From NCBI GenBank assembly GCA_031361045.1, contig JANMCH010000054.1, forward strand, positions 190 to 64,189: a DNA stretch of 64,000 bases, given 5' to 3'. The DNA comes from Betaproteobacteria bacterium (GTDB lineage: Bacteria > Pseudomonadota > Gammaproteobacteria > Burkholderiales > Casimicrobiaceae). The notes beneath the pieces are model-generated. The model did not search any database. It was not told where the DNA came from and worked only from the letters and a program-made list of their open reading frames with translations. Position 1 is the first letter of the stretch, and each line of letters starts with the position of its first letter. The translations under genes were made by a program, and so were the position numbers. Positions 1-64,000 of this stretch are shown in pieces.

Positions 1-2
1 TC

Positions 3-1103
3 GTGCAGTTGCCCGGCGTGCAGGACACCGCGCGCGCCAAGGACATCCTGGGGCGCACCGCTTCACTGGAAATCCGGATGGTCAATGACGATCCGGGCGC
101 GCTGGACGCCGCGATGGCGGGCAGCGTGCCGTTCGGCAGCGATCTCTTCACCGAGCGCGGCGGCTCAAAAGTCCTCGTCAAGCGGCAGGTGGTCCTGACC
201 GGCGATCGCATCAACGATGCGCAGCCCGGCTTCGACCAGCGCACCAACGAGCCGGCCGTGCACGTGAATCTGGACGGCAGCGGCGCACGGATCTTCAAGG
301 AAGTGACGCGCGACAACGTCGGCAAGCGCATGGCGATCGTGCTGGTGGAAAAGGGCAAGGCGGAGGTCATCACCGCACCGGTCATCCGCGAGGAAATCGG
401 CGGCGGCCGCGTGCAGATCAGCGGGCGCATGACGCCGCGCGAAGCCACCGACGTCGCGCTGCTGATGCGCGCGGGCGCGTTGGCGGCGCCGCTGGAGATC
501 ATCGAGGAACGCACCGTCGGGCCGTCGCTCGGCCAGGAAAACATCGACAAGGGCTTCAACTCGGTGAAGTACGGCTTCATCGTGCTGGCCATCTTCATGT
601 GTGCCTACTACATGCTGATGGGACTCATCTCGACCATCGCGCTGTCGTTCAACCTGTTGCTGCTGGTGGCGATCCTGTCGATGCTGCAGGCAACCCTGAC
701 GCTGCCCGGCATTGCGGCCATCGCGCTGGCGCTGGGCATGGCCATTGACTCCAACGTGCTGATCAACGAGCGCATCCGCGAGGAACTGCGCTGGGGTGCG
801 ACACCACACGCCGCGCTGCAGGCAGGCTATGAGCGCGCATGGGGCACGATTCTCGACTCGAACGTGACCACACTGATCGCCGGCATCGCGCTGCTGATCT
901 TCGGCAGCGGCCCGGTCCGCGGCTTCGCAGTCGTCCACTGCCTGGGCATCATGACGTCGATGTTCTCGGCGGTGTTCGTTTCGCGCGGCATCGTCGCGTT
1001 GATCTACGGCAACCGCAAGAAGCTCGACAAGATCTCGATCGGCCAGGTGTGGCGCCCGTCGGGCGCGACAGTTCCAGCCGTGCCGACGGCGCCGACGGTA
1101 TAA
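3..1103 (+). CDS. secD: Protein translocase subunit SecD (C-terminal part; 5' end lies outside the window)
   Basis: The ORF runs from the window edge. The translation has the SecD periplasmic region followed by the C-terminal 6-TM bundle (..GPSLGQENIDKG.., ..LTLPGIAAIALALGMAIDSNVLINERIREEL..). secF follows immediately. Confidence 0.93.
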   Translation: MQLPGVQDTARAKDILGRTASLEIRMVNDDPGALDAAMAGSVPFGSDLFTERGGSKVLVKRQVVLTGDRINDAQPGFDQRTNEPAVHVNLDGSGARIFKEVTRDNVGKRMAIVLVEKGKAEVITAPVIREEIGGGRVQISGRMTPREATDVALLMRAGALAAPLEIIEERTVGPSLGQENIDKGFNSVKYGFIVLAIFMCAYYMLMGLISTIALSFNLLLLVAILSMLQATLTLPGIAAIALALGMAIDSNVLINERIREELRWGATPHAALQAGYERAWGTILDSNVTTLIAGIALLIFGSGPVRGFAVVHCLGIMTSMFSAVFVSRGIVALIYGNRKKLDKISIGQVWRPSGATVPAVPTAPTV

Positions 1104-1166
1104 AGGTACGTGGCCGCGCGGGCGAAAATGAGGCATCACGGTTACCGGTTCAATAAAGGCTAGACG

Positions 1167-2108
1167 ATGGAATTTTTCAGAATTAGTCGCGACATCCCGT
1201 TCATGCGCCATGCGCTCACGTTCAACGTGATCTCGCTGGTGACATTCCTGCTTGCCGTGATCTTCCTGGCCACCAAGGGATTGAACCTGGGCGTCGATTT
1301 CCGTGGCGGAACGGTGATCGAGGTGACCTACGGGCATGCGGTGGACTTCGGCCGTGTGCGCGCCGCAATCGACAAACTCAACATCGGCGAATTCTCGGCG
1401 CAGAGTTTCGGCCGCTCCGATACGGCGCTCATCCGCCTGCCGCTCAAGGAAGGCGTGTCCAGCGCGCAGCTTTCCGACCGTGTGATGACCGAACTGCGGG
1501 CAGACGACCCGGCGGCAACACAGCAGCGGGTCGAATTCGTCGGGCCGCAGGTCGGCCGCGAACTGTACGAAAACGGCGCATTGGCACTGTTGCTGGTGTC
1601 GCTGGGCATCGTCGCTTATCTGGCGCTGCGCTTCGAGTGGCGCTTCGCCATCGCGGCCATTGTCGCCAACCTGCACGACGTCATCATCATCCTGGGCTTC
1701 TTCGCGCTGTTCCAGTGGGAATTCTCGCTGCCGGTGCTCGCCGCCATTCTCGCGGTGCTCGGCTACTCGGTAAACGAGTCCGTCGTGATCGCCGACCGGA
1801 TCCGCGAGAACTTCCGCAAGATGCGCAAGGCCAGCGTCACGCACGTGATCGACAACGCGATCACCAGCACGATTTCCCGAACGATCATCACCCACGGCAG
1901 CACGCTGATGATGGTGCTTTCCATCCTCTTCTTCGGCGGCGAGACGCTGCACTACTTCGCGCTCGCCCTGACCATCGGCATCTGCTTCGGTATCTACTCG
2001 TCGGTGCTCGTCATGGCACCGCTGGTGATGTGGATGGGCGTGTCGCGCGAAGACCTGGTCAAGCCAGAAAAGAAGGCCGGGATCGGCGGGGAAAAGATAT
2101 TGCCGTAG
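1167..2108 (+). CDS. secF: Protein translocase subunit SecF
   Basis: 313 aa. The N-terminus MEFFRISRDIPFMRHA..., the GVDFRGGTVIEV motif and the C-terminal TM bundle are typical of SecF. It sits directly downstream of secD. Confidence 0.93.
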   Translation: MEFFRISRDIPFMRHALTFNVISLVTFLLAVIFLATKGLNLGVDFRGGTVIEVTYGHAVDFGRVRAAIDKLNIGEFSAQSFGRSDTALIRLPLKEGVSSAQLSDRVMTELRADDPAATQQRVEFVGPQVGRELYENGALALLLVSLGIVAYLALRFEWRFAIAAIVANLHDVIIILGFFALFQWEFSLPVLAAILAVLGYSVNESVVIADRIRENFRKMRKASVTHVIDNAITSTISRTIITHGSTLMMVLSILFFGGETLHYFALALTIGICFGIYSSVLVMAPLVMWMGVSREDLVKPEKKAGIGGEKILP

Positions 2109-2116
2109 CGGCAATC

Positions 2117-2752
2117 ATGCTGACGACGTTCATCTATTCGCTGTTCGCGCTCGACCAGACGCTCGCGAACATTGCGGCCCAGTACGGCCCGTGGCTCTAT
2201 GGACTGCTGTTCCTGGTCATATTCGCGGAGACCGGGCTGGTGGTCTTTCCGTTTCTTCCAGGCGACTCCATCCTGTTCATCGCCGGCACCGTGGTGGCCA
2301 CGGCCGGTGACAACGTGCATGTGCTGGTCGTGCTGCTGATCGTTGCGGCCATCCTGGGCGATTCGCTCAACTATGCGGTCGGCCACTACATTGGTCCCCG
2401 CGTCTATGAGAAGCCGGACTCGCGCTGGTTCAAGCAGGAACATCTGCGGCGCACGCAGGCGTTCTATGACAAGTATGGCGGCGTCACCATCATCATCGGG
2501 CGCTTCGTCCCGATCATCCGCACGTTCGCGCCCTTCCTGGCGGGCGTCGCCGGCATGACGTATCGCAGGTTCCTGTCGTACAACATCATCGGCGCGGTGC
2601 TGTGGATCAGCCTGCTGGTCTACGCGGGTTATCTGTTCGGCAACATCCCGTGGGTCAAGCAGAACCTGTCGCTGATCGTGGTGGGCATCGTCATCGTTTC
2701 GCTGGTGCCCGCGGTGACGACGTTCTTCCGGGAACGCCGCACGCCGAAATGA
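2117..2752 (+). CDS. DedA family inner-membrane protein
   Basis: ATG at 2117 is in frame with the long 1637..2752 ORF, 8 nt after the secF stop. The translation carries DedA/SNARE-associated hallmarks (FAETGLVVFPFLPGDSILF..., GRFVPIIRTFAPFLAG). Confidence 0.85.
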   Translation: MLTTFIYSLFALDQTLANIAAQYGPWLYGLLFLVIFAETGLVVFPFLPGDSILFIAGTVVATAGDNVHVLVVLLIVAAILGDSLNYAVGHYIGPRVYEKPDSRWFKQEHLRRTQAFYDKYGGVTIIIGRFVPIIRTFAPFLAGVAGMTYRRFLSYNIIGAVLWISLLVYAGYLFGNIPWVKQNLSLIVVGIVIVSLVPAVTTFFRERRTPK

Positions 2753-2804
2753 CCCAGAGTTTTCATGTGTCGTCCCGAGCGCCGCGAGGGAACTGCTGCG
2801 CGTC

Positions 2805-4232
<1,428 letters not shown>

Positions 4233-4331
4233 TCAGGTCAGTCAGCGGATCTTGCCCGCTGGAGGCGCATCGAGTGTAGCACGCAGCGTGCGTGATTTTG
4301 GGGCGCCCGAGGCTTCGACAAGTCGTCAGGG

Positions 4332-5015
4332 ATGTCGGTCGCGGAAGGTCGCGATGTTATACTTTTCCACCGCCTTTTCGCCAAGAAAAACTCCCTGCCC
4401 GTGCTCAAGCTGATCGCCTCGCCTACCAGTCCCTTTGTCCGGAAAGTGCGCATCGCGCTGGCGGAAAAGAAAATCGAATACCAGATGGTTGAAGCGTCGC
4501 CATGGGACGCAGGCAATCCGGTGCATGCCTACAGTCCGCTCGGCAAGGTACCGGTGCTGGTGCTGGACGACGGCACGCAGCTCTTCGACTCGCGCGTGAT
4601 CGTCGAATATCTGGACACGGTCAGCCCGGTGTCGCGCCTCATTCCCGAGCCCAATCGCCAGCGCATCGAAGTCAAGCGCTGGGAGGCGCTGGCCGACGGT
4701 GTCTGCGATGCGGCGCTGGCCATCGTGCTGGAGTCGCGGCGTCCGGCGAAACAGCAAAACAACGAGTGGACACAGCGCCAGCAGCAGAAGATAGCGGCGG
4801 GTGTTGCCGAACTGTCGCGGGAACTGGGCGACAATCCGTGGTGCGACGGCGAAACATATTCGCTGGCCGACCTGGCTACCGGGTGCGCGCTGGGCTATCT
4901 CGACTTGCGCTACGCCGCGCTCGACTGGCGGCGCGAGTATCCCAATCTCGCGCGGCTTGCGGAAAAGCTGGCGAAGCGGCCCTCATTCCAGGAAACGGTG
5001 CCGCCCGCCGCGTAG
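4332..5015 (+). CDS. Glutathione S-transferase family protein (YibF-like)
   Basis: It has a thioredoxin-like GST N-domain (LKLIASPTSPFVRKVRIALAEKKIEYQ..., GKVPVLVLDDG) and a GST C-domain. The true start may be the in-frame GTG at 4401 rather than the ATG at 4332. Confidence 0.8.
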   Translation: MSVAEGRDVILFHRLFAKKNSLPVLKLIASPTSPFVRKVRIALAEKKIEYQMVEASPWDAGNPVHAYSPLGKVPVLVLDDGTQLFDSRVIVEYLDTVSPVSRLIPEPNRQRIEVKRWEALADGVCDAALAIVLESRRPAKQQNNEWTQRQQQKIAAGVAELSRELGDNPWCDGETYSLADLATGCALGYLDLRYAALDWRREYPNLARLAEKLAKRPSFQETVPPAA

Positions 5016-5021
5016 TTCGCA

Positions 5022-5062
5022 GTCAACCTCAGTTGACCCCTCAGTTGACTTGCTTCAACTGA
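5022..5062. terminator. Two adjacent short hairpins between the convergent GST and acs genes (candidate bidirectional terminator)
   Basis: Hairpin 1 is GTCAAC(5022-5027)-CTCA-GTTGAC(5032-5037). Hairpin 2 is TCAGTTGA(5041-5048)-CTTGCT-TCAACTGA(5055-5062) and overlaps the acs stop codon. Stems are short and there is no clear U-tract. Confidence 0.3.
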
Positions 5063-7008
5063 TCGAGGATCGCCGGGTTCTCCAGCGTGGACGTGTCCTG
5101 CGTGATCTTCTCGTCCTTGGCGATCGAGCGCAGCAGCCGCCGCATGATCTTGCCCGAACGCGTCTTGGGCAGGTTCTCGCCGAAGCGGATGTCCTTGGGC
5201 TTGGCGATCGCGCCGATTTCCTTGGCCACCCAGTCGCGGAGTATCTTCGCAATCTTGTCGGCTTCAGGGCCTTCCGGCCGCGACTGCTTCAGCACGACGA
5301 ACGCGCACACTGCCTCGCCGGTCAGATCGTCGGGGCGGCCGACCACCGCGGCTTCGGCGACCAGTGGATTGGCGACCAGCGCCGATTCGATTTCCATTGT
5401 GCCCAGCCGATGTCCGGAAACGTTCAGCACGTCGTCAATGCGACCCATGATGCGGATGTAGCCTTCGAGATCGCGGCTGGCGCCGTCGCCGGCCAGGTAG
5501 TACTTGCCTTGGAAATCCTCGGGGTAGTAGCTGGTCTTGTAGCGATTCGGGTCGCCCCAGATGGTGCGGATCATGCCCGGCCAAGGCCGCTTGATGACGA
5601 GGATGCCGCCCTTGCCCAGTTCCACGCTGTGCCCGGTCTCGTCGACGATGTCGGCGATGATGCCGGGCAGCGCAAACGTGCACGAGCCGGGCTTCAGCGG
5701 CGTGGCGCCCGGCAGTGGCGTGATCATGTGGCCGCCGGTTTCCGTTTGCCACCACGTGTCGACGATCGGGCAGCGTGACCCGCCGACCGTCTGGTAGTAC
5801 CACATCCACGCTTCCGGATTGATCGGCTCGCCGACGCTGCCCAGGATTCGCAGCGACGACAGGTCGTAGTTCCTGGGCAGTTCGCCGCCCGCCTTGATCA
5901 GCGAACGGATCGCCGTCGGCGCCGTGTAGAACACGGTGACCTTGTGGTCCTGGATCATTTTCCAGAAGCGTCCGGCATCCGGATACGTGGGCACGCCTTC
6001 GAACATGATCTCGGTCGCGCCACAGGCGAGCGGGCCATACGCAATGTAGGTGTGGCCGGTGACCCAGCCCACATCCGCGGTGCACCAGTAGATGTCGCTC
6101 GGCTTGTAGTCGAACGTCCACTTCATCGTCAGGATGGCATGCAGCAGGTAACCGCCCGTCGAGTGCTGGACACCCTTCGGCTTGCCGGTGGAGCCCGACG
6201 TGTAGAGGATGAACAGCGGATGTTCGGCATTGACCCACGTCGGCTCGCAGGTGTCCGGCTGCCCCGCGACGGCGTCGTGCCACCACACGTCGCGCCCGGC
6301 CTGCATCTCGAGCGCAGTGCCCGTGCGCTGGTAGACGAACACGGACTTGATGCCCTCGCATCCGCCGAGCGCGAGCGCTTCGTCGACGACCTTCTTCAGT
6401 GGGATTTCGCGGCCGCCGCGGAATTGGCCGTCGGCCGCGATGATGGCCACAGCGCCCGCATCGATGATCCGCTCGTGGATGCTCTTCGCGGAAAAGCCAC
6501 CGAATACCACCGAATGCGTGGCACCGATGCGCGCGCAGGCCTGCATGGCGACCACCGCCTGGATCGACATCGGCATGTAGACCAGCACGCGGTCGCCCTT
6601 GTTGATGCCGCGCGCCTTCAGCGCATTCGCGAAGCGGCACACCTCGTGGTAGAGCGCCTTGTAAGTGATCTTTGTTACCGTGCCGTCGTCCGCCTCGAAG
6701 ATGATCGCGATCTTGTCGGGCTGCGTCTGCAAATGACGGTCGAGGCAGTTGTAGGAGGCGTTCAGTTCGCCGTCCTGGAACCACTTGAAAAACGGCGCAT
6801 TCGACTCGTCGAGTGTTTTCGTGAAGGGCTTGTGCCACAGCAGGCTCTCGCGCGCATGCCGCGCCCAGAAACCCTCGAAGTCGCGTTCGGCCTCCGCGCA
6901 CATCGCCTTGTATGCCGCCATGCCGGAAATGTTGGCCTGCTTGACGAAGGCATCCGACGGCGGAAAAACGCGGTTCTCCTGCAGGACCGACTCGATACCG
7001 GACGACAT
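5041..7008 (-). CDS. acs: Acetyl-CoA synthetase (AMP-forming)
   Basis: I placed the start at the ATG at 7008, preceded by GGAGGAGA. The translation [18 protein letters not shown]...[18 protein letters not shown]...[11 protein letters not shown] is a classic Acs. The longer ORF to 7344 is an upstream read-through. Confidence 0.95.
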
Positions 7009-7136
7009 GGTGGGCTCTCCTCCGCGAATACTCATTGACTCGAAAGCATTGTGCGAGCTTGCGAGTCTAACCAAAGCGTGGCGGGTGGCGCAATGACGTA
7101 CGGCAAGGGAACGCCGGGGTGAATGGCCATCACGCA

Positions 7137-7173
7137 GTGGTAGACACCGGGTGGCAGGCACCCGGTGGTAGAC
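7137..7173. promoter_or_regulatory. Inverted repeat flanked by direct repeats in the acs/fumarase divergent intergenic region (candidate operator)
   Basis: CACCGGGTG(7145-7153)-GCAGG-CACCCGGTG(7159-7167) is a perfect 9-bp inverted repeat. It is flanked by GTGGTAGAC at 7137-7145 and 7165-7173. Confidence 0.3.
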
Positions 7174-7355
7174 TTTCGCCCCGCACGACCGATGCCCCAT
7201 TCCGGACACCCGATGGCCCAACGCCGACCCCAGCCGCCGTTTCGCGACCAACCGATAGCACGGCTGCTGTTCATGAGCCGATGGCTGCAGTCGCCGCCCG
7301 CGCACGTCCAGCACGACGATCCCGAGGTGCCCCACGACACGCACAAGCCTTCGCC

Positions 7356-8882
7356 ATGACGACCATCCGCCAGAACGATCTCATCCAGAGCGTCGCCGAC
7401 GCGCTGCAGTTCATTTCCTACTATCACCCGCTGGACTACATCGAGGCGCTGGGTGCCGCATACCGTGCTGAACAATCGCCGGCCGCGAAGGACGCCATCG
7501 CGCAGATCCTCACCAATTCGCGGATGTGCGCGGAAGGTCACCGGCCGATCTGCCAGGACACGGGCATCGTCGTCGCGTTCGTCAAAGTCGGCATGGATGT
7601 GAAATGGGAAGGCGTCACGATGGGCCTGTCAGACATGGTCAACGAAGGCGTGCGGCTCGCCTACATGGACCCGGACAACCGGCTGCGCGCATCGATCGTC
7701 GCGGACCCCGCGGGCGCGCGCAAGAACACGCGCGACAACACGCCGGCGGTCATCCACTTCGACCTCGTTCCCGGCAATACCGTGGAAGTGAAGATTGCGG
7801 CGAAAGGCGGCGGCTCGGAGAACAAGTCCAGGTTCGTGATGCTGAATCCGTCGGACTCGATCGTCGACTGGGTGCTGAAGACACTGCCGACGATGGGCGC
7901 AGGCTGGTGCCCGCCGGGCATGCTGGGCATCGGCATCGGCGGCAGTGCGGAAAAGGCGATGGTGCTCGCGAAGGAAGCATTGATGGAGCCCATCGACATG
8001 CACGAGCTGCTGCAGCGCGGCCCGGCGAACAAGACCGAGGAACTGCGCATCGAGCTCTACGAGAAATGCAACGCGCTGGGCATCGGCGCGCAGGGCTTGG
8101 GCGGCCTGTCGACGGTGCTCGACGTGAAGATCCTCGACTATCCGACGCATGCGGCCAGCAAGCCCGTCGGCATGATTCCCAATTGCGCCGCGACGCGCCA
8201 CGCACATTTCACGCTCGACGGTTCGGGCGTGGCCAGGCTCGATCCACCGGACCTGGCCCAGTGGCCCGACGTGCACTGGACGCCGTCACCGTCCGCCACG
8301 CGAGTGAACCTGGACACGCTGACGCGCGAGGAAGTCGCGACGTGGCAGCCGGGCGAAACGCTGCTGCTCAACGGCAGGATGCTCACCGGCCGCGACGCCG
8401 CGCACAAGCGCATCGCCGACCACTTCGCGCGCGGTGAACCGCTGCCCGATGGCGTCGACTTCACCAATCGCGTCATCTACTACGTCGGGCCGGTCGATCC
8501 GGTGCGCGATGAAGTTGTTGGCCCGGCGGGTCCCACCACCGCGACGCGCATGGACAAGTTCACCGAGATGATGCTGGCCAGGACCGGCCTCATCGCGATG
8601 ATCGGCAAGGCGGAACGCGGCCCGGTCGCCATCGAGGCGATCCGCAAGCATGGTGCGGCCTACCTGATGGCCGTCGGCGGCGCCGCTTACCTGGTGTCGA
8701 AGGCGATCCGTTCGTCGCGTGTCGTTGCGTTCGGCGACCTCGGCATGGAAGCGATCTACGAGTTCACGGTACAGGACATGCCGGTCACCGTCGCCGTCGA
8801 CGCCCGGGGAACGTCGGTACATCACACCGGCCCGCGCGAGTGGCAGGCAAGGATAGGAAAGATCCCGGTGCTGTCGGAGTGA
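7356..8882 (+). CDS. fumA: Class I (Fe-S dependent) fumarate hydratase, single-polypeptide type
   Basis: I placed the start at the ATG at 7356. The translation [25 protein letters not shown]...[17 protein letters not shown]... shows fused alpha (catalytic Cys) and beta domains, about 508 aa. Confidence 0.9.
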
Positions 8883-9128
8883 TCGTTGCACGCCCTGGGC
8901 GGGCAACGGACATACTGAGATCAGCGACGGAATCGCATTCCCGGCCATCGCCCATTGTCGCGGTGCCGCTCGCGGCCACGCCCGCCGTGGCACAAAGTAT
9001 GCTACGACCACAAGTTACGGTCGGGAAATTGCTACTGAGACGCAAACCAGCTCGCCGCGCCCGCCTTCGACCGGATGAATGGCCTATCGGCACGAAGAAT
9101 CCTTGCCCAGGGTGAACCGGCTCCAATC

Positions 9129-11462
9129 ATGAAGATCGTCAACCGACTGCGACAGCGATTGCTGCCGCTCAGCAACGACACGGTGTCGACGCTGAGCCTG
9201 CCGCCGGTGAAGATGGGCCTGCTGACCAAGCTCAACCTGCTGACGGTCGGATTGATCTTTCTCACGGCGGCCGCGCTATTGGTATTTCACTTTGCGCAGC
9301 AATGGCGCGATGACGAGCAGCAGTTGCGAAATCGGGGGGGAACCATGCTCGGGGTCATGGCCCAGCTCGCGGAACACGGCTTGGCGACCACCGACAAGCC
9401 CTATCTCGAACAGATGCTGGACAGCGTGGGCAATGACGCGGACGTCGCCTACGCCAGCGTGTTCGATGGCAAGCAGGGAGTCGTCGTCGAGCGCCGCTTC
9501 GGTCCCGGTCTCGCGAAGGAACCCCTGCCACCCCTGTCGCTGGAACTGCTGCCTGCCCCCGGACGTGTCGCGAATCACGAAGTGACCATCGGCGGCAAGC
9601 GCTATATCGAACTGGTGGCCGTGGTCGATCGGCCACGCATGGCCGCAGGCACTCTTTCCGGTGAGTTGTCCGCCCCCCCTTCTGCGGCGCAGGCTGCCCC
9701 CCCCTCTGGTTCCGCGGCGCAAGCTGCCGCCCCCCCGGCGGGCTACCTGCGCCTGGGCATGACGCAGGATGTGCAGCGGCGGCTCTTTCGCGAGCAGATG
9801 GTCGGCGCCATCGGGGTCGTGCTGGCGCTGTTGGTGTTTACGATCCTCGCGACGCTGCTGCTCACCCGCCGGCTGGTGGCGCCGATGAACCGGCTGATGC
9901 GCGCGGCGCGTGCGGTCGGCGCGGGCCGCCTCGATGTCTACGTGCCTGCGCATTCGTCGGACGAGCTTGGCCTGCTGACGCACACGTTCAACCACATGAC
10001 ACAGAGGCTCGCCGAATCGCAATCCGAAGTCGCCAATTACCAGCGCACGCTCGAGGACAAGGTCGCGCAACGGACCAAGGAGCTCGAGGTTGCCACGGCG
10101 CACGCCTACAAACTGGCGCAGCACGACATCCTGACCGGACTGCCGAACCGCTCGCTGCTCAACCAGCGGCTGAAGCAGATCCTGGCGCTCGCGCAGCGCG
10201 ACGGCACGAATGTCGGCTGCCTCTTCCTCGACTTCGACCATTTCAAGCGCATCAACGACACGCTGGGCCACGATGCAGGCGACCAGCTGTTGCAGGCGAT
10301 CGCGCAGCGGCTGATCAGCGCAGTGCGCGAAAGCGACACGGTCGCGCGCCTGGGCGGCGACGAGTTCGTCTTGGTGCTGCCCGGCCTCAATCCGGAACAG
10401 GCGGCCTTCGAGGTGATGGCCGTGCTGACCCGCGTGCGTGAATCATTCCTGGCGCCGTTCCGACTGTCCGACCAGATGCCGACACTCACTTGCTCGATCG
10501 GTGTCGCGATGTATCCGCTGGATGCCAACGACGGCGGCAACCTGATCAAGCAGGCCGACACCGCGATGTATGCGGCCAAGGAGGCGGGCCGCAACGCATA
10601 CCGCTTCTACACCGCCGACATGAATGCGCGTGTGCAGCTGCGGCTGCAACTCGAGACCGACATGCGCCGCGGCCTGATGGACGACGAGTTCTTCCTGGTT
10701 TACCAGCCGCAGATCGAGATGAAGACCGGCCGCGCCTGCGGTGTGGAGGCGCTGCTGCGCTGGCGCGATCCGGAGCGCGGCGTGATCTCGCCGACGGAGT
10801 TCATTCCGATCGCCGAGGAATCGGGGATGATCCAGGCGCTTGGCGCGCGCGTGCTGCGCGACGCCTGCCGGCAGGTCATGCAATGGCATCGCCTGAACAT
10901 GCCGCTGCGCCTGTCGGTGAACCTGTCCGTGCAGCAACTGCAGCACGACAGCTGGCTGGGTATCGTGGAGGACGCGCTGTCGGCGAGCGGGCTTTCGCCG
11001 CAGCACCTGGACCTGGAAATCACGGAGAGCGTGATCATCACGCACCCGGAGAAGGCCGTAGCGACGCTGATGAAGTTGAAGCAGATGGGCGTGTCGATAA
11101 CCATCGACGACTTCGGCACCGGCTATTCCAGCCTGTCCTATCTTGCGCGGCTGCCGATCCAGGGCGTGAAGATCGACCAGCGCTTCGTGCATGGCCTGGA
11201 GAAGAACCGCAACGACGAGGCGATCACGCAGGCGATCATCGCGCTGTCGCATTCTCTGGGGCTGCGGTGCATTGCCGAGGGCGTGGAAACCGCGGCCCAA
11301 TTCAACTTCCTGCGCGCGCACGGCTGCGAGGAAGCGCAAGGCTACCTGATCGCGCGGCCGCTGCCCGAAGCACAGCTGCGGTCATGGTGGCGCACGCAGG
11401 AAGAGCGGCGCCACGGTCGCGATCGGCAAGCCGACCTCTGGCAACAGGAGCCGGAAGAGTAA
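9129..11462 (+). CDS. Membrane sensor diguanylate cyclase/phosphodiesterase (periplasmic domain-HAMP-GGDEF-EAL)
   Basis: There are two TM segments flanking a roughly 200-aa extracytoplasmic region and a HAMP-like linker. The GGDEF motif is intact (ARLGGDEFVLVL), and the EAL domain has EALLRW and DDFGTGYSSLSYL. The start is taken as the ATG at 9129; other in-frame starts are possible. Confidence 0.88.
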   Translation: MKIVNRLRQRLLPLSNDTVSTLSLPPVKMGLLTKLNLLTVGLIFLTAAALLVFHFAQQWRDDEQQLRNRGGTMLGVMAQLAEHGLATTDKPYLEQMLDSVGNDADVAYASVFDGKQGVVVERRFGPGLAKEPLPPLSLELLPAPGRVANHEVTIGGKRYIELVAVVDRPRMAAGTLSGELSAPPSAAQAAPPSGSAAQAAAPPAGYLRLGMTQDVQRRLFREQMVGAIGVVLALLVFTILATLLLTRRLVAPMNRLMRAARAVGAGRLDVYVPAHSSDELGLLTHTFNHMTQRLAESQSEVANYQRTLEDKVAQRTKELEVATAHAYKLAQHDILTGLPNRSLLNQRLKQILALAQRDGTNVGCLFLDFDHFKRINDTLGHDAGDQLLQAIAQRLISAVRESDTVARLGGDEFVLVLPGLNPEQAAFEVMAVLTRVRESFLAPFRLSDQMPTLTCSIGVAMYPLDANDGGNLIKQADTAMYAAKEAGRNAYRFYTADMNARVQLRLQLETDMRRGLMDDEFFLVYQPQIEMKTGRACGVEALLRWRDPERGVISPTEFIPIAEESGMIQALGARVLRDACRQVMQWHRLNMPLRLSVNLSVQQLQHDSWLGIVEDALSASGLSPQHLDLEITESVIITHPEKAVATLMKLKQMGVSITIDDFGTGYSSLSYLARLPIQGVKIDQRFVHGLEKNRNDEAITQAIIALSHSLGLRCIAEGVETAAQFNFLRAHGCEEAQGYLIARPLPEAQLRSWWRTQEERRHGRDRQADLWQQEPEE

Positions 11463-11487
11463 GGCCCGGCAGGAAAACTGAGCGGCG

Positions 11488-12075
11488 TCACATTCCAAGA
11501 TCAGCGGGCGTATCCACGTCACGCACGACACCGACGTCAGCCACTTCGATCAGTTGCACGCGGTCGCGATGCGCGGCGAGGATCGACTTCGCGCCCTCGT
11601 CTCCCGAAAGTGCGGCGAGCGCCGCGTAGTGCCGCCGCGCAAAACCTACAGGATGCGCGCGCACACCGATGTGCGACGTCGCGACCATTTCTGCGCCGGA
11701 GGCCAGCGCATCTCCAACCACGACTATCGTCGCGGGCGCGATCCAAGGCATGTCCGCGAGCGCTACGATCCAGCCTTCCGCATCGGCCGCAGCGGCTACG
11801 CCGCAAGCAAGGCTGGCACCCATTCCCTGGTCCGCCCGCGCACACTCGACGACGCGCGCTCCCGCGGAGCGCAGCTGGCTTGCGAGGATCGAGTCACCCG
11901 GACGCACGACGGCGACTACATCGGGCAAAGCGGCCAACAGATGCAGACAAGACGCCACGCCGATAGCCGTCCCGGCGCCGACACCGTGCGACGCCGCCGG
12001 CAGCGGCGCGAGCAGCTTGGCGCCGCCAAAGCGCGCGCCACTGCCGGCGGCAAGCAACACTCCAACGATTCGCAT
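11488..12075 (-). CDS. Nucleotidyltransferase family protein (MobA/MocA-like molybdenum cofactor cytidylyl/guanylyltransferase)
   Basis: The N-terminal MRIVGVLLAAGSGARFGG-KLL motif and a size near 195 aa fit the MobA-like NTP-transferase fold. The start is taken at the ATG at 12075. Confidence 0.7.
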   Translation of the reverse strand: MRIVGVLLAAGSGARFGGAKLLAPLPAASHGVGAGTAIGVASCLHLLAALPDVVAVVRPGDSILASQLRSAGARVVECARADQGMGASLACGVAAAADAEGWIVALADMPWIAPATIVVVGDALASGAEMVATSHIGVRAHPVGFARRHYAALAALSGDEGAKSILAAHRDRVQLIEVADVGVVRDVDTPADLGM

Positions 12076-12083
12076 GGCAAAAA

Positions 12084-12117
12084 TGGGGCCAGACCCTGTA
12101 ATGGGGTCAGACCCCAT
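12084..12117. repeat. REP-like palindromic element, two tandem units
   Basis: The sequence TGGGGCCAGACCC (12084-12096) and ATGGGGTC-A-GACCCCAT (12101-12117, 8-bp arms) fills the gap between two minus-strand genes. It shares the core GGGTCAGAC[CT]C with the repeats at 27136-27274. Confidence 0.7.
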
Positions 12118-13262
12118 TATTCGCCCTGCAGCAGCCGGAACTTGCCGTCCTTGACGACGATGAGCACGCGCGCCCGGTCATCCATGCCGTTGTGGTTGGT
12201 GGCCGACATGTTGAACACGCCCTGCGTACCGACCACTTCGCGTTCCTTTTCGAGAGAGTCGCGCAGTGCACTGCGAAAAGCATCGGTACCGGGCCTGCCG
12301 GCCTTGAGTGCCGCGGGCAATGCGCGTTCGAGCAGGATGGCGCCGTCCCACGTGTTGGCGCCAAACGTTGCGGGCTTCGTCCCGAATTGCTTTTCGTAGG
12401 CGGCAATGTAAGCCTGCGCCACTTTCTTCGTCGGATTCGAATCGGGAATCTCGTCGATGACCAGCATCGGTCCGGCGGCCAGCACGGTGCCCTCAACCTT
12501 TTCCTTGCCCAGCCTGATGAAGTCCTCGGTCGCGACGGCGTGCGTCTGGTAGACCCGGCCCTTGTAACCCTGGTCGAACAGCGTTGCCTGCGGCAGCACA
12601 GCGGGCCCGCCCACCGCTGCAATCAATACCGCATCCGGTTTGGCCGCCATCAGTTTCAGCACCTGGCCGGTCACGCTCTGGTCCGTGCGCGCGTAGCGTT
12701 CATTGGCGATGATGCTGATCCCCGCCTTTTCCGCCATGGGGCCGAACACTTTGTACCAGTTCTCGCCATACGGATCGTTGAAGCCGATGAAGCCGACGGT
12801 CTTGACACCACGCTTCACCATGTTCGACAGCAATGCGCTCGCGATGATGTCGTCGTTCTGCGTCGTCTTGAACACCCAGCGCTTCTTCGCGTCGAGCGGC
12901 TCGACCACCGACGACGTGCCCACCGTCGCCATCATCGGCACGTGGGCTTCGGCAATCACGTCGAGGATCGCCAGCGCGTTGGGCGTGGTCGACGGGCCGA
13001 TCAGCGCGTCGATATTGTTCTCCTGGATAAGCTTCTTGATATTCTGCACGGCGCGCGTCGTGTCGCCACCATCATCCAGCTGGATGTATTCAATCGTGGC
13101 ATCGCCGATTTTTTTGGGCAGCATGTCGCCGGTGTTCTTCTGCGGAATGCCGATGGCCGACGTGGGGCCGGTGGCCGAGACCATCAGCCCGACCTTGACC
13201 TGCGCGGCGGCAACGGCCGAGACGATGAGTGCAAGCGCGAAAACGACAAAGCGGTGGAACAC
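12117..13262 (-). CDS. ABC transporter substrate-binding protein, branched-chain amino acid (LivJ/Leu-Ile-Val-binding) family
   Basis: 381 aa with a signal peptide (MFHRFVVFALALIVSAVAAAQ), then VKVGLMVSATGPTSAIGIP... typical of the type I periplasmic binding fold. No cognate permease or ATPase genes are adjacent. Confidence 0.85.
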   Translation of the reverse strand: MFHRFVVFALALIVSAVAAAQVKVGLMVSATGPTSAIGIPQKNTGDMLPKKIGDATIEYIQLDDGGDTTRAVQNIKKLIQENNIDALIGPSTTPNALAILDVIAEAHVPMMATVGTSSVVEPLDAKKRWVFKTTQNDDIIASALLSNMVKRGVKTVGFIGFNDPYGENWYKVFGPMAEKAGISIIANERYARTDQSVTGQVLKLMAAKPDAVLIAAVGGPAVLPQATLFDQGYKGRVYQTHAVATEDFIRLGKEKVEGTVLAAGPMLVIDEIPDSNPTKKVAQAYIAAYEKQFGTKPATFGANTWDGAILLERALPAALKAGRPGTDAFRSALRDSLEKEREVVGTQGVFNMSATNHNGMDDRARVLIVVKDGKFRLLQGE

Positions 13263-13330
13263 AGCAGACTCCTGAGTGAAAAAGTAGAGGAATCGTGGAT
13301 GCTAAGCCCTGCGGCGCCGTTGCCGCAAGG

Positions 13331-14503
13331 TCAGACGTATTGGCCCGCAGCGTGGCCCGAGGCCCACGCCCACTGGAAGTTGTAGCCCCCGAGCCAGCCG
13401 GTGACATCGACGACTTCGCCGACGAAGTAGAGTCCCGCAACCTCCACCGCACCCATCGTCTTCGATGACAGCCCGGCCGTGGCGACGCCGCCGCAGGTCA
13501 CCTCCGCCTTCTGATAACCGAGCGTGCCCGACGGCAGCACGCGCCAGTCGTGTAATTGGCCGGCGATATCCCGCAAGCGCGCTTCGCCCAGTTGCTTCAT
13601 CGGCAGCGCTACGCCGTGCGCGGCACACCATTGCTGCGCGAATCGCCTGGGCAGGCGTTCGGCGAGCAGCGTAGGCAGCAACGCCTGCGACGCGGCGCGG
13701 GCGCACAGCCACGCAGCCGCGTCCTCACCCGGCAACAAGTCGATCGTCAGCGGCGTGCGACCGTCCCAGTACGACGAGATTTGCAGGATCGCCGGACCGG
13801 ACAGTCCGCGGTGCGTGAACAGCAGATTCTCGCGGAACGTGGCGCCGTTGCAGGATACGTTCGCGTCGACCGACATTCCGGACAGGTCGCCATAGCGCGC
13901 CAGCGCATCCGGCGCAAAGGCGAGCGGCACGAGTCCGGGACGCGGTGGCACGATGGCAAGATCGAATTGCTCCGCGACCTTGTAGCCAAACGGCGTCGCG
14001 CCGATCTTCGGCACCGACAATCCACCCGTTGCGATGACCACCGATGCGCAGCGAACAGGGCCTTGCGGCGTAGCGACTTCGAAGCCGCCGTCGCGACGCG
14101 AGATGCCTTCGACGGCGCACGGCATTCGCCACTGCACATGTCCCAGCTCGCACTCCGACTTGAGCATGCGGATGATGTCCTGCGCTGAGTCATCGCAGAA
14201 GAGCTGGCCCAGCTTCTTCTCGTGGTACGCGATGCCGTATTTTTCCACCAGCGAGATGAAATGGCGCGGCGTGTAGCGCGCGAGCGCCGACCGGCAGAAA
14301 TCCGGATTCTGCGACAGGAAATTGGCGGGACCTGCGCCGACGTTGGTGAAATTGCAGCGGCCACCGCCGGAGATGCGGATCTTCTCGCCCAGCAGGTGGT
14401 AATGCTCGATCAGCAACACGCGGCGGCCACGCTGCCCGGCCTGCGCGGCGCACATCATGCCCGCGGCACCCGCGCCGATGACGACGACGTCGCACTCGAC
14501 CAT
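13331..14503 (-). CDS. BaiN/YhiN (HI0933-like) NAD(P)/FAD-dependent flavoprotein
   Basis: It has a DVVVIGAGAAGMMCA Rossmann motif, then ...GEKIRISGGGRCNFTN..., and the C-terminal GEVVDVTGWLGGYNFQWAWASG characteristic of this family. Confidence 0.88.
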   Translation of the reverse strand: MVECDVVVIGAGAAGMMCAAQAGQRGRRVLLIEHYHLLGEKIRISGGGRCNFTNVGAGPANFLSQNPDFCRSALARYTPRHFISLVEKYGIAYHEKKLGQLFCDDSAQDIIRMLKSECELGHVQWRMPCAVEGISRRDGGFEVATPQGPVRCASVVIATGGLSVPKIGATPFGYKVAEQFDLAIVPPRPGLVPLAFAPDALARYGDLSGMSVDANVSCNGATFRENLLFTHRGLSGPAILQISSYWDGRTPLTIDLLPGEDAAAWLCARAASQALLPTLLAERLPRRFAQQWCAAHGVALPMKQLGEARLRDIAGQLHDWRVLPSGTLGYQKAEVTCGGVATAGLSSKTMGAVEVAGLYFVGEVVDVTGWLGGYNFQWAWASGHAAGQYV

Positions 14504-14516
14504 CAGCAGGCTTGCT

Positions 14517-16424
14517 CTACTTTACCGGACGCGGAAAGCCCATGCGGTCGACGATCGCCTGGTAGCGCGCGTTGCCGACGAGCTCGGGGCTCAATCCGGG
14601 CGTGATGACCGCATAGACCATGTTCGTCGTGCGGTCCGCGAATGCCTTTTCGTACCACACCAGCGCCTCGTCCAACTCGCCAAGGGCGCCGTGGACCTGC
14701 GCGAAAGTCACCGGGTCGACGTATTGCTTCGCTTCCAGCGCATGCAGTTGTTCGAGCTTGTGGCGTGCGCGCACGACGTCCCCGCAGGTCGCGTAGGCGA
14801 CGCCCAGCCACGACCACGACAGCGGCGCTGCCCCATCCGCGAGTCGGCGCTCGGCGATTTCGGCCTGGACGGTGGCTTCATCGCATTTCTTCTGCAGGGC
14901 CAGCGTGCGCGCGAGCTTGATGTAGCCCCATGTCCAGTTGGGATCGATGTCGATCGCGCGGCGGAATCCCGCGGCCGCTTCCTCGTAATCACCCTGGACC
15001 ATCGCGATGATCGCGAGGTTGTGCACGGGACCCACCGACAGCGGGTCCAGTCGAATCGCGATGCGGGTCCTGACGAGCGCCTCGTCGAAGCGGCCCAGCG
15101 CCATCAGGAAACCCCCGTATTCCTCATTGACCGCCTGGCTGTCCGGGTTCAATGCGATCGCGCGCCGGAATGCTGCGTCGGCGCCCGCCCAGTCCCATTC
15201 AAAGTAGAACCGGACAAGGCCGAGTGCGGTGTGAGCCTCCGCGAGGTCCGGATCGAGTTCCAGGGCCCGGGTCACCGCGGCCCGTGCCTTGTCCACGAAC
15301 GCACTGCGATCGACCGCGCGCAGATAGGCCTGCGTGGTGTAGGCCTCGGCCAGTCCGGCATGGGCCATCGCGTAATCGGGCGCGCGGTCCACCGCCTGCT
15401 GGAAACAGTCGACGCTCTTGTCCATTTCCTGCTGGTTGCCGCAGAGAAAATTGCGCCCCCTGAGGTAGAGGCGAAAGGCCTCCGGGTCTGAGGTGTCTTT
15501 ACGGGCGAGTTTGGCCTTCTCGCCACCGCTCAATTTGCGGCGCAGCGTTCGCGCAATGGTGGCCGCGATCTCGCCTTCGACCTGCATCAGGTCGTCCGCC
15601 GAACGCGCATACCTGTCGCCCCACAATTGCGTTCCGTCGCGCAGGCTGACGAGTTCCGCGGTAATGGCGATGCTCGTCCCGCGCTGTGCGAGGCTGCCGA
15701 GAATCAAAGCGTCCACGCCAAGGCGGCGCCCGATTTCCGCTGGCTCCGTTGCCTTGCCCTTGAACGCGAAGGCGGAATTTCGCGAGATGACACGAAGTCC
15801 CTTGAGGTTCGAGAGCTTGTTGATGAGGCACTCCGAGATGCCGTCGCAGAGGTAGTCGATCGTGGGGTCGCCCGTCGTGTTCTCGAACGGCAAGACGGCC
15901 ACCAGGTCGATCGCGTTGGCATCGCGCCGCGGCACTGCCGGCGCCAACGCGCCCGGACGTGGCGAGACGGCGGCGTTCACGACGCGGTCGCCTTGTGCAA
16001 GCAGGCGCGCCACGCGCTCGACGAAATTGGCAGGAACTTCCCCGGCCCGCAGGTAGGTCCACTGCACGTCGCGGAATTTGTCCGGCACCAGCGCATCGGT
16101 GTCGCGGGTGTCGTCGATGGCGACCGGCAGCAGGAACGGCTTCTCCGCAGCCATCAGATGCGAGCGGTCGACCGCCAGCTTCCATTCGAGGCGGAAATAA
16201 CCCTCGGCGCGGGCGCGCGTATTCGCCGAGATGATCGGCATGAACAGCGCGCAGGCCTTGATCTGCGTCCTGATCGAGGCATCCCATGCGTCGCCGCCGC
16301 GCAGTTCGCTGGTGTCGAGCCAGACCTCGACGCCGGCTGCGCGCAGTGTCTCGCCGATCCGGCGGGCGGCATCGGCGTCCTGCGACGCATAGCTCAGGAA
16401 GACTGCGTTGGTCGGTTCGTTCAT
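14517..16424 (-). CDS. TIR domain protein with a central TolB_N/FlgO-like module and C-terminal TPR repeats
   Basis: N-terminal residues 1-140 resemble a TIR_2 domain (AVFLSYASQDADAARRI...LRAAGVEVWLD...GDAWDASIRTQIKACALFMPIISANT...EGYFRLEWKLA). The middle VAVLPFENTTGDPTIDYLCDGISECLINKLSNLKGLRVISRNS...DALILGSL resembles the TolB_N-like module seen in cyclase/CadC-TPR proteins. The C-terminal roughly 300 aa are TPR-like. No signal peptide or TM segment was seen. Confidence 0.8.
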   Translation of the reverse strand: MNEPTNAVFLSYASQDADAARRIGETLRAAGVEVWLDTSELRGGDAWDASIRTQIKACALFMPIISANTRARAEGYFRLEWKLAVDRSHLMAAEKPFLLPVAIDDTRDTDALVPDKFRDVQWTYLRAGEVPANFVERVARLLAQGDRVVNAAVSPRPGALAPAVPRRDANAIDLVAVLPFENTTGDPTIDYLCDGISECLINKLSNLKGLRVISRNSAFAFKGKATEPAEIGRRLGVDALILGSLAQRGTSIAITAELVSLRDGTQLWGDRYARSADDLMQVEGEIAATIARTLRRKLSGGEKAKLARKDTSDPEAFRLYLRGRNFLCGNQQEMDKSVDCFQQAVDRAPDYAMAHAGLAEAYTTQAYLRAVDRSAFVDKARAAVTRALELDPDLAEAHTALGLVRFYFEWDWAGADAAFRRAIALNPDSQAVNEEYGGFLMALGRFDEALVRTRIAIRLDPLSVGPVHNLAIIAMVQGDYEEAAAGFRRAIDIDPNWTWGYIKLARTLALQKKCDEATVQAEIAERRLADGAAPLSWSWLGVAYATCGDVVRARHKLEQLHALEAKQYVDPVTFAQVHGALGELDEALVWYEKAFADRTTNMVYAVITPGLSPELVGNARYQAIVDRMGFPRPVK

Positions 16425-16468
16425 CGGCGACGCAGTGTAATGCCTATTTCAAAGTCGGCGTGATCGAC

Positions 16469-17605
16469 CTACTCGCTGAAGAAGTCCTTCACCTTGTCGA
16501 ACCAGCCCTTGGCGCGGGGATTGTGCTTGCCCGGGTCTTCCTCGTTGATCTGCTCGAACTCGCGCAGCAAGTCTTTCTGCCGCGCAGTGAGCTTGATCGG
16601 CGTCTCGATCGCGACGTGGCAGAAAAGGTCGCCTTGCACCGAGCCGCGCACCGGGCGGATGCCCTTGTTGCGCAGTCGAAACGTCTGCCCTGATTGCGTC
16701 TCCGCGGGAATCTTGATCGTGGCGTGGCCGTCGAGCGTCGGGAGTTCCAGCTCGCCGCCCAGCGCCGCCGTGGCGAAGCTGATCGGCATCTCGCAATGCA
16801 GGTCCGCACCATCGCGCTGGAACACCTGGTGCGGCTTCAGCGCGACAACGACGTACAAATCGCCGGACGGTCCGCCGTTCAGGCCGGCCTCGCCTTCGCC
16901 GGTCAGGCGGATGCGATCGTCGGTGTCGACACCCGCGGGAATTTTCACCGACAACGTCTTGTGCTTCTTCACGCGGCCCGCACCGTGGCACGTCGTGCAC
17001 GGTTCGGGTATGACCTTGCCGGTACCGCGACACGTCTGACACGTTTGCTGGATCGAGAAGAAACCCTGCGACACGCGCACTTCGCCGCGGCCGCCGCAGG
17101 TGCCGCAGGTCTTGGGCTGCGTACCGGGCTTGGCACCGGTGCCCTTGCACGTCTCGCATCCTTCCATCGCCGGGATGCGGATCTTCACCTCGGTGCCGCG
17201 CGCGGCATCCTCCAGCGACCTCTCGAGGTTGTAGCGAAGGTCGGCGCCGCGATAGACGCCGCTGCCGCCGCCACCACGACCCTGCTGCCCGAAGATCTCG
17301 CCGAAAATGTCGCCGAACGCATCGGCAAATCCGCCGAAGCCTTCCGGTCCGCCGGGGCGACCGCCCATACCTGCCGACGCGTCGACGCCCGCATGGCCGA
17401 ACTGGTCGTAGGCCGCGCGTTTCTTGGGGTCCGTGAGGACCTCGTAGGCTTCCTTGGCCTCCTTGAATTTCTCCTCGGAAGCCTTGTCATCCGGATTGCG
17501 GTCCGGATGGTGCTTCATCGCCAGCTTGCGGTAGGACTTCTTCAAGTCCTCCTCGGTCGCGTCGCGGCTCAAGCCCAGTGTCGTGTAGTAATCCCGCTTC
17601 GCCAT
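16469..17605 (-). CDS. dnaJ: Molecular chaperone DnaJ
   Basis: It has a J-domain ([35 protein letters not shown]), a G/F-rich region and four CxxCxGxG zinc-finger repeats. Confidence 0.97.
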
Positions 17606-17628
17606 GATTCGTGTTGCCCCTTACAACA

Positions 17629-19584
17629 TTATTTCTGGTCCTTGACCTCGGTGAATTCGGCGTCGACGACTTTCTCTTCCGCGTGATGCCCGCCTGCGCC
17701 TCCCGCGCCTGCGCCCTCACCCGTGCCGGCGCCGCCGGCAGCGGCACCCGCCGCCGCCTGCGCCTGCGCGTACATCGCCTCGCCCAGCTTCTGCGACGTC
17801 TTGGCCAGCTCTTCCGCTTTCGCCTCGAGTTGTTCCTTGGTCGCGTCGTTCTGCTTCAGCACGTCCTCGGCTTCCTTGAGCGCGGTTTCGATCTTCGCCT
17901 TTTCGTCGGCTTCGATCTTGTCGCCGTATTCAGTGATCGACTTCTTCACGCTGTGGACCAGCGCGTCGAGGCTGTTGCGCGCCTGCACCGTCTCGACCAT
18001 CTTGCGGTCGTCCTCGGCGTGCTCTTCGGCGTCCTTCACCATCTTCTCGATTTCGGCTTCCGACAATCCGGAGTTGGCCTTGATCGTGATCTTGTTCTCC
18101 TTGCCCGTCGCCTTGTCCTTGGCCGAAACGTGGAGGATGCCGTTGGCGTCGATGTCGAACGTCACTTCGATTTGCGGCGTGCCGCGCGGGCTGGGCGGGA
18201 TGCCTTCGAGGTTGAACTGACCCAGGCTCTTGTTGCCGCCCGCGACGTCGCGCTCGCCCTGCAGCACATGGATGGTCACGGCGCCCTGGTTGTCATCGGC
18301 CGTGGAGAACACCTGCTGCGCCTTGGTCGGAATGGTCGTGTTCTTCTTGATGAGCTTGGTCATCACGCTGCCGAGCGTTTCGATGCCCAGTGAGAGCGGC
18401 GTCACGTCGAGCAGCAGCACGTCCTTGACGTCGCCCTTCAGCACGCCGCCCTGGATGGCCGCGCCGACCGCAACCGCCTCATCGGGATTGACGTCCTTGC
18501 GCGGTTCCTTGCCGAAGAATTCCTTGACCTTGTCCTGCACCTTGGGCATGCGCGTCTGGCCACCGACCAGGATGACGTCGGAAATGTCGGACAGCGCAAC
18601 CCCGGCATCCTTGATGGCGACGCGGCACGGCGCAATCGTGCGCTCGATCAGTTCCTCGACCAGCGCCTCGAACTTGGCGCGCGTGATCTTCATGGCCAGA
18701 TGCTTCGGTCCCGATTGATCGGCCGTGATGTACGGCAGGTTGATCTCGGTCTGCTGCGACGACGACAGCTCGATCTTGGCCTTTTCCGCGGAGTCCTTCA
18801 GCCGTTGCAATGCCAGCACGTCGTTCTTGAGATCGACGCCGGATTCCTTCTTGTATTCGGTGACGATGTAGTCGATGAGGCGCTGGTCGAAGTCCTCGCC
18901 GCCCAGGAACGTATCGCCGTTGGTGGACAGCACTTCGAACTGGTGCTCGCCGTCGACATTGGCGATTTCGATGATCGAGATGTCGAACGTGCCGCCGCCC
19001 AGGTCATAGACCGCGATCTTGCGGTCGCCTTCCTTCTTGTCCATGCCGAACGCCAGCGCCGCCGCCGTCGGCTCGTTGATGATCCGCTTGACCTCGAGGC
19101 CGGCGATCTTGCCGGCGTCCTTGGTGGCCTGCCGCTGCGAGTCGTTGAAGTACGCCGGGACCGTGATGACGGCCTCGGTGACTTCCTCGCCGAGATAGTC
19201 CTCGGCGGTCTTCTTCATCTTGCGCAGGATTTCCGCGGAGACCTGCTGCGGCGCGATCTTCTTGCCGCGCACTTCGACCCAGGCGTCGCCGTTGTCGGCC
19301 TTGACGATTCGGTAGGGCATCAGGTTGATGTCCTTCTGCACTTCCTTTTCCTCGAACTTGCGCCCGATCAAACGCTTGATCGCGTACAGCGTGTTCCTGG
19401 GATTGGTGACCGCCTGCCGCTTGGCCGACGCGCCGACGAGGATTTCGCCGTCGTCTTGGTAGGCGACGACCGACGGCGTGGTGCGCGCGCCCTCGGAATT
19501 TTCGATGACCTTGGGCGTGCCGCCCTCCATGATGGAGACGCAACTGTTGGTCGTACCCAGGTCGATGCCGATGATCTTGCCCAT
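17629..19584 (-). CDS. dnaK: Molecular chaperone DnaK (Hsp70)
   Basis: [22 protein letters not shown]... and the full Hsp70 signature motifs are present; 651 aa. Confidence 0.98.
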
Positions 19585-19638
19585 GATGTCCTAACCTCCG
19601 TGATTCGAATGCGGATGAATGTGAATAACCTGTCCGTC

Positions 19639-19665
19639 AGATGGGGATTTCGTCCCTGGAATCAA
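19639..19665 (-). promoter_or_regulatory. Candidate sigma32 (RpoH) promoter of dnaK
   Basis: The minus strand reads gTTGATT-N13-CCCCATCT, compared with the sigma32 consensus CTTGAA-N13-15-CCCCATnT. It lies about 55 nt upstream of the dnaK ATG. Confidence 0.5.
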
Positions 19666-19722
19666 CTCAGCTGAGCAACTCAAATGAGCAATCCGATCGA
19701 CGCGGTCTTAAAAAATGTCTGC

Positions 19723-20301
19723 TCAGGCGTTCTCGGCCTTGTTGCTGGCGACCGTCACCAACGCCGGACGCAGCACGCGGTCGTTGATCAGATAGCCCTT
19801 CTGGAACACGGCGACGACCGTGTTGGCGGGCTGCCCGGATTCCACCATTTGCATTGCCTGGTGGCGGTGCGGGTCGTATTTTTCGCCGACGGGATTGATC
19901 TCGGTGACCTGCGCGCGGTCGAACGACGTTTGCAGCGACTTGAGCGTCAGCGCCGCGCCGGACTTCAGCGTGTCGAGCGAGACATCGCCGGCCGCGAGCG
20001 TCTGCTCGAGGGCATCCTTGACCGGCAGCAGGTCTTCCGCAAAACGCTCGACGGCGTACTTGTGCGCGCGCGCGACGTCGGCCTGCGCTTGCTTGCGGAC
20101 GTTTTCCGTTTCTGCCTTGGCGCGAAGGAAGGCATCCTTCAGCTCGGCGACTTCCGACTCCGCCTTGATCAGTTGCGCTGCGATGTCGTCCGTTGCCGCC
20201 ACGACCTCACTGGGCTCTGCGCCCGTTTCCGGCTCCATGCCGGCGCCGTCGAACGATGAGTCCGGCATCGCTGCCTCCGGCCCGTGCTGTTTGCGTGTCA
20301 T
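19723..20301 (-). CDS. grpE: Nucleotide exchange factor GrpE
   Basis: 192 aa with a GrpE coiled-coil and beta-domain ([20 protein letters not shown]...[16 protein letters not shown]). The start could also be a downstream in-frame Met. Confidence 0.93.
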
Positions 20302-20338
20302 GCGGTTTTCCTGGAATCAAACTTGCTAACCGCACGCA

Positions 20339-20365
20339 CGTTGGGGTCATTCAGCGGGATTCAAG
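20339..20365 (-). promoter_or_regulatory. Candidate sigma32 (RpoH) promoter of grpE
   Basis: The minus strand reads CTTGAA-N13-CCCCAACG, about 40 nt upstream of the grpE ATG. An AT-rich tract lies just upstream at 20380-20425. Confidence 0.5.
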
Positions 20366-20430
20366 CCCGGGCCGCGATAGTTCTGATAAATCGTTTACAT
20401 AACAATAAGTTATAGGCTGACTATCGCCCG

Positions 20431-21540
20431 CTATTGGGCAGCGCCCAGCGCCTTGGCGCGCAATTGCGTGGCTTCCCGCGCGTCCCGCGAGGGCTCGCTA
20501 ACCAGCCAGCCGTCGAGATTGCGGAACACAAGATCGGCCAGCGCCGCGATCCACATTGGGTGCTCGTTCAGGCAGGGGATCACGTGGCACTCCTTGCCTC
20601 CGGCGGCCATGTACGTAACGCGCGCCTCGATGGCAATTTCCTCGAGCGTTTCCAGACAGTCGGCCACGAATCCGGGGCAGAACACATCGACGCGCCGCGT
20701 GCCCTCAGCGCCCAGCGCCTTCAGCGTGTCGACGGTGTAGGGCTTGAGCCATTGCGCCTTGCCGAAGCGTGACTGGAACGTCAGAGTCCACTGCGCCGCC
20801 GTGAGGCCCAGTTCCCGGGCCAGCAGTCGCGCCGTCATTTGGCACAGGCAATGGTAGGGATCGCCGCGGTCCAGCGTTTGCCGCGGCAAGCCGTGGAAGG
20901 ACAGCAGAAGGCGATCGGGGCGCCCGTGCTTGACCCAGTAGTCGTTGACGTTTTGCGCCAGCGCCCTGATGTAGTTGGGGTCGGCATGGAATGTCTCGAT
21001 GAAGCGCAGTCCGGGAATTCGCCGCACGTGCTTCAGATGCGCGGCAACGGCGTCGAACGCCGATGCCGTGGTGCTGGCCGCGTACTGCGGATAGAGCGGA
21101 ACCACAAGTATTTTTTCGCAGTTTGCGGCACGCAGCCGGTCGAGCGCATCGCCGACACTCGGGTTGCCATAGCGCATGCCCAATTCCACCGGGCACAGGT
21201 CGGCCGCGAATCCCGCATTTTTCAGGCGCTGCCCGAGATACCCCAGAAGCAGCGATTTCTGCTTCACGCTGTGCACCAGCAGCGGCGAGCCGTCCTTGGT
21301 CCAGATGGCCGAATATTTTTTCGCCGACGTGCCCGGTCGGACCAACAGGATCACGCCATGGAGGATCGGTATCCACAGCCAGCGGGGAATTTCGATGACG
21401 CGCGGGTCGCTCAGGAATTGCGCAAGATAGCGGCGCACCGCCGACGGTGTGGGCGCATCGGGCGTGCCGAGGTTGACCAGCAGCACGCCGACACGCGGCA
21501 CGCGGTCGTGCGTGAACGGCGGTTCAGGGGCGTGCGCCAT
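20431..21540 (-). CDS. hemH: Ferrochelatase
   Basis: 369 aa. VGVLLVNLGTPDAPTPSAVRRYLAQFLSDPRVIE... and LLLSFHGLP are typical HemH motifs. Confidence 0.93.
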   Translation of the reverse strand: MAHAPEPPFTHDRVPRVGVLLVNLGTPDAPTPSAVRRYLAQFLSDPRVIEIPRWLWIPILHGVILLVRPGTSAKKYSAIWTKDGSPLLVHSVKQKSLLLGYLGQRLKNAGFAADLCPVELGMRYGNPSVGDALDRLRAANCEKILVVPLYPQYAASTTASAFDAVAAHLKHVRRIPGLRFIETFHADPNYIRALAQNVNDYWVKHGRPDRLLLSFHGLPRQTLDRGDPYHCLCQMTARLLARELGLTAAQWTLTFQSRFGKAQWLKPYTVDTLKALGAEGTRRVDVFCPGFVADCLETLEEIAIEARVTYMAAGGKECHVIPCLNEHPMWIAALADLVFRNLDGWLVSEPSRDAREATQLRAKALGAAQ

Positions 21541-21562
21541 TTTCCGCTTCGAGCCGTCGTTG

Positions 21563-22060
21563 TCAGCGCGCCGGAACTGTTGCCCGATGGCCTCGCATCC
21601 AGGCCTCCAGGCCGCGCGCGGCCTGCGCGCGTATCGCCTTGCGCACGAATGGCGTCCAGCCCAGCAGCGTGCCTCTGGCGCCCAGGGCCATGCGCGTCCA
21701 ACGCCAGAGGTCGAACGTGTCGACGTGGGTCGCGATCAGTCCGCCGTTGAAGGTGAATGCCGAATCGATGACGTTGTGCACCGGGCGGCCGGTCGCAGAA
21801 AACGTGTAGCGCGGCTCCCAGTGCGCGCTGCCGGTCGCATCGTCCGCGCGGACGTCGCGCCAATCGAGCGTCAGGTCACGGCCGCGTTCACACAGCATCG
21901 CCCACATGGCGCCGATCTCATGGCCCGTCAGGTTGAACACCGGATCGGTGAACCGCGCGTCTGCCGCGTAGCAGGCGGTCATCGCGCCCGCGTCGCGCCG
22001 CGAAAACGCCGCGTAGAAACGCTCGATCAACGCGGCGTTGGGATGCACGCCATTCGTCAT
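21563..22060 (-). CDS. NTF2/SnoaL-like domain protein
   Basis: The ATG at 22060 is preceded by GGGGGA. ALIERFYAAFSRRDAGAMTACYAADARFTDPVF... matches the SnoaL_2-type fold pattern. Function is unknown. Confidence 0.7.
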   Translation of the reverse strand: MTNGVHPNAALIERFYAAFSRRDAGAMTACYAADARFTDPVFNLTGHEIGAMWAMLCERGRDLTLDWRDVRADDATGSAHWEPRYTFSATGRPVHNVIDSAFTFNGGLIATHVDTFDLWRWTRMALGARGTLLGWTPFVRKAIRAQAARGLEAWMRGHRATVPAR

Positions 22061-22102
22061 TGAGTTCCCCCGCAACGTGCCGGCACGGCCTTTGGAGGCG
22101 CG

Positions 22103-23131
22103 TCATTCATCATTGAACTGGGCCGACATCGCATTGGACAGGAGCTTGGCGGTGACATCGACGATGGGAATGACCCGCTCGTACGCCATCCGGGTCGGGC
22201 CGATCACGCCGAGCGTGCCGATCACCTGGCCGTTGGCCTCATAGGGCGCGGTGACGACGCTGTATTCGTCCAGCGGCGAAAGCCCCGACTCGCCGCCGAT
22301 GTAGATCTGCACGCCCTGCGCGCGCTGCGACACGTCGAGCAGGTGCAGGATCGACGTCTTCTGGTCGAACATGTCGAACAGCCGCCGCAGCCGTTCCATG
22401 TTCGACGCCAGGCCATCGGCCTGCATCAGGTTGCGCTCGCCGGTCACGACCAGCGACTCGCCCTCCGCATAGGCACCCTCGCCCGCGTCGACGGCGGCCG
22501 TCATCAGCCCGGCGATGTCTTCCCGCAATGCACGCAACTCTTCCGCAATGCGCGAGCGGATGGCTACCAACGGCTGGCCCGCGAAGTTGTGGTTGAAGTA
22601 GTTGGTCGCCTCGACCAGTTGCGATTGCGAATAGACCCGATCGGTGTGCAGGATGCGGTTCTGCACGTCGCCTTCCGCAGTGACCAGGATCAGCAACACG
22701 CGCCGCTCCGACAGGCGCAGGAATTCGAGGTGACGAAACGCGGCCTCGCGCCGCTTGGGCGTCATCACCACGCCAGCGAACTGCGTCAGCTGCGACAGGA
22801 GACCCGCGGCGGCGCTCATCAGCTGCTGTGGACGGTCGGCGACGAGCTCGCCTTCGAGCCGGTGGATCTCGCTTTTTTCCAGCGGTTTGGTGACCATCAG
22901 GCTGTCGACGAAGAACCGGTAGCCTTTCGGCGTGGGGATACGGCCGGCGGAGGTGTGCGGGCTGCTGATGAAGCCCATCTCCTCCAGGTCCGCCATCACG
23001 TTGCGGATGGTCGCGGGGGACAGTTCGAGTCCGGAGTGGCGTGACAGCGCGCGCGAACCGATCGGCTGGCCGTCACCGATATAGCGCTCGATCAGCGTCT
23101 TGAGAAGGTGTTGCGCCCGCGGTTCCAGCAT
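22103..23131 (-). CDS. hrcA: Heat-inducible transcription repressor HrcA
   Basis: [30 protein letters not shown]...[30 protein letters not shown] is the canonical HrcA N-terminal winged-helix domain; 342 aa. Confidence 0.95.
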
Positions 23132-23243
23132 CGGCTGATTTTACCGCCCTAATCCGGCCCAGCGACACCGCGACGACGCTTCGTCAAAATTCGCACTTTT
23201 GGTCGAGGGTCGGGGCACGGCAGGCTGTGGTTTAATCGTGGCC

Positions 23244-24203
23244 ATGTCGGATTCCGCGGTAGAGACAGCGTTTCCCCGCATTGCCCTCGTGGGCCGGTAC
23301 GCCAGTCCGGACCTAGGCGTGCCGCTGGCCCGCCTCGCCAACCATCTTCGCGCCAAGGGTCACGCCGTCGTGCTGGAAGGCGAGACCGCGCGCTATGCGC
23401 CACTGCCGGGGTACCCCACCGCGGCACCGGAGGCCCTGGGCCAGGCCGTCGACCTGGCCATCGTACTGGGCGGCGACGGCACCATGCTTTCGATTGCCCG
23501 GCGATTGGCGCCCTCCGGCGTGCCGCTGATCGGCATCAATCAAGGCCGGCTGGGCTTCCTCACCGACATTCCACTGGCGCGAATGGAGACAACACTCGAC
23601 GCGATGCTGGCCGGACGCTTTGTCGAGGAGCGACGAACGTTGCTTGCCGCAACCATCGTGCGCGCCAACGGCGGCCGCGACGAAGCATTGGCACTGAACG
23701 AGGTCGTCATCAATCGCGGCTCGCGCGGCAGCATGATCGAGTGCGCCGTCGAGATCGACGGCCGCTTCGCGTATGCAATGCGCGCGGACGGCATCATCGT
23801 CGCCACCCCCACGGGTTCCACGGCCTACGCGCTTTCCGCGGGTGGCCCGATCCTCGATCCGCAACTCCCCTCGTTCCTGCTGGTGCCGGTGGCACCGCAT
23901 GCACTCACGCATCGCCCCATCGCCATTTCGAATTCGGCGCAAATCGCCATCACGGTCGTGCGCGCGCGCGACGCCGGCTTTCACTGCGACGGCCAGGCGT
24001 ATTTCACGTTGGCCGAAGGCGACCGCGTACTGCTGACACGCGCTGCCCACGCCGCGCGCTTCCTGCACCCGGAAGGTCACGACTACTTCGCCATGCTGCG
24101 CGACAAACTGCATTGGAGCGAGACCCCGGAACGCCTGAGCGAGTTCCGCCACGGCGCGGTGCCGCCACCTTTGCCAACCGAGGGCCGGGACGGCAAGGCG
24201 TGA
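23244..24203 (+). CDS. nadK: NAD+ kinase
   Basis: I placed the start at the ATG at 23244. It has the GGDGTML motif and ...NEVVINRG...DGIIVATPTGSTAYALSAGGPI. It is divergent from hrcA and upstream of recN, a common arrangement. Confidence 0.93.
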   Translation: MSDSAVETAFPRIALVGRYASPDLGVPLARLANHLRAKGHAVVLEGETARYAPLPGYPTAAPEALGQAVDLAIVLGGDGTMLSIARRLAPSGVPLIGINQGRLGFLTDIPLARMETTLDAMLAGRFVEERRTLLAATIVRANGGRDEALALNEVVINRGSRGSMIECAVEIDGRFAYAMRADGIIVATPTGSTAYALSAGGPILDPQLPSFLLVPVAPHALTHRPIAISNSAQIAITVVRARDAGFHCDGQAYFTLAEGDRVLLTRAAHAARFLHPEGHDYFAMLRDKLHWSETPERLSEFRHGAVPPPLPTEGRDGKA

Positions 24204-24226
24204 AGGTCCTTCCGGAGTTGCGCTAG

Positions 24227-25936
24227 ATGTTGCGCCTGCTCTCGATACGCAATTTCGTCGTCGTCGACATGCTCGACGTCGAATTCGGCCGCGGCCTCAC
24301 GGTGCTCACCGGCGAGACGGGCGCGGGCAAGTCCATCCTCCTCGACGCGCTGGCACTGCTGCTCGGCGACCGTTTCGAGTTGCGCCAGCTGCGCGCCAAC
24401 GCCGACCGCGCCGAGCTCGCCGCCGAATACGACGTGACCGAGGCGCCCGCCGTCGGCGCGTGGCTTGCGGAACAGGAATTGGCGGGCGATGCGGACGACG
24501 TGCTCTTGCGCCGGGTCATGGACGCGCAGGGCCGCAGTCGGGCGTGGATCAACGGCCGTCCGGCCACACTTGCGCAGCTCAAGGAATTGGGCGAGATGCT
24601 GGTCGGCCTGCACGGCCAGCATGCGCATCAGGCGCTGGCCCAGGCGGAAGCCCAGCGCAATCTGGTCGATGCCTTCGGCGGCTTCACCACGCTGTCGCGC
24701 GAAGTCGCCGGGAGTTTTCGCGCATGGCGCGCTGCCGTCGAGAAGTGCGAAGCCGCGGCCCATGCCGCACAGTCGACGTCCACCGAGCGTGACTTCCTCG
24801 ATGCGCGACGACGCGAACTCGCAGCACTCAACGTCAGCGCGACGGAATGGGCGGAACTGTCGACCGCGCAATCGCGGCTGGCCAATGCCGCGGACTTGAT
24901 CGAGGCCGCAACGCATGGCGGACAAGTTCTATCCGAGGGCGACGACGCGCTCACCGTGCGCCTGGCGCAGCTGACGCAGCGTCTCAAGTCCTCCGCAGTG
25001 AACGACCCGGCGCTGGCCGAAGTCGTCGCGCTGCTCGAGCCTGCCGCCGCAGAACTCGAGGAAGCCGCGCGCACGCTGCGCGACTACCTGCACCGGCTGG
25101 ACCTCGACCCGCGCGAATTGCAGCGCGTCGAAGGGCGCCTGTCCGCCATCCACGATCACGCGCGCCGCCACCGCGTGCGTCCTGAAGGCCTGCCGGCGTT
25201 GCTGGCCGAGACGGAGGCGCGCATTGCCGCGTTGGCGGAATCCTCCGATGCGGAAGCCTTGGCGAAGCGCGCCGCGGAAAGTGAAAAGGCGTTCCGAACG
25301 CACGCAACCCAGTTGTCGAAGAAGCGCCGCTCTGCCGCGACAGAGCTTGCGCATCGCGTCACGGAGGCAATGCAAACGCTGAGCATGGCCGGCGGTCGAC
25401 TGGAAATCGCGCTGACGCCGCTGCCGACGCCTGCCGGTTACGGCCTCGACGATCTGGAATTCCGGGTTGCGGCCCATCCGAAGCAGCCGCTGGGTCCGCT
25501 CGCGCGAGTTGCGTCGGGCGGCGAGCTGTCGCGCATCGCCCTTGCCATCCAGGTCGTGGCGAGTGAAGTCGGACACATACCCACACTGGTGTTCGACGAA
25601 GTGGACAGCGGCATCGGCGGTGCGGTCGCGGCCACCGTGGGACAGTTACTGCAGACGCTCGGCGCGGATCGGCAGGTGTTGTGCGTCACGCATTTGCCGC
25701 AGGTTGCGGCGTGCGCCGATGCCCATTTTCGCGTCAGCAAATCCGGCGACGCCGACAGCGTGCGCAGTGAACTTACGGCACTCACGCGACCCGAACGCGC
25801 GGAGGAACTGGCAAGGATGCTGGGCGGCGCGTCCATCACCGCGAAGACGCGTGCACATGCGAAGGAACTGCTCGATTCAGCAGTCAGGGCGCCGAGGGCC
25901 GCGGCTCCGAAGACGCGGAGCAAACCCGCCGCGTGA
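24227..25936 (+). CDS. recN: DNA repair protein RecN
   Basis: It has an N-terminal Walker A (LTVLTGETGAGKSILLDAL), a long coiled-coil and the C-terminal SGGELSRIALAIQV...LVFDEVDSGIGG. Confidence 0.96.
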   Translation: MLRLLSIRNFVVVDMLDVEFGRGLTVLTGETGAGKSILLDALALLLGDRFELRQLRANADRAELAAEYDVTEAPAVGAWLAEQELAGDADDVLLRRVMDAQGRSRAWINGRPATLAQLKELGEMLVGLHGQHAHQALAQAEAQRNLVDAFGGFTTLSREVAGSFRAWRAAVEKCEAAAHAAQSTSTERDFLDARRRELAALNVSATEWAELSTAQSRLANAADLIEAATHGGQVLSEGDDALTVRLAQLTQRLKSSAVNDPALAEVVALLEPAAAELEEAARTLRDYLHRLDLDPRELQRVEGRLSAIHDHARRHRVRPEGLPALLAETEARIAALAESSDAEALAKRAAESEKAFRTHATQLSKKRRSAATELAHRVTEAMQTLSMAGGRLEIALTPLPTPAGYGLDDLEFRVAAHPKQPLGPLARVASGGELSRIALAIQVVASEVGHIPTLVFDEVDSGIGGAVAATVGQLLQTLGADRQVLCVTHLPQVAACADAHFRVSKSGDADSVRSELTALTRPERAEELARMLGGASITAKTRAHAKELLDSAVRAPRAAAPKTRSKPAA

Positions 25937-26069
25937 TCGGCGCGCGGAACGTGCCCACCCACTGATTGGTGCGCGGAGCAGGCTGTTCGCCGCGATGATC
26001 GAGGGAGGTGCAGTGTCAGGTGTCGGCTGCGCAAAACTAGCCGCCGCGATGATGAAGCGAAGACGAGGT

Positions 26070-27002
26070 CTAGCCGCGCGCCTTGCCGTTGCTTGCGAGC
26101 TTCGCGGGAAACGTTCCCTTGACGGGCTTTGCGCGCGCCTTGGTCGCGGCAGTCTTCGTCGGCGGCAATGCTTCGCCGGTTTCCAGCCAGTGCTTGACGC
26201 GTTGCGCGTCGGCCACCCGCGTGTACTTTCCCAACGAATCCAGCAACACGATCACCATCGGACGGCTGGCGATCGTAGTGAGCATCACCACGCATCGGCC
26301 AGCCTCGCGGATGTAGCCGGTCTTCTGCAGCTGGATGTCCCACGCGACGTTCTTGACCAGCGCGTTGGAATTGTTGAAACCGAGCATCTGTCCCGACGGC
26401 TGCACTTCGACGAAGTGCGCGGGCGTCGTCGTGTAATCGCGGATCAACGGGTAGGCGGCGGCGGCACGGACCATCGTCGCCAAATCGTTGGCCGTCGACA
26501 CGTTGTGCGGCGACAGGCCGGTCGGATCCTCGAACCGGGTGCGCGTCATGCCCAGCGTCGCGGCCTTGGCATTCATCGCCAGGACGAACGCGGTATTGCC
26601 GCCGGGATAGTGGCGGGCCAGCGAGGACGCGGCGCGGTTCTCCGAGGACATCAGCGCCAGCCGCAGCATTTCGCCGCGCGACAGCGTGGTCCCCATGCGC
26701 AGCCGCGAGCGGCTGCCCTTCAGATAGTCGAAATCGTCCATGTCCACTTCGACGAGTTCGTCGAGCGCCGGACTGGAATCCAGGACCACCATGGCGGTCA
26801 TCAGCTTGGTCAGCGACGCAATGGGCGTCACCGCATCTGCCGCTTTCGCGTAGATGCGGCGCCCATCCTGGGCGTCGAGGACGAGCACGTTGGCCGATGC
26901 GAGCCTGAGCTTGGCCGGATCGAGCGCCGACGACGCAACGCCCTGGCCGACGGCCAGCGAGCCAAAGACGCAAGCAAAAACAAAGATTAACGAACGAATC
27001 AT
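26070..27002 (-). CDS. pbpG: D-alanyl-D-alanine endopeptidase/carboxypeptidase (peptidase S11, PbpG-like)
   Basis: The ATG at 27002 gives a signal peptide (MIRSLIFVFACVFGSLAVG). The active-site SxxK context IASLTKLMTAMVVLD resembles E. coli PBP7. The C-terminus is a basic tail. Confidence 0.8.
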   Translation of the reverse strand: MIRSLIFVFACVFGSLAVGQGVASSALDPAKLRLASANVLVLDAQDGRRIYAKAADAVTPIASLTKLMTAMVVLDSSPALDELVEVDMDDFDYLKGSRSRLRMGTTLSRGEMLRLALMSSENRAASSLARHYPGGNTAFVLAMNAKAATLGMTRTRFEDPTGLSPHNVSTANDLATMVRAAAAYPLIRDYTTTPAHFVEVQPSGQMLGFNNSNALVKNVAWDIQLQKTGYIREAGRCVVMLTTIASRPMVIVLLDSLGKYTRVADAQRVKHWLETGEALPPTKTAATKARAKPVKGTFPAKLASNGKARG

Positions 27003-27135
27003 CAGGTCTCGCCTAAAGAATCCAACCGCCTTATCGCACGCCCTGGCACCCACCGTCAATCCCCTAAGCACATCAAGGACTTAAGTTGTCCGTGCGGTGT
27101 TGCGGAAGGCACAGCAAGGCCCGTGCCCGGAAGCA

Positions 27136-27274
27136 GGGTCAGACTCGACTTTCCGCCCGCCAATAATTAGGGTCAGACTCGAATTACCGGTCGAACTTGG
27201 CCGTACCCCGGATCCTGCAAGGAAATTCGAGTCTGACCCTAATTATTGGAAATTCGAGTCTGACCCTAATTATT
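27136..27274. repeat. REP/BIME-like repeat cluster: four copies of a GGGTCAGACTCGA-core element, including a perfect 24-bp inverted pair and a 27-bp tandem duplication
   Basis: Copy A is at 27136-27148. Copy B, AATAATTAGGGTCAGACTCGAATT, is at 27162-27185. Its exact reverse complement occurs at 27224-27247 (C) and 27251-27274 (D). GGAAATTCGAGTCTGACCCTAATTATT is tandemly duplicated at 27221-27247 and 27248-27274. The ABC transporter stop codon (27270-27272) lies inside copy D. Confidence 0.85.
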
Positions 27275-29090
27275 CTTCCGGGGGCACGCGCCGCGCCTCG
27301 TCCTGCTGCAGGCGCCACATCCGGGCGTAGACACCATTCGCGGCGAGTAGGTTCGCGTGGGCACCACGCTCGACGATGCGCCCGTGTTCGAGCACCAGGA
27401 TCTCGTCGGCATCGACGACGGTGGAGAGCCTGTGCGCGATGGTCAGCGTCGTGTGGTTCTGGGCGATCATTGACAGTTCGGCCTGGATCGCCTTTTCCGA
27501 CTTGGAATCGAGCGCGCTGGTCGCCTCGTCGAAGATCAGCACGTGCGGCGCCTTGAGGATGGCGCGTGCGATGGCCACGCGCTGCTTCTCGCCGCCGGAA
27601 AGCTTCAATCCCCGTTCGCCGACCGGCGTGCCATAGCCCTCCGGCAGGCCGGCGACGAAATCGTGGATCTGCGCCGATCGTGCCGCAGCGACGATCTCGT
27701 CATGGGTGGCGCCCGGCTTGCCATAGGCGATGTTGTATTCAATGGAATCGTTGAAGAGCACCGTGTCCTGCGGCACGATGCCGATCGCGGCGCGCAACGA
27801 TATCTGCTGCACCTCGCGGATATCCTGGCCGTCGATGGTGATGCGCCCGCCACCCAGGTCGTAGAAGCGGTACAGCAATCGCGCCAGAGTCGACTTGCCG
27901 GAACCGGACGGGCCGACCACCGCCACCGTGCGCCCTGCCGGAATGGTGAAAGACACGTCGAACAGGATCTGGCGATTGGTCTCGTAGCTGAAGTAGACGT
28001 TCTCGAAGCGCACTGTCGCGCCGCGAATTGCGAGCGGCAGCGCGCCGGGCTTGTCACTGATCTCGGCGTGCTCCTCGATCAGCGCAAACAGCCGCTCCAT
28101 GTCGGCCAATGCCTGCTTGATCTCGCGGTAGATGACGCCCAGGAAATTGAGCGGGATGTAGAGCTGGATCATGAACGCGTTGACGAGCACCAAATCGCCG
28201 ATGGTCATCGTGCCGTTGACCACGCCGACCGTGGCGCGCCACATGATCAGCGTCACCGCGATGGCGATGATCGCGCTCTGGCCGATATTGAGCGTCGACA
28301 GCGACGTCTGGCTCTTGACCGCCGCCTTTTCCCAGCGCTGCAGGCTCTCGTCGTAGCGGCGCGCTTCCCATTCCTCGTTGCCGAAATACTTGACCGTCTC
28401 GTAGTTGAGCAGGCTGTCGATCGCGCGCGTGTTGGCCTTGGAGTCGAGGTCGTTCATCGTGCGTCGGTACTGCGTGCGCCATTCGGTGATCAGCACGGTG
28501 AAGGCGATGTAGGCGACGAGCGCGCCCGCGGTGATCGCCATGAACGTCCAGTCGTAGCGCGCGATCAGGATGGCCGACACCAGCGCGATCTCGACCAGCG
28601 TGGGCAGGATCGAGAACAACGTGAGGCTGATCAGCGTCGAGATACCGCGCTGGCCGCGCTCGACGTCGCGCGTGAGGCCGCCCGTCTGCCGCTGCAGATG
28701 GAAGCGCAGCGACAGCGCGTGCAGGTGGCGAAAGACCTGCAGCGCGATCTTGCGCACGGCGCGCTGCGTAACTTTCGCGAACAGGAACTCGCGCAGTTCG
28801 GTGAACACCGTCGTGGACAGCCGCAACAAGCCATAGCCGGCAAGCAGCGCCAACGGAACGGCCAACGGGGCCATCTGCGCGTCGAGGCTGTCGACGATCC
28901 GCTTGAGCAGGACCGGCACACCGACGTTGGCGACCTTGGCCAGCACCAGGAAGGTCAGCGCGGCCAGCACCCGGACCTTGTATTCCCACAGATAGGGAAT
29001 GAGCGTGCGGATCGTGATCCAGTCGCCGCGCTGAGTTCGCGGAACGTTCGTTTCGAGGGGCGCGGGAAGAGTGGGGGACGAGTGGCGCAT
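27270..29090 (-). CDS. ABC transporter, fused permease/ATP-binding protein (ABCB/Atm1-HMT1-like exporter)
   Basis: 606 aa with a six-TM N-terminal domain. The C-terminal NBD has Walker A (GPSGSGKST), the signature LSGGEKQRVAIARA and Walker B (ILIFDEATSALD). Confidence 0.9.
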   Translation of the reverse strand: MRHSSPTLPAPLETNVPRTQRGDWITIRTLIPYLWEYKVRVLAALTFLVLAKVANVGVPVLLKRIVDSLDAQMAPLAVPLALLAGYGLLRLSTTVFTELREFLFAKVTQRAVRKIALQVFRHLHALSLRFHLQRQTGGLTRDVERGQRGISTLISLTLFSILPTLVEIALVSAILIARYDWTFMAITAGALVAYIAFTVLITEWRTQYRRTMNDLDSKANTRAIDSLLNYETVKYFGNEEWEARRYDESLQRWEKAAVKSQTSLSTLNIGQSAIIAIAVTLIMWRATVGVVNGTMTIGDLVLVNAFMIQLYIPLNFLGVIYREIKQALADMERLFALIEEHAEISDKPGALPLAIRGATVRFENVYFSYETNRQILFDVSFTIPAGRTVAVVGPSGSGKSTLARLLYRFYDLGGGRITIDGQDIREVQQISLRAAIGIVPQDTVLFNDSIEYNIAYGKPGATHDEIVAAARSAQIHDFVAGLPEGYGTPVGERGLKLSGGEKQRVAIARAILKAPHVLIFDEATSALDSKSEKAIQAELSMIAQNHTTLTIAHRLSTVVDADEILVLEHGRIVERGAHANLLAANGVYARMWRLQQDEARRVPPEE

Positions 29091-29195
29091 GCTTAAGGTA
29101 ACGGTTCCGGAATCAGGGCACGGGTGCTGTTCATCGCGGCGAACAGCGGTTCCGGACAGCCCGCCATTTTAACAGGCAGCGCTATCGCGCCGCAC

Positions 29196-30386
29196 TCATG
29201 CGTCGCGCCGTCGCTTGCGCGGAAACCACTCGTTGCCGCCATAGCCCAGGACGCCCATGCCGATGCGCACGATGCCGTAGGCGACCCAGGTCAGTGCCCG
29301 TTCCACCAGGCTGCGCCCAGCCCAGCGCTCCGCCGCCATGGGCCGCGCGCCGTCGGCGATCATCTGGACCAGCTCCATGCGCAACTGGTCGGCAAAGTAA
29401 TGATCGCGCACGAACACGTTGGCCTCACGCGCCATGAGCAGCGAATAGGGATCGATGTTGGATGAACCGACCGTCGCCCAATGGTCATCGATCACCGCCA
29501 CCTTCGCATGGAGGAACGACCGGTGATATTCCTGGATCGCGACCCCGGCATCGAGCAGCTGCCCGTACAACGCGCGCGATGCGTAATGCAGCAACCGGTA
29601 CTCGACGCGTGCCTGCAGCAGCAACGTGACCTGGACGCCGCGCTGCGCCGCTGCGGTCAGCGCGCGCCGAAAATGGATGCCGGGAAAGAAGTACGCCGTG
29701 GCGATCAGGATTTCCTTCTTCGCCGTCAGGATCGCCGCCATGTAGTCGTGCTCGATGTCCTGGCGGTGGCCCAGGTTGTCGCGGATCGCGAATTTGGCGG
29801 TTTGGGTGCCGGCATCCAGAGTCGCGATGGGCACCGGAAAGAGCGGCACGTCGCTCATGTCCAACTGTGTGAGCTCGACCAGCGCCCACAGCCGCTGCAT
29901 GGTCATCACGATGGGGGCGAGCATCGGGCCCTCGACCCTCACGGCGAAGTCAACACGCGGCGGCTTGTGCCGCGGCGTATTCATGTCGTCGATCAGGTTG
30001 ATGCCGCCGACAAACGCCACGCGCCCGTCAACGTGGCAGATCTTGCGGTGCAGGCGCCGCAGCCGGTGCGAGCGGAATTGCCACGGCGCGACTTCGGGAC
30101 GGTATTTCATCAGGTGCACGCCACCCGACGTCAGGAAGGCCGCCATGGATGACGTGAGGAACTGGCGCGCGCCCCAGCCGTCCACCAGTACCCGAACCAT
30201 CACGCCGCGTTGGGCGGCGCGCACGAAGGCCGCGGCAATCGCGCGTCCGGACCCATCGTCGGCAAAGATATAGGTTTCGAGCCATACCTCCTGCTGCGCC
30301 GCATCGATCGCCGCAATCAGTGCCGGGAAGTATTCGGCGCCATTGCGCAGCAACTGGATCGCGTTGCCGGACTTGAAGTGCTCCAC
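29196..30386 (-). CDS. clsB: Cardiolipin synthase ClsB (PLD superfamily)
   Basis: It has two HKD motifs (HRKICHVDGRVAFVGGINL and HAKVAVIDDHWATVGSSNID), no N-terminal TM segment and is 396 aa. It lies downstream of an EEP-family gene, as in the E. coli ybhP-clsB arrangement. Confidence 0.88.
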   Translation of the reverse strand: MEHFKSGNAIQLLRNGAEYFPALIAAIDAAQQEVWLETYIFADDGSGRAIAAAFVRAAQRGVMVRVLVDGWGARQFLTSSMAAFLTSGGVHLMKYRPEVAPWQFRSHRLRRLHRKICHVDGRVAFVGGINLIDDMNTPRHKPPRVDFAVRVEGPMLAPIVMTMQRLWALVELTQLDMSDVPLFPVPIATLDAGTQTAKFAIRDNLGHRQDIEHDYMAAILTAKKEILIATAYFFPGIHFRRALTAAAQRGVQVTLLLQARVEYRLLHYASRALYGQLLDAGVAIQEYHRSFLHAKVAVIDDHWATVGSSNIDPYSLLMAREANVFVRDHYFADQLRMELVQMIADGARPMAAERWAGRSLVERALTWVAYGIVRIGMGVLGYGGNEWFPRKRRRDA

Positions 30387-30408
30387 GGTGGCTTAGCCGT
30401 AGGCCGCT

Positions 30409-31167
30409 CTAGCGGCGCCTGCGCGGAACCGTGAACGTGGCGGCCAGCGCCGCATGATCGGAGAGGCGCCCGGAAGGAAAGGCGTAGTGGACGCGTGCGT
30501 CGTTGACGTCGAGCTTGCGGGCGTAGATGCGGTCCAGGCGGAACATCGGCAGCACCGACGGGAACGTGCGCGCCGGGCGGCCCTTCACTTCCTCGAACAC
30601 TTCGTAGACGCCCAGTTCATCGGTGAGGATGCGGTCACCCTTGCGCCGCCAGTCGTTGAAATCGCCGGCGATGATCAGCGGGGCGTCCTGGGGGACGGTG
30701 GCGCGGATGCGTTCAGCCAGCGCGCGAATCTGCCACTGGCGGCCGCGCTCGAAAAGACCCAGGTGCACGTTGATGCAATGCAGGTTGGGCGCGCCTTCGG
30801 CCAGCTTGATTTCGCAATGGAGCAGGCCCCGGTTCTCGAACACGTGCGCCGAGATGTCCTCGTTTTCCTGCGCGACGATCGGAAAACGAGACAGCACCGC
30901 ATTGCCGTGGTGCCCGTGGCGATAGACCGCGTTGCGGCCATAGGCCACTTCCCGCCACACGGTATCCGCAATGAATTCGTGCTGTGGCTTGCCCGGCCAG
31001 TCGTGGTAGCGGCCCGCGTTGCGATGGTGAACGCCCTGCACTTCCTGCAGGAACAGGACGTCGGCGGACAGTCCATGGAGCTTCTCCTTGAGCTCATGGA
31101 TGACCATGCGCCTCGTCAGGTGGGAGAAGCCCTTGTGGATATTGAAGGTCGCGACGGTGAATTTCAT
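30409..31167 (-). CDS. Endonuclease/exonuclease/phosphatase (EEP) family protein, YbhP-like
   Basis: MKFTVATFNIHKGF...DVLFLQEVQG...IIAGDFNDW...SDHAAL are EEP catalytic motifs; 252 aa. Confidence 0.85.
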   Translation of the reverse strand: MKFTVATFNIHKGFSHLTRRMVIHELKEKLHGLSADVLFLQEVQGVHHRNAGRYHDWPGKPQHEFIADTVWREVAYGRNAVYRHGHHGNAVLSRFPIVAQENEDISAHVFENRGLLHCEIKLAEGAPNLHCINVHLGLFERGRQWQIRALAERIRATVPQDAPLIIAGDFNDWRRKGDRILTDELGVYEVFEEVKGRPARTFPSVLPMFRLDRIYARKLDVNDARVHYAFPSGRLSDHAALAATFTVPRRRR

Positions 31168-31403
31168 CCGCGCAGGCCGGGGCGTCGTTGCATTCGGGGG
31201 ATCGTGCTCACTTCCGCAATGTTAGCGGTAAATTGCGCCGGGCACCGGCATTCCTCGTGTCCACGGCCGCCGGCTTGCCTTTGCCACCGGAAGGCGCGTA
31301 AGTTTGCGGCTGGCCGGTCGACCAATAGGTCAGGCAGACCATGCGGTTGCATTCCGCCCATCGACCGGTCGCCTACAACCCGTTTCCACAGGAGTCTTGC
31401 ACC

Positions 31404-31670
31404 ATGAACAAGCAAGCCACGATTCAAGCCGCCGTCGCGGGCCTCATCGCCATCGGCTTTGCCGCGTCGGTCGCCGCCCAGCCCGTCGCGCCGAAAGAAG
31501 GTACCGAAAAGTGCTATGGCGTCGCCAAGGCGGGACAAAACGACTGCGGCACCGCGAAGCACGCCTGCGCCGCGCTGGGCGCGAAAGTCGACGGCGACCC
31601 CGGCGAATGGAAATACGTTGCCAAGGGCACCTGCGACAAGATGGGCGGCAAGACCGCGGCCCCGAAGTAA
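31404..31670 (+). CDS. bufA: DUF2282-family secreted 4-Cys peptide: bufferin-type RiPP precursor
   Basis: The ATG at 31404 is preceded by CAGGAG; 88 aa. It has a Sec-type signal peptide ([26 protein letters not shown]). The core is [25 protein letters not shown]...[14 protein letters not shown] with four Cys in the DUF2282 pattern. A DUF692 gene follows immediately. Confidence 0.85.
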
Positions 31671-31693
31671 TCTACCTGCCACATCAAGATAGC

Positions 31694-31723
31694 GCGGCCA
31701 GGCCACCCATCGTGGCCGGCTGC
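31694..31723 (+). other. Stem-loop between the precursor gene and the modifying-enzyme gene (possible attenuator or RNA-stabilising hairpin)
   Basis: GCGGCC-A-GGCCAC-CCATC-GTGGCC-GGCTGC has a perfect inner 6-bp stem and a 5/6 outer stem. There is no U-tract. It lies in the 62-nt gap between the DUF2282 stop and the DUF692 start. Confidence 0.35.
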
Positions 31724-31732
31724 GCGAAACCC

Positions 31733-32566
31733 ATGAATTCCCAGTTGCCCGTCGCCGCCGGGATCGGGCTGCGCTCGCCTCACGTCAGCCATGTGCTGGC
31801 CACGCGTCCGTCCGTCGCGTGGTTCGAAGTCCACAGCGAGAATTATTTCGCGGATGGCGGACCCGCACTGGTGGCGCTCGAGCGCGTGCGCGCCGACTAC
31901 CCGCTGTCGCTGCACGGCGTGGGCATGTCGCTGGGGTCCACCGACCCGCTGGATGTAGCGCACGTTGCGAAGTTGCGGCGTCTCGCCGATCGCATAGCAC
32001 CCGCCTGCATCTCCGAACATCTGTGCTGGAGCAGCGTCGGCGGGCGCCATTTCAACGACCTGCTGCCGCTGCCTTATACCCGCGAGGCGCTCGACCATAT
32101 TTGCGCGCGGGTCGGCCGGGTGCAGGAGATGCTCGGTCGCGCAATCGCGGTCGAGAACGTGTCCAGCTATTTCGCGTTCCCGGAGTCCACGCTGGAAGAA
32201 GCCGCTTTCGTCGCGGCGGTCGCGCAGCGCACAGGCTGCAAGTTGCTGGTCGACGTCAACAATATCTTCGTCAACGCCCACAATCACGGCGTCGACGCTG
32301 AAGGCTACCTCGCCGCAATTCCGCCCGCTGCAGTCGCCGAGGTCCATCTCGCGGGTTTCTCCAGGAGCGGCTCGTGTCTCATCGATACCCATGGCGCGCC
32401 GGTCGCGGCGGAAGTGTGGACGCTGTACGAACGCGCGTTGGCGCGCTTCGGGCCGGTGCCCACGCTGATCGAGTGGGACACGGACATTCCGGAATTCGCG
32501 GTGCTGCAGCGCGAAGCGGCCACCGCGCAATCGTGCCTGGAAGGCTGCCATGCTGTCGCTGCGTGA
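31733..32566 (+). CDS. bufB: DUF692/UPF0276 family protein: MNIO (multinuclear non-heme iron oxidase, MbnB-like) RiPP-modifying enzyme
   Basis: The ATG at 31733 gives 277 aa. GIGLRSPHVSHVL...WFEVHSENYF...LSLHGVGMSLGS...ISEHLCWSS...VENVSSY...LLVDVNNIFVNAHNHG...IEWD is the TIM-barrel DUF692 pattern. The part of the ORF upstream of 31733 overlaps bufA in another frame and is not coding. Confidence 0.88.
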   Translation: MNSQLPVAAGIGLRSPHVSHVLATRPSVAWFEVHSENYFADGGPALVALERVRADYPLSLHGVGMSLGSTDPLDVAHVAKLRRLADRIAPACISEHLCWSSVGGRHFNDLLPLPYTREALDHICARVGRVQEMLGRAIAVENVSSYFAFPESTLEEAAFVAAVAQRTGCKLLVDVNNIFVNAHNHGVDAEGYLAAIPPAAVAEVHLAGFSRSGSCLIDTHGAPVAAEVWTLYERALARFGPVPTLIEWDTDIPEFAVLQREAATAQSCLEGCHAVAA

Positions 32567-33305
32567 ATCGCAGACCCGATTCGCGGCCACCCTGCTCGGC
32601 AGCGCCGACGCAATGGACGCGCCCGATGAGCGACTGGCGGTGTACGTCAGCACCGTCCGCGCGAACTACCGCCATGCGCTGGCCGCCACCTACCCCGTCG
32701 TGCGGCAATTGGTCGGTGTGCCCTTCTTCGAGGCCGCCGTCGATACCTACGTGATGGCGGTGCCGTCGACGGGCGGCGATCTCAATGTCTACGGCGACCG
32801 CTTTGGCGAATTCCTCGCCGGCTATTCCCACGCGAGGGACCTGGCCTACCTTCCCGATGTGGCCCGCGTCGAGTGGGCCGTCGACGAAGCGAATCGCGCC
32901 GCAGACGCCTGCGGCACGCCGGAGTCCCTGCTCGCGGCGCTGGCCGCGGTCCCCGCCGCGAACGTTCCAGCGCAGCGATTTGTTCTCGACCCGTCGTGTC
33001 GTTTGGTCGCCACCGAGCATCCCGTGTTCCGCATCTGGCAGGTGCACCAGCCTGGATTCGATGGTGATGCCACCGTGCAATTCGGTACGGGAACCGATCG
33101 GCTGCTCGTCCGCCGCGAGAACGGTGTCGTCGTCATCGAGCGCGTCGTCCACGGCGACTTCGCTCTGCTGCGCGCGCTGGACGATGGCCACGACCTGGCC
33201 CATGCGCTGGATGCCGCAGTGGCGGCTGACCCGGCCTTCGACCTGGGTGCCGCGTTGCGCACGCACATCGCCAATCGCACGCTGGTGGGGCTGCGCAACG
33301 AATGA
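32550..33305 (+). CDS. bufC: DUF2063 domain protein (partner/substrate-recognition subunit of DUF692 enzymes)
   Basis: It overlaps the DUF692 gene by 17 nt. LAVYVSTVRANYRHALAATYPVVRQLVGVPFFEAAVDTYV...FGEFLAGY...LAYLPDVARVEWAVDEA matches the DUF2063 N-terminal pattern. Confidence 0.85.
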   Translation: MLSLRESQTRFAATLLGSADAMDAPDERLAVYVSTVRANYRHALAATYPVVRQLVGVPFFEAAVDTYVMAVPSTGGDLNVYGDRFGEFLAGYSHARDLAYLPDVARVEWAVDEANRAADACGTPESLLAALAAVPAANVPAQRFVLDPSCRLVATEHPVFRIWQVHQPGFDGDATVQFGTGTDRLLVRRENGVVVIERVVHGDFALLRALDDGHDLAHALDAAVAADPAFDLGAALRTHIANRTLVGLRNE

Positions 33306-33745
33306 AAGCGAACGCATCCGCGCGCATCCACGGCAACCTGGTGCACTGGATCGACCGGCTGCAGCCGTACTTTGCCCTCGCGCTGCGCGTGTACGTCGCG
33401 CGCGTGTTCTTCTTCTCCGGTCTCACCAAGCTCCACGACTGGAACATCACGCTGGCGCTGTTCCACAATGAGTACCATGTTCCGCTGCTGCCTCCTGCCG
33501 TTGCAGCGGTGTTGGGAACCGGCGCGGAGCTGGCGCTGCCCGTCCTGTTGTTCGCCGGGTTCGGCACGCGCTTCGCTGCCGCGGCGTTGTTCGCATTCAA
33601 CATCGTCGCCGCGATTTCCTATCCCGACCTGTCGGCAGCGGGACTCAAGGATCACATCCTCTGGGGCGTGCTGCTGATGGTGTTGTTCTTCTATGGTCCG
33701 GGGACACTTTCGCTCGATCACTGGTTGTCGCGTCGACGGGGCTGA
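33302..33745 (+). CDS. DoxX family membrane protein (fourth gene of the bufferin-type operon)
   Basis: Its start overlaps the preceding stop as ATGA. It is 147 aa with about 4 TM segments. ALRVYVARVFFFSGLTKL... and GAELALPVLLFAGFGTRFAA are typical DoxX motifs. Confidence 0.82.
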   Translation: MKANASARIHGNLVHWIDRLQPYFALALRVYVARVFFFSGLTKLHDWNITLALFHNEYHVPLLPPAVAAVLGTGAELALPVLLFAGFGTRFAAAALFAFNIVAAISYPDLSAAGLKDHILWGVLLMVLFFYGPGTLSLDHWLSRRRG

Positions 33746-33836
33746 AAGACGGCGCTCCGGCGGACGATACAATTCCCTCCGCGCGCTGACCCGATTGCCG
33801 GGCGCGGCGCCGCGGCCAAGGATACCCGTGCCCGAA

Positions 33837-35327
33837 ATGCAATCACCAAGCCCGACTCCCGCTTCCGACAGCGGGGTCATGGTCAAGGCGTACAACGACG
33901 TCGCGTACACCAGTCCGCCTGACGCCGCGCGTCATCCCGATCGGCTGGCCACGATAGCGACGCTGCTGGGAATGGAGGTGGCGCCCGTCGCCACCAGCCG
34001 CATCCTCGAATTGGCCTGCGGCGACGGGATCAATCTCGTGCCCATTGCCTCGTCGCTGCCCGACGCGACATTCGTCGGCTTCGATTTCGCCGCCAAGCCC
34101 ATTGCCCGCGCGCAGCGCATGGCCGACGACCTTGGGCTCACCAACGTGCGGCTGCTGCAGCTCGACCTGCGTGACGTTCCGGCTAACCTGGGCCAGTTCG
34201 ACTACATCATCGCGCACGGCCTTTATTCATGGGTTCCCGTGGATGTGCGCGTGCACGTGATGCCGTTGATCGCGCGCCACCTGGCACCGAAAGGCGTGGC
34301 CATCGTCAGCTACAACACGCTGCCCGGGTGCCACATGCGCCGCGCTGTATGGGAAGTTCTCAAATATCACACGCGCGACGCCAGGGACATGCCGGCAAAG
34401 GTTGCCGCAGCGCGTTCCATGATCGCGCTCATGTCCGTGCCTGTGGTTGGCGACAACGCCAGCCAGTTGGCCATGCGCGACGAGTTCCGCAATGTCGGCG
34501 CGGGTCCCGACGCGTCTCTGGCGCACGACGACATGAGCGAACCCAATAACCCGGTCTATTTCCACCAGTTCATGGCCGACGCGTCGAGCGCCGGACTCAC
34601 GTTTCTCGCGGAAGCCCGGTTGACGTCGATGATGGGCGCCGGCCTCGCGCCCGAGGTCCGGCAGGCGCTTGGGCCTCTCGACCGACTTTCGCGCGAACAG
34701 TATCTCGACTTCCTGCACTTTCGACGGTACCGCGAATCGCTGTTGTGCCACGCCGACGCGTTGTCGCGGTTTGTCGTGCAGCCTGCGCGCGCTGCGGCGC
34801 TGCATGTGAATGCTTCGCTCAATCTGCGGCGAACGGCCGCGAGCGCGACGCCGTCGCCGGAGGCCAAACCGGAAACCCAGGCGCTGAAGGAAATGCTGCT
34901 CGAGCGATGGCCCAACTCGGTACCGGTGAGTGAGCTTGCACAATGGCGCGAGCGCACTTTTCCTGCAGCCGCAGATGGCGAGTCTCGCCCGTCGATCGAA
35001 GTGGCGCTCACCGGGCACTATGGCACCGGACTCGTGGACCTGCGCACAGCGCCGGTCGCCGCGGTGGCGGTTGCCGGCGAGCGACCGAAGGCGTTTCCTG
35101 CGGCGCGGTGGATCAATCAGGAGCAGGAAGTCATTCCCAATCTCTATCACGAAGCGCTGCGGCATCAGGATCCCCTCGGCCAGCAATTGCTCGCGCTGCT
35201 CGATGGCACGAGAACGCGCGACGACCTGATCGCCGCCATCGGCGGACCGCTAGCCGGACCTGGCGGTCGCGCGCGACTGGACGAGATTCTGGCGCTATTG
35301 GCGAAGAAGGCCTTGTTGGTGGCCTGA
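33837..35327 (+). CDS. Class I SAM-dependent methyltransferase with a C-terminal 'methyltransferase regulatory' domain
   Basis: It has the SAM motif ILELACGDGINLVP and ...IIAHGLYSWVP. A long C-terminal domain resembles the predicted methyltransferase regulatory domain family. The start is ATG 33837 or 33879. It is on the same strand, 91 nt after the DoxX gene. Confidence 0.75.
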   Translation: MQSPSPTPASDSGVMVKAYNDVAYTSPPDAARHPDRLATIATLLGMEVAPVATSRILELACGDGINLVPIASSLPDATFVGFDFAAKPIARAQRMADDLGLTNVRLLQLDLRDVPANLGQFDYIIAHGLYSWVPVDVRVHVMPLIARHLAPKGVAIVSYNTLPGCHMRRAVWEVLKYHTRDARDMPAKVAAARSMIALMSVPVVGDNASQLAMRDEFRNVGAGPDASLAHDDMSEPNNPVYFHQFMADASSAGLTFLAEARLTSMMGAGLAPEVRQALGPLDRLSREQYLDFLHFRRYRESLLCHADALSRFVVQPARAAALHVNASLNLRRTAASATPSPEAKPETQALKEMLLERWPNSVPVSELAQWRERTFPAAADGESRPSIEVALTGHYGTGLVDLRTAPVAAVAVAGERPKAFPAARWINQEQEVIPNLYHEALRHQDPLGQQLLALLDGTRTRDDLIAAIGGPLAGPGGRARLDEILALLAKKALLVA

Positions 35328-35400
35328 CTCGTTAGTGGCCTGGCTGCGGGCGCGGTGCGCGCGGCGCAAACCTTGCGCGATACCGGGCTAGAATGCGCAA

Positions 35401-37338
35401 ATGAGCATCGTCGGCAAGACTCTCGCGGGTGCCGCCATCGTGCTGGCGGTTCTGGTCGCGGGCATCGTCGTCGCGATTTCGATGATCGACGTCGATACGC
35501 TGGTGGGACCGGTCAAGGACCGCATCCGTGCAGTGACCGGCCGCGAGTTGACGGTGGGCGGCGGTTCCAGCCTCGCCCTTTCGCTGCATCCCAGGCTCGT
35601 GCTCAAGGACGTGGCGCTTTCCAATGCGCCGTGGGGCAGCGCGCCGAAGTTGCTGACCGCGCAGCGATTGCAAGTCGAATTCGCGTTGCTGCCCTTGTTG
35701 TCGCGTCGCTTCGATCTCATCCAGGTGGAACTGGTGGGCCCCGTCATTTCGCTGGAGGCGGATGACAAGGGACGAAAGAACTGGGCGCCGGACCACGCGG
35801 CACCAGCGGCGCCGGCGCAACCGGCTGCGACCGCAGACGCGACGGCGGCAACGACGTACTTCAGCGTCGGCAATATCCTGATCACCGACGGCACGCTCAC
35901 GTTCCGCGACGGAACCGGCGCGCCAACGCGCGTCGCCATCAACCGCTTTTCGTTGCGCGCCCGCGAACCCACGTCGCCAATGGCCGCCGAGTTCCGCGGC
36001 GAGGTAGCCGGCGTTCCCGTAACGGTCGACGCGACGCTTGGGTCCGTCCAGGATCTGCTGCAACGGCGCGGCACGTTTCCGGTACAGGTCAAGGGCGACA
36101 TCGCGGGCCAGAAAACGGCGATCACGGCCAAGGTCCGCGTCGACGCCCAGAACGTTGCCTTCGATGACCTCGACCTCAAGATCGGCGCCAACGCGTTCGC
36201 CGGCAAGTTTTCCATCACCGCCGGAGAGCCGCGGTCGAAGCTGACGTTTGACCTGACCGGTCCGGCGCTCGTGCTCAAGGAGTTGCCGGTCGCCGCCATT
36301 GCGCGCGCACCTGCAATTGCGGCCGCACCCGCGCACGCGTCGCCGTGGCTGTTTCCGGATACGCCGGTGGACTTCGCAGCCCTGCGCATCGTCGACGCCG
36401 ACGGCACGCTCGCCATCGGCCGCCTGCAGCTCGCCGATGGCCGGCAATTGAACAACGTGCGCGCCTCCATCGCGCTCGCTGCCGGCAGGCTCGACGTGAA
36501 GAACTTCGAGATTGCGATCTTCGGCGGCAAGCTCGCCGGCAATGTCCACGTGGATGCGCGAACGGCCGGCCACGAAGCACTGGCCCTACACGCGAGCGGC
36601 ACGGGCTTCGAGCTGGCCGCGCTGCTTGCGGCGACCGGCAAGCCGCGCGAGGTCCGCGGCGGCAAGACCGCCATCAATATCGATCTCGACATGCTCGGCA
36701 CGTCGCCGCATGCGTGGGCGAGCACCGCATCCGGCAATGTCCGTGTCGTGGTGGGACCCGCCACGCTGGTGAACACCAAGCTCGACTTGTCCTCCGCGAT
36801 CGACAAGGTGATCCAGGCCGTCAATCCCTTCCGGGAGCGCGATCCTTCAACCGACCTGGTCTGCGCAGTGGTGAGGTTGCCGCTCGCGAACGGCATCGCG
36901 AAAGTGGACCGTTCGATTGCGATGGAGACGCAGAAGGTCGGCGTGTCGGCGACCGGCTCCCTCGATTTCCGAAACGAAACGCTCGAATTCACCTTTCATC
37001 CCAAGGTGCGCAAGGGCCTCTCCATCCCCGGTCTCAATTTCGCGGACCTGGTCGGCTTGCGCGGGCCGTTCGCGTCGCCGCAGGTGACGGTGAATGCGGT
37101 CGGCTCCGCGAAAGCCATTGCCAGCATCGGCGCGGCCGTGGGCACCGGGGGACTGTCGACGATCGGACAGGCGCTGCTCGGCCAGGTGGAGTCCGGCGGT
37201 ACCGGGCTTTGCGCCATCGCGCTGGGTGCGAAAGACAGCGCGCCGGACGCGTCGGCATCAACTCAAGGCAAGGTCGCAGCGCCGGAAAGCGCGGAACGCA
37301 AGATCGAAGGCGCGATTGGCAAGTTGTTCGGCCGCTGA
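35401..37338 (+). CDS. AsmA family outer-membrane biogenesis protein
   Basis: There is an N-terminal TM anchor (AAIVLAVLVAGIVVAI), then the repetitive beta-rich AsmA pattern (LVGPVKDRIRAVTGRELTVGG...LSLHPRLVLKDVALSN...) and an AsmA_2-like C-terminus; 645 aa. Confidence 0.82.
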   Translation: MSIVGKTLAGAAIVLAVLVAGIVVAISMIDVDTLVGPVKDRIRAVTGRELTVGGGSSLALSLHPRLVLKDVALSNAPWGSAPKLLTAQRLQVEFALLPLLSRRFDLIQVELVGPVISLEADDKGRKNWAPDHAAPAAPAQPAATADATAATTYFSVGNILITDGTLTFRDGTGAPTRVAINRFSLRAREPTSPMAAEFRGEVAGVPVTVDATLGSVQDLLQRRGTFPVQVKGDIAGQKTAITAKVRVDAQNVAFDDLDLKIGANAFAGKFSITAGEPRSKLTFDLTGPALVLKELPVAAIARAPAIAAAPAHASPWLFPDTPVDFAALRIVDADGTLAIGRLQLADGRQLNNVRASIALAAGRLDVKNFEIAIFGGKLAGNVHVDARTAGHEALALHASGTGFELAALLAATGKPREVRGGKTAINIDLDMLGTSPHAWASTASGNVRVVVGPATLVNTKLDLSSAIDKVIQAVNPFRERDPSTDLVCAVVRLPLANGIAKVDRSIAMETQKVGVSATGSLDFRNETLEFTFHPKVRKGLSIPGLNFADLVGLRGPFASPQVTVNAVGSAKAIASIGAAVGTGGLSTIGQALLGQVESGGTGLCAIALGAKDSAPDASASTQGKVAAPESAERKIEGAIGKLFGR

Positions 37339-37375
37339 GGGCTTGCGACGGAACGGATGCGCGGAAAAAGCCGGA

Positions 37376-37452
37376 TGGGGTGGCTGACGGGACTCGAACC
37401 CGCGACAACTGGAATCACAATCCAGGACTCTACCAACTGAGCTACAGCCACC
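37376..37452 (-). tRNA. tRNA-His (anticodon GUG)
   Basis: The reverse complement reads GGTGGCTGTAGCTCAGTTGGTAGAGTCCTGGATTGTGATTCCAGTTGTCGCGGGTTCGAGTCCCGTCAGCCACCCCA. It folds as a cloverleaf with the extra G-1:C73 pair, the anticodon loop TTGTGAT and an encoded CCA. It is close to E. coli tRNA-His. Confidence 0.95.
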
Positions 37453-37468
37453 ATTGCGGGGGGTCATT

Positions 37469-39538
37469 TTAGCCGATTTTGGCCTTCCCGAGCACTTCCA
37501 TCGCCACGGCAACCACCCGGTCCGGCTCGAAGCCGTAGTGCTCCTGCAATGCCTTGAGCGGGGCCGACGCGCCGAACGTATGCATGCCGACGACACGTCC
37601 AGCCGTGCCTACGTAGCGCTCCCAGCCAAACGTCGACGCCTGTTCCACCGCGACGCGCGCCGTGATGGCCGGCGGCAGCACGCTGTCGCGATAATCCTGC
37701 GGCTGCTGCTCGAACATATCCCACGACGGCATCGACACGACGCGCGAACGGATGCCCGCGGCAAGCAGCGCCTCGTGCGCCTGCACGGCGAGGCTCACTT
37801 CGCTGCCGGTCGCAATCAGGATCACTTCCGGTTTTCCGCCAGGCGCATCGCCCAGGATGTAGGCGCCACGAGCCACGCCATCGGCCGACGCGTATTTCAT
37901 GCGGTCCAAGGTGGGCAATGGCTGCCGCGACAGAACCAGGATGGCCGGCCGGTGCCGCAACTGCATGATGCAGCGATAAGCCTCGACGACTTCATTGGCG
38001 TCGCCGGGACGAATCAGCGTCAGGCCGGGGATCGCTCGCAGTGAGGCAAGGTGCTCGACCGGCTGGTGCGTCGGGCCATCCTCGCCGTCGCCCATCGCGT
38101 CGTGCGTGAACACGAAGATCGTCGGCAACTCCATCAGCGCCGACAAGCGTATTGCGGGTCGGGCGTAATCGCTGAAAATGAAGAACGTCGCGCCGAACGG
38201 CCGCAATTTGCTCAGCGACAGTCCGTTCATGACGGCACCCATCGCGTGTTCGCGAATACCGAAGTGCATGTTCTTGCCGCCGGGCGTGCCGGGCTGCAGG
38301 TCGCCGGCGCCGCTGAACTTCAACGTGGTCTTGTTCGACGGTCCGAGATCGGCCGATCCGCCAAGCAGCCACGGCACGTTCTGCGCGAGGACGTTCAACA
38401 CCTGGCCCGATGCGTCGCGTCCCGCGATGCCCTTGGCGTCGGTCGCGAACACCGGCAGCTTGCTGTCCCATCCGGCCGGCAATTCACGGCGCTGCATCTG
38501 GTCGATGCCATTCGCCAACTCCGGATATTTGCCGCGATAAGCGGCGAACAATTCGTTCCACGCCTTGTGCGCGGCGCCGCCACGCGCGCCGACGCCGGCG
38601 GCAAAGTGCTCGGGTACACCCTTCGGCACCAGGAACTGCGCGTCCTCGGGCCATCCGTACGCGCGCTTGGTGAGCTTGACCTCCTCCACGCCAAGGGGCT
38701 CGCCGTGCGCCGCAGCCGTATCCTGGCGGTTGGGCGAGCCGTAGCCGATGTGGCTGTCGAGAATGATCAGCGTCGGACGGCCGCGCGTATTGCTGAAAAT
38801 CTCCAGAGCGCCTTCGATGCGCTCGATGTCATTGGCGTCGCCGACCCGCAGCACGTTCCAGCCGTAGCCCATGAATCGTGCAGCGACATCTTCGGTGAAG
38901 GCGATCTGCGTGCTGCCTTCGATCGTGATGTGGTTGTTGTCGTAGATCCAGCACAGGTTATCGAGGCCAAGATGCCCGGCGAGCGAGGCCGCTTCGGAAC
39001 CCACACCCTCCATCAGGCAGCCGTCACCGCACACCGCGTAGATGTTGTAGTCGATGACGGCGAAGCCGTCGCGGTTGTAGTTGGCGGCCAGCCAGCGCTC
39101 GCCGATCGCCATGCCCACGCTCATCGCGATGCCTTGTCCCAACGGTCCGGTGGTGGCTTCCACACCGGAGACAAGATGATATTCCGGATGGCCCGGCGCC
39201 TTGCTGTCCCATTGCCGGAAGCGGCGGATGTCGTCCAGTGTGACCGCGGGCTTGCCGACATTTTCGTAGTCCGCGTTCACCGCCTGCGTGCCGGTCAGGT
39301 GCAGGACCGACCACAGCAGCATCGACGCGTGGCCGTTGGACAGCACGAAGCGGTCGCGGTTGGGCCAGATCGGATCCTGCGGGTCGAAGCGCATCACGCG
39401 ATTCCACAGCGTGTACACCAGCGGTGCCAGCGCCATCGGCGTGCCGGGGTGACCCGAATTGGCGGCCTGCACCGCGTCGATGGACAACGTCCGGATCGTG
39501 TTGATGCAGAGTGTGTCGATGTCCTGTATCGCCGCCAT
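37469..39538 (-). CDS. tkt: Transketolase
   Basis: 689 aa. INTIRTLSIDAVQAANSGHPGTPMALAP...RDRFVLSNGHASMLLW... carries the ThDP-binding motifs. Confidence 0.96.
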   Translation of the reverse strand: MAAIQDIDTLCINTIRTLSIDAVQAANSGHPGTPMALAPLVYTLWNRVMRFDPQDPIWPNRDRFVLSNGHASMLLWSVLHLTGTQAVNADYENVGKPAVTLDDIRRFRQWDSKAPGHPEYHLVSGVEATTGPLGQGIAMSVGMAIGERWLAANYNRDGFAVIDYNIYAVCGDGCLMEGVGSEAASLAGHLGLDNLCWIYDNNHITIEGSTQIAFTEDVAARFMGYGWNVLRVGDANDIERIEGALEIFSNTRGRPTLIILDSHIGYGSPNRQDTAAAHGEPLGVEEVKLTKRAYGWPEDAQFLVPKGVPEHFAAGVGARGGAAHKAWNELFAAYRGKYPELANGIDQMQRRELPAGWDSKLPVFATDAKGIAGRDASGQVLNVLAQNVPWLLGGSADLGPSNKTTLKFSGAGDLQPGTPGGKNMHFGIREHAMGAVMNGLSLSKLRPFGATFFIFSDYARPAIRLSALMELPTIFVFTHDAMGDGEDGPTHQPVEHLASLRAIPGLTLIRPGDANEVVEAYRCIMQLRHRPAILVLSRQPLPTLDRMKYASADGVARGAYILGDAPGGKPEVILIATGSEVSLAVQAHEALLAAGIRSRVVSMPSWDMFEQQPQDYRDSVLPPAITARVAVEQASTFGWERYVGTAGRVVGMHTFGASAPLKALQEHYGFEPDRVVAVAMEVLGKAKIG

Positions 39539-39552
39539 GTTGGCTCCGGTTT

Positions 39553-40260
39553 TTATTTCGACTCAGTTTGGTTCAGGCCGGCAGCGGCAGCAGCATCCGC
39601 AATGACGATGGCGCGATCACGGTTCACGCGGCCCGCCGGGATTTCGCGATCGCCCTTCAGAAGTCGTCCGAGCATCGTCGCTTTTTCCGCGCCGGTCACG
39701 ACCCACAGCACGCGGCGCGCGCGGTCGAGCACCGGAAACGTCAGCGTCATGCGCGGATGGCCCAGATAGGGCGCGGTTACCGCAACAGCCGCATTCGTGA
39801 TTTTCAGCACCGGATCGTCCGGTACCAGTGAAGCCGTGTGGCCGTCAGGACCGAGACCGAGGTGGACGAGATCCAGTACCGGCGGGGACTTGGCAATCGA
39901 TGCCAGCTCCTGCGCGTAACGTGCTGAAGCTGCCGCGAGGTCCGGCATGTTGACGGGCATGGCGTGCACGTGGTCCGGTGCCAGTGTCGCGTGGGCCAGC
40001 AGGCTCTCACTGATATGGGTGAGATTGCGGTCCGGGTCGCCTTGCGGCGCGACGCGCTCGTCGACCTGGAACAGGTGCGTCTCATTCCACGGCATCGGCA
40101 GCGCCGCAAGCAAGCGGAGCATCTGCCACGGCGTGCGGCCACCGCTGACGGCAAACGTGAATTTTCCGCACGTGGCGACGGCGTCCCGCGCCGCGTCGGC
40201 GATCAATGTGGCCGCGCGTTGCGCGACGGCATCGGCATCGGGGAGCACGACGACTTTCAA
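39553..40260 (-). CDS. pgl: 6-phosphogluconolactonase
   Basis: 235 aa. FTFAVSGGRTPWQMLRLLA...WNETHLFQVDERV is the SGGxTP and DER motif of the Pgl/NagB family. It lies downstream of zwf. Confidence 0.9.
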   Translation of the reverse strand: MKVVVLPDADAVAQRAATLIADAARDAVATCGKFTFAVSGGRTPWQMLRLLAALPMPWNETHLFQVDERVAPQGDPDRNLTHISESLLAHATLAPDHVHAMPVNMPDLAAASARYAQELASIAKSPPVLDLVHLGLGPDGHTASLVPDDPVLKITNAAVAVTAPYLGHPRMTLTFPVLDRARRVLWVVTGAEKATMLGRLLKGDREIPAGRVNRDRAIVIADAAAAAGLNQTESK

Positions 40261-40270
40261 GGGATTGCCG

Positions 40271-41671
40271 TCAGCTGTCGACGACCGGGTTGTGCCAACC
40301 GCCCTCCGGCGTCACGGTCTGCACTTCGGGCGGTCCCCACGTGTGCTGCAGATATTCGTGGACGGGTGTTTTGGCACGCAGCACCGGATCGACGATGCGC
40401 CAGGCTTCCTCGACGTAATCTTCGCGCGCGAACAGCGTCGCATCGCCGTGCATTGCATCGCCCAGCACGCGCTCGTACGCGTCCATCTCGCCGGCCGCGG
40501 GACGCCGGCTGGCAATCATCTCCGTGGACAGTCCCACGTTCTCATCTTCCGGCGAGAGGGCATTGATACCGAGCGCGATGGTGATGTCCGGACTGATGCG
40601 AAAGCGCACATGATTCGGCAACTGGTTGGGCAGCGAATAGACGGACGGCGGCTGCCGCAACCGGACGAACACCTCGGTGGCGGTGACCGGCAGCGACTTT
40701 CCCGCGCGAATGTAGAACGGCACACCCTGCCAACGCCACGAATTGACGGCCAGGCGCATCGCGCAGAACGTTTCCATGGTGGAATCCGCAGCGACGCCCG
40801 GCTCCGCCTTGTAGCCCTTGAACTGGCCGCGCACGATGTCCGAAGGTTGCAGCGTGGCGATGGACTTCAGCACCTTGACCTTTTCCTCGCGGATCGACTC
40901 GCTGTCCTTGCGCGCCGGCGGTTCCATGGCGAGATTGGCCAGCACCTGGAACAGGTGGTTCTGGATGACATCGCGCGTCGTCCCGGTCTGGTCGTAGAAC
41001 GCGCCGCGGCCCTGGATGCCGAAATCCTCGGCCATCGTGATCTGGAAACTCTCCACGTGATAGCGATTCCAGAACGGCTCCAGGAAGCCATTGGCAAAGC
41101 GGAAGTGCAGCATGTTATGCACCGGACCCTTGCCCAGGTAGTGGTCGATGCGAAAGATGTGCGCTTCGTCGAAGTGGCTGTAGAGAATGCGATTCAACTC
41201 GCGCGCGGATTCGAGATCGTGGCCAAAAGGCTTTTCGATGATCACGCGCGCGCCTGTGGTGCAACCCGCGGTGGCCAGCTGCTGCACGACGGCCTCGAAG
41301 AGGCTGGGCGGAATGGCCAGGTAGTGCGCAGGGCGCTGGGCGCTGCCCAACTCCTTGCGCAAGGCGACGAATGTCGCCGGATCGGCATAGTCGCCGTCGA
41401 TATAGCGCAGTAGTGAGATCAGTTTGTCAAACGCCGCAGCGTCGAGGCCGCCGTGCTTTTCCAGGCTGTCGCGCGCGCGCGCTCGAAACTGGTCGAGGTT
41501 CCAGCCGGCCTTGGCCACCCCGATCACAGGGATGTCGAGATGGCCGCGCTTGATCATCGCCTGCAGCGACGGGAAGATCTTCTTGTAGGCGAGATCGCCC
41601 GTGGCGCCGAAGAACACCAGCGCGTCGGAGCGCGCGTCGTTGGTCGCGCTCGCCATGGTGCCTGCCGTCAT
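40271..41671 (-). CDS. zwf: Glucose-6-phosphate dehydrogenase
   Basis: It has [19 protein letters not shown] (NADP-binding) and the active-site region RIDHYLGK; 466 aa. Its start overlaps the gnd stop (ATGA). Confidence 0.95.
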
Positions 41672-42690
41672 TTCTTTTCGGCCGGCTTCTCGACGTGTCC
41701 GCCGAATTCGAAGCGCATGGCCGACAGGAGCTGGTCCTGGAACATCGCCTCGCCGCGCGAACTGAAGCGTTCATAAAGCGCCGTCGTGAGCACCGGCACC
41801 GGAACGGCCTCGTCGATCGCCGCCTTGATCGTCCAGCGGCCCTCGCCGGAGTCGGACACGCGGCCACCGAATTTGCTGAGCGTGGGGTCCTTGATCAAAG
41901 CGGACGCCGTCAGGTCGAGCAGCCACGACGCGATCACGCTGCCGCGGCGCCACACTTCCGCGATGTCGGGCAAATTGAGATCGTACTGGTAATGCTCGGG
42001 TTCGCGCAGCGGCGTGGTCTCCGCGTCGATGGCGTGATCCTGCTTGCCGACATTGGCCGCGCGCAGGATGTTCATGCCTTCGGCGTAGGCGGCCATCAGC
42101 CCGTATTCGATGCCGTTGTGGACCATCTTGACGAAATGCCCGGCGCCGTTCGGCCCGCAATGCAGGTACCCCTGCTCCGACGTGCCGCTCTGCTTGTCGC
42201 GGCCCGGCGTGCGTTCGATTTCGCCGCTGCCCGGCGCCAGCGTGGCTAAGATCGGATCGAGATGTTTGACGACGCCGGGCTCGCCGCCGATCATCATGCA
42301 GTAGCCACGGTCCAGACCCCACACGCCGCCGCTGGTGCCGACGTCGACGTAGTGGATGCCCTTGGGTGTCAGCTCCTTGGCGCGGCGGATGTCGTCGATG
42401 TAGTACGAATTGCCGCCGTCGATCAGGATGTCACCCGACTCGAGCAACGGAAGAATGCCGGCGATGGTCTTGTCGACCACGGCGGCAGGCACCATCAGCC
42501 AGATGGCGCGCGGCTTGGCGAGCTTCACGACGAATTCCGCCATCGACGACGAACCGGTGGCCTTTTCGCTCACCAGGTCCTGCACGGCCTTGGGCGACAT
42601 GTCGAAGACCACGCATTGATGGCCGTTCTTCATCAGGCGGCGCACCATGTTGGCCCCCATGCGGCCGAGTCCGATCATTCCTAATTGCAT
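41668..42690 (-). CDS. gnd: 6-phosphogluconate dehydrogenase, decarboxylating (short Gnd-like/YqeC type)
   Basis: I placed the start at the ATG at 42690. [19 protein letters not shown]... is a Rossmann motif, followed by ...DGGNSYY.D...GTSGGVWG and ...[16 protein letters not shown]. Confidence 0.88.
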
Positions 42691-42726
42691 GATGTTCTTT
42701 CCTTTATCCACATGGCAATTCTTCCT

Positions 42727-43650
42727 TCATCCGCATTGCGCTTTGCCGTTTTCGAACGTGTCGACGAACTCGCGATAGCGACGCGCAATTTCCGCGACCG
42801 CCGCATCGCGCGTCAATTTTCCTGCGCGAAAGCCGACCAGCGGCTCCCAAAAATCCGTACGGCCGACGGCGAAGCCGATGAATCCGGGCACGCCGGCGGC
42901 GGTTGCGAGCCACTCATGGACCTTGCGGTCGTCTTCGCCACGGCCCAGGACAATGCAGCCGACGTGGTCGCGACCGCCGCGCCGCGCGGCGGCCACGATG
43001 CGCTGGCAATCTTCGCGCCGGTCGAGGCCTTCGATTTTCCACACGTCAGGGTCCACGCCCACGTTTTGCAATTCTTCGATGGCCTGCACCATCAGTTGCG
43101 GACGCAGCGTGAGGTCGTAGGCCCTGGCGTCGCCGTTGACCGCCGCGAGTTGCGCCTTTTCCGGGGGCACCAGCAACTCGAACATGAAGCGACTGCGGCC
43201 GGCGTCGCGCAGGTAGTCGGACAAGTGCTTGAGACGCGCCGCCTGCTCCCGGTTGACTTCGACGTCGCCACCCGGGTTGTAGCGCACCAGCACTTTGCAA
43301 AACGTTGGACGGAAGGCCTCGATGTGCGCCGCGAAGTCGTCACCATATTCGAAGTCGAATTCCTCCTGCCCGCTTTTTTCCGCCGGGCAGGCCGTGATGT
43401 ATCCGTGGGCGGCGGCGTCACGCAGAATGGCCGCGCCGAATTGCTCGTCGACGAGCACGCCCGCCTTCGCTTTCGGCACGCCCGCAGCGATCGCAAACTT
43501 GAGACCGTCATAGATCACCTGCTTGGCGGCGGCGATTTGCGCCGTCTGCTCGGCGTTCAGTTCCCCAGTCCAGCCGAACATCTTCGTCTCGAACGATCCG
43601 CGATGGTCGAAGGGCAGGATGTACAGCGGTTGGTCAAAACCACGGGGCAT
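42727..43650 (-). CDS. DUF2090-type protein (2-deoxy-5-keto-D-gluconate-6-phosphate aldolase-like / class I aldolase-fold domain)
   Basis: 307 aa. LYILPFDHRGSFETKMFGW...VLVDEQFGAAILRDA...FCKVLVRYNPGGD...MFELLVPP...VWKIEGLD...GFAVGRT resembles the standalone form of the domain found fused to IolC kinases. It is embedded between pgi and gnd. Confidence 0.6.
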   Translation of the reverse strand: MPRGFDQPLYILPFDHRGSFETKMFGWTGELNAEQTAQIAAAKQVIYDGLKFAIAAGVPKAKAGVLVDEQFGAAILRDAAAHGYITACPAEKSGQEEFDFEYGDDFAAHIEAFRPTFCKVLVRYNPGGDVEVNREQAARLKHLSDYLRDAGRSRFMFELLVPPEKAQLAAVNGDARAYDLTLRPQLMVQAIEELQNVGVDPDVWKIEGLDRREDCQRIVAAARRGGRDHVGCIVLGRGEDDRKVHEWLATAAGVPGFIGFAVGRTDFWEPLVGFRAGKLTRDAAVAEIARRYREFVDTFENGKAQCG

Positions 43651-43664
43651 GATTCAGGCGCCCC

Positions 43665-45338
43665 TCACGTGGCACTCGCATTTCGGTAGCGGCGGATCAG
43701 CGCATTGGTCGAGCTGTCGTGCGCGAGCTTCCGTTCCGTCGCATCCTCCAACTCGGGGATGATCCGCTGCGCCAGCACCTTGCCCAACTCGACGCCCCAC
43801 TGGTCGAAGGAGTCGATGTTCCAGATCGTGCCCTGCGTGAACACGCTGTGCTCGTACAGCGCGACCAGCTTGCCCAGCGCGCCGGGCGTCAGCTGATCCA
43901 GCAGGATCGTGTTGGACGGACGGTTGCCTTCGAACACACGGTGCGGAACCAGCCAGTCCGGCGTGCCTTCCGCCTTGACGTCGGCGACCGTCTTGCCGAA
44001 CGCGAGCGCCTCGGCCTGCGCAAAAACGTTGGCGAGCAGGATGTCGTGGTGGCGTCCGAGTGGGTTCAGCGTCTTCATGAACGCGATGAAATCGCAGGGG
44101 ATGAGCCGCGTGCCCTGGTGAATCAGCTGGTAGAACGAGTGCTGGCCGTTGGTGCCGGGCTCGCCCCAGTAGATAGGTCCGGTGTCATAGTCGACGCGCA
44201 CGCCTCCCTGCGTCACGTGCTTGCCATTGCTCTCCATCGTCAGTTGCTGCAGATAGGCGGGGAAGCGTTTCAGGTATTGCTCGTAGGGCAGCACGGCCAC
44301 CGTCTGCGCGCCGAAGAAATCGGCGTACCAGATGCCGAGCAACCCCAGCAGCACCGGCAGGTTGCGCTCGAACGGCGCCGTGCGGAAATGCTCGTCCATT
44401 TCGTGGAAGCCTGCGAGCATCGCGCGGAAATTGTCGGGTCCGACAGCCAGCATGGTGGACAGGCCGATGGCCGAGTCCATTGAATAGCGTCCACCCACCC
44501 AGTCCCAGAACCCGAACATATTGGCCGTGTCGATGCCGAATGCGGACACCTTCCCGGCGTTGGTCGACACCGCAACAAAATGTTTCGCGACCGCGGCTGC
44601 ATTGCCGCCCAGACCCGCCAGCGACCAGTCGCGCGCGGTCTGCGCGTTGGTCATCGTCTCCAGCGTGCCGAAGGTCTTGGACGAGATGACGAACAGCGTT
44701 TCCGCGGCGTCAAGGTCGTGCACGGCCTCGGCGAAATCGGTGCCGTCGACGTTGGACACGAAGCGGAATGTCATCGCGCGGTCGCTGTAGTGCTTCAGCG
44801 CCTCGTACGCCATCACGGGACCCAGATCGGAGCCACCGATGCCGACGTTGATCACATTGCGGATGCGCTTGCCGGTGTGGCCGGTCCACGCGCCGCTGCG
44901 CACGCGATCCGCGAATTGCGCCATGCGGTCGAGCACGGCATGGACATCCGGCACCACGTCCTTCCCGTCGAGGACGATGGACTGGCCACGCGGCGCGCGC
45001 AGCGCCACGTGCAGCACGGCGCGATTTTCCGAGACGTTGATGCGATCGCCGCGGAACATGGCGTCGATGCGCGCGCGCAGGCCGGACTCGGCCGCCAGCT
45101 GCAACAGCAGCGTCATCGTCGTGTCGGTGACGCGATTCTTCGAGTAGTCGAAGTAGACGCCGGCGGCCTCTGCCGTCAGCCGCTCGCCGCGGCGCGGATC
45201 GTCGGCGAACAACTGCCTGAGTTCGATGTCCTTGACACTCGCGAAATGCGCGGTGAGCGCCTTCCAGGCAGGGCGCGCCGTCAACGGCGCAGCATTTGAA
45301 TGCGCGTCGGCCGGAGGACTCGACGACGGGGTGGTCAT
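43665..45338 (-). CDS. pgi: Glucose-6-phosphate isomerase
   Basis: I placed the start at the ATG at 45338, which overlaps the upstream gene's stop (ATGA). It has ...DYSKNRV...[12 protein letters not shown]...[11 protein letters not shown]... and the C-terminal PGI signatures. Confidence 0.94.
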
Positions 45339-46039
45339 GCGCGGCGCCTCGTTTTCGCCGTCGACTTGGCCTTCGACCCGGGGCGGGAGCGGGCCCACAT
45401 CCGGAAGCCGCCGAGAAAGGCATTGTCGTTGTCGCCCAGCCGGCATCCGGGCGGCAGTTCGTTGAGTTGCTTACTGTTGCCTCCGCCCAACACCACGTCG
45501 TCCGGCCGGAACGCTGCGGTCAGTCGCTCGACCACATCCTCGACGCGCTTGCGCCACTTTTTCTTGCCGAGACGTTCGATCGCGCGCACGCCGACATAAT
45601 CCTCGTAGGTGGCCTTGCGATAGGGAAGGTGCGCGAGTTCCATCGGCGCGACGACACCATCGACAATCAGCGTGGAACCCAGGCCCGTGCCCAAGCCCAG
45701 GAACAGCATCGTGCCGCCGTTGTAGCTCCCGAGCGCCTGCAATGCGGCATCGTTGATGATCCTTACCGGACAACCGAATGCGGCGGCGTAGTCGAACTTC
45801 ACCCAGCCCTTGGCCAGGTTGTAAGGCTCGGTCACCGGCTGGTTTTCCTTCACCACACCGGGATAACCGATCGCGACCCGGTCGAACTTCCAGCCGGCCG
45901 CCGCCTCTTTCACGCCACTCACCATCTGCGCGACGGTCATTGACGGACCCGACTCGAACTTGCGCGGCTCCCTTTGCCCGCTGGCGAGAATCTTGACGCT
46001 CGTTCCGCCGATATCGATGACCAGTACATTCATCGTCAT
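45335..46039 (-). CDS. ROK family sugar kinase (glucokinase / polyphosphate-glucokinase-like)
   Basis: The ATG at 46039 overlaps the tal stop (ATGA). It is 234 aa with [13 protein letters not shown] (ATPase phosphate-1 motif) and ...[10 protein letters not shown]...LGLGTGLGS. It sits between tal and pgi. The phosphoryl donor cannot be inferred from sequence alone. Confidence 0.7.
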
Positions 46040-47121
46040 GCGGCCTTGGCGAGCAAGGCACTCTTCGACGCAATCACGGCCATCAGTTCGTTCCACGATT
46101 TGACGAACGACTCGGCGCCCTCGTCCTGCAGACGTGCCGCCAGCGCATCGATGTCGGTACCCGCCTTGGCAAACTCCGCCAGCACCGCCTCGCAATCGCC
46201 GCCGTCCGCAGGCGTGGTCGCGCCGACGTCGCCGTGATCGGCAAACGCGAGCAATGTGTTCTCCGGCATCGTGTTGACGGTGAACGGCGCCGCCAGCGCC
46301 TTGACATAAAGCACGTCGGAAGCCTTGGGATCCTTGGTGCCCGTGCTTGCGAGCAGCAGCCGTTGCGGGCGGCCGCCGGCGTTCATCACGCGCCGATAGC
46401 GAGGTGTTGCGACCAGGTCGCAATACGCCTTGTACGTGCGCTGGCCGATCGCGATGCCGAGCGTGTTGGTCAACGGCGCGGGCACCTTGCCCGCGACCGC
46501 GGCGTCCCAGCGGCTGATGAACACCGATGCCACCGAACCCACATCCGGGTCGAGTCCCGCGGCAATGCGCCGCTCGATGCCACGCAGGTAGGCATCGGCT
46601 GCCGCGACGTAATGCTCACGGGAAAAGAGCAGCGTCACGTTGATGGGCACGCCGGCGAAGATCGCCTCCTCGATGGCCGGCAGGCCTTCCTTGGTCCCCG
46701 GTATCTTGATGAACAGGTTCCTGCGGCCGGCGCGCGCGTGCAAATCCTTGGCCACGCTCAATGTCGTCGCCGTGTCGTGCGCGAGCAGCGGCGAGACCTC
46801 GAGCGACACCCAGCCGTCGACGCCCACCGTGCGGTCGAAGACCGGCCGGAAGATGTCGGCAGCGCGGGTGACGTCCTCGATGGCCAGTTCGAAGAACAGA
46901 TCTTCGCCTGACTTGCCCGCCTTGAGCTTGCTGCGGATCGCCGGGTCGTAGTCGCTGCTGTTCTTGATCGCGTTGTTGAAGATCGTCGGATTGGACGTGA
47001 GCCCGGTGACCGACAGCTCGGCAATGTAGCGCTTGAGCGTCCCGCTTTCGAGCAGGTCGCGGGTGATGTTGTCGAGCCAGAGACTCTGGCCGATATCGTG
47101 CAGTTTGCGGGTCGCGGGCAT
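46036..47121 (-). CDS. tal: Transaldolase (long, about 360-aa type)
   Basis: The start is the ATG at 47121. LHDIGQSLWLDNITRDLL..GTL......SVTGLTSNPTIF... and the active-site region NLFIKIPGT are present. Confidence 0.93.
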   Translation of the reverse strand: MPATRKLHDIGQSLWLDNITRDLLESGTLKRYIAELSVTGLTSNPTIFNNAIKNSSDYDPAIRSKLKAGKSGEDLFFELAIEDVTRAADIFRPVFDRTVGVDGWVSLEVSPLLAHDTATTLSVAKDLHARAGRRNLFIKIPGTKEGLPAIEEAIFAGVPINVTLLFSREHYVAAADAYLRGIERRIAAGLDPDVGSVASVFISRWDAAVAGKVPAPLTNTLGIAIGQRTYKAYCDLVATPRYRRVMNAGGRPQRLLLASTGTKDPKASDVLYVKALAAPFTVNTMPENTLLAFADHGDVGATTPADGGDCEAVLAEFAKAGTDIDALAARLQDEGAESFVKSWNELMAVIASKSALLAKAA

Positions 47122-47241
47122 CGGTTCACCTGTCGAAAGTCGGAAGGGCAAAAGCGCCGCCGGGGCCAACTTCGGGCGCCATGCAAGACCTGTCAAATCA
47201 TACTCCAGAACATACTCCGGAATTTTCGGCGCAACAGTTCC

Positions 47242-47838
47242 CTACGGACGCGATTGCGGCCCCTGGTTCCAGAGCCGGATCACGGGTTCGGACCGGTCGT
47301 GGTCGTAGCCCAGCGCGCACACCGCGGCCGTGCCCAGCACGAAGCGCTGTCCCGACGACGCGTCGAGGTCGAGCCAGCGCGCCGCGAGCACGCGCAGAAT
47401 ATGGCCGGACGAGAACAACAGCACATTGCCCTGCTCCGCGCGCACGCGTTGCACCACGCGGTCGGCGCGCGCGCCAATGGCGGAAAGCGTCTCCCCATCG
47501 GGACAGCCGTCGCGAAACAGAGACCATCCGGGCCGGGTCGCCTGGATCTCGTGGGTCGTCAATCCTTCGTATTTGCCGTAGTCCCACTCGACCAGGTCGC
47601 GGTCGATTTCCGCAGCATCACCATAGCCCGCCAGCGCGCAGGTGCGCATGGCACGCTGCAGCGGACTGACGAAGACCTTCGCAATGTTCAATCCCTGCAA
47701 TCGCGTACCCAATTCGCGCGCAGCCTGTTCGCCGCGCGGAGTCAACGGCAGGTCCGTCAATCCCGTGTGCCGTCCCGACAAGCTCCATTCGGTTTCGCCG
47801 TGACGGGCCAGGTAGACGATAGTGAGGGCTTCGCTCAT
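47242..47838 (-). CDS. Histidine phosphatase family protein (phosphoglycerate-mutase-like)
   Basis: VYLARHGETEWS is the RHG motif, and ...SSGHILRVL carries the second catalytic His; 198 aa. Confidence 0.85.
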   Translation of the reverse strand: MSEALTIVYLARHGETEWSLSGRHTGLTDLPLTPRGEQAARELGTRLQGLNIAKVFVSPLQRAMRTCALAGYGDAAEIDRDLVEWDYGKYEGLTTHEIQATRPGWSLFRDGCPDGETLSAIGARADRVVQRVRAEQGNVLLFSSGHILRVLAARWLDLDASSGQRFVLGTAAVCALGYDHDRSEPVIRLWNQGPQSRP

Positions 47839-47915
47839 CGCACGCGTACCCTTTCAGTAGCTGACATTCAACTGCGTTCCCAGCAATCGCGATGCCGGCA
47901 AGCCCTTCCGCCGCA

Positions 47916-49313
47916 TCACATTTCCTCGAGCGTGCGCCCACGCGTCTCGTGGATGTAGCGCATGACGAAGAAGATCGCGACCGCTGCAAAGAATGCGTAG
48001 ACCGAATAGGCGAGCGCCGAACCCATGCTCTTGAGCATGATCGGAAACGACACCGTGATCAGCCAGTTCGCCAGCCATTGCGCGGTGGCCGCGACGGCAA
48101 GTGCCGAGCCGCGTACCCGGTTGGGGAACATTTCGCTGAGCATCGTCCAGACCGCCGGCCCCCACGAGACGCCGAAGGCCAGCACATACAGATTGGCGGC
48201 GAACAGCGCGATCAGCCCATTGGCATGGGAAAGCGTCACCTTGCCGTCGGCCCCTGTGGTGGCGGTGGCGAACATCAACGCGAGGACGCCGAGGGTTGCC
48301 GCCATGCCGACCGCGCCCCACAACAGCAGCGGACGGCGGCCGATCCGGTCGATCAGGGAGATCGCGATGATCGTGGCCACGATATTGATCGTGCTGCTGA
48401 TGACATTGATGCGCAGCGAGTCGGCGTCGGAAAAGCCGACGGCTTCCCACAACGTGGTGCCGTAATAGAAGATCACGTTGATGCCGACAAACTGCTGCAG
48501 GCACGACAGCGCGATGCCGATCCACACGATCGGCAGCAGGCGGTTATCCGGGCCCAGCAAGTCCGCCAGACGCGGCTTGCGCTCGCCGGCGAACGTCTTC
48601 CTGATTTCCTCGATCTTCGCCGGACCGATGGTGGGCGAGATCCGCTGCATCACCGCCAGTGCTTCAGGATCGCGGTCGTTGCGCACCAGGTAGCGTGGCG
48701 ACTCGGGGATCCGCAATGCAGCGAGGACCAGTGTCACCGCGGGAATCGCTTCGCTCAGGAACATCCAGCGCCAGGCCTCGAGACCGAACCAGAAGTTCCT
48801 GGTCACGCCACCGGCAGCATCGGCGATCAGGTAGTCGACCAGCAGTGCCAGGAAGATGCCGACGACGATGCCCATCTGATTGAGCGAGGTCAGCCGGCCA
48901 CGGATCGACGCCGGTGAAATTTCCGCGATGTACGCCGGCGACACGACGCTCGCTGCGCCGACCGCCATGCCGCTCACGAACCGCGCAGCGTTGAACGCCG
49001 TCTCGGACCCGACGAAGCCAGTCCATAGTGCGCTCAGCGTGAATATTACGCCGGTGATCAGCAAGGTCTGGCGGCGGCCGATGACGTCGGCGATGCGGCC
49101 GGCGAACAGCGCACCGATGGCGCAGCCGATCAGGATCGAGGCGACCGCGAAGCCGGTCGCGGCGGAACCGGACTTGAACGTGGCCTGGATTCCCGGGACC
49201 GCGCCATTGATCACGGCGCTGTCGTATCCGAAGAGAAAGCCGCCGATCGCCGCCGCGCCGGCGACCAGCGTTACATAACCAACGTTGATGACTTCGCGGC
49301 CCGCATCGCGCAT
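47916..49313 (-). CDS. MFS sugar porter family transporter
   Basis: GGFLFGYDSAVINGA, GRIADVIGRR, PESPRYLV and the PETRG-like C-terminal motif (IHETRGRTLEEM) are present. I read roughly 12 hydrophobic segments consistent with an MFS fold. The start is taken as the ATG at 49313 to avoid overlap with the HiPIP gene. Confidence 0.88.
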   Translation of the reverse strand: MRDAGREVINVGYVTLVAGAAAIGGFLFGYDSAVINGAVPGIQATFKSGSAATGFAVASILIGCAIGALFAGRIADVIGRRQTLLITGVIFTLSALWTGFVGSETAFNAARFVSGMAVGAASVVSPAYIAEISPASIRGRLTSLNQMGIVVGIFLALLVDYLIADAAGGVTRNFWFGLEAWRWMFLSEAIPAVTLVLAALRIPESPRYLVRNDRDPEALAVMQRISPTIGPAKIEEIRKTFAGERKPRLADLLGPDNRLLPIVWIGIALSCLQQFVGINVIFYYGTTLWEAVGFSDADSLRINVISSTINIVATIIAISLIDRIGRRPLLLWGAVGMAATLGVLALMFATATTGADGKVTLSHANGLIALFAANLYVLAFGVSWGPAVWTMLSEMFPNRVRGSALAVAATAQWLANWLITVSFPIMLKSMGSALAYSVYAFFAAVAIFFVMRYIHETRGRTLEEM

Positions 49314-49330
49314 GACCGCTGCCTGCGGGA

Positions 49331-49657
49331 TCAGGCCTTCTTGACCCACGCAGTACACCAACCCTTGGTGCTGACCAGCTTGCCCTGGAAAATGACGCAG
49401 GGACCATCAGCGGCGCCTGCCGTGCCGGAAAACAGGTTGCAATTGGCGCAGGTGGCCGCCTTATCGGTGCGCTTGGTCGACTTGGTCGCGTCGACGACAT
49501 AGCCCAGCGCGGCTGCGGTTGCGTCGGACTCCTTGACGGTGTCGACCGCGTGTGCGGTTCCGCTCATCAACGCGGAGGCAAATGGCGTGGCAGCAAGGCC
49601 GACGGCGGTAATCCGGAAGAAACGGCGGCGGCTGGCGGAGGAAGTGGCTTGTGTCAT
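49331..49657 (-). CDS. High-potential iron-sulfur protein (HiPIP) with a Tat signal peptide
   Basis: The ATG at 49657 is preceded by AAGGAAA. It has a twin-arginine signal (SRRRFFRITAVGLAATPFA...AHA). The mature domain shows the CxxC...C...C HiPIP pattern (CANCNLF...GPCVIF...GWCTAWVKK). Confidence 0.85.
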   Translation of the reverse strand: MTQATSSASRRRFFRITAVGLAATPFASALMSGTAHAVDTVKESDATAAALGYVVDATKSTKRTDKAATCANCNLFSGTAGAADGPCVIFQGKLVSTKGWCTAWVKKA

Positions 49658-49870
49658 TGCAATTTCCTTTGGCTGGCGATGAAAGGTAGACAAACGTGAG
49701 CAATCGGCTGCGGCAACCTTCGGATTATCCATGCTGGCGGCCATGCGGGGAAGAATTCTGCACCGCCGGTCCCCATTGTCCAACGGATTGCGACCCAGGC
49801 CACGCTGACGCCTTGCGTGGCCGGCCCTTCGCGTTCACCATCGGCCAACGCCCGATGCAGACTGCAGGAC

Positions 49871-52624
49871 ATGGCCCCGAAGAAATCCACCGAAACGACC
49901 CCGCTGACCGCCGAAGAGCTGCGGCTGGCCGCTGCACGCGACGAGAACGTGCCGTGGCGGCGCTGGGGCCCCTACGTGAGCGAACGCCAGTGGGGCACGG
50001 TGCGCGAGGACTACAGTCCGGGCGGCTCGGCCTGGGACTACTTTCCGCACGATCACGCGCGCTCACGCGCCTATCGCTGGGGCGAGGACGGCATCGCCGG
50101 CATCTGCGACGACCGCCAGCAGCTCTGCTTTGCGCTGACGCTCTGGAATGGCCAGGACCCGATCCTCAAGGAGCGGATGTTCGGTCTCACGGGTCCCGAG
50201 GGCAATCACGGCGAGGACGTGAAGGAGTACTACTTCTACCTCGACAACGTGCCCAGCCACGCCTATATGAAGTACCTGTACAAGTATCCGCAGCGGGCTT
50301 TCCCCTACAACGACCTGGTGGAGGAAAATCGCCGCCGCAATCGCCTGGAGCCGGAATACGAACTGCTCGATACCGGCGTGTTCGACGACGATCGCTACTT
50401 CGACGTCCTGGTCGAATACGCGAAGGCCACGCCCGACGACATCCTGGTTCGCATCACCGCCACCAATCGCGGACCGGACGCGGCCCCGCTGCATCTGCTG
50501 CCGACACTGTGGTTCAAGAACGTGTGGTCGTGGTATCCGGACGCGATGGGCCTGGTCAAGCCACAGATCGAGGTTGCGCGCTCGGCGCCGGGCCTGTCGG
50601 TGCTGAAGACCATCCACCGCTCGCTGCCTGCGTATTCGCTGTATTGCGAGAAGCCCGACGCACTGCTGTTCACCGAGAACGACACGAACACGCAGCGCAT
50701 CTTCGGCGAGCCCAATGCGCAACCGTACGTGAAGGATGCGTTCGACAATTTCCTCGTGCATGGACAGCGCGACGCCGTCAATCCGGCCTTGACCGGCACG
50801 AAGGCGGCCGCGCACTACACGCGCATGGTGCCCGCCGGTGAGTCGACCGTCATCCAGTTGCGCCTGACCCCCGACGGCGCGCTCGCCGCCCCGTTCTCGC
50901 ACCAATTCGACGCCACGTTCATCCAGCGGCAACTCGAAGCCGACGCGTTTTACCATCGCGTCACGCCCTTCCCGCTGTCGGACGACATGCGCAACGTGCA
51001 GCGGCAGGCCTTCGCCGGCATGCTGTGGAGCAAGCAGTACTACCGCTACATGGTGAATCGCTGGCTCGATGGCGACAAGGCAGGCGCCAAGCCGCCCGAG
51101 GAGCGCAAGAACGGGCGCAATCACAGCTGGCGCCACTTTGCCGCCGGCGACGTGCTGTCGATGCCGGACAAGTGGGAGTACCCGTGGTTCGCCGCGTGGG
51201 ATCTTGCTTTCCACTGCGTGCCGCTGGCGATGATCGATCCCGATTTCGCGAAGGATCAGCTGCTGCTGCTGATGCGCGAGTGGTACATGCATCCCAACGG
51301 CCAGATCCCGGCCTACGAATGGGCCTTCGGCGACGTGAATCCGCCGGTGCATGCGTGGGCGGCGATCCGCGTCTACCAGATCGAGCAGAAGATGTACGGT
51401 CGCGGCGATCGCAAGTTCCTGGAGAAGATTTTCCAGAAACTGCTGCTCAACTTCACGTGGTGGGTCAATCGCAAGGACGCCGAAGGCAACAACATCTTCG
51501 AGGGCGGCTTCCTGGGTCTGGACAATATCAGCGCGTTCGACCGCACCTCGGGGTTGCCCACGGGGGGGCAACTCGAGCAGGCGGACGGCACGAGCTGGAT
51601 GGCCATGTACTGCCTCAACCTGCTGGGCATCGCGCTGGAGCTGGCCAAGGAAGACGACGTCTACGAGGACATCGCCACCAAGTTCTTCGAGCATTTCGTG
51701 TACATCGGTGCCGCGGTCAACAAGATGGGCGACCGGCAGGATGGCCTGTGGGATGACGAGGACGGTTATTACTACGACGTGCTGAAATTCCCCGACGGCA
51801 GGTGCTTTCGCATCGACGTGCAGTCGATTGCCGGGCTGATTCCCATCTTCGCCATCGGCATCGGCGATCAGCGCAGCCTGGAGGCGTTTCCGGATTTCGG
51901 CGAGCGGCTGCGCTGGTTCGCCATGTACCGTCCTGACCTGCTGACCGGCATCGCGGACCCGACGCACCTAGGTGTCGAGGATCGCATCCGTTTGGGAATC
52001 GTCGACTCGGCCAAGTTGCGGCGCATCCTGACCAAGGTGCTCGACGAGGATGGACTGCTGAGTCCGAACGGCGTGCGCTCGGTATCGAGGCAACATGCCG
52101 CCAATCCGTTCATGCTCGGCATCGGCGAACAGCATTTTTCGCTCGACTACGCACCGGCCGAGTCGACCTCGGGACTGTTCGGCGGCAATTCGAACTGGCG
52201 CGGCCCCGTGTGGTTCCCGCTCAATTTCCTGTTGATCGAATCGCTGCAGAAGCACCATTACTACCTGGGCGACAATTTCACGGTGGAGTTGCCCGCCGGA
52301 TCGGGCAAGCAGGCAACGCTCTGGGAAGTGACCACCGACCTCTCCTACAGGCTGATCGAACTGTTTCTGCAGGACGACGCCGGCCGGCGGCCGGTCAACG
52401 CCAACCGCACCAAATTCCAGACCGATCCGCACTGGATGGACCTCATCTCGTTCTACGAGTATTTCAACGGCGACACCGGCGAAGGACTGGGTGCCAGCCA
52501 TCAGACGGGATGGACGGGTGTCGTTGCCAAATTGATCCACCAGTACGCCGAGTACGCGCTGCAGAACAAGGCACCGGGGCTGACGCGTGACGACGGACTC
52601 GGCGCGTCGAAGCCGGAGCAGTGA
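49871..52624 (+). CDS. Large cytoplasmic GH63-like (MGH1-like) glucosidase
   Basis: The start is the ATG at 49871; about 917 aa with no signal peptide. [21 protein letters not shown]...YRWGEDGI...[17 protein letters not shown]... sits at the N-terminus. The C-terminal (alpha/alpha)6-type region has ...[13 protein letters not shown]... and ...[10 protein letters not shown]. Confidence 0.7.
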
Positions 52625-54537
52625 ACCTCGCATCGCTGCACGACGAGTGGCTGGAGAGCGACGGCACCGGCGGTTACGCTTCCGGAACCGTCGGCCTGAT
52701 CCGTACGCGCCGCTACCACGCGCTGTTGCTGGTCGCGCGCACGCCGCCAACCGACCGCGTCGCACTCGTCAACGGAGTCGACGCGTGGGTCGAGACGTCC
52801 GCCGAAACGTTCCCACTCTCTGCGCAGCAGTACACGCCGGGGGTCGTGCATCCTCGCGGCATGGACTTCCTCGCCGATTTTTCGCACGCGCCGTGGCCGC
52901 GCTGGACGTTTCGCAGCCCAGGCGGCATCGAGGTCGTCCACGAGGTGATCGTCGATCGTACCGAGGGCAGCGTGCTGCTGTCCTGGCGTCTTGCCCATCC
53001 CATCGCTGATGTTCGGCTGCGCGTGCGCCCGTTGCTGTCGGGGCGCGACTATCACGCGTTGATGCACGAGAATCCGGTATTCGATTTTGCCGCGCGCGTC
53101 GAGGGCGGCAATGTCATGTGGCGTCCCTATGCCGCGTTGCCGGACATCTTCGCGCTGACCAATGGCCGCTACACCCACGAGCCTTCGTGGTACCGCAATT
53201 TTGACTACCGCGAAGAGGCCGCTCGCGGACTCGACCACATCGAGGACCTTGCCGCGCCAGGGACATTCGCGTTCGAGCTGTCGCAAGGCGATGCCGTGAT
53301 GGTGCTGCGCGCGGGGGGCCGCCTCGAAGTGAACGCAGTCCCGCTGGCCGCCCACGTGCGCGACCGGGAAACGGCGCGGCGACAGGCCTTGCAACCGCTG
53401 CACCGCGCGGCCGAAGCGTTCATCGTCCATGGCGACCGCGGCGAGACGATCATCGCCGGCTACCCGTGGTTTGCCGACTGGGGACGCGACACGTTCATCG
53501 CGATGCGCGGCCTGGTTCTCGCGCGCGGACGCTTCGATGTCGCAGAGCGCATCCTGCTCGCGTGGTCCGAGACCGTGTCCGAGGGCATGCTGCCCAACCG
53601 CTTTCCGGAGCACGGCGGCGAGCCGGAATTCAATTCCGTCGACGCCTCGTTGTGGTTCGTGGTTGTCGTGCACGAATTCCTGATGGCCGCCCGCCCTGCC
53701 GACGCCGTGCGCGCGCGATTGCTCGACGCAGCTGCCGCCATAGTCGACGGTTACGCCAGGGGCACGCGCTTCGGCATCCGGATGGACACCGACGGACTTC
53801 TCGCGTGCGGCGTTCCCGGCGTGCAGCTGACCTGGATGGACGCGCGCGTCGATGGTCGCGTGATCACGCCGCGCATCGGCAAGCCGGTGGAAATCGAGGC
53901 GCTGTGGATCAATGCGCTGCGCGTGGCCGGCGGACGCTACACCGCGATCGCCGATCGCGCGCAAGCCGCGTTCGCGTCGCGCTTCTGGAATGCCGACACC
54001 GGTTGCCTTTTCGACGTCGTGGACGCGGATCACATCGACGGGCGCAACGAGGGCAGCATCCGTCCCAACCAGCTCTTCGCCGCGGGCGGACTGCCGCACC
54101 GTATCGTCACAGGCGATGTCGCGCGCGCCATCGTCACCATGGTTGAGCGAGAGCTGATGACGACCCTCGGCCCGCGCACGCTGGCGGCAGGCGACGCGGC
54201 GTACCGCCCGCGCTGCGAAGGGGGCGTACCCGAACGCGACGGCGCTTACCATCAGGGCACCGTCTGGCCCTGGCTCATCGGCGCGTTTGTCGACGCATGG
54301 CTCAATGTCAACGGCGACGACGATTGGCATCGCGCCGACGCGCGGCAACGTTTCCTGTTGCCGCTGCACGACCACCTGCGCATCGCGGGACTGGGCCACA
54401 TCAGCGAGATTGCCGATGGCGCCCCACCGCACACGCCGCGCGGTTGTCCGTTCCAGGCGTGGTCGCTGGGCGAATTCCTGCGCGCAATGGCGCGGACGGC
54501 GCCGCGGGCATCCGGGCAACAGGTTGCGCCGAACTGA
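52621..54537 (+). CDS. Glycogen-debranching-enzyme-like protein (GDE N-terminal domain + amylo-alpha-1,6-glucosidase, GH133-like)
   Basis: The GTG start overlaps the upstream stop (GTGA). It has [25 protein letters not shown], ...[15 protein letters not shown] and ...CPFQAWS.GEFLRA motifs; 638 aa. Confidence 0.8.
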
Positions 54538-54670
54538 CCGGCTGGTTACCATGGGTCGCAACGCCCGATGTCAAAAAAATACCTGGCAAGTCGGTTACCA
54601 AAATGAGAGTGGCGGCAGTCCAAGCGCCCGACCGGCTCCGGCAGCAACGTAGCCCCCCAAGGAGGAAGCA

Positions 54671-55684
54671 ATGAATCGCAGCATTCGCACACTGTTGGTC
54701 GCTGGATCCGCGCTGTTGGCGGTAGCCATGGCGCCCGCCGCGTCGGCGCAGCAATGGAAGCCGACCAAGCCGATAACGATCATCGTGCCGTGGGCCGCCG
54801 GCGGCTCCACCGACCAGGTCACGCGCGTGACGGCTGCCGAGATCGAAAAAGCGCTCGGCCAGAAGGTCGTCATCGTCAATCAGCCTGGCGCGTCCGGTTC
54901 GATCGGAACCAAGAACGCCCTCGAAGCGCCCAAGGACGGCTACACGTGGGCGGCCGGGGCGGCACAGGATCTCGGCACCTACGCGGTGCTTGGCATGCTC
55001 GACACGAAGATCGGCGATTGGGCGCTCTTCCTCAATGTCGCCAATGTCTCGACGCTGTCGGTCAATCCCAACACGCCGTACAAAACGCCGACCGAACTGA
55101 TCGACGCGATGAAGGCCAAGCCGGGCGCGATCAGCGTCGCGACGGCGGGGGTCAACTCCAGCGGCCACAGCGCGATGGAGGCCATCGCCAAGGCCACCGG
55201 CGTCAAGTACAAGCACGTCACGTACGACGGCGGCAACCCGGCGGTGGTGGCAACGGTGGCGGGCGAAACGGACGTCACGACCCAGCTCACCGCGGAGCAG
55301 GCCGAGATGATCCGCGGCAAGAAGTTGCGCGCGCTCGCGGTGATCGGCGACAAGCCCGTCGAGATCGACGGCTACGGAATAATCGAACCGCTCACCAAGT
55401 CGGTGCCGGGCTTCAAGGCGCCCGCCAACTACTTCGGCATCTTCATTCCAAAGACCGTGCCGCCGGAGGTGATTGCAACCATCGAGAAGATCTGGACCGA
55501 GCAGATGGTCAACTCCGTGGCGCTCAAGCAGTACGCGACGGCACGCGGCGCGCAGTTCGCACCGATTGCCGGTGCCGATGCGCAGAAGGCGGTATTCCCG
55601 GCCGTGCAGGCCAACGCCTGGGCTGCCGCCGACACGGGCAAGGCAAAAGTCGCCCCGGACACGCTCGGCATTCCGCGTCCGTAG
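54671..55684 (+). CDS. tctC: Tripartite tricarboxylate transporter substrate-binding protein (TctC/Bug family)
   Basis: It has a signal peptide (..LLAVAMAPAASAQ), then KPITIIVPWAAGGSTDQVTR typical of the Bug family; 337 aa. Confidence 0.9.
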   Translation: MNRSIRTLLVAGSALLAVAMAPAASAQQWKPTKPITIIVPWAAGGSTDQVTRVTAAEIEKALGQKVVIVNQPGASGSIGTKNALEAPKDGYTWAAGAAQDLGTYAVLGMLDTKIGDWALFLNVANVSTLSVNPNTPYKTPTELIDAMKAKPGAISVATAGVNSSGHSAMEAIAKATGVKYKHVTYDGGNPAVVATVAGETDVTTQLTAEQAEMIRGKKLRALAVIGDKPVEIDGYGIIEPLTKSVPGFKAPANYFGIFIPKTVPPEVIATIEKIWTEQMVNSVALKQYATARGAQFAPIAGADAQKAVFPAVQANAWAAADTGKAKVAPDTLGIPRP

Positions 55685-56205
55685 TGACCATCGCCGTCTA
55701 CCCCTCGTCGCCGCGACGCGACCTGCAGGGCGGCATTGTCTGGGCTGCGCTGGGCAGCGTCATCGTCGTAATGTCGTGGCAGATGGACCGGATGACGCAG
55801 CAAGGCGCGACATTGCACACCGCGCCGGGTCTGTGGCCCTTCATCGTTGGCGCGCTGCTCGCAGCGCTGGGCGGCGTGCTGATGCTGCGGTCGTGGCGCC
55901 GCGCGCAGCGTATCGGCTGGGACGCCGCTGAGGCCGACGACACCGATTACGCGCCGCTGTCGAGTTTCACGATTGCTGCGGCGATGTTCCTCATCTACGC
56001 GTTGCTGCTCGTGGGCCGCGGCTTGCCGTTCTGGCTGGGCACCGCACTATTCGTCACGGCATTCGTGTTCGTTTTCCAGTATGTCGAGCGCAAGGCTGCC
56101 GGCAGGGTGGCGCGCGGCTTCATCGTCGCGCTCGCCTGCGGCGTCATCACGTCCTTCATCATCACGCTCGTCTTCGAACAACTCTTCTACGTGCGGCTGC
56201 CGTAG
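55684..56205 (+). CDS. tctB: Tripartite tricarboxylate transporter small membrane subunit TctB
   Basis: The GTG at 55684 overlaps the tctC stop by 1 nt. It is about 173 aa with 4 predicted TM segments and sits between tctC and tctA. The start is uncertain. Confidence 0.7.
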   Translation: MTIAVYPSSPRRDLQGGIVWAALGSVIVVMSWQMDRMTQQGATLHTAPGLWPFIVGALLAALGGVLMLRSWRRAQRIGWDAAEADDTDYAPLSSFTIAAAMFLIYALLLVGRGLPFWLGTALFVTAFVFVFQYVERKAAGRVARGFIVALACGVITSFIITLVFEQLFYVRLP

Positions 56206-56233
56206 CAGGCGCACCGCCCGGTAAATACCCACC

Positions 56234-57757
56234 ATGTTCGACGGCCTCATCGCGTTCGGTCACTCGATCTGGAGTTTCTGCGATCCCCTCTCGCTGGGGC
56301 TGATCCTGCTGTCCTCGCTGGTCGGGGTCATCATCGGCGCGCTTCCAGGCTTGACCGCCACGATGGGCGTCGCATTGATGACGACGCTGACCATCAAGAT
56401 GCCGTCGAACCAGGCGCTGCTGGTGCTGATCTGCACCTACGTCGGCGCGATCTACGGCGGCTCGCGCTCGGCCATCCTGCTCAATATTCCGGGAACGCCC
56501 GCCTCCGCGGCATCGTGCCTCGACGGACATGCGCTGGCCAAGCAGGGTCATGCGGGCCGCGCAATGGGCATCGCGACGTCGGGCTCGGTGCTGGGCACGC
56601 TGATCGGCATGTTCTTCCTCGCGCTGTTCACGCCTGTCCTCGGCAATCTCGCGCTCAAGTTCGGTGCCTATGAATTCTTCTGGCTCGCGCTGTTCGGGGT
56701 GATCATCGCCGGAACGCTGACTGGCGACGACCCGCTCAAAGGCTGGATCGCGGGACTCATCGGCATCTTCACCGCGTCGGTCGGGCAGGAAGCCATCTAC
56801 GCGTTCGACCGGTTCAGCTTCGGCAGCCGCGATTTGGCCGGCGGCTTCAATCTGGTGCCCGCATTGGTCGGCGCGTTCGGTTTTGCGGAACTGCTCATGG
56901 CCGTGCGCGAGCGGCCCGCGCCGGTGAAGATCAATCCGTTCGATTCGGTCATCCCGAAGTTGCAGGACGTCACCAAGTATTGGCGGACGATCCTGCGCTC
57001 CGGCGTCATCGGCACGTTCATCGGCATCCTCCCCGGCGTGGGCGAGGATGTCGCGGCGTGGTCGTCGTATGCCGCCGCCAAGCGCGTAAGCAAGGAAAAG
57101 GAACTGTTCGGCAAAGGGTCGATCGACGGCTTGATGGCCGCCGAGACCGGCGACAACGCGTGCGTGCCTGGCGCGGTGATTCCCGTGCTGACGCTGGCCA
57201 TTCCCGGTTCCGCGCCCGCGGCCGTGCTGATGGCGGCCATGCTGATCCACGGCATCCGCCCCGGCCCGATGATCATGGTCGAGAACCCGACGTTCGTCTA
57301 CGACGTGGTCGCGATGATGATGTTTGCAACACTCGGCATCCTGCTCTACGGCCTCACGCTCACCAACCTGCTGATCAAGGTGCTGATGGTCCCGAAGCCG
57401 ATCATCCTGCCGATCATCTTCGTGTTGTGCGTCGTCGGGTCCTACGCCATTTCACAGCGTCTGTTCGACGTCTGGGTCATGCTGGGATTCGGCGTGCTCG
57501 GTTACGGATTGCGCCGTTTCGACTATCCCGTTGCACCGCTGGTTCTTGGGATGGTGCTCGGCGACCTGATGGAGAAAGGCTTCCGGCGCGGACTGGTTCT
57601 GTCCGACGGTGAGCTTCTGCCGTTCTTCACGCGGCCGATCTCGGCCGTGCTGTGGGTCACGATCGTGCTGGTCATCCTGCTCAAGTTCCCGATCGTCACG
57701 CGCGCGCTCGGCCGCATCACGCGGCGCGCGCCGCCGGCATCCACCCCATCAAAGTAA
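56234..57757 (+). CDS. tctA: Tripartite tricarboxylate transporter large permease TctA
   Basis: 507 aa and polytopic. GALPGLTATMGVAL... and ...GILPGVGEDVAAW.SY are TctA hallmarks. Confidence 0.92.
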   Translation: MFDGLIAFGHSIWSFCDPLSLGLILLSSLVGVIIGALPGLTATMGVALMTTLTIKMPSNQALLVLICTYVGAIYGGSRSAILLNIPGTPASAASCLDGHALAKQGHAGRAMGIATSGSVLGTLIGMFFLALFTPVLGNLALKFGAYEFFWLALFGVIIAGTLTGDDPLKGWIAGLIGIFTASVGQEAIYAFDRFSFGSRDLAGGFNLVPALVGAFGFAELLMAVRERPAPVKINPFDSVIPKLQDVTKYWRTILRSGVIGTFIGILPGVGEDVAAWSSYAAAKRVSKEKELFGKGSIDGLMAAETGDNACVPGAVIPVLTLAIPGSAPAAVLMAAMLIHGIRPGPMIMVENPTFVYDVVAMMMFATLGILLYGLTLTNLLIKVLMVPKPIILPIIFVLCVVGSYAISQRLFDVWVMLGFGVLGYGLRRFDYPVAPLVLGMVLGDLMEKGFRRGLVLSDGELLPFFTRPISAVLWVTIVLVILLKFPIVTRALGRITRRAPPASTPSK

Positions 57758-57772
57758 TCGGAGTACTGCAAC

Positions 57773-58936
57773 GTGGAAACCATCCGCTTGGGCGTGATCA
57801 TGAACGGCGTCACCGGCCGCATGGGCACCAACCAGCATCTGCTTCGCTCGATCATCGCGATCCGCAACCAGGGCGGCGTCCCTGCCGGTCCCGGGCGCCG
57901 CATCATGCCGGACCCGATACTGGTCGGCCGCGATGCGGCCAAGGTCGAGGCGCTTGCGCGAGCGCACGGCATCGAGCGCTGGACGAGCGATCTCGACGCC
58001 GCGCTGGCCAACAAGAATGATGAAATCTACTTCGACAGCGCGTCGACGGGCCTGCGCCCCGAACTGATCCGCAAGGCGATCGCCGCGGGCAAGCACATCT
58101 ACACGGAAAAGCCGGTCGCGCCGACGGTGGCCGAGGCACTCGATCTTTACCGGCGCGCCGAAGGCGCAGGCGTACGACACGGCGTCGTGCAGGACAAGCT
58201 GTGGCTGCCCGGACTGCTCAAGCTGAAAATGCTCATCGATTCGGGTTTCTTCGGACGCATCCTCTCGGTGCGCGGCGAATTCGGGTACTGGGTCTTCGAG
58301 GGCGACTGGCAAGCGGCGCAGCGGCCCTCCTGGAACTATCGGAAGGAGGACGACGGCGGCATCATCGTCGACATGCTGTGTCATTGGCGCTATGTGCTCG
58401 ACAATCTTTTCGGTGCCGTGAAAAGCGTCATGTGTCTCGGCACGACGCACATCCCGCAGCGGTGGGATGAGGCCGGCAAGCCGTACGCGGCCACCGCCGA
58501 CGACGCCGCCTACGCCACGTTCGAACTCGACGGCGGCGGGAAAGAGCTCATCATTGCGCAGATCAACAGCTCGTGGTGCACGCGCGTCCGGCGCGACGAC
58601 CTGGCCACGTTCCACGTCGACGGCACGCTCGGTTCGGCCGTTGCGGGATTGACTGGATGCCGCATCCAGCCGCGGGCCGCAACGCCCAAGCCCGTGTGGA
58701 ATCCCGATGTTCCGCAAACCATCGACTTCTACGATACGTGGGCGGAAGTTCCGGCGAACCGCGCCTACGACAACGCGTTCAAGGTCGAGTGGGAACTGTT
58801 CCTGCGCCACGTCGTTGACGGCGGTCCGTTCCGCTGGAACCTGCTGGAGGGCGCGAAAGGCGTGCAGCTGGCCGAGCTCGGCTTGCAGAGTTGGCGCGAA
58901 CGTCGATTCGTCGACGTGCCGGAGCTGAAGGTCTAG
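57773..58936 (+). CDS. Gfo/Idh/MocA family oxidoreductase
   Basis: It has an N-terminal Rossmann region (IRLGVIMNGVTGRMG...) and the ...GKHIYTEKP motif; 387 aa with a GTG start. Confidence 0.85.
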   Translation: METIRLGVIMNGVTGRMGTNQHLLRSIIAIRNQGGVPAGPGRRIMPDPILVGRDAAKVEALARAHGIERWTSDLDAALANKNDEIYFDSASTGLRPELIRKAIAAGKHIYTEKPVAPTVAEALDLYRRAEGAGVRHGVVQDKLWLPGLLKLKMLIDSGFFGRILSVRGEFGYWVFEGDWQAAQRPSWNYRKEDDGGIIVDMLCHWRYVLDNLFGAVKSVMCLGTTHIPQRWDEAGKPYAATADDAAYATFELDGGGKELIIAQINSSWCTRVRRDDLATFHVDGTLGSAVAGLTGCRIQPRAATPKPVWNPDVPQTIDFYDTWAEVPANRAYDNAFKVEWELFLRHVVDGGPFRWNLLEGAKGVQLAELGLQSWRERRFVDVPELKV

Positions 58937-58945
58937 TTCCCGCCG

Positions 58946-60139
58946 ATGGCGACCACGATCAGACTCCCGCAATCCGACGGCACGATCGCGCCGTACGCGC
59001 TGCGCGCAGCCGTCGACTGGCCCGTGCCATCGACCGCGCCGCGCTGGAATCGCGTGGCCTTCGCCGCCGCGCATGTCGTCGCCGATCCGCGTGCCGCCAT
59101 CGATCCCTGGCTGCAGACCGCCGTCGACTGGGACAGCACACTCGCGTTCAGGCGGCACCTGTGGTCGCACGGCTTCGCTGTTGCCGAAGCGATGGACACA
59201 GCACAACGCGGCATGGGACTCGACTGGCCGACGTCGCTCGAGCTCATCCGGCGCAGCGTGGGGGAAGCGCGCGACATTCCAGGCGCGGTCGTATTTTCAG
59301 GCGCAGGCACCGACCATCTTCCCGCAGGCGCCAATGTGTCGCTGGACGCGATCGTCGCCGCCTACGAGGCGCAGTGCGAGGCAATCGAGTCGGCCGGCGG
59401 TCGCATCATCCTGATGGCGAGCCGGGCGTTAGCCGCGTGCGCGCGCTCGCCCGACGACTATGAAGTTGTCTATGGACGCGTGCTGGCGCAGTTACGCGAG
59501 CCGGTCATCCTGCACTGGCTGGGCGAGATGTTCGACCCGGCGCTTGCCGGTTACTGGGTGGGCGCGGGCGGCCTCGGGAGTGACCCCGACCACGCCCGCG
59601 CAACGGATGTTTGCGCCGCGGTCATCCGCGCCAACGCAACGAAGGTGGATGGCGTCAAGGTGTCGCTGCTCGACCAGGAAAAGGAGGTCGCGCTGCGCTC
59701 GCGACTGCCGGCGGGCGTGCGCATGTACACCGGCGACGACTTCAATTTCGCGGCACTGATCGGCGGCGATGCCACCGGACACTCCGATGCGCTCCTCGGC
59801 ATCTTCGATGCGATCGCGCCTGCCGCGTCCGCGGCGCTGACCGCGCTTGCCGTCGGCGACCGTGCCCGCTTCGACGCGATTCTGGCGCCGACCGTCCCGC
59901 TCTCGCGCCATGTCTTCGCGGCGCCGACGCGTTTCTACAAGACGGGCGTGGTGTTCCTCGCGTGGCTCAACGGTCACCAGTCGCATTTCACGATGGTCGG
60001 CGGCCAGCAGAGCGCGCGCAGTGTCGTCCACCTGTCGGAACTGTTCCGGCTTGCCGACGGTGCCGGATTGTTGCGCGACCCCGGGCTGGCGGCATCGCGG
60101 ATGCGCGCGTTCCTCGCCATCAACGGCATCGAGTACTGA
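58946..60139 (+). CDS. DUF993 family protein (dihydrodipicolinate-synthase-like TIM barrel)
   Basis: 397 aa. VAFAAAHVVADP...IDW..TLAFRRHLWS.GF.VAEAMDTAQRGMGLDW resembles the DUF993 family pattern. This call is from memory and needs confirmation. Confidence 0.6.
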   Translation: MATTIRLPQSDGTIAPYALRAAVDWPVPSTAPRWNRVAFAAAHVVADPRAAIDPWLQTAVDWDSTLAFRRHLWSHGFAVAEAMDTAQRGMGLDWPTSLELIRRSVGEARDIPGAVVFSGAGTDHLPAGANVSLDAIVAAYEAQCEAIESAGGRIILMASRALAACARSPDDYEVVYGRVLAQLREPVILHWLGEMFDPALAGYWVGAGGLGSDPDHARATDVCAAVIRANATKVDGVKVSLLDQEKEVALRSRLPAGVRMYTGDDFNFAALIGGDATGHSDALLGIFDAIAPAASAALTALAVGDRARFDAILAPTVPLSRHVFAAPTRFYKTGVVFLAWLNGHQSHFTMVGGQQSARSVVHLSELFRLADGAGLLRDPGLAASRMRAFLAINGIEY

Positions 60140-60146
60140 GTTCGAC

Positions 60147-61466
60147 ATGCCGCCAACGATGCAGCTCGTCATCCTCGACCCGGGTCATTTCCATGCGGCG
60201 CTGCTGCAAAAGACGATGTACGCCAATGTCGATCCGACGGTGCACGTCTATGCCGAGGACGGTCCGGACCTGCGCGACTACCTGCAGAAGATCGCAAGCT
60301 ACAACGCGCGGCCGGTCGATCCGACATCCTGGCGAATGGAGGTTCATGCGGGTGCCGACTTTCTCGACCGGTTCAGTGCGGAGTGTGCGGGCAATGTCGC
60401 CGTCATCGCCGGCAACAATCGCCGCAAGACCGAGTATCTGACCCGCGCCATCGAGGCGGGAATGCACGTGCTGGCAGACAAGCCGATGGCCATCGATGCC
60501 GCGGGCTTCAGGTCCGTGCGCGACGCGTTCGCGCTCGCAAAAGAAAAGGGCGTGCTGCTCTACGACATCATGACCGAGCGCCACGAGATCACGACGATGC
60601 TGCAAAAGGCGTTTTCGCGCATCCCGGCCGTGTTCGGCGAATTGTTGCAGGGGACCGAGCAGAACCCAGCCGTCACCAAGGAAAGTGTTCACCATTTTGC
60701 CAAGCTCGTTTCCGGCGTGCCGATCAAGCGTCCCGCTTGGTTTTTCGATGTGCGGCAGCAGGGCGAGGGCCTCGTCGACATCACCACGCACCTGGTGGAC
60801 CTGGTGCAGTGGGAGTGCTTTCCGGACGAAGTGCTGGATTTCGACAGGGACATTCGGCTGCTGAGCGTGCGCCGCTGGCCCACGGAGATCAGCGCTGCGC
60901 AATTTGCCAAAGTAACGCAGCTGCAAGGCTTTCCTGACTACCTGCTCGGCGAAGTGCAGGCCAACGGCAGCCTGCACACCTATGCCAACGGCGAGATCAA
61001 TTACCTGATCAAGGGTGTCCACACCCGTGTTTCCGTACTCTGGAATTTCGCTGCGCCCGAAGGCGCGGGCGACACGCACTACTCGGTGATGCGCGGATCG
61101 AAGTCCAATCTCGTCATTCGCCAAGGTGCGGCTGAAAGCTGGCAACCGGTGTTGTATATCGAGCCCGCGACAGCCGCACGCGCCGACGATAACGGGTCAC
61201 AGGCGCTGCAGCATGCGCTGGGCCAGGTGCGCGAAGCGTTTCCGGGCATCGACCTGAACCGTACGGGAGATGCGTGGCAGGTCACTGTCCCGGCGTCGTA
61301 TCGCGTAGGCCACGAAGCGCACTTCGCCCAGGTCGCCACGCAGTTCCTGGGCTACGTCGAAAATGGTACGTTGCCCGACTGGGAAGTGCCCAACATGATC
61401 GCCAAGTACCACACGACCACGTCCGCGCTCGAGATCGCGCGCGGCGGCGCGGTACCGGGCCAATGA
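60147..61466 (+). CDS. Oxidoreductase with the 'putative oxidoreductase C-terminal' domain (Gfo/Idh/MocA-related)
   Basis: The start is the ATG at 60147. LVILDPGHFHAALLQKTMY...GNVAVIAGNNRRKTEYL..AIEAGMHVLADKPM is followed by a long C-terminal domain; 439 aa. Confidence 0.65.
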   Translation: MPPTMQLVILDPGHFHAALLQKTMYANVDPTVHVYAEDGPDLRDYLQKIASYNARPVDPTSWRMEVHAGADFLDRFSAECAGNVAVIAGNNRRKTEYLTRAIEAGMHVLADKPMAIDAAGFRSVRDAFALAKEKGVLLYDIMTERHEITTMLQKAFSRIPAVFGELLQGTEQNPAVTKESVHHFAKLVSGVPIKRPAWFFDVRQQGEGLVDITTHLVDLVQWECFPDEVLDFDRDIRLLSVRRWPTEISAAQFAKVTQLQGFPDYLLGEVQANGSLHTYANGEINYLIKGVHTRVSVLWNFAAPEGAGDTHYSVMRGSKSNLVIRQGAAESWQPVLYIEPATAARADDNGSQALQHALGQVREAFPGIDLNRTGDAWQVTVPASYRVGHEAHFAQVATQFLGYVENGTLPDWEVPNMIAKYHTTTSALEIARGGAVPGQ

Positions 61467-61487
61467 TTGGGCCAACGAGCCGGGCGC

Positions 61488-62345
61488 ATGAGCGAACCTG
61501 AGGCAAAACTCCTTTCACTCAACACCGCGACGGTGCGACCGCAGTGGACGTTGCCGCAGATCATCGACGGTTGCGCGCGCCATGGCATCGCGGGCATCGC
61601 GCCGTGGCGCGACCAGGTGGCGGCGGCCGGCCTCAAGGAATCGGCGGCGCGCATCCGCGACGCGGGACTCGCTGTCAGTGGCTATTGCCGCGGCGGCATG
61701 TTTCCGGCAACGGACCGTGAGCGGCGGCGAGCGGCACTGGACGACAACCGGCGCGCGGTCGACGAGGCACTTGCGCTGCGCGCGCAGTGCCTGATCCTGG
61801 TCGTGGGTGGCTTGCCTGCGGGACGTGACGGAAAGGTCGAGTCAAAGGACTTGGCCGGCGCGCGGGAAATGGTCCGCGACGGTATCGGTGAACTGCTCGC
61901 CTACGCCCGCAGCGCCGGCATGCCGCTGGCCATCGAACCGCTGCACCCCATGTACGCCGCCGACCGCGCCTGCGTGAACACGATGGAGCACGCCAACGAC
62001 CTGTGCGACGAACTGGGAGCGGGACTGGGCATCGCGGTCGATGCGTATCACGTCTGGTGGGACCCGCACCTGTCGCGCGAAATCGAACGCGCCGCAAGTT
62101 CGAGTCCCTCGCGACTTCTTGCGTATCACATCTGCGACTGGCTGGTGCCGACCACCGACCTGCTGACTGACCGAGGCATGATGGGCGATGGTGTCATCGA
62201 CCTTCGCCTGCTCCGCTCGTGGATGGAGAACGCAGGCTACCGCGGCTTCCATGAGGTCGAGATTTTTTCCGCGAACAACTGGTGGAAACGCGATCCCGAC
62301 GAAGTCCTGGCGACCTGCAAGGCGCGCCACCTCGAGTGCAGCTGA
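61488..62345 (+). CDS. Sugar phosphate isomerase/epimerase (xylose-isomerase-like TIM barrel)
   Basis: It is about 285 aa. ...LSLNTATV...GIAGIAPWRD... and ...LAIEPLHPMY...VDAYHVWWD...HICDW... match the AP-endonuclease-2/xylose-isomerase-like barrel pattern. The start is the ATG at 61488; an upstream TTG at 61467 is possible. Confidence 0.8.
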   Translation: MSEPEAKLLSLNTATVRPQWTLPQIIDGCARHGIAGIAPWRDQVAAAGLKESAARIRDAGLAVSGYCRGGMFPATDRERRRAALDDNRRAVDEALALRAQCLILVVGGLPAGRDGKVESKDLAGAREMVRDGIGELLAYARSAGMPLAIEPLHPMYAADRACVNTMEHANDLCDELGAGLGIAVDAYHVWWDPHLSREIERAASSSPSRLLAYHICDWLVPTTDLLTDRGMMGDGVIDLRLLRSWMENAGYRGFHEVEIFSANNWWKRDPDEVLATCKARHLECS

Positions 62346-62384
62346 CCTGCGCTTCGCCAGCGTCCCAGTAGTCTGCGGAAAGCC

Positions 62385-64000
62385 CTATATGACATTGGGG
62401 CCAGGGGAGGCCCTGATCGAGGCGGAAGGCGCTCCTCGAACCCGGTGGTCCCGAGGGCGCCGCACCAACAGATAGACAGCAGGTATCACCAACATCGAAA
62501 GCAGCGGCGCCGAAATCATCCCGCCGACCATCGGTGCGGCAATTCGCTGCATCACTTCCGAGCCGGTGCCGCTGCCCCACATGATCGGGAACAGCCCGGC
62601 CAGGATCACCGCGACGGTCATCGCCTTCGGTCGCACCCGCAGCACTGCCCCTTCGCGAATGGCATCCAGCAAGTCCTCCGTGCCGGTCTTGCCTTGCGCG
62701 AGTCGCACTTCCCATGCCTGCTTCAGGTACAGCAGCATGATCACGCCGAATTCGGCGGATACGCCCGCCAGCGCAATGAATCCCACGGCAGCGGCCACCG
62801 ACAGGTTGTAGTCCAGCAGAAAAAGCAGCCAGATGCCGCCGACCAGTGCCAAAGGGAGCGTGGCCATGATCAGCAGCGCCTCGTCGAATCGTTTGAACGT
62901 GAGGTAGAGCAAAACAAAGATGATCAGCAGCGTGAACGGCACGACGACCTTCAGCTTCGCCGTCGCGCGTTCCAGAAATTCGAACTGCCCTGACCAGGAG
63001 ATCGAATATCCCGGCGGCAACTGCACTTTCTGCGCAACCATGCGCTGCATGTCCTGCACGGCCGACTTCAGGTCGCGGCCGCGGATGTCGACGTAGACCC
63101 AACCGGAAAGCCGCGCGTTCTCACTGCGCAGCATGGGAGGGCCGTCGGTTATCCGGATCTCCGCCACGTCGGAAAGCACGAGTCGCGCGCCCCGTTCGGT
63201 CACGATGGGGAGCGCCCGCAGCTTTTCCAGGGAGTCCCGCATTTCGCGTGGATAGCGCACATTGATCGGGAAGCGCTGGAGCCCTTCGACTGTTTCGCCG
63301 ATATTGTCACCTCCAACAGCGGAAGTGATCACCGATTGCACGTCCGCGATGTTCATGCCGAAGCGGGCGGCCGCATCGCGGTTGATGGCCACATCGACGT
63401 AGCGGCCGCCTGTGAGCCGCTCGGCCAGGACGCTACTGACACCTGGTACATCCTTTAACGCCCGCTCGATCTCACCGGTGACACGGTCGATGGTGGCGAG
63501 GTCCGTGCCCGCCACCTTGACCCCGACCGGACTCTTGATGCCTGTCGCGAGCATGTCGATGCGATTGCGAATCGGGGGCACCCAGATGTTGGTAAGCCCC
63601 GGGACCTTGACGATACGGTCCAGTTCTTCCACCAGTTGGTCCTGCGTCAACCCCGGCCGCCATTGTTCGCGTGGCTTGAACTGGATCGTCGTTTCGAACA
63701 TTTCCAACGGCGCCGGATCGGTGGCCGTCTCGGCACGTCCGGCCTTGCCGTAAACGCTGAGGACTTCGGGGATGGTCTTGATCAGGCGGTCGGTCTGCTG
63801 CAGGAGTTCAGCGGCTTTGCCTGCGGAGAGACCAGGAAGGGCCGACGGCATGTAGAGGAGGTCACCCTCATCCAGCCGTGGCATGAATTCACTCCCGAGT
63901 TGCTGCAACGGCCACAGGCTCGACACGAGGACCACGGCTGCGACAACGAGCGTGGCCTTTGGCGATCGCAGCACGACATTGAGCAGCGGTCGATACAGAG
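62385..64000 (-). CDS. cusA: CusA/CzcA-family heavy-metal efflux RND transporter (C-terminal half; the gene continues beyond the window)
   Basis: The translation (..[46 protein letters not shown]..., ..[16 protein letters not shown].., C-terminal TM bundle) matches the HME-RND CusA pattern. The ORF is open to the window edge. Confidence 0.88.

Follow-up and report, generated by a model that had tools for sequence, protein, structure and literature searches.

A probable Buf1-type bufferin operon and its predicted ECF-type promoter in an uncultured betaproteobacterium

In the published core bufferin cluster, a precursor gene is followed by genes for an MNIO, a DUF2063 protein and a DoxX protein (PMC11626156, PMC12452194). 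Bufferins have been described as Sec-exported peptides with thiooxazole chemistry that bind copper 1:1 and protect against copper (PMC11626156; PMC13097082), and their thiooxazoles absorb near 305 nm. In Caulobacter Buf1, with cysteines at positions 12, 23, 31 and 52, CysII and CysIII are modified and CysI is joined to CysIV by a disulfide bond, and cleavage of the signal peptide was demonstrated by mass spectrometry (PMC11626156). Among bufferins, copper binding and protection against copper are known only for those of Caulobacter, and the homologous gig operon of C. metallidurans contributes only slightly to copper resistance. SigF/NrsF is the sole regulator type mentioned in bufferin surveys.

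The founding bufferin 1 cluster, buf1ABCD of Caulobacter vibrioides (CCNA_03363-03366), contains the same four gene families, in the same order, as the bufABCD locus described here (PMC11626156). This locus is very probably an intact, complete and canonical Buf1-type bufferin (captophorin) biosynthetic operon on the chromosome of an uncultured betaproteobacterium. It adds a member to a known family and is no novelty, as thousands of members have been described and the architecture is the commonest one. An earlier reading, made from the sequence only, had called a bufferin/gig-type operon here, and both the order precursor-MNIO-DUF2063-DoxX and the gene overlaps agree with the published clusters. 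The window (the whole stretch of DNA analysed, 64,000 nucleotides) makes up nearly all of a 64,256-bp contig.

Gene layout and encoded proteins

The features of the operon are as follows.

31390-31394, + strand: ribosome-binding site AGGAG of bufA, 9 nt 5' of the ATG at 31404
31404-31670, + strand: bufA, 88 aa, Buf1-type (DUF2282) bufferin precursor
31479-31667, + strand: BufA core as predicted, 63 aa, with Cys at core positions 12, 23, 30 and 52
31733-32566, + strand: bufB, 277 aa, multinuclear non-haem iron oxidase (MNIO/DUF692)
32550-33305, + strand: bufC, 251 aa, partner protein (DUF2063 domain at the N-terminus, alpha/beta domain at the C-terminus)
33302-33745, + strand: bufD, 147 aa, DoxX-family membrane protein

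The four tightly packed, co-directional genes of the sequence-only reading were confirmed to the base on the + strand, together with the 17-nt overlap of bufB with bufC and the ATGA overlap of bufC with bufD. The HMM check that it had named beforehand matched all four families (DUF2282, DUF692/MNIO, DUF2063 and DoxX) far above chance. Across 15 related loci, the sole invariant start features of bufA were the ribosome-binding site (31390-31394) and the start codon at 31404; a longer bufA ORF from 31341 gained no support, because the upstream extension varies among these loci. GC3 was normal for the three ORFs for which it was computed, bufA (as the 31341 ORF), bufC and bufD. In related loci the operon proteins were 60-90% conserved, unlike the intergenic DNA, and in most of them bufD follows bufC.

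BufA matched DUF2282 (PF10048) over aa 35-82 with 69.5 bits, against a gathering cut-off of 22.4, and this domain was present in all 120 BufA homologues listed, of 2,635 found. The description of the small ORF as a DUF2282 peptide with a Sec-type N-terminus thus held, on the strength of this match and of a hydrophobic segment (aa 5-29), which follows an n-region containing Lys3. A Sec signal peptide is predicted at aa 1-25 (31404-31478), with the cleavage motif VAA/QP, and A25 and P27 around the predicted site were invariant in 35 homologues. Neither a lipobox nor a twin arginine was seen upon inspection of the BufA N-terminus. The quoted cysteine contexts EKCYG, NDCG, HACA and GTCD were found at Cys37, Cys48, Cys55 and Cys77, that is, at core positions 12/23/30/52, compared with the published 12/23/31/52 of Caulobacter Buf1. 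The four cysteines and a 10-letter block were likewise invariant in the 35 homologues. The predicted monoisotopic mass of the core is 6362.08 Da, and that of the predicted mature form is 6352.00 Da. An AlphaFold2 model of BufA, built from 35 close homologues, was poor (pLDDT 61). Identity with a Buf2 precursor was rejected, since the NCBIfam BufA2 model matched weakly (29 bits, compared to 60), and an oxazolin/Hvf-type precursor was rejected because BufA does not carry EGKCG repeats.

BufB scored 367.6 bits against the MNIO family (PF05114), and 389.1 bits against NF050167, the NCBIfam equivalog model for BufB ("MNIO family bufferin maturase", cut-off 310). Equivalence to HvfB (NF003818, 250.4 bits, cut-off 360) or to MbnB (TIGR04159, 61.8 bits, cut-off 325) was rejected. 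The conserved iron ligands expected of the DUF692 protein were retained at nine of the nine positions known from MbnB, as H61, H96, E141, D174, N177, H205, D218, H220 and E247 of BufB align with H54, H90, E133, D163, N166, H192, D208, H210 and E239 of MbnB, respectively.

BufC matched DUF2063 (PF09836) with 70.2 bits over aa 7-89, and its score against the NCBIfam HvfC model was below the cut-off (37.5 bits, cut-off 142), which is expected because BufC belongs to a different subfamily. A search of PDB sequences with BufC gave no match. Its AlphaFold2 model (pLDDT 87) gave TglI (8hi7_A, 8hci_A) and NGO1945 (3dee) as the best PDB fold matches, each with a probability of 1.00 and query-normalised TM scores of 0.52-0.58; the modelled fold thus resembles those of MNIO partners. 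BufD bears hydrophobic segments and matched DoxX (PF07681) with 56.5 bits (cut-off 23.6), while its score against the HvfX family (NF050144) was 60 bits, below the cut-off of 80.

The arrangement in which an ABC transporter, clsB and EEP genes adjoin bufABCD was kept in MAGs with a BufB identity of 63-82%, and this constant chromosomal position points to vertical inheritance under selection. EEP (30409-31167) and clsB (29196-30386) were rejected as cluster genes; they run in the opposite direction in a clsB-operon-like arrangement, which we take to be akin to E. coli ybhP-clsB. The gene for a PKMT-like methyltransferase downstream (33837-35327) was rejected as a further member of the cluster: its place behind bufD is confined to the nearest relatives (L002-L007, L024), other syntenic loci are without it, and no significant structure was found in the 91-nt gap between it and bufD. 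The 41 other ORFs that were scanned in the window are ordinary chromosomal genes, including one for a GGDEF/EAL signalling protein and one for a TIR-TPR protein.

The predicted promoter and its sigma factor

Two conserved blocks upstream of bufA form a predicted promoter.

31298-31326, + strand: predicted ECF-type promoter, -35 GTAAGTTTG, 12-nt spacer, -10 CGACCAAT
31298-31306, + strand: -35 element GTAAGTTTG, conserved upstream block
31319-31326, + strand: -10 element CGACCAAT, conserved upstream block

In an intergenic alignment of 15 loci that was otherwise 45% identical, GTAAG and CGAC(C)A were the sole invariant blocks. Of 77 loci, 40 had the strict motif 5' of bufA, compared with 1.2 in shuffles (a roughly 35-fold enrichment), at 54-89 nt from the bufA ATG. 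Among 40 distinct sites, 39 have G at position 5 and 39 have C at the last position. A total of 884 kb from related loci gave 54 matches, 38 of them directly upstream of a bufA gene, and in the 64-kb window the bufA site was the only intergenic match; the extra matches of a looser search (12408, 25625, 59531) were all intragenic. The Neisseria sigma-E consensus is GTMAGBWTT-12/13 nt-CGTCTAAH, with transcription starting at an A 6 nt downstream (PMC2893595). The -35 of bufA agrees with it at eight of nine positions, with a 12-nt spacer, and the -10 at six of eight, with CGAC in place of CGTC; A31332 lies 6 nt downstream, and as the predicted start site it would give a leader of about 72 nt. By sequence, the predicted promoter is therefore a close but not perfect match to the Neisseria sigma-E/MseR and Haemophilus RpoE2/HrsE type. 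The window site, GTAAGT-N15-CGAC, departs from the SigF/NrsF (ECF16) promoter GTAACC-N16-CGAA, and assignment to that type was rejected.

The sequence-only reading had seen no adjacent ECF sigma, anti-sigma or two-component gene, and an HMM scan bore this out. Its view that regulation is open stood as far as a nearby regulator is concerned, and gave way with respect to the conserved ECF-type promoter. No sigma, anti-sigma or metal-resistance genes were found among the 41 other ORFs scanned, which cover the window but for a few short stretches (e.g., 39539-40270), and tblastn of 19 ECF sigmas from related loci against the 64 kb gave nothing (best E = 0.05). NrsF homologues were found neither in the window nor in the 80 closest BufB loci. 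By comparison, an ECF sigma gene and a gene for a small zinc-finger (ZAS) anti-sigma adjoin bufA in about 20 of 80 related loci (in L016, at 4695-5288 and 5329-5508). The motif was abundant around TIGR02943-type sigma/ZAS modules, where it precedes precursor genes of the DUF2282, EGKCG-type and KCG-rich classes, as well as a DoxX gene and a sigma gene. It was found 5' of the sigma gene itself in three metagenome loci and of none of the sigma genes in 19 genome loci, so that classical autoregulation is unsupported in the latter. The cognate sigma would lie off the contig. In related loci the sigma genes are mostly without the motif, so that the sigma-promoter link is supported by co-occurrence and by what is known from Neisseria and Haemophilus. 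The predicted promoter suggests that bufABCD is controlled by a stress sigma whose gene lies elsewhere in the genome.

A wider proposal can be framed for the clade. Buf1-type operons would be under a sigma-E/MseR-type ECF sigma and a ZAS anti-sigma of about 55 aa, at GTAAGK-N15/16-CGACCAA promoters, rather than under SigF/NrsF, with control in trans in the present genome. The same sigma family would act as a common master switch, sensing redox state or thiols, for three or more MNIO precursor classes (DUF2282, EGKCG-type and KCG-rich among them), and an intercistronic hairpin would set the precursor:enzyme ratio. As one joint statement, this proposal is in even balance between right and wrong.

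The promoter type belongs to redox-sensing, ZAS-controlled ECF sigmas, and for this reason the same biosynthesis might serve mainly in defence against oxidants, hypochlorite or thiol-reactive stress in general, rather than in copper or gold buffering. The match of the bufA promoter to the Neisseria sigma-E/MseR type speaks for such a role, as does the induction of H. influenzae RpoE2 by HOCl, H2O2 and paraquat; an MNIO/DoxX cluster and msrAB of this organism were shown experimentally to be HOCl-induced in an RpoE2-dependent manner. Earlier work connects DoxX homologues with oxidative or sulfur stress, and no copper genes were found in the scan of the 64 kb. However, copper binding and protection were shown directly for Buf1 and Buf2, and copper detoxification was reported for Haemophilus- and Neisseria-type products too (PMC13097082). 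Thiophilic metals could also trigger a ZAS anti-sigma, and both roles may coexist. A mainly oxidant-directed role is thus a rather unlikely but serious contender to copper or gold buffering.

Another possibility is that the conserved blocks are an activator or repressor site and that a weak sigma-70 promoter drives transcription. The contig is without a sigma gene, the sigma genes of related loci are mostly without the upstream motif and the link to the sigma family is correlative, all of which fit such a site. Yet the blocks are short and invariant, lie about 21 nt from each other across an unconserved spacer and show no dyad symmetry, which is the geometry of -35 and -10 elements, and their sequence and spacing fit the ECF consensus deduced for homologous operons. 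They are placed 54-89 nt 5' of the ATG, much like the start site mapped at -61 in Caulobacter, and no sigma-70-like promoter was found in a scan of 31000-35500, in which the terminator-like matches were all inside genes. A regulator-binding site is therefore improbable, and we favour the ECF-type promoter.

Proposed maturation, transcript structure and significance

The product chemistry, copper binding, role towards copper or gold and induction of bufABCD are inferred from homologues. The most likely start of transcription is about 72 nt 5' of bufA, at an ECF promoter that would be recognised by a member of the Neisseria sigma-E/Haemophilus RpoE2 sigma family, restrained by a small ZAS anti-sigma; the pair would be encoded elsewhere in the genome. 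BufA would be translated as an 88-aa precursor, and a cytoplasmic complex of BufB, the iron oxidase, with BufC, the putative substrate-recognising partner, would oxidise the inner cysteine pair (Cys48 and Cys55, at core positions 23 and 30) to 5-thiooxazoles, with an expected change of -4 Da for each conversion. By analogy with Buf1, Sec would export the peptide, signal peptidase would cut after Ala25 and a Cys37-Cys77 disulfide would form in the periplasm. The 63-aa product would bind one copper ion through thiooxazole S and N atoms, and so buffer excess copper. BufD (DoxX) may have an accessory membrane role.

BufB might instead install methanobactin-like oxazolone-thioamide pairs, which would give a product of the same mass, and oxazolin was originally assigned oxazolone/thioamide groups (PMC11252979). 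The oxazolin structure has since been revised to 5-thiooxazole (PMC13097082), NMR of Buf1 supports 5-thiooxazole (PMC11626156) and BufB scores far under the MbnB cut-off (61.8 bits against 325), making such pairs very improbable. A silent relic, with an unmodified and membrane-anchored DUF2282 protein, is scarcely credible: source annotations name homologues "uncharacterized membrane protein", but the four ORFs are intact, GC3 is normal in the three for which it was computed (bufA as the 31341 ORF, bufC, bufD), the proteins are 60-90% conserved against unconserved intergenic DNA, the promoter, ribosome-binding site, cysteines and iron ligands are all conserved, and cleavage of the Buf1 signal peptide was shown by mass spectrometry (PMC11626156).

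The gap between bufA and bufB contains one further element.

31692-31725, + strand: GC-rich stem-loop of 14 base pairs, no U-tract

It folds at -29 kcal/mol (z = -3.9), a stability that none of 200 shuffles reached. A hairpin was found at the matching place in most of the closer relatives, with quite different sequences, and four of the 14 pairs showed compensatory changes among eight near relatives. The stem-loop is probably a partial terminator or an mRNA stabiliser favouring precursor over enzyme transcripts, and would thereby raise the precursor:enzyme ratio.

Taken alone, the bufABCD locus adds little. It is of modest use as a clean example with full annotation, drawn from an uncultured lineage of soil betaproteobacteria. 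The conserved ECF-type promoter, with a sigma factor that would be encoded elsewhere, offers a candidate answer for clusters without a nearby regulator. It also connects the copper-focused bufferin literature with the older oxidative-stress literature on Neisseria sigma-E and Haemophilus RpoE2, a connection which suggests that MNIO peptides answer thiol-reactive stress in general.

Comparison with known systems

Like that of Caulobacter buf1, the precursor here belongs to DUF2282 and carries a predicted Sec signal, and its four Cys lie at nearly the same core positions as those published for Buf1. The predicted leader of about 72 nt is similar in length to the 61 nt mapped in Caulobacter, and the core peptide has 63 aa, against 68 aa in Buf1. 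The two loci differ in regulation, as Caulobacter buf1 uses SigF/NrsF (ECF16), encoded nearby, at GTAACC-N16-CGAA, whereas GTAAGT-N15-CGAC is found here on a contig without sigma or NrsF genes.

The gold-induced genes gigPABT of C. metallidurans, which accompany rpoQ-rsqA, are homologous to bufABCD; the best tblastn local identities were 41% for BufA (61 aa), 48% for BufB, 34% for BufC and 42% for BufD. At the gig locus, unlike on this contig, there is an ECF16 sigma (RpoQ) in divergent orientation together with an anti-sigma of the NrsF type, and perfect GTAACC-N16-CGAA sites lie on both sides of the divergent region.

The clusters NMB2140-2145 of Neisseria meningitidis (the sigma-E operon) and hvf of Haemophilus influenzae (RpoE2/HrsE) encode an MNIO, a DUF2063 protein, a DoxX protein and a Sec-exported Cys-rich precursor, as here, and oxazolin, gonophorin and fontiphorin belong to this group. 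They have the promoter type in common with the present locus: a -35 of GTAAGKWT, equal spacing and a -10 that begins with CG. Loci related to bufABCD likewise encode a small ZAS anti-sigma. Their precursors carry EGKCG repeats, whereas BufA is a four-Cys DUF2282 protein, and in Neisseria the sigma and anti-sigma genes lie within the operon, whereas here they are absent from the contig.

The MNIO fold and full iron-ligand set of the methanobactin system MbnABC are also present in BufB, and conversion of Cys to a copper-binding heterocycle would be shared. An MbnA-type leader/core precursor, MbnC and export/uptake genes are missing here. By analogy with characterised bufferins, the product of bufABCD would stay in the periplasm as a copper buffer, whereas methanobactin is a secreted copper scavenger.

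Gene Content and Predicted Maturation Machinery

An ORF check of the window sequence placed four co-directional genes exactly where the sequence-only reading had positioned a bufferin/gig-type operon, and Pfam and NCBIfam profile searches confirmed the DUF2282, DUF692, DUF2063 and DoxX assignments proposed there.

31404-31670, + strand: bufA, DUF2282 precursor, 88 aa
31733-32566, + strand: bufB, MNIO (DUF692) oxidase, 277 aa
32550-33305, + strand: bufC, DUF2063 partner, 251 aa, 17-nt overlap with bufB
33302-33745, + strand: bufD, DoxX protein, 147 aa, ATGA overlap with bufC

A longer bufA ORF, starting at 31341, was rejected; when the upstream regions of 15 related loci were aligned, nothing but the AGGAG (31390-31394) and the ATG (31404) supported a start by being invariant. 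GC3 values (0.80-0.82 for bufC, bufD and bufA taken as the 31341 ORF) were normal for genes of this 65% GC window.

The small ORF proved to be the DUF2282 protein with a Sec-type N-terminus that had been claimed for it: BufA scored 69.5 bits (cut-off 22.4), and Lys3, a hydrophobic stretch at residues 5-29 and the motif VAA/QP fit a predicted Sec signal cut after Ala25, leaving a 63-aa core. Given this cleavage, the cysteines fall at core positions 12, 23, 30 and 52, compared with 12, 23, 31 and 52 in Caulobacter bufferin 1 (Buf1), in which Cys23 and Cys31 are both turned into 5-thiooxazoles with a loss of 4 Da apiece and a disulfide joins Cys12 to Cys52 (PMC11626156). The four cysteines and one 10-residue block were invariant in 35 BufA homologues (75-92% identity); there were 2,635 homologues in total, and PF10048 was present in all 120 of those listed. 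The BufA model (pLDDT 61) was too uncertain for use, although it shows two strands and a short helix, as has been published for such precursors.

BufB matched Pfam MbnB_TglH_ChrH (367.6 bits) and the NCBIfam equivalog NF050167, "MNIO family bufferin maturase" (389.1 bits, cut-off 310), while the HvfB, ApyH, MbnB and ChrH models all scored far under their own cut-offs. HMMER alignment with MbnB (7tcr) paired H96, E141, D174, N177, H205, D218, H220 and E247 with MbnB residues 90, 133, 163, 166, 192, 208, 210 and 239, respectively, and H61 lies opposite the first His of the Vibrio MbnB, TglH and 3bww sequences. Since these residues correspond to the published ligands of Fe1, Fe2 and Fe3 (PMC9060507), the predicted metal site is complete, and the iron ligands expected of BufB are present. 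BufC (Pfam DUF2063, 70.2 bits) has no relative in the PDB by sequence. Only two proteins gave significant fold matches to its AlphaFold2 model, built with 41 homologues (pLDDT 87): TglI (8hi7_A, 8hci_A), which partners the MNIO TglH, and NGO1945 (3dee), which was the first DUF2063 protein with a structure. BufD matched Pfam DoxX with 56.5 bits.

By homology with Caulobacter buf1, BufBC would convert Cys48 and Cys55 of BufA to 5-thiooxazoles in the cytoplasm. The peptide would then be exported by Sec, with signal peptidase removing 25 residues, and a Cys37-Cys77 disulfide would form, giving a 6.35-kDa product that would bind one copper ion and buffer periplasmic copper.

Genomic Setting and Predicted Promoter

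The window is practically the entire 64,256-bp contig. Its closest genome relatives are MAGs labelled uncultured betaproteobacteria, Casimicrobiaceae or Usitatibacter (BufB identity at most 82%), and the arrangement of ABC transporter, clsB and EEP on the opposite strand next to bufABCD is kept where BufB identity is 63-82%. The divergent genes (29196-31167, - strand) encode a clsB-type cardiolipin synthase (NF008427, 349.6 bits) and an EEP-family protein; their pairing with bufABCD persists across many MAGs, with no evident functional link. Downstream, a PKMT-like methyltransferase gene and asmA follow in the closest loci only. The 496-aa methyltransferase (33837-35327, + strand), which starts 91 nt past bufD, combines a "methyltransferase regulatory" domain with a PKMT winged-helix domain, as in protein-lysine methyltransferases of the Rickettsia type. 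As its synteny is limited to the nearest relatives, it is probably unrelated to the cluster by gene order, and co-transcription is possible. The remaining scanned ORFs are ordinary chromosomal genes (secDF, purB, acs, fumarase, dnaJ, grpE, hemH, hrcA, nadK, recN, tkt, zwf, gnd, pgi, tal and tctCA). Among the dnaK-region heat-shock genes, adjoining dnaJ, lies a gene (14517-16424, - strand) whose 635-aa product carries a TIR_2 domain at its N-terminus, together with many TPR repeats; TIR domains are frequently associated with NAD-consuming defence or signalling.

The sequence-only reading had seen no regulator adjacent to the operon. It was right, because a Pfam scan of 41 of the predicted non-operon ORFs revealed no metal-resistance, sigma or anti-sigma gene, and the 19 ECF sigmas of related loci had no homologue within the 64-kb window. 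No sigma-70-like promoter was found in a scan of 31000-35500. The 236-bp EEP-bufA interval aligned poorly across 15 loci (45% mean column identity), with two exceptions: GTAAG(T/G) and CGAC(C)A were invariant. They correspond to the following predicted elements.

31298-31306, + strand: predicted -35, GTAAGTTTG
31319-31326, + strand: predicted -10, CGACCAAT, after a 12-nt spacer

A strict motif, GTAA[GC]-N15-17-CGA[CAT], was found 5' of bufA in 40 of 77 loci, compared with 1.2 in shuffles. Nearly all of these 40 sites lie 54-89 nt before the ATG; 39 have G at position 5, and 39 have C at the final position. Its distribution further marks the motif as specific to bufA: of 54 occurrences counted across 884 kb of related loci, 38 sit directly upstream of a bufA gene, and the site before bufA is the only intergenic occurrence in the window. 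The motif differs from the Caulobacter SigF (ECF16) site, GTAACC-N16-CGAA, mapped by 5' RACE upstream of buf1 (PMC3511200). The deduced Neisseria meningitidis sigma-E promoter has a -35 GTMAGBWTT, 12-13 nt, a -10 CGTCTAAH and an A start 6 nt downstream (PMC2893595). Because the window site agrees with that consensus in 8 of 9 (-35) and 6 of 8 (-10) positions, with a 12-nt spacer and an A at 31332, we infer that bufABCD would be read by an ECF sigma of the sigma-E/RpoE2 type, with its gene outside the contig, and that transcription would start near 31332. That the site is invariant in lineages without a linked sigma argues for such a sigma acting in trans.

In about 20 of the 80 closest loci, bufA is accompanied on the spot by genes for a TIGR02943-family ECF sigma and a zf-HC2 anti-sigma of about 55 aa that matches the NCBIfam "antisigmaE" model; NrsF is absent from all 80. 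In one locus with the synteny of the window (L016), the pair is inserted between EEP and bufA. Across 333 kb of metagenome contigs centred on TIGR02943-type sigmas, the strict motif occurred 51 times (about 5 expected by our own arithmetic for equiprobable bases). There it precedes DUF2282 precursors (L104, L105), an EGKCG-repeat precursor (L127), a KCG/CGAC-rich 94-aa secreted peptide (L109), a stand-alone DoxX gene next to a module of sigma and small zinc-finger anti-sigma (ZAS) (L157), and, in three loci (L112, L129, L142), the sigma gene, suggesting that several MNIO-peptide classes may come under the control of this sigma family. The spread of the motif around sigma/ZAS modules is explained by earlier work: the N. 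meningitidis sigma-E operon NMB2140-2145 encodes DoxX, three hypothetical proteins, sigma-E and the ZAS anti-sigma MseR (PMC2893595; PMC3240639), and HOCl induction of the Haemophilus influenzae DoxX/COG3220/DUF2063 cluster depends on RpoE2, which is held by HrsE, a 67-aa ZAS protein (PMC7907618).

In about two dozen loci of L083-L162, GTAAGG-N16-CGAC(C)AA also occurs inside the ECF sigma gene (for example, L097 4461-4485 and L105 4455-4479), as it does at 5182-5206 of L016. It lies about 100 nt before the stop, on conserved Cys-Lys-Glu codons (TGT AAG GAA) just upstream of the anti-sigma gene, and could be an internal promoter through which the anti-sigma receives feedback; alternatively, it may merely reflect coding constraints.

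Hairpin Between bufA and bufB

In silico, the 62-nt bufA-bufB gap forms a GC-rich stem-loop of 14 bp (31692-31725) with a free energy of -29 kcal/mol (z = -3.9), a value that 200 shuffles never equalled. Compensatory changes occur at 4 of the 14 pairs within a set of eight near relatives. A strong hairpin, unrelated in sequence, occupies this position in most closer relatives and is followed by a U-tract in a few; in more distant loci, the gap is about 30 nt, with no hairpin. Partial terminators or stabilisers that favour the precursor are common in peptide-natural-product operons, and the hairpin is read as a putative element of this kind, favouring precursor transcripts. The words "terminator", "hairpin" and "stem-loop" occur in neither of the two bufferin survey papers.

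Relation to gig, Variant and Characterised buf Loci

Among related loci, several (L009, L018, L020, L021, L024, L070, L078) contain two bufA-like genes; in L021, each copy (5661, 8502) has its own promoter motif, and the second precedes bufD. Unlike the bufABCD order, bufA and bufD lie downstream of bufBC in L039, L045, L057, L058 and L073-L075.

Best tblastn local identities between the window and the Gig proteins of Cupriavidus metallidurans were 41% for BufA (61 aa), 48% for BufB, 34% for BufC and 42% for BufD. The divergent rpoQ/gigP region of strain CH34 (L081) contains two perfect sites of the Caulobacter SigF type.

L081 7204-7229 (NC_007974.2 ~1315203-1315228), + strand: perfect GTAACC-N16-CGAA
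L081 7169-7144 (NC_007974.2 ~1315143-1315168), - strand: perfect GTAACC-N16-CGAA

One site ends 9 nt before the published rpoQ start, TSS_1315237, and the other lies 117 nt before the gigP ATG. A 2026 paper gives the ECF16 consensus as -35 AATTCG / -10 GGTTAC and reports no ECF16 motif at gig (PMC13492112). Since perfect sites are present and that consensus is the reverse complement of the GTAACC-N16-CGAA type, the gig operon may have a missed RpoQ promoter.

The products from Haemophilus, Neisseria and Fontimonas have since received the 5-thiooxazole assignment as well, the class being named captophorins (PMC13097082). The present system is a routine member of the bufferin family, described in 2024-2026 and numbering thousands of members, with bufABCD as the core architecture; the additions made here, a specific and testable regulatory assignment and a conserved hairpin, are both modest. 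As judged from sequence, the locus does not fit methanobactin, oxazolin/Hvf or SigF/NrsF control, and it agrees with the Buf1 cluster in every sequence-level feature, so that both the original observation and its interpretation as a bufferin cluster hold.
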